DNA of 10,180 nucleotides, from contig JBNRMN010000018.1 in assembly GCA_050309605.1 (NCBI GenBank), positions 1 to 10,180 of the forward strand, in the 5' to 3' direction. A program made the translations under genes and the position numbers. The notes below the pieces were generated by a model. That model saw only the letters and a list, made by a program, of their open reading frames with translations. It searched no databases and had not been told where the DNA came from. Source of the DNA: Anaerohalosphaeraceae bacterium. Lineage in GTDB: Bacteria; Planctomycetota; Phycisphaerae; Sedimentisphaerales; Anaerohalosphaeraceae. Positions 1-10,180 of the stretch are shown here, piece by piece; the stretch's first letter is position 1, and the number at the start of each line of letters is the position of its first letter.

Positions 1-114
1 ACGCTCAAACAACGCGGATTAAACCCCGTGAATACAGTAAAAGAGGCGCTGAAAATCTATCTCAAAACCGGCCAGCTGCCGGCATTGAAAGAGTTCACTG
101 CTTCAAATGGCTAA
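1..114 (+). CDS. C-terminal fragment of a probable IS66-family transposase (5' truncated by window)
   Basis: Frame +1 is open from base 1 to TAA at 112-114: TLKQRGLNPVNTVKEALKIYLKTGQLPALKEFTASNG*. The T-L-K-x-R-G-x-N-P...AL..YL..G.LP tail resembles IS66 transposase C-termini (recognition from memory, not a search). Confidence 0.6.
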   Translation, partial: TLKQRGLNPVNTVKEALKIYLKTGQLPALKEFTASNG

Positions 115-122
115 AATCTTAC
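1..122 (+). mobile_element. Right end of a probable IS66-family insertion sequence
   Basis: The transposase-like stop codon lies inside GGCTAAAATCTTAC (109-122), whose reverse complement starts GTAA, the characteristic IS66 terminus. The left end and target duplication are outside the window. Confidence 0.55.
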
Positions 123-136
123 GAAAACATCAACTT

Positions 137-1195
137 TCATTGCCGCTCCGAAGAATCGTTTGTTTTGAAAATCACAACCGGACTTGAACCTTGCGCCAGC
201 AAGGCGAGCTTTCGACTCTGTCGGTCAAAGATGCAGATCTGCGCTCCGAACTGAAAAATGATCTCATCACCCGGCAGAACCGTCACATGCCGCGCAAGCC
301 ACTGCACAAATGGCGTCTCCAGAGCGATATTTACCCATTTGCCTCTTTCTCTGTTTCGCATTGCAAGCCCTTCCATTTCCCAGAAGCCTGCGTTGATATC
401 CCAGTACCGCTCTTCGGAAGGTCGATAGTCGGTTGCCTGCATTCCATGCTCATCCGGCAGTAAAGGTATTTCCAAACCGCAAAGAACACTTTCCTTCAAA
501 CATTCAGAACCCTGTGCGATCATCATATAAACCCCTTCGGACCAACCCAGATTCAAATCCGCTTTGTCCTGGTTTTGGGAATAATTTAAAAACAGAAAAG
601 GCTTTCCCTCCTGTTGTTCCAGCTTATGAACAACTTTCACTTCGCTTCCATCCAGCCGCAAGCGATAAACCGTCGATTGATCGCCGATATAATATACAAC
701 AGCTTCCGGATTTCTGACCACATAGTCCGAAAGGTTAACAACAGAAGCATTCTTCAATACACCTTCAGCGCTCATAAGACGATACCAGCCGTAAAGGGGA
801 ACATAAGATATCACATGAATCAAAAGACATGCTGTTATTGAACGTATAATCCAATGCTTCCGTTTATAAAACAGTATTCCCACAAAAGGAAGCTCGATAA
901 GGACAGTAAGTACGAAGGCTACCCCGAATCCAATCTGGAGCATCCGCTGGATATTATACAGATTGACTGTATCGTACAGATGGGCAGACAATCCTTGCAG
1001 AATCGTATAGGCCGCCCAGGCGCTGACATAATTGGCCGAGATCATGATCAAGGCAGCCTTCAAAAACTTGACCCGAAATACCAGCCATAGAAGAAACCCT
1101 TCAAGCAGACCGATCAGAAGGTTGCCTATCAAAAGGTGCATCGCAGTGCCCCTCATCAGCGCCGTTCCCGCATTCGCCAGCGGCATCGACATCAT
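137..1195 (-). CDS. Hypothetical membrane protein, 352 aa (about 4-5 N-terminal TM helices plus a soluble beta-rich C-terminal domain)
   Basis: Long ORF with strong Shine-Dalgarno (GAAAGGGAGG, 5 nt before ATG). Hydrophobic segments in residues ~20-140; the C-terminal part has short beta-strand-like segments (VVYYIGD..VYRLRLDGS, ICIFDRQSRKLALLAQGSSPVV). No family confidently recognised. Confidence 0.85.
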   Translation of the reverse strand: MMSMPLANAGTALMRGTAMHLLIGNLLIGLLEGFLLWLVFRVKFLKAALIMISANYVSAWAAYTILQGLSAHLYDTVNLYNIQRMLQIGFGVAFVLTVLIELPFVGILFYKRKHWIIRSITACLLIHVISYVPLYGWYRLMSAEGVLKNASVVNLSDYVVRNPEAVVYYIGDQSTVYRLRLDGSEVKVVHKLEQQEGKPFLFLNYSQNQDKADLNLGWSEGVYMMIAQGSECLKESVLCGLEIPLLPDEHGMQATDYRPSEERYWDINAGFWEMEGLAMRNRERGKWVNIALETPFVQWLARHVTVLPGDEIIFQFGAQICIFDRQSRKLALLAQGSSPVVIFKTNDSSERQ

Positions 1196-1260
1196 ACAAA
1201 CCTCCCTTTCTGATTCTCAGCACACATGCTCTAACATCAACACCCAATACCCGCCATCCA

Positions 1261-1310
1261 ACAGTTCACATATAAACTGTCGGCCCAAAGCAACTCCACA
1301 TATAAACTAT
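1261..1310. promoter_or_regulatory. Two tandem operator-like sites upstream of the 352-aa gene
   Basis: ACAGTTCACATATAAACTGT (1261-1280, arms ACAGTT/AACTGT) and CTCCACATATAAACTAT (1294-1310), exactly 30 bp apart. Both share ACATATAAACT with the palindrome in the marR promoter. Confidence 0.6.
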
Positions 1311-1315
1311 GCAAT

Positions 1316-1777
1316 TCAGAGACTCTTCCTCAGTTTTCCGCACGCCTGTATCATCTCGGCCAGTTCGCTCCTGCTCAATGCGCCCATTACTGTTTTAACC
1401 TCACGTCCGTACACGACGTCAATTTTATCCAGCAGGCGATTGGCCTTGTCTGTCAGTTGAATGATGTTATACCGCCGATCCTCGGCGGCGGTACGACGAA
1501 CAAAACCCTCGCGTTCCAGCCGATCCACCAGGCCCGTCACATTGGGCCGGTTCACCTGCATCAGCTCGCTGAGTCGGGCCTGGCTGAGACCTTGTTTGCC
1601 ACCCTGATGCCGCAACAGCATCAATAACTGAAACTGGACATCGGTCAGCCCATAAGGCCCGAAAAACTCACCGGCCCGCTTTTTGAGCTTCGCCGCGGTA
1701 TAATACAGATTCAGCAAGGCCTCATGTTCAATAAAGGCCAGCGGTTTATCCAGACGTAATTCCTCTTGTAGTCCCAT
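1316..1777 (-). CDS. MarR-family transcriptional regulator, 153 aa
   Basis: YGLTDVQFQLLMLL, LSQARLSELMQVNRPNVTGLVDRLEREGFVRR and the wing motif EDRR..IIQLTDKA are canonical MarR winged-HTH features; typical length. Confidence 0.95.
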   Translation of the reverse strand: MGLQEELRLDKPLAFIEHEALLNLYYTAAKLKKRAGEFFGPYGLTDVQFQLLMLLRHQGGKQGLSQARLSELMQVNRPNVTGLVDRLEREGFVRRTAAEDRRYNIIQLTDKANRLLDKIDVVYGREVKTVMGALSRSELAEMIQACGKLRKSL

Positions 1778-1806
1778 TTTTATGTCTTTTGAAAGAAATC
1801 TATTTT

Positions 1807-1847
1807 GTTTACATATAAACTATATATCAATTACCTATCTGTGTCAA
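1807..1847 (-). promoter_or_regulatory. sigma70-type promoter of marR overlapped by a palindromic operator
   Basis: Minus strand: TTGACA (1847-1842), 17 bp, TATAGT (1824-1819). The near-perfect palindrome GTTTACATATAAAC (1807-1820) overlaps the -10 element and the predicted start site. Confidence 0.8.
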
Positions 1848-1911
1848 GCGTAAAAATGAGAAATTTCAAAAAAATGAATCGATTTGTGTGGGTGTGTGGC
1901 GGTCCGGGTGT

Positions 1912-2664
1912 TCATCCGAGGATGAGTTTGACGGCTGCGGCGGCGGCCAGGAGCAGGGCGGCGGTGTTGAACAGGTTCTGGGGGATGCGTTTGAGCAGGA
2001 GGATGCCTAAAACCGCCCCGACGGCCACCGCCGGCAGCAGCAGCAGGTTGGTTTGCAGCGAGGCGGCGGTCATGAGCTGCTGCTGGGCATAGAACGGCAC
2101 CTTGATCCAGTTGACCGCGAAGAAAAACCACGCGCTGGTGCCGATGAACTGGTGTTTTGGCAGGCGCATCGCCAGCAAATAGAGCGTCATCACCGGCCCG
2201 GCGGCGTTGGCCAGCATCGTCGTCGCTCCGGCGGCGGCCCCCATAAACGGAGCGAAGGCCGGGTGATGCGGCACGTCGTCGGGGTTCTGTTTGGCCGACA
2301 GCGAGCGGCTTCGCAGCAGAATCATCGCCAGAACGATACCGCCGATGACGGGAGAAAACCGCTGATTGTCCAGCATCCGCAGCAGGACAAACCCGACCGC
2401 CAGCCCCGCCGCCGTCCAGGGCAGCAGCCGCAGCAGATGCGACCACCGGGCATGGCGGCGATACCAGCCGACAGCGAACAGGTCGGCAAAAATCAGCATC
2501 GGCAGCACCAGCCCAATCGATTCACGCGCCGGCACCGCCATCGCCGCCAGCGGCACGGCCAGAATGCCCGCACCGGGAAGGCCCGTCTTGGCCAGACCAA
2601 TCAACAGGGCACTGCACGCCAAAGCGGTCCATTGCAGCGGTTCAAGAGCAAGCGGGTTCATCAT
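1912..2664 (-). CDS. Sulfite exporter TauE/SafE (TSUP) family permease, 250 aa
   Basis: About 8 hydrophobic helices; family-typical segments LLIGLAKTGLPGAGILAVP, LPMLIFADLFAV, MGAAAGATTMLANAAGPVMTLYLL, FIGTSAWFFFAVNWIKVPFY. Confidence 0.9.
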   Translation of the reverse strand: MMNPLALEPLQWTALACSALLIGLAKTGLPGAGILAVPLAAMAVPARESIGLVLPMLIFADLFAVGWYRRHARWSHLLRLLPWTAAGLAVGFVLLRMLDNQRFSPVIGGIVLAMILLRSRSLSAKQNPDDVPHHPAFAPFMGAAAGATTMLANAAGPVMTLYLLAMRLPKHQFIGTSAWFFFAVNWIKVPFYAQQQLMTAASLQTNLLLLPAVAVGAVLGILLLKRIPQNLFNTAALLLAAAAAVKLILG

Positions 2665-2703
2665 GGCCTGTGCCCATTATTGTCGCATTGAACCGCCAAA
2701 CGG

Positions 2704-2898
2704 CTACAGATTCCACGCCCGGGCAAATGCGGCGAAACTGCGGTCGTAGGTCTTTTCAACCGCGTCGGGAAAACAGCAGGCCGGAAGCTGTTTGCTTTTG
2801 AGGTGGTATTGCAGACAATCGCAGCAGATGCCCTTGCGAGGGCACGGATCATACGAACAATTGCAAAACGTCATATTACGTTCTTTTTTGCATTCCAT
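2704..2898 (-). CDS. Small cysteine-rich protein, 64 aa (DUF6485-like)
   Basis: Start moved from the ORF-track position (2973) to ATG at 2898, which has SD CAGGAG and avoids overlap with the GTPase gene. MECKKERNMTFCNCSYDPCPRKGICCDCLQYHLKSKQLPACCFPDAVEKTYDRSF...: 9 Cys plus His. The DUF name is from recall. Confidence 0.85.
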   Translation of the reverse strand: MECKKERNMTFCNCSYDPCPRKGICCDCLQYHLKSKQLPACCFPDAVEKTYDRSFAAFARAWNL

Positions 2899-2950
2899 CG
2901 TTGTCTCCTGAAAGTTACTCAATGAGCTTAACAAAGGGTTTCCATTTGAG

Positions 2951-3943
2951 TTAAGAAAAATGCAGCTCCACAATTTCTTTATCGGTCAGGACGTGGTCGC
3001 GGGGGACGTTTTGGCCGTCGTGGATGCCGGGGGCGTTCCAGGCACGGGCGCTTTTGAGCGATTCGGCCAGTTGGCGATGAATCAGCGTCGCCAGGTCCTG
3101 CACATCGGAGCCGCGCGGCAGCGTGAACGGCTCATTCATATCCGGTTCACGACCGGGCTTTTTGGCGTAAATCCGCACCACATCAAGCATTTCAAAGACC
3201 CGTTTGGCAAACGCATCCAGCCCCCGACCGGTGGACGCGGACACCTCGATATACTCAAACGGGCGCTCGGTCAGCTCTTTGAGAGTCTCCAGCGTGCCGG
3301 GCGGAGCGAGATCGGCCTTGGTCGCAATCACAAACGTTGGGCGGGCCAGATAATTGGCCGCATCGTCTTGATCGACCGTCGGATCCAGCATCAGCCGATG
3401 GGAATCCAGGTAGCGGGTGCAGACCTCCATCTGTTCAAGCACTTCACCGGCCAAATCAATGACAATCGCCAGCAGATCCGCCCCGCGGCAGGTATTGACA
3501 AACCCCGGCGCCGCATACTCAGCGGTGATCGGCGGCGTATCGACCAACTGAATCTGCACATCCTCATACAGCATCATCCCCGGCACGGGCTTTTCGGTGG
3601 CAAACGGATAGTCGGCGACATTGACCGGCGCATTGGTCAGGGCGGCCAAAATCGCGCTCTTGCCGGCGTTGGGCATACCGACCAGCACCACCTGTCCGGC
3701 GCCGCTGTGGGGCACGTGAAACACGTCCACATGCCGGGCGCCGCCTTTTTTGCCGGTGGTTTGAATCTCATCCTTGAGCTTGCTGATGCGGCGTTTCAAG
3801 TCGGCCTGCATGCTCTCGGTCCCCTTGTGCTTGGGGATGGTGCGCAACATCTCCTCCAGCGCCGCCAGCCGCTCGGTATCGCCGGCCGCGGAGCGAAACT
3901 TCGCCTCGGCTTTCTTGTATTCCGGTGTCAGATTCGCAGGCAC
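2951..3943 (-). CDS. DRG-like OBG-family GTPase with C-terminal TGS domain, 330 aa
   Basis: G1 GMPNAGKS, G2 ADYPFAT, G3 DTPP, G4 TKAD, G5 SAS. N-terminal helical region IPKHKGTE..ADLKRRISKLK like DRG proteins; TGS-like end (RIYAKKPG..P..L..GS.V.DLA..IH...GQNV.RDHVL.D.EIVELH). GTG start. Confidence 0.9.
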   Translation of the reverse strand: MPANLTPEYKKAEAKFRSAAGDTERLAALEEMLRTIPKHKGTESMQADLKRRISKLKDEIQTTGKKGGARHVDVFHVPHSGAGQVVLVGMPNAGKSAILAALTNAPVNVADYPFATEKPVPGMMLYEDVQIQLVDTPPITAEYAAPGFVNTCRGADLLAIVIDLAGEVLEQMEVCTRYLDSHRLMLDPTVDQDDAANYLARPTFVIATKADLAPPGTLETLKELTERPFEYIEVSASTGRGLDAFAKRVFEMLDVVRIYAKKPGREPDMNEPFTLPRGSDVQDLATLIHRQLAESLKSARAWNAPGIHDGQNVPRDHVLTDKEIVELHFS

Positions 3944-3997
3944 AACACGATCCGCTGAACAAGGGTTTTCACATTATCCATCAAAAATGAGGGTGTT

Positions 3998-4026
3998 CTT
4001 ATACCGCAAAAGCCGGTTATCGTCAA
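3998..4026 (-). promoter_or_regulatory. Putative sigma70-type promoter for the GTPase cluster
   Basis: Minus strand TTGACG (4026-4021), 17 bp, TATAAG (4003-3998), about 55 bp upstream of the GTG start. Confidence 0.6.
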
Positions 4027-4041
4027 GGGCAAGCAGATGAC

Positions 4042-4064
4042 AAAAAAACGACACGGACGGTCGT
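4042..4064 (-). terminator. Weak second terminator-like hairpin
   Basis: ACGAC (4048-4052)/GTCGT (4060-4064) 5-bp stem followed on the minus strand by a T run (A tract 4042-4048 on plus). Confidence 0.3.
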
Positions 4065-4072
4065 GTGACAAG

Positions 4073-4099
4073 AAAAAACGCCGGGGCGCGGCCCGGCGT
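4073..4099 (-). terminator. Rho-independent terminator of a minus-strand transcript
   Basis: Perfect 8-bp GC-rich stem ACGCCGGG (4078-4085)/CCCGGCGT (4092-4099), 6-nt loop, with the A tract 4073-4078 reading as a U tail on the minus strand. Confidence 0.8.
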
Positions 4100-4144
4100 C
4101 TTGTGTAAACTCCGTTTACGGTGTCTTATGGTCTGGTCATCGAC

Positions 4145-4240
4145 TCAGCACAATGCCATAAAACTGGCAATGGCGAGAACTAAAATCTTCTTTTTCGTCG
4201 CGAAAAACGGAACCCAGAAACGATAGTAATAGGTCTTCAT
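4145..4240 (-). CDS. Small hydrophobic peptide, 31 aa (MKTYYYRFWVPFFATKKKILVLAIASFMALC); not in ORF track
   Basis: ATG at 4240 with GGAG 8 nt upstream (alternative ATG at 4246), TGA at 4147-4145; lies between a well-formed promoter and a terminator on the same strand. Confidence 0.55.
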   Translation of the reverse strand: MKTYYYRFWVPFFATKKKILVLAIASFMALC

Positions 4241-4319
4241 TGTCATCTCTCCGAAAAAAACAGCTTTTCAGAACCGTTGAACCCCCCATGACCGAAGCCA
4301 TGATCTTGACTACACCGGC

Positions 4320-4348
4320 AGTATAGCCCATTTTCGACAAAAATTCAA
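4320..4348 (-). promoter_or_regulatory. sigma70-type promoter of the small-peptide transcript
   Basis: Minus strand TTGAAT (4348-4343), 17 bp, TATACT (4325-4320); AT-rich sequence upstream. Confidence 0.65.
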
Positions 4349-4533
4349 GAAAAAGCCGCCTACTTTTACATAACTATCTTATTTGAAACAACTTACAACA
4401 ATTCAATTGCATTGTTTTTTTGACCTTAACGTCGTATTATCAACACTGAAAAACACGATTCGGCGACATTGCGTTCAAAAGAGATGTCTAACATACCGAT
4501 AGGCCCCTTTTTCGATGGAAGCGAAAATGCCGC

Positions 4534-4562
4534 TTGCCGAATCGCACCCGATTCGCTACTAT
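4534..4562 (+). promoter_or_regulatory. Putative sigma70-type promoter with a 7-bp inverted repeat across its spacer
   Basis: TTGCCG (4534-4539), 17 bp, TACTAT (4557-4562); CGAATCG-CACC-CGATTCG at 4538-4555. Confidence 0.5.
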
Positions 4563-4613
4563 CCGCATGCCGTGATCTCTGGGGCAGTTGAATCAACATC
4601 ACACGATCGACCG

Positions 4614-6734
4614 ATGATAAAAAATCAATACGCAACAATTCAATGGATCGGCGGGGTGCTGGCAGCGACGATTTTTCTGTCGGCGTTTTTAGTGTTTCAG
4701 ATCCAGCCGTTGATGGGACGGTATATCCTGCCGTGGTTTGGGGGGATGCCGGAGGTGTGGACAGCGTGTATGCTGTTCTTTCAGGTGTTTTTGTTGGGCG
4801 GGTACGCCTATGCGCACGCGCTGCATCGGCTGCCGATGCGGTGGCAGGCAACCATTCATACGGTTCTGGTGCTGGCTGCGGCGGCCACGCTGTCGGTGAT
4901 TCCCGATGCCGCGCTGAAACCGACGCCGGCGGATGTGCCGGTCGTCAGGATTGTGTGGATTTGTGCGATCTGTGTGGGGGCGGCGTATTTTGTCCTGACC
5001 GCCACCAGTCCACTGGTGCAGAGCTGGTTTTCGCAGGCCCTGCCGGGACGCGACCCGTATCGGCTCTATGCGCTGAGCAACATCGGATCGCTGCTGGCGC
5101 TGGGCAGTTTTCCGTTTGTGTTTGAGCCGCTGCTCAGCCGCGACGCTACGGCGGCGGTGTGGTCATGGGGGTTTTACGGATACGCAGGATTGGCCGTGCT
5201 GTGCGCCGCGACGCTGATCGGAATCGAACGACGAAGGGCCGCCCCGGTCGGAAATCAGAAGACAGAGAGCAGAGGCCAGAGGGCAGAAAAAGGCCGTGCG
5301 GCGGACAAAGCACAACCGGCACGCCGCGATTGGGTATTCTGGCTGCTGCTGCCGATGGCGGCTTCGGTCGAGCTGCTGGCGGTCACCAACAAGGTCACAC
5401 TGGATATTGCCGTGATTCCGTTTTTGTGGGTGCTGCCGCTGAGTTTGTATCTGCTGTCGTTTATTTTGTGTTTTGACCATCCGCGATGGTATCAGCGCGG
5501 GCTGTTTCTGCTGCTGCTGATCGCAGGCATCCTCGGACATGTCTGGGTCGGACGCAAGGCCATGGATATGCACGTGGTCACGATTATCACAATCTATGCG
5601 GTGCTGCTGTTCTCGTGCTGTATGATCTGCCACGGCGAGCTGTATCGGCTGCGGCCGGCCCGTGGTCATCTGACGCATTTTTATTTGATGGTTGCCCTTG
5701 GCGGGGCGCTGGGCGGGGTCTTCGTGGCGGTCGCGGCGCCGCTGATCTTCAAAACCTATCACGAACTTCATCTGGGGATCCTGGCAACGGTATTGTGCGT
5801 GCTGATGTGCGAGAAGGACATCTCGCCGGCACTGGCCAAGCGGCGGCCGTGGTGGGTGGCGGCGCTGTGCCTCGGCGGCGCGGCGGGAATCGTATTACAG
5901 GGTCAGCGGCCCGTGGGCAATCAGCGCATTGTTGAGATGAGCCGCAATTTCTTCGGGGTCCTGACAATCCTTGAAGAAAACCCCGACGATCCGGCCCGGC
6001 ACAAGCGGCTGATGCAGCACGGCTCGACCTTTCACGGGCTGCAATTTATCGCCGCAGACAAACAATTCCTGCCGACGTCGTATTACAGCCCCGACAGCGG
6101 CGTCGGCCTGCTGCTGCGGCACTGGGCCAAGGATTCGCCGCGGCGCATCGGCGTGGTCGGGCTGGGCGTCGGCACGATTGCCGCCTATGGCAGCGAAGGC
6201 GACCTCGTGCGATTTTACGAAATCAACCCCGAAGTGATACGGATGGCGCGTCAGTATTTTTCCTATCTGGATGACAGCGACGCAGACATTGAAGTTGTGC
6301 TGGGCGACGCTCGACTGAGTATGACCTATGAGTCGCCGCAGCGGTATGACGTGCTGGCGCTGGACGCCTTCAGCAGCGATGCGATACCGGTGCACCTGCT
6401 CACCGCCGAGGCGTTTGAAGTGTATCTGTCGCATCTGGCCGAGGGCGGCGTGCTGGCGGTGCATATCTCCACGCAACATCTGGACTTACAGTCGGTGATC
6501 TGGAAGCTGGCCGAGCATTTTAAGCTGACCGGTCGATGGATTGAAACCTTTCCGGATGACGCCGCCGGCGCGATGGCCTCGGACTGGATTCTGCTGAGCC
6601 GCGACGGTGATATTCTGGACCGGGAGATTTTTCGCCGTCGCCAAAGCACGCCGTACGCCGATCTTGATCGCGTGCCGTTCTGGACCGATGACCACGTCAA
6701 TCTGCTCGGAATTCTCAAGAAAAAGGCCGACTGA
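4614..6734 (+). CDS. Fused multi-pass membrane (MFS-like) / spermidine-synthase-like SAM-dependent methyltransferase protein
   Basis: N-terminal TIFLSAFLVFQIQPLMGRYILPWFGG.PEVWTACMLFFQ..LL.GY.YAH, DPYRLYALSNIGSLLAL, CHGELYRLRP; C-terminal Rossmann motifs IGVVGLGVGTIAAY, FYEINPEV, LGDAR, YDVLALDAFSSDAIPVHLLT. The ORF is open from 4515, but ATG 4614 is preferred because it follows the promoter and directly precedes the first TM helix; start uncertain. Confidence 0.88.
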   Translation: MIKNQYATIQWIGGVLAATIFLSAFLVFQIQPLMGRYILPWFGGMPEVWTACMLFFQVFLLGGYAYAHALHRLPMRWQATIHTVLVLAAAATLSVIPDAALKPTPADVPVVRIVWICAICVGAAYFVLTATSPLVQSWFSQALPGRDPYRLYALSNIGSLLALGSFPFVFEPLLSRDATAAVWSWGFYGYAGLAVLCAATLIGIERRRAAPVGNQKTESRGQRAEKGRAADKAQPARRDWVFWLLLPMAASVELLAVTNKVTLDIAVIPFLWVLPLSLYLLSFILCFDHPRWYQRGLFLLLLIAGILGHVWVGRKAMDMHVVTIITIYAVLLFSCCMICHGELYRLRPARGHLTHFYLMVALGGALGGVFVAVAAPLIFKTYHELHLGILATVLCVLMCEKDISPALAKRRPWWVAALCLGGAAGIVLQGQRPVGNQRIVEMSRNFFGVLTILEENPDDPARHKRLMQHGSTFHGLQFIAADKQFLPTSYYSPDSGVGLLLRHWAKDSPRRIGVVGLGVGTIAAYGSEGDLVRFYEINPEVIRMARQYFSYLDDSDADIEVVLGDARLSMTYESPQRYDVLALDAFSSDAIPVHLLTAEAFEVYLSHLAEGGVLAVHISTQHLDLQSVIWKLAEHFKLTGRWIETFPDDAAGAMASDWILLSRDGDILDREIFRRRQSTPYADLDRVPFWTDDHVNLLGILKKKAD
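5256..5290 (+). repeat. Degenerate heptamer tandem repeat (CAGARNN)x5 inside the coding sequence
   Basis: CAGAAGA CAGAGAG CAGAGGC CAGAGGG CAGAAAA, encoding part of the hydrophilic loop NQKTESRGQRAEK. Confidence 0.65.
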
Positions 6735-7199
6735 ACCGTCCGCATCAGAACAAATCATCCATCGGGGCTGAACACGTTATCGGGCTTTTCCAAAAGAAAC
6801 CTTCGGCGTTATCGGACACTGTGCTTGATTGCGTAAAATTTTTTAGATTGTACTTGAGCGCACTGCAAGCGGGGTTTTTTATCATTCGCTCCGGTAACCC
6901 ATTTTCCGCACCGGGATATATCAACAGACAGGGACATATAATACCTTGGTTTTCAACAGAGTAATACGGAATACAGCAGGGCGATTTTCCCAAGAGATGT
7001 TCGGGAAAAATAACCATTGACCCCAATAACAGCGAATCATTTCCTCTTTGCTATCAAAGGATTTCCTTCGTTTTTTACAAATAGAACTTTTAAGTTCGTT
7101 TTATTTTTACGATGACACACCCCGTGAACAGGTTATCCCTGCAGGAAAACCAACGGCTGCGAACAGTCAATGTACTTCAATATCAGAAAGGAAGGCAGT

Positions 7200-7715
7200 A
7201 TGGCAAATACCACCACATCGCCCCCGCAGGCCGGCTCTGACAGGCAGAGTTTAGCGGGCAAATACCTGACGTTTACGCTGGGGGCTGAAGAATTCGGTCT
7301 GCAAATCCTTAAGGTTCGCGAGATCATCGGCTATATGGATATTACCGCCGTGCCGCGTGCCCCGCATGATGTGCGCGGCGTGATCAATCTCCGCGGGCAG
7401 GTCGTGCCCATCGTCGATATGCGGGCGCGATTCGGCATGGAGCCGATTGAGATCACCGACCAGACGTGTATCATCGTGGTCGAGGTCAAAGCCGGTCGGC
7501 AGAGCTTTCACACCGGCATCATCGTCGATCGCGTCTGCGAAGTGCTGGACATTGAGGACAAAGACATTGAGCCGACGCCGCAGTTTGACGGCAGCGTCGA
7601 TACGTCGTTTATCCTCGGCATGGGCAAGATCGGCGGCGCGGTCAAGATTCTGCTGGATATTGACCAGGTGCTGCATACACAGGAACTGGAGCAACTGGCC
7701 GACGTCCAGGTGTAA
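7200..7715 (+). CDS. cheW: Chemotaxis coupling protein CheW, 171 aa
   Basis: KYLTFTLGAEEFGLQILKVREII, ITAVPRAPHDVRGVINLRGQVVPIVDMR.RFG, GIIVDRVCEV, FILGMGK..VKILLDIDQVL. Start set to ATG 7200 after SD AAAGGAAGG rather than 7170. Confidence 0.96.
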   Translation: MANTTTSPPQAGSDRQSLAGKYLTFTLGAEEFGLQILKVREIIGYMDITAVPRAPHDVRGVINLRGQVVPIVDMRARFGMEPIEITDQTCIIVVEVKAGRQSFHTGIIVDRVCEVLDIEDKDIEPTPQFDGSVDTSFILGMGKIGGAVKILLDIDQVLHTQELEQLADVQV

Positions 7716-7763
7716 ACGGCGTCAGGAGTACTTCCTTATCGAATTTGCTGCCGGAGCCAAACC

Positions 7764-8195
7764 ATGGAACACATAGAATGGAGCGAGTCCTGTCGGATCG
7801 GCATTGATCGCATCGACGCTCAGCATAAACGGCTTTTCAATCTGGCCAACATCTTCTTTAAGACGCTCGACAGTCCCAAGCTGGCTGATTTCATCGAGGC
7901 GATCTTGTCCGGTCTGCTGGCCTATACCAAGAGCCACTTTGCCGACGAAGAGGCTGTGATGGAGATGTCGGGTTATCCGCATCTTCAAGATCACCGCCGC
8001 AGCCACCGCCGGCTTACCGAGGACGTCGAGGCGCTGAACAAACGCCTTCAGGAAGGCTTACCCATCGACAAGAATGCCGTCATGGTGTTCCTGAAAGACT
8101 GGTTGACGCGCCACGTGATGCAGGAAGACAAGCAAATCGGGCTATGGATACAGCAATCGTCTGTTCCCATCGGCCAGCAAACATCGACCCAATAA
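7764..8195 (+). CDS. Single-domain bacteriohemerythrin, 143 aa
   Basis: W...[42 protein letters not shown]: complete H/HxxxE/HxxxH/HxxxxD di-iron ligand set; SD GGAG. Confidence 0.95.
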
Positions 8196-8220
8196 CCCAC
8201 TGCAGAAAGGGTTTTTCGCC

Positions 8221-8607
8221 ATGAGCACATTCGAATGGTCAATGACGTATTCGGTCGGTATTGATGCAATGGATAATCAGCACAAGCGGCTCTTTGCGAT
8301 GGTGCAGCAACTGTATGAGGCGATGCACCATGGCAAGGGCGATCAGGTGATTTGCGAGATACTTGACCATCTACTCAGCTACACCTTACTCCATTTTTCC
8401 GCCGAAGAAGAGGTCATGCGCAAAGCCGGTTATCCCGATCTGACCTCCCACCTTGCCCTGCACAAGGCGTTTACGGACAAAGTCGGCCGGATGGCTGAAG
8501 ACCTCAAAACCGGCCGAATGGTCTCTGCCGCCGGCCTGGCAGCGTTCCTGAAAGACTGGCTCGTGCATCATATTCAGCAGGAAGACCGCCGATACGGTGC
8601 GTTTATC
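8221..8607 (+). other. Second bacteriohemerythrin domain
   Basis: [50 protein letters not shown]: all seven di-iron ligands present; SD AAAGGG upstream of 8221. Confidence 0.93.
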
Positions 8608-10180
8608 TGTGAAAGCAAACCGGTAAAGACGACTCGACACAGAAGCAACCTCCACTCTGCAACCGTTTTAACTGAAAGAGAATACCCCCCTATCAAAGGA
8701 AAGGACAGAACGATGTTTAAGAACATGAAACTGGGAACCAAGTTGATTTTGGCGTTTATGAGCGTCGCTGCAATCACGCTGATGCTCGGTGTGGTAGGCT
8801 ATTATGGCGCCGTGCAAAGTGAAAATTCGATCAATGAAATCGGTGCGGTACGCTTACCAAGTGTGGACAGTATGCTGGAAATTGAAAAGCAGGCTGAAAA
8901 TATTCGCGCCTCACTGCGTACATTGACCATTGCGGGACTGTCGCGTGAGGATCGCGAACGTCAATATCAAAATATTGAACAAGCCCATGAAGACTACCAG
9001 CAAGCATGGAAGATTTATGAACCGTTGCCCCAAACTCAGAAAGAAGCGGAATATTGGAATCAGTTTGTCAAAGCCTGGGACGCTTGGCGCGTCGAAAACA
9101 ATAAAGCGTTTGAGTTGTCTCGACAGTTTGATCAGATCGGTATTCAGGATCCGATGGATCTTGCCCGCCGATTGGAACAATATACCAAAGATCACTATAT
9201 TCTGGTTAACAACATACGGCAGCTTCTGGACGATTCTTCTGCAACCTTTCAGGGCGGCGACGATCATACCGTCTGTAACGCAGGACGCTATTTTCCGACC
9301 TTCCAAACCACGAACTCGGAATTGGCCTCGGCGTTGCGTGCTTTTGATGCGCCGCATCGTCGTTTTCACGAGACCGTCGGTCAGATCAAATTATTGGTTC
9401 AGAACGGCAATCAAGAGCAAGCCCGACAAATCTTTCAAAATGAGATGATGCCGGCTATGCAAGATGTCTTTGGCTCATTTGATACCATGCTGGCAATTGC
9501 CAATAACGCCAGCGATACCATGGTTGCCGCGCAGCAGCAGATTATGGGACCGGTGAGGCTTCGCCAAGAGGAGGCAACAGAATTGCTCGCCAAGATAGTT
9601 GATATCAACCGTGAAGTAGCTGCGAACGAAGTGGAAGACGCTCATGCTCAGGCCGTCTTTATTGAGATACTGTGTGTTACCGCCACGATCATCGGTGTCG
9701 CGCTGGCGATTGCGCTGGGCATTGTCATTACCCGTGCGATTACCAAACCGATCAATCAGATCATTGCCGGACTGACCGAAGGGGCGCAGCAGGTGGCGGC
9801 GGCGTCCGGACAGGTCTCGGCGGCCTCGCAGTCGCTGGCCGAGGGGGCAACCGAACAGGCGGCAGGATTGGAGGAAACGTCATCGAGCCTTGAGGAAATG
9901 TCCTCCATGACCAAACAGAACGCCGACAGTGCTCAGCAGGCCAACACATTATCCGATGAGGCCAGCCGTTCTGCCAAAAATGGTTCCAAACTGATGGGGC
10001 AGATGAGCAAGGCCATCGATGACATTCAGAAATCCTCGGATGAAACCGCCAAAATCATCAAGGTCATCGACGAGATCGCGTTCCAGACCAATCTGCTGGC
10101 ACTGAACGCCGCCGTGGAAGCGGCCCGGGCCGGCGAGGCGGGCAAGGGCTTCGCCGTCGTGGCCGAGGAAGTGCGGAATC
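8221..10180 (+). CDS. Methyl-accepting chemotaxis protein with in-frame N-terminal bacteriohemerythrin (Hr-TM1-4HB/CZB-TM2-MCP signal); 3' truncated; likely second start at 8713
   Basis: Manual translation of frame +1 shows no stop from ATG 8221 to the window end, which is presumably why the ORF track omits it. Hemerythrin motifs at 8221-8607; TM1 [25 protein letters not shown] (~8740-8814); TM2 [26 protein letters not shown] (~9655-9732); signalling hairpin [42 protein letters not shown]; methylation-type [16 protein letters not shown]. Confidence 0.93.
8695..8715 (+). promoter_or_regulatory. Internal ribosome-binding site and ATG for the MCP portion
   Basis: AAAGGAAAGGA, 7 nt, ATG 8713 followed by [15 protein letters not shown], a typical MCP N-terminus; closely resembles the cheW RBS region (TATCAGAAAGGAAGG versus TATCAAAGGAAAGG). 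Confidence 0.75.
9160..9492 (+). other. CZB-like (chemoreceptor zinc-binding) domain within the extracytoplasmic region of the MCP
   Basis: TKDHYILV (His 9193), [12 protein letters not shown] (Cys 9274), PHRRFHETV (His 9355, His 9367) match the CZB 3His/1Cys pattern H...CxxGx(W/Y)...HxxxH. Boundaries approximate. Confidence 0.75.

Follow-up and report, generated by a model that had tools for sequence, protein, structure and literature searches.

The chemotaxis cluster and its long reading frame

The window, that is, the whole stretch of 10,180 nucleotides that was analyzed, holds a chemotaxis cluster of a Phycisphaerae-like planctomycete with the order cheW-Hr1-Hr2-MCP, where Hr stands for hemerythrin and MCP for a transmembrane chemoreceptor (Table 1). 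The listed reading frame of cheW begins at 7170, and its likely start is ATG 7200, with AAGGAAGG 4 nt ahead. Purine-rich sites that resemble ribosome-binding sites are also found ahead of cheW, Hr1, and Hr2. In six further loci, cheW lies directly upstream of a related MCP. Genes for cheA, cheR, or cheB were not found within the window, and an Rfam search across its whole length gave no match at E values of up to 1. In consensus scans, no promoter-like site was observed within Hr2, and terminator-like sites were no more numerous than in shuffled sequences.

Table 1. Position of the cluster genes and of the segments of the long reading frame in the window.
Feature	Position	Strand	Basis or detail
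cheW, first cluster gene	7200..7715	+	Pfam CheW, 129.2 bits; 82% identity to L001 CheW
Hr1, stand-alone bacteriohemerythrin, 143 aa, own stop	7764..8195	+	Pfam Hemerythrin, 59.9 bits
Hr2 core	8221..8607	+	129 codons; Pfam Hemerythrin 13-126; 57% identity to L001 Hr2 (residues 1-129)
35-codon linker, former Hr2 tail and Hr2-MCP spacer	8608..8712	+	no in-frame stop; alignment to L001; codon usage
Codon 139, CGA (Arg), site of the missing stop	8635..8637	+	gapless alignment to the TAA of L001 Hr2
C6 run in the linker	8685..8690	+	same C6 in the L001 spacer
Shine-Dalgarno-like GGAAAGGA of the MCP, now within the frame	8698..8705	+	GGAAAGG in L001
Internal ATG, usual MCP start	8713..8715	+	start shared with relatives, including L001 MCP ATG 4001
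Transmembrane helix 1, residues 171-189 of the frame	8731..8787	+	hydropathy scan
Periplasmic sensor, four-helix bundle with CZB-like His/Cys/His/His site	8788..9639	+	Pfam 4HB_MCP_1, TarH, CZB
Transmembrane helix 2 region, residues 474-511 of the frame	9640..9753	+	hydropathy scan
Cytoplasmic signalling domain, truncated at the window end	9754..10179	+	Pfam MCPsignal

The main feature of the locus is a single forward-strand frame of 653 codons that runs from 8221 to 10179 and is stop-free up to the end of the window. It encodes an Hr domain, a linker of 35 codons, and the MCP from ATG 8713 onward. The initial annotation had described the second hemerythrin as reading through in frame into the chemoreceptor, and this is indeed the case, as there is no stop in 8221-10179 and the two starts differ by a multiple of three (8713 - 8221 = 492 = 3 x 164). 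On the long frame, Pfam recognizes Hemerythrin at residues 13-126 (69.9 bits, with a cut-off of 25.3), 4HB_MCP_1 at residues 168-302 (91.8 bits), CZB at residues 325-389 (27.8 bits, slightly below the cut-off of 29.4), and MCPsignal at residues 577-653 (109.6 bits), the latter over profile positions 3-79 of 172 because the window end truncates the domain. A hydropathy scan shows a hydrophobic segment on either side of the sensor module (residues 171-189 and 474-511). Since Lys and Arg flank helix 1 on its N-terminal side, the Hr domain would stay in the cytoplasm. Within the sensor, H325, C352, H379, and H383 are invariant across 45 aligned sequences, and this set would correspond to the His/Cys/His/His zinc site of a CZB domain.

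The core of Hr2 had been placed as ending at about 8607, which agrees with the loss of similarity to its relatives after Ile129 (codon 8605-8607). Its best match of solved structure is the hemerythrin domain of DcrH (E 1.7e-17), and in the alignment of both domains the positions that presumably hold the iron ligands, namely H (qHk), HxxxE (HfsaE), HxxxH (HlalH), and HxxxxD (HiqqeD), are all conserved. The ligands of diiron hemerythrins are given in PMC9388753 as five His, one Glu, and one Asp. As judged from its sequence, Hr2 would be an O2-binding-type bacteriohemerythrin with a predicted diiron domain. It is 39% identical to Hr1, and a stand-alone relative, P0132, ends at codon 138. A word-based search for longer relatives of Hr2 produced one match, P0121, which is unrelated.

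Origin of the linker and unfused relatives

The closest relative of the locus is L001, a Phycisphaerae MAG locus with the same CheW-Hr1-Hr2-MCP order. Identity between the two is 80% for a membrane protein, 82% for CheW, 37% for Hr1, 57% for Hr2, and 89% for the MCP, so that Hr2 is far less conserved than the chemoreceptor. L001 encodes Hr2 and the MCP in two distinct genes. Its Hr2 has 138 aa and a TAA at codon 139, followed by a spacer of 98 nt, and the ATG of the MCP, 515 nt past the Hr2 start, is not in the frame of Hr2. Codon 139 of the window, CGA, aligns without gaps to this TAA. Among the alternatives that had been offered for the missing stop, a recent stop-codon loss is thus the one that fits best.

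The linker had been taken for former intergenic DNA, and both its alignment and its codon usage support this. It aligns with the Hr2 tail, the stop, and the Hr2-MCP spacer of L001 with a single gap of 23 nt, which alters the frame relation, and the C6 run and the ribosome-binding site are common to both. Its mean codon log-odds is -0.564, compared with 0.411 +/- 0.196 in coding stretches, and all 493 in-frame 35-codon stretches taken from the genes of the window score higher. Several of its codons are rare (three AGA, CGA, and TTA); AGA, for instance, appears three times in the linker and five times in the 2766 codons of nine genes. Therefore, as its codon usage is that of non-coding DNA, the linker became coding recently. 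The out-of-frame stops reported at 8610, 8624, and 8669 and the C6 run are present, and a further out-of-frame stop, absent from the initial annotation, lies at 8673.

Two other roles for the linker were considered and rejected. The junction RNA (8600-8740) does not fold better than its shuffles (z +1.30), and a functional RNA element was discarded. Programmed read-through or recoding was also discarded, because no stop exists to be read through.

When the 75 nt that follow codon 139 were shuffled 100,000 times, 32% of the shuffles were stop-free in frame. Multiplied by one third for the correct frame, this means that about 1 in 9 stop losses would lead to an in-frame fusion. Consequently, in the window by itself the open linker is not beyond chance, and the weight of the argument rests on the comparison with relatives. 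Of the 34 loci that were fetched, 33 have an in-frame stop at most 95 codons ahead of the MCP match, and in the remaining one (L004) the contig extends just 29 codons beyond the match on that side. Only L001 has hemerythrin ORFs; none were found in the other 33 loci with a related MCP sensor. In addition, the window MCP clusters with P0001 and P0002, both unfused (support 99/97), of which P0001 is complete at 676 aa and 89-90% identical to the window over sensor and MCP. A search of the ESM Atlas returned only matches to 4HB sensor clusters, all of them below 0.9, and none of the clusters combined the two domains, a result that is weak either way.

The start of the MCP has been retained. The claim that a Shine-Dalgarno sequence precedes ATG 8713 by 7 nt is correct (AAGGA at 8701-8705), as is the claim that the MCP keeps its own start, since unfused relatives begin at the same methionine. 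All eight relatives examined, that is, the six closest matches and two DcrH-like proteins, start at the equivalent of ATG 8713, with M[FLW]K[NES][ML]K[LM].

Fused relatives and alternative explanations

The same architecture is found in four other proteins, P0134, P0271, P0272, and P0273, which came from a full HMMER scan and a follow-up search, the first word-based search having missed them. In the same order as in the window, they carry an N-terminal Hr, a linker of 20-24 residues, an internal Met, helix 1, a 4HB sensor, helix 2, and MCPsignal, and their MCP family is that of the window; a weak CZB match is present in two of the four. The NCBI name of P0271 is 'bacteriohemerythrin, partial [Anaerohalosphaeraceae bacterium]'. 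These proteins are 72-94% identical to each other (76-94% in their hemerythrin domains), and all are in frame despite their differing linker lengths. Their linkers are interrelated and end in QEG[DE]xx ahead of the internal Met, which follows a Gly/Lys/Asp/Glu-rich stretch in all five fused sequences. As four proteins keep this architecture, an N-terminal fusion of Hr to this MCP family appears to be viable.

The four fused proteins come together in a separate clade (support 100/100) on a long branch, and an AU test rejects a single clade of the window MCP and the four fused MCPs (p 0.0011). The group was defined by its architecture, although the result of a quick tree was already known by then. 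The window sensor is 44-48% identical to those of the fused group, and their short linkers differ from that of the window, where 38 residues follow the YG motif. From these sequence comparisons, the fused group is independent in origin from the fusion in the window. It had been proposed to ask of relatives whether the two genes are separate or the linker stays open and conserved. Separate genes with a stop are what L001 has, and the linkers of the fused group share neither length nor sequence with that of the window.

With moderate confidence, the locus is best explained by a real and recent fusion, in which Hr2 lost its stop, the old spacer happened to be stop-free and in frame, and two genes became one. 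Within this explanation, the sequence would be correct, both products would be made, and Hr would modulate signalling. The missing stop is known from one sequence of the genome of the window. Furthermore, the non-coding usage and the rare codons of the linker speak against a fused product that has been under selection for a long time, and they might reduce the amount of it that is made.

A rather unlikely alternative is that the read-through is real and has no adaptive role, being neutral or slightly harmful. The MCP would then be made from its own start, the free Hr2 would be lost, and the long product would be scarce, unstable, or inert. Because an open spacer in frame is expected after about 1 in 9 stop losses, the fusion may indeed be neutral. 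The codon usage of the linker, with its three AGA, CGA, and TTA, points in the same direction, as do the fast evolution of Hr1 and Hr2 (37% and 57% to L001), the presence of Hr1 as a remaining free copy, and the unfused state of the nearest relatives, P0001 and P0002. Nevertheless, every iron-ligand position of Hr2 is intact, four proteins keep the same architecture in frame with Hr domains that are 76-94% identical, and fusions of Hr and MCP are common, as 28 of 48 long proteins from the top matches have both domains.

It is improbable that the open frame is an artefact or a minority variant, arising from a base-call or assembly error or from a strain chimera, and that the real population has separate Hr2 and MCP genes as in L001. 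This would accord with the two genes and the aligned stop codon of that closest relative, with the wholly non-coding look of the linker, and with the fact that the window is a single sequence. Besides, the frame hangs on the C6 homopolymer, where errors in length are typical, and with C5 or C7 the Hr2 frame would end at 8726-8728 or 8718-8720, just within the MCP. However, the one-base assembly error that the initial annotation had put forward has been weakened and keeps a small probability, because no single indel yields an Hr2 of normal length and the run is likewise C6 in the independently assembled L001. The out-of-frame stops at 8610 and 8624 precede a tail region that still matches P0132 in frame, and the others are at 8669 and 8673. 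Thus, a normal end needs a substitution at or near codon 139, and substitutions are rare among assembly errors. Moreover, four other contigs with open Hr-MCP fusions of the same family indicate that such fusions occur naturally.

Finally, it is very improbable that the fusion is old and selected, with the window in the fused lineage and L001 having split the genes again, because, in spite of the shared domain order, the similar stretch before the internal Met, and a tree group of 17 rows that joins the Hr2s of the window and L001, P0132, and the Hrs of the fused group (SH-aLRT 93, not starred; a weak hint from a poorly resolved tree of 222 rows and 129 columns), it is opposed by the AU test on the five MCP parts, by the far higher identity of the window sensor to unfused P0001 (89-90%) than to the fused group, by the unlike linkers (38 residues after YG, compared with 20-24), and by the non-coding codon usage of the window linker.

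Possible products and comparison with known systems

Under the recent fusion that we favor, ribosomes that start at 8221 would produce a receptor with an N-terminal cytoplasmic diiron Hr domain, followed by the 35-residue linker, helix 1, a four-helix-bundle sensor in the periplasm that has a CZB-like site, helix 2, and the signalling domain. Those that start at ATG 8713 through the retained ribosome-binding site would produce the plain MCP which, to judge from the presence of that site and of the ATG, is probably still made alongside the long form. The Hr domain may add an O2 or redox input to the receptor, as proposed for DcrH. With its tether at helix 1, it would be near the portion of the signalling domain that adjoins the membrane, in a position that would resemble that of the N-terminal PAS domain of Aer.

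DcrH of Desulfovibrio vulgaris, like the frame in the window, has a transmembrane MCP and a cytoplasmic diiron Hr on one polypeptide, and its proposed role, according to PMC9388753, is negative aerotaxis in an anaerobe. The initial annotation had placed the hemerythrin of DcrH at the C-terminus, which is correct (PMC9388753): the domain comes after the signalling domain, whereas that of the window (residues 13-126) comes ahead of helix 1. In DcrH, the N-terminal loop of Hr has been proposed to relay the signal to the methylation region next to it (PMC9388753). This route cannot apply in the window, because Hr lies ahead of helix 1 there and it is the C-terminal end of Hr that connects to the receptor.

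Aer of E. coli is described as an MCP-like transducer whose N-terminal sensor domain is cytoplasmic and comes before the membrane anchor, and in CetB/CetA of Campylobacter jejuni the same logic is split into two co-transcribed proteins for energy taxis (PMC13401364). The split of CetA/CetB with respect to Aer may be compared with the separate Hr2 and MCP of L001 with respect to the fused frame of the window, although the likeness of L001 to the bipartite receptor is one of gene adjacency only. In contrast to the window, the sensor of Aer and CetA/CetB is an FAD-binding PAS domain rather than a hemerythrin, and Aer and CetA are without a large periplasmic sensor.

A broader reading, speculative and rather doubtful, is that the Hrs upstream of this MCP family are detachable O2/redox sensors, the Hr counterpart of CetB/CetA, that have been welded to the N-terminus of the receptor at least twice in Phycisphaerae, and that the frame of the window gives two isoforms, with and without Hr, that mix in dimers and arrays. 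If so, the receptor would have two inputs, one at its periplasmic CZB-type site and the other from O2 or redox state in the cytoplasm, and the weight of the latter would depend on the mix of isoforms. In the accounts of PMC9388753 and PMC13401364, the transfer of the signal from Hr to the chemoreceptor is unexplained, even for DcrH. One gene family in which the pair is separate (L001), freshly fused (window), and fused in an established manner (P0134 and its relatives) is suited to two questions: whether the free Hr already works with the receptor, and what tethering adds. It also offers a clean example of the onset of a gene fusion, in which a single stop is lost, the spacer is in frame, and the internal start is kept.

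Because relatives have also made such fusions, the window is a tidy example of them and not a new type of system. The novelty implied in the initial annotation is further weakened by N-terminal Hr-MCPs that are already in databases, one of them an archaeal MCP with an N-terminal hemerythrin in the genome survey of Bailly et al. from 2008 (PMC2556348). Such proteins are rare yet already recorded. For instance, P0160, P0183, and P0229 are MCPs with Hr at both ends and, like the window, have an extreme N-terminal Hr that is followed by transmembrane segments and MCPsignal. Unlike the window, they have sCache or no detected sensor, long low-complexity linkers, and a second, C-terminal Hr; these three and the archaeal protein are unrelated to the MCP family of the window. 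Among the 28 representatives with Hr and MCP that were scanned, Hr is on the C-terminal side only in 24.

The open frame across the hemerythrin-chemoreceptor junction

The fusion of the second hemerythrin of the cluster (Hr2) to the transmembrane chemoreceptor (MCP) that follows it is real as a sequence feature. In the ORF list and in the sequence, one frame stays open from the Hr2 start to the window end, which bears out the initial annotation's claim that no stop separates the two. Likeness of Hr2 to its relatives stops at Ile129. The linker that follows has the features described for it, namely its 35 codons, a site before an in-frame ATG, a C6 run and out-of-frame stops.

Features of the Hr2-MCP frame and of other positions in the window
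Feature	Window position	Details
Open frame	8221-10179 (+)	653 codons, from ATG to window end
Hemerythrin		residues 13-126; Pfam, 69.9 bits
4HB_MCP_1		residues 168-302; Pfam, 91.8 bits
CZB		residues 325-389; Pfam, 27.8 bits (cut-off 29.4)
MCPsignal		residues 577-653; Pfam, 109.6 bits; cut by window end
Ile129	8605-8607	last position of likeness to Hr2 relatives
Linker	8608-8712	35 codons, no in-frame stop
Codon 139	8635-8637	CGA
Out-of-frame stops	8610, 8624, 8669, 8673
C6 run	8685-8690
GGAAAGGA	8698-8705	upstream of ATG 8713
MCP start	8713	ATG, in frame with Hr2
His/Cys/His/His set	9193-9369	H325, C352, H379, H383
739-aa protein	4515-6734 (+)
Cys-rich ORF	2704-2973 (-)	overlaps GTPase gene start by 23 nt (2951-2973)
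352-aa ORF	137-1195 (-)

A search with residues 1-330 matched 203 proteins with E no higher than 0.001. Among the best 120 of these, 118 lack a hemerythrin according to precomputed Pfam domains, and the other two (P0009 and P0014) carry it C-terminally, like DcrH. Eight of the 120 were read in sequence, and all eight start at the methionine equivalent to that of ATG 8713, with M[FLW]K[NES][ML]K[LM]. This supports the proposal that the MCP keeps its own start, and ATG 8713 is the normal one for the receptor. Both this ATG and its ribosome-binding site are intact, and purine-rich sites of a similar kind precede the other genes of the cluster.

Codon usage sets the linker apart. With a log-odds score built from nine window genes (2766 codons), the mean per codon was -0.564 for the linker in its own frame, -0.638 for off-frame stretches and 0.411 (sd 0.196) for 493 in-frame 35-codon gene stretches, none of which scored as low as the linker. 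The scored genes were also in the training set, which slightly favours them, but the gap is still about five standard deviations. In addition, AGA occurs three times in the linker versus five times in the 2766 gene codons. Such usage suggests that the linker only recently became coding.

A two-gene relative and the missing stop

Species-representative genomes, scanned once with an alignment of the sensor alone, gave 34 loci. The closest, L001, is from the metagenome-assembled genome of a member of Phycisphaerae and shares the gene order of the window: membrane protein, cheW, first hemerythrin (Hr1), Hr2 and MCP, with 80%, 82%, 37%, 57% and 89% identity, respectively. The proposed check of relatives found separate genes here: Hr2 (138 aa) ends in a TAA at 3900-3902, and a 98-nt spacer leads to the MCP start, ATG 4001. 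Because this start lies 515 nt downstream of that of Hr2, the MCP is not in the Hr2 frame.

The DNA alignment of the window and L001 is gap-free from the Hr2 core past the L001 stop, which falls on window codon 139; a 23-nt gap explains the changed frame relation, and both sequences keep the C6 run as well as GGAAAGG, the ribosome-binding site. P0132, a stand-alone hemerythrin of 137 aa, shares its C-terminal end with the window and has its stop at codon 138. Thus, at the very position where its relatives carry a stop, the window has none. The linker, which aligns with the L001 spacer and has off-frame-like codon usage, is former Hr2 tail plus former spacer, much as the initial annotation had supposed in calling it former intergenic DNA. 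Its suggestion of a recent stop-codon loss also stands, given the CGA opposite TAA and the non-coding character of the linker. A stop lost recently, joining two genes of a chemotaxis cluster in a genome of Phycisphaerae type, is the best interpretation of the locus.

A sequence error in the window could also have removed the Hr2 stop, although this is improbable. The one-base assembly error raised earlier is weakened, since no single indel yields an Hr2 of normal length: stops 8610 and 8624 come before the tail has ceased to match P0132 in frame, and 8669 and 8673 lie far downstream. With C5 the Hr2 frame would close at 8726-8728 and with C7 at 8718-8720; either would abolish the fusion but still leave Hr2 with a long tail. 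L001, assembled independently, likewise has C6. The usual end is recoverable only by a substitution at codon 139.

As 32% of shuffled 75-nt spacers were stop-free and one frame in three is right, about one in nine stop losses would fuse Hr2 and MCP; therefore, the window alone gives no evidence of selection.

Of the 34 loci, 33 have an in-frame stop no more than 95 codons ahead of the MCP match (the contig of L004 ends after 29 codons), and hemerythrin ORFs, sought in all 34, were found in none outside L001. Since cheW is the immediate upstream neighbour of the MCP in six loci (L002, L003, L010, L011, L012 and L024), the hemerythrin pair is an insertion between them in the lineage to which the window and L001 belong. 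Hr1 and Hr2 (window 7764-8607, L001 3037-3899) are far more diverged than the CheW, membrane protein and MCP around them, which could reflect fast evolution or replacement of the hemerythrin genes.

Rarity and independent origin

The C-terminal form is given as the most frequent hemerythrin-MCP architecture in PMC4919030. Among the 150 best matches to residues 1-224, 48 have at least 400 aa, and all 48 were scanned against Pfam. MCPsignal was present in 28, with hemerythrin on the C-terminal side only in 24, at both ends in three (P0160, P0183 and P0229) and at the N-terminus only in one, P0134. An archaeal MCP with N-terminal hemerythrin already appears in a 2008 survey (PMC2556348), so that the window fusion is a further case of a rare but already recorded kind. 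DcrH is presented as the sole characterised hemerythrin chemoreceptor in PMC9388753 and PMC13401364, and our literature search found no study of an N-terminal one. Many top Hr2 relatives (e.g., P0128, P0131, P0136-P0143) have two hemerythrin domains in about 265-335 aa; thus, tandem genes like Hr1-Hr2 are often fused elsewhere.

In the full HMMER scan with residues 1-224, one stretch of P0134 (823 aa) spans hemerythrin, junction and helix 1. A follow-up search added P0271 (510 aa, partial; named bacteriohemerythrin, Anaerohalosphaeraceae bacterium, at NCBI), P0272 (834 aa) and P0273 (809 aa). In each of the four, Hemerythrin stands ahead of 4HB_MCP_1, and the three complete ones also have MCPsignal. 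Their hemerythrin domains are 76-94% and their sensors 72-85% identical among themselves. The linkers after the YG motif (21, 20, 24 and 21 residues) are in frame despite their unequal lengths, and their last residues, QEG[DE]xx, lead directly to a retained Met; QEG[DE] may be the trace of a retained ribosome-binding site.

In a tree of 23 sensor domains, these four form one clade (100/100) on a long branch, and the window MCP groups with the nearest unfused MCPs, P0001 and P0002 (99/97). A single clade of all five fused sequences was rejected by the AU test (log-likelihood difference 24.2, p 0.0011); the test was run after a quick tree had been seen, although the group was set by architecture. 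This rejection requires two events and, because the window linker is spacer-like, two independent fusions are the simplest reading. The window fusion is independent of the established group, within the same receptor family.

Possible signalling and cluster surroundings

The best solved match of Hr2 is the DcrH hemerythrin domain (E 1.7e-17), whose iron-ligand positions are kept in the alignment. With Lys and Arg residues ahead of helix 1, the hemerythrin at the N-terminus should remain cytoplasmic. Starts at 8221 and 8713 would yield a long receptor and a plain MCP, respectively. In the former, the hemerythrin, near the inner membrane face, might act on the part of the receptor that lies in the cytoplasm next to the membrane. 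A proposed parallel is Aer, where an N-terminal PAS domain acts on the HAMP domain; CetB/CetA is described as a split version of Aer-like logic (PMC13401364). The route by which DcrH is proposed to signal, via the loop at the N-terminus of the hemerythrin domain (PMC9388753), cannot apply here, since the window hemerythrin is attached by its C-terminal end. The locus and its relatives offer a natural series for studying hemerythrin signalling to a chemoreceptor and the onset of gene fusions.

The His/Cys/His/His set of the periplasmic sensor, invariant in 45 of 45 aligned sequences, and the CZB score slightly below its cut-off suggest that the receptor has a putative zinc or oxidant-sensing site at its outer side. 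One database protein, P0211, combines CZB and a C-terminal hemerythrin.

Within the cluster, cheW probably starts at ATG 7200, which has AAGGAAGG 4 nt before it, and not at 7170, the first ATG of the ORF (window 7170-7202); the L001 CheW match begins only around 7200. The 739-aa protein is rich in hydrophobic segments and gave no Pfam hit with E of 0.01 or lower; its L001 counterpart, likewise upstream of cheW, shows 80% identity. Pfam also gave no match for the separate 352-aa ORF, and the small Cys-rich ORF matches DUF6485 (41.7 bits). In L001, a second MCP signalling-domain match (7832-8201) lies downstream of the first MCP, with 76% DNA identity to window 9811-10180; thus, the cluster may go on with another receptor past the window end.

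Follow-up and report, generated by a model that had tools for sequence, protein, structure and literature searches.

Periplasmic CZB modules among described systems

To our knowledge, CZB domains have been studied experimentally only in cytoplasmic proteins, namely TlpD of Helicobacter pylori and DgcZ of Escherichia coli. In both, the conserved cysteine is described as the lid of the zinc site and as the site of HOCl oxidation (Perkins et al. 2021, PMC8262984), and sensing of HOCl and zinc has been reported for TlpD (PMC6715182; PMC12871147). The same 2021 mBio survey counted 384 'putative periplasmic CZB' sequences, about 3.9% of its 10,140 CZB sequences, and placed them with DgcZ in its cluster III (PMC8262984). 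For this subgroup the accessible text of the survey offers a count and a sequence logo, with no structure, description of an insertion or experiment. Literature searches retrieved no experiment on any periplasmic CZB.

The receptor described here is encoded at the end of a 10,180-nucleotide stretch of DNA from an Anaerohalosphaeraceae bacterium, called the window below. It resembles the subgroup, as characterised in the available text of the survey, in being a transmembrane methyl-accepting chemotaxis protein (MCP) with a CZB motif in its N-terminal, extracytoplasmic part. The design is real, and the protein is a new member of a large, uncharacterised family rather than a one-off: the whole sensor domain recurs in 268 or more clusters formed at 50% identity. 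The novelty implied by the first-pass annotation of this DNA was thus set too high, putative periplasmic CZBs having already been counted in the 2021 survey.

Table 1. Features of the chemoreceptor locus (window coordinates; residues numbered within the receptor or the hemerythrin).
Feature	Position	Strand	Evidence and remarks
cheW (181 aa)	7170..7715	+	Pfam CheW PF01584, 129.2 bits; opens the row cheW - hemerythrin - hemerythrin - MCP
Bacteriohemerythrin 1 (143 aa)	7764..8195	+	separate gene with its own stop; Pfam Hemerythrin E 4.6e-16; NCBIfam NF033749 119.8 bits, cut-off 84
Bacteriohemerythrin 2 domain (residues 1-129) and 35-residue linker	8221..8712	+	in frame with the receptor, no stop before ATG 8713
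Methyl-accepting chemotaxis protein	8713..10179	+	489 residues within the window; 3' part cut by the contig end
TM1 (residues 10-33)	8740..8811	+	hydropathy windows; part of model helix 7-70
Four-helix-bundle helices 1-3 (residues 35-142)	8815..9138	+	Pfam 4HB_MCP_1; model helices 7-70, 78-102, 109-142; superposition
CZB cassette	9133..9498	+	residues 141-262 (natural deletion variant) or 146-265 (structure); Pfam CZB, DgcZ 3t9o_B, L012
His161, predicted zinc ligand	9193..9195 (CAC)	+	aligns with DgcZ His22
Cys188, predicted zinc ligand and candidate redox switch	9274..9276 (TGT)	+	aligns with DgcZ Cys52
His215-x3-His219, predicted zinc ligands	9355..9369 (CAT at 9355, CAC at 9367)	+	align with DgcZ His79 and His83
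Final four-helix-bundle helix (residues 266-312)	9508..9648	+	model helix 234-348; 4HB structures align to 304-319
TM2 (residues 314-340)	9652..9732	+	hydropathy and model
MCP signalling domain, start (residues 413-489)	9949..10179	+	Pfam MCPsignal; cut by the contig end

Architecture and topology of the sensor

Receptor residues are counted from the Met at ATG 8713 (Table 1), whose equivalent is the start in all close homologues; judged from a 90%-identical relative, the complete receptor has about 676 residues. The MCPsignal profile (110.3 bits, curated cut-off 34.6) is covered only at positions 3-79 of 172 because the contig ends there. Topology was judged solely by hydropathy and charge. 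Hydrophobic 19-residue windows lie within residues 7-34 and 310-347, and the sensor domain between the two membrane helices comprises 280 residues, window positions 8815 and 9652 corresponding to residues 35 and 314. On these sequence grounds the sensor must be extracytoplasmic, since a membrane helix flanks it on either side and the signalling domain of the receptor is cytoplasmic. A re-entrant or single-pass topology would instead leave the module in the cytoplasm as an ordinary CZB. This is hardly credible given two clear hydrophobic helices, a Lys-rich N-terminal stretch preceding TM1, a signalling domain past TM2 that has to reach CheW and CheA in the cytoplasm, and flanks that form a canonical periplasmic four-helix-bundle (4HB) ligand-binding domain. 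The first-pass annotation had likewise placed the region in the periplasm, and its codons at 9193, 9274, 9355 and 9367 are those of His161, Cys188, His215 and His219.

The flanks of the sensor form a Tar-like bundle. The 4HB_MCP_1 profile (PF12729) scores 94.5 bits against a curated cut-off of 27, residues 4-138 matching positions 1-134 of its 181, and the Pfam TarH profile scores 45.5 bits (curated cut-off 25.2) on the receptor. In an AlphaFold2 model (pLDDT 93.7, pTM 0.81), the structures of MCP2201, PcaY, Tsr and Tar superpose with Z 13.4-17.4 and rmsd 1.7-2.9 Å, MCP2201 (9kup_B) matching the flanks at Z 17.4 and 1.7 Å over 130 residues. These solved ligand-binding domains span about residues 40-310 of the model through just 130-159 residues, so the middle is skipped. 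The skipped part has a natural counterpart: another receptor (L012), 64% identical over residues 1-140, lacks exactly residues 141-262 and resumes at 263, which makes the CZB module a discrete cassette. Natural homologues with no insert exist, and in one homologue the insertion point is taken up by an unrelated segment. Together these data support a CZB module of about 120 residues inserted between helices 3 and 4 of a Tar-like bundle (residues 35-142 and 266-312).

The first-pass annotation had read the region as a 4HB_MCP start and a closing 4HB helix, with a CZB spliced between bundle helices 3 and 4. The Pfam match and the superpositions on both flanks uphold the first part, the model superpositions and the deletion variant the second. 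The block itself is present, somewhat longer than the roughly 110 residues given there (about 120 in both delimitations of Table 1). The same annotation supposed that the zinc or cysteine state could act directly on the helix leading to TM2. In the model a single helix, residues 234-348, runs unbroken from the last CZB helix through the final bundle helix and on into TM2; the signal route proposed below is therefore structurally plausible.

The CZB match and its four conserved residues

The CZB profile (PF13682) matches residues 161-225 of the window protein with E 2.3e-6 and 28.3 bits over positions 1-63 of 64, at a score 1.1 bits below the Pfam gathering score of 29.4. A precomputed PF13682 match is recorded in 86 of the 120 relatives listed. 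Among 14 long representatives, 11 score 29.6-33.9 bits over the periplasmic module; the other three comprise one at 28.3 bits, one with no match and one dominated by a second, C-terminal CZB. All five CZB-bearing loci examined reach 33.8-43.5 bits.

Alignment by hhalign with E. coli DgcZ (E 0.0015; probability 16.5% against the single DgcZ sequence) pairs H161 with H22, C188 with C52, H215 with H79 and H219 with H83. We take DgcZ His79 and His83 to be zinc ligands. DgcZ His22 and Cys52 are named in the accessible text of the 2021 survey (PMC8262984). In the fold comparison, Foldseek gave nothing at E <= 0.001 for the model against the PDB. VIA-align, run on the Foldseek candidates, gave usable structural alignments: the DgcZ CZB (3t9o_B) superposes on model residues 146-265 with Z 13.9 and rmsd 2.5 Å over 115 of 120 residues, with a Foldseek TM of 0.75 on that target. 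De novo designed bundles also score Z 11-12.5 over the same range; helical bundles easily reach high structural Z-scores, and the fold match is therefore weak by itself. Searched with phmmer against PDB sequences, the CZB segment returned no CZB and chance rows only (E >= 0.25), so that the link to DgcZ needed profile and fold comparison together.

The sub-threshold profile score, the phmmer result and the absence of a Foldseek match at that E-value are what might be expected if the insert were an extra pair of helical hairpins, unrelated to CZB, with a fortuitous pattern of His and Cys. Such a chance resemblance is very improbable, in view of the end-to-end coverage of the profile, the matches among the relatives listed and scores of up to 43.5 bits in relatives, the near-complete superposition on 3t9o_B, and the pairing of all four predicted ligands with those of DgcZ at positions that are nearly invariant. 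The CZB-like domain of the first-pass annotation is borne out by the same observations.

His161, Cys188 and His219 are each present in 121 of 121 aligned family members, and His215 in 120. Among more diverse representatives, sharing at most 50% identity, the quartet is complete in 142 of 149 complete rows, in line with the conservation expected from the first-pass reading; it is partly lost in the remaining seven relatives, which nonetheless persist. The positions conserved at 93% or more in this set are W115, P147, D160, H161, G181, C188, G191, H215, H219 and A237. Only W115 lies outside the CZB module, and most of the others lie in or beside the H-C-H-H motifs. The window motif C188-N-A-G191-R-Y193 has the form Cys-x-x-Gly-x-aromatic, with Gly191 found in 121 of 121 relatives and a short model helix (189-196) following Cys188. 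The tyrosine noted earlier in place of the usual tryptophan is a minor variant of the aromatic position (W 86, Y 26 and F 9 of 121 relatives; W 132, F 14 and Y 4 of 153 rows of the diverse set).

Cys188 is the sole cysteine between the two hydrophobic stretches, and hence the sole periplasmic one. Besides the predicted ligands, H92 and H311 are the only histidines of the periplasmic domain. We considered an additional metal site in the membrane-near bundle but dropped it, H92 being replaced by Arg in 113 of 121 relatives.

Proposed sensing, possible structural zinc and the hemerythrin fusion

The best explanation for this architecture, to which we give a probability of about 55%, is a two-tier periplasmic sensor in which the zinc-thiolate site is the sensing element. 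The Tar-like bundle forms the membrane-near tier; the CZB-type four-helix module, inserted as a cassette where bundle helix 3 gives way to helix 4, stacks on its far end. One zinc ion would most likely be held by His161, Cys188, His215 and His219. The stimulus could be loss or gain of this metal, or the reaction of an oxidant, or perhaps of sulfide or a thiophilic metal, with the one exposed cysteine. In either case the short helix that bears the cysteine would become looser and the last CZB helix would be displaced. Transmitted along the unbroken helix through the last bundle segment to TM2, this displacement would alter the control of CheA via the neighbouring CheW. The bundle may in addition bind a second ligand of its own. 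Points against this explanation are the seven relatives with an incomplete quartet, the shortened Cys motif of the hemerythrin-fused P0139 described below, and the confinement of adjacent hemerythrins to this family of genomes.

A different role for the metal is possible, although we do not favour it: the 3His/1Cys site could be a permanently filled clamp that merely stabilises the distal module. The signal would then be a small molecule or a partner protein that binds at another place, for example the 4HB dimer interface or the distal module's surface, in the manner of stacked sensors of the HBM, TorS and PilJ types. Indeed, the whole domain resembles such two-tier ligand or partner sensors (TorS 3i9y, Z 15.0; PilJ 8wdf, Z 13.0; McpS 2yfa, Z 11.7). 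Positions P49, L71, L105, P106, W115 and W125 of the 4HB are also well conserved, and the same scaffold takes a different distal module, as expected of interchangeable ligand binders. The subfemtomolar zinc affinity of DgcZ, as given in the available text of Perkins et al. 2021 (PMC8262984), suits a permanent metal as well as a sensor. However, the most conserved positions cluster mostly around the H-C-H-H motifs and do not outline another pocket. The same site is a regulatory element in the studied CZB proteins, according to the accessible parts of that survey and of a TlpD preprint (PMC12871147). A lone free extracytoplasmic cysteine, retained in 148 of 153 rows, would, moreover, be unusual for a mere clamp.

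The receptor is also joined to a second domain. The reading frame 8221-10179 is open across hemerythrin 2 and the receptor, so that a fused product of 840 residues or the 676-residue receptor from the internal ATG 8713, or both, may be made; the bacteriohemerythrin 2 domain (8221-8607; PF01814 family) scores 140.9 bits with NF033749 (cut-off 84). H21, H58, E62, H81, H117 and D122, which we take to be the hemerythrin iron ligands, are invariant in an alignment of four sequences. The first-pass annotation had overlooked this in-frame hemerythrin. Contigs of four out of four runs, from four studies, reproduce the fusion without indel or change in 8560-8712. In a same-genus relative (G002), a stop and a 98-nt spacer separate hemerythrin and receptor. 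The fusion recurs in genome G429 and in the protein P0139, another genus being included; in P0139 three residues of the Cys motif are missing. Both were found by routes other than a search for long proteins with a similar N-terminal hemerythrin, which returned one unrelated protein of metallo-beta-lactamase/cNMP architecture. In five other CZB-bearing loci, cheW adjoins the CZB-bearing 4HB receptor in four (L006, L008, L014 and L015, not L007). A hemerythrin was found beside the receptor in none of the five; hemerythrins adjoin it only in this family of genomes.

A cytoplasmic bacteriohemerythrin at the receptor N-terminus would make oxygen or redox taxis the likely theme in this anaerobe, and the fusion suggests that redox is sensed by this one receptor on either side of the membrane. 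More speculatively, and with rather low probability in our estimate, cytoplasmic hemerythrin and periplasmic CZB would both act on one signalling helix pair as a two-compartment redox chemoreceptor. If so, the diiron hemerythrin before TM1 would read the oxygen or redox state inside the cell, the zinc-thiolate CZB would read oxidants (or sulfide or free zinc) outside it, and a strict anaerobe could compare the two states in a single molecule. On this view the CZB cassette would serve as a plug-in sensor of extracellular oxidants that moves between 4HB receptors.

A zinc-thiolate switch that faces outwards would encounter oxidants, metals or sulfide directly, ahead of their passage across the membrane. 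This large family occurs mostly in uncultured anaerobes, and one characterised member would therefore annotate hundreds of receptors. The clean boundaries of the cassette provide ready controls for chimeric receptors, in the form of one natural homologue that lacks the insert and one that carries a different insert at that site. The recurrent hemerythrin fusion is a testable hint as to the stimulus.

Comparison with known receptors

Several known systems share parts of this design. The CZB of DgcZ (PDB 3T9O) is likewise a four-helix module with His, Cys, His and His at equivalent positions, at a sequence identity of about 12-20%. It is, however, cytoplasmic and N-terminal to a GGDEF domain, whereas the module described here is nested within another domain, faces outwards and feeds a chemoreceptor. 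TlpD and TlpD-like soluble chemoreceptors are CZB-regulated and have the 3His/1Cys zinc site predicted here. Their CZB, in contrast, is C-terminal, cytoplasmic and packed on the signalling coiled coil, while a periplasmic module must signal via TM2. Domains of the Tar, Tsr, MCP2201 and PcaY type share the bundle formed by residues 35-142 and 266-312 but are uninterrupted, where this receptor has a 120-residue cassette between helices 3 and 4.

A comparable two-module rod topology, over 223-236 residues, is found in the HBM domain of McpS, the TorS sensor and the periplasmic domain of PilJ, none of which has a CZB metal site. The whole-domain rmsd is high (7.5-8.8 Å), and the likeness to McpS is loose at 8.8 Å despite its Z of 11.7. 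The HBM family (PF16591) is not among the Pfam families matching the window protein at E <= 1; the receptor resembles HBM in build, yet is not classed as HBM.

The hemerythrin of DcrH, an MCP of Desulfovibrio vulgaris, is located at the C-terminus. DcrH resembles the window receptor as an anaerobe's MCP with a fused bacteriohemerythrin, for which oxygen or redox sensing has been proposed, as presented in the accessible text of a review (PMC9388753). The window receptor differs in carrying its hemerythrin before TM1 and, in addition, a periplasmic CZB.

Receptor architecture and predicted fold

The window covers bases 1 to 10,180 of its contig. All close homologues of the receptor start at the equivalent of Met 8713. 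Pfam matches CZB, 4HB_MCP_1 and MCPsignal in the protein, the three families that the first-pass annotation had led us to expect, and lists no HAMP domain at E ≤ 1. From hydropathy, membrane helices span roughly residues 10-33 and 314-340, on either side of the 280-residue region that had been read as lying between TM1 and TM2, and the codons singled out there translate to His161, Cys188, His215 and His219 (the H-C-H-H quartet). Cys188 is the sole cysteine between both membrane helices. Since a receptor's signalling domain, here following TM2, has to lie in the cytoplasm, receptor biology implies that these 280 residues face the periplasm.

Features of the receptor and its surroundings (nucleotide positions refer to the window unless a locus is named; residues are counted from Met 8713 unless stated otherwise)
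Feature	Location	Strand	Evidence and remarks
Receptor ORF	ATG 8713 to window end	+	489 residues; gene cut by contig end
4HB_MCP_1	residues 4-138		Pfam, 94.5 bits; profile positions 1-134 of 181
TarH			Pfam, 45.5 bits
CZB (PF13682)	residues 161-225		E 2.3e-6; 28.3 bits (gathering score 29.4); matches positions 1-63 of the 64-position profile
MCPsignal	residues 413-489		Pfam, 110.3 bits
L038 insert	L038:1158-3260, residues 144-299 of that receptor		helical-looking, without Pfam family
MarR-family regulator	1316-1777	-	
TauE/SafE-type exporter	1912-2664	-	
GTPase with TGS domain	2951-3943	-	
739-residue ORF	4515-6734	+	NCBIfam 'fused MFS/spermidine synthase', 56.9 bits (cut-off 40), residues 397-683

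An AlphaFold2 model was built from alignment A1, which combines window residues 1-349 with 115 of 120 relatives (fragments P0004, P0077, P0096, P0106 and P0116 excluded). It has a pLDDT of 93.7 and a pTM of 0.81, and contains helices at residues 7-70, 78-102, 109-142, 147-173, 189-196 and 202-230 and one long helix at 234-348. No Foldseek match to the model passed E ≤ 0.001; the highest-ranking entries were PilJ, TorS, the CZB domain of DgcZ (3t9o_B; TM 0.75 on target, rmsd 3.1 Å) and McpS. In VIA-align, applied to the Foldseek candidates, solved 4HB ligand-binding domains cover the model from about 40 to about 310 with just 130-159 residues, the example of MCP2201 (9kup_B) giving Z 17.4 and rmsd 1.7 Å over 130 residues; those of PcaY, Tsr and Tar also superpose on the model flanks. 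The DgcZ domain 3t9o_B superposes on residues 146-265 with Z 13.9 and rmsd 2.5 Å (115 of 120 residues), a score to be read knowing that helical bundles score high generally and that designed bundles score Z 11-12.5 over this stretch of the model. As the two kinds of domain superpose on separate parts, the predicted four-helix bundle comprises residues 35-142 and about 266-312, with the CZB module in the gap. A four-residue turn joins bundle helix 3 to the first CZB helix in the model, and the last CZB helix runs unbroken into bundle helix 4 and TM2. With 4HB flanks, a CZB-like middle and a continuous 234-348 helix to TM2, the model agrees with the splice between bundle helices 3 and 4 that the first-pass annotation had proposed. 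The fold match would carry weight solely in combination with the motif.

Conservation of the quartet and variation of the module

Of 4,015 candidates in a search with the sensor part, 314 proteins reached E ≤ 0.001. Most of the best 120 of these 314 are about 665 residues long, and PF13682, PF12729 and PF00015 are precomputed in 86 of the 120. When they are aligned with the window protein (121 rows), His161, Cys188, His219 and Gly191 are each present in 121/121 rows and His215 in 120/121. The aromatic residue after the Cys motif is W in 86, Y in 26 and F in 9, so that the tyrosine earlier remarked on as replacing tryptophan is a natural alternative.

An exhaustive HMMER search with the 280-residue domain against 1.84 billion representatives (≤ 50% mutual identity) returned 1,474 proteins at E ≤ 0.001, of which 712 passed 1e-10 and 268 passed 1e-30, with an end-to-end domain match in nearly all of the best 150 representatives. 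In this diverse set, H-C-H-H is retained in 142 of the 149 rows having residues at all four columns (query counted; four further rows, fragments or a spurious second match, left out). Conservation at this level goes beyond chance. The seven exceptions read QCHH (three rows), NCHH, TGHY, HSHY and VRHM. Conservation is at least 93% at W115, P147, D160, H161, G181, C188, G191, H215, H219 and A237; all except W115 lie in the module, most within or adjoining the H-C-H-H motifs. In the hemerythrin-fused protein P0139, the Cys-x-x-Gly motif opposite window residues 185-193 is short by three residues (C---KFF) and the upstream His is also missing; this protein retains the four ligand positions despite the gapped Cys motif.

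All 14 long representatives scanned are chemoreceptors, some with extra HAMP or PAS domains, and one (P0239, 835 aa) combines a periplasmic CZB with a strong second, C-terminal cytoplasmic CZB (90.1 bits, two stretches). Record titles of the relatives include Thermodesulfobacteriota, Planctomycetota, Verrucomicrobia and others. Within the window's phylum the distribution of the 122-residue cassette is patchy: it was found at E ≤ 1e-8 in 8/401 sampled genomes, the window's own counted.

Over residues 1-140 the receptor of locus L012 and the window protein share 64% identity; the L012 sequence then resumes directly at 263 (59% onward). It thus lacks exactly residues 141-262, and Pfam finds in it an uninterrupted 4HB_MCP_1; the L016 receptor is a plain 4HB too. 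At locus L038, both flanks are kept (58% and 53% identity) and the CZB site holds an unrelated insert of 156 residues, which may be another plug-in distal module. Taken together with the CZB-bearing receptors, these sequences show one bundle scaffold with no distal module, with CZB, or with another module.

Gene neighbourhood and hemerythrin fusion

The receptor adjoins cheW in the window and in four of five other CZB-bearing loci. Two bacteriohemerythrin genes, absent from the first-pass annotation, lie between cheW and the receptor. The second (ATG 8221, window 8221-8712) has no stop and continues, through a 35-residue linker, in frame into Met 8713. Contigs from four runs of four studies, one of them near-identical to the window and possibly a source of the DNA, span 8150-9633 without indel and leave 8560-8712 unchanged; the read-through thus cannot be put down to assembly error. 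The fusion recurs in G429, a genome of the same family and another genus (CNAGRF motif intact), and in metagenomic P0139 (823 residues, 50% identical). In genome G002, of the same genus, a stop codon and a 98-nt spacer separate the second hemerythrin from the receptor. Because a Shine-Dalgarno-like GGAAAGGA precedes ATG 8713, an unfused receptor may also be produced.

The gene row cheW - hemerythrin - hemerythrin - MCP occupies window 7170-10179 and recurs in G002 (L003); genome G035 (L004) has a 74%-identical receptor with cheW and without hemerythrins. A CZB-less paralogous MCP with a different periplasmic domain (L002, G000:C26:12739-14169) likewise breaks off at a contig end, at the identical point of its signalling domain. 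It shares 69% identity with the window protein over residues 272-489, with a near-identical stretch after TM2, a repeat that probably breaks the assembly. Contigs of two independent runs, X8 and X9, match the window as far as 9633, a short way before TM2; both go on with identical unrelated sequence, which suggests a strain variant, a sensor/signalling recombination joint or an MCP-paralogue assembly branch. Elsewhere in the window, the 739-residue ORF has no Pfam match at E ≤ 0.001, a 352-residue ORF (137-1195, minus strand) has none in Pfam (E ≤ 0.001) or NCBIfam (E ≤ 0.01), and a 332-residue opposite-strand ORF (2960-3958) probably represents a shadow ORF of the GTPase.

Possible function and relation to characterised CZB proteins

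The window family profile was compared with the dgcZ product from the E. coli K-12 record. Window PHRRFH falls opposite DgcZ AHQHMH, window KDHY is also paired, and the DgcZ stretch NHSYGLCQFGRW is included. The ligand pairs (window/DgcZ) are H161/H22, C188/C52, H215/H79 and H219/H83. We take DgcZ His79 and His83 to be two of its four zinc ligands. With a single sequence as target, statistical support for the alignment is weak (E 0.0015, probability 16.5%). The other two ligands, His22 and Cys52, are identified as such by Perkins et al. 2021 (PMC8262984).

By analogy with DgcZ and TlpD, whose conserved Cys is reported as a site of HOCl oxidation in PMC8262984 and PMC12871147, a zinc-thiolate site would control output. 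The sensing element would be the predicted periplasmic site, and a change there would be relayed to TM2 through the unbroken helix. The candidate stimuli are oxidants, thiophilic metals (free zinc among them) and sulfide. Oxygen or redox is suggested by the hemerythrin fusion and likewise by the litter, soil, biofilm and gut habitats of runs with half or more of the sequence's words (digester and sludge rows are also among the runs listed). The main rival, a purely structural zinc with the ligand bound elsewhere, appears rather unlikely.

The literature searched (CZB with periplasmic, 4HB or hemerythrin) yielded, in titles and abstracts, no paper describing the nested CZB-in-4HB arrangement, no experiment on a periplasmic-CZB receptor and no hemerythrin-CZB receptor fusion. 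The phrase 'periplasmic CZB' occurred there in Perkins et al. 2021 only, which counts 384 such putative sequences and shows them in both a logo and a tree. The window protein therefore joins a group of periplasmic-CZB receptors that is already recognised but uncharacterised; what is new is the account of the structure, of the cassette variants and of the hemerythrin fusion.
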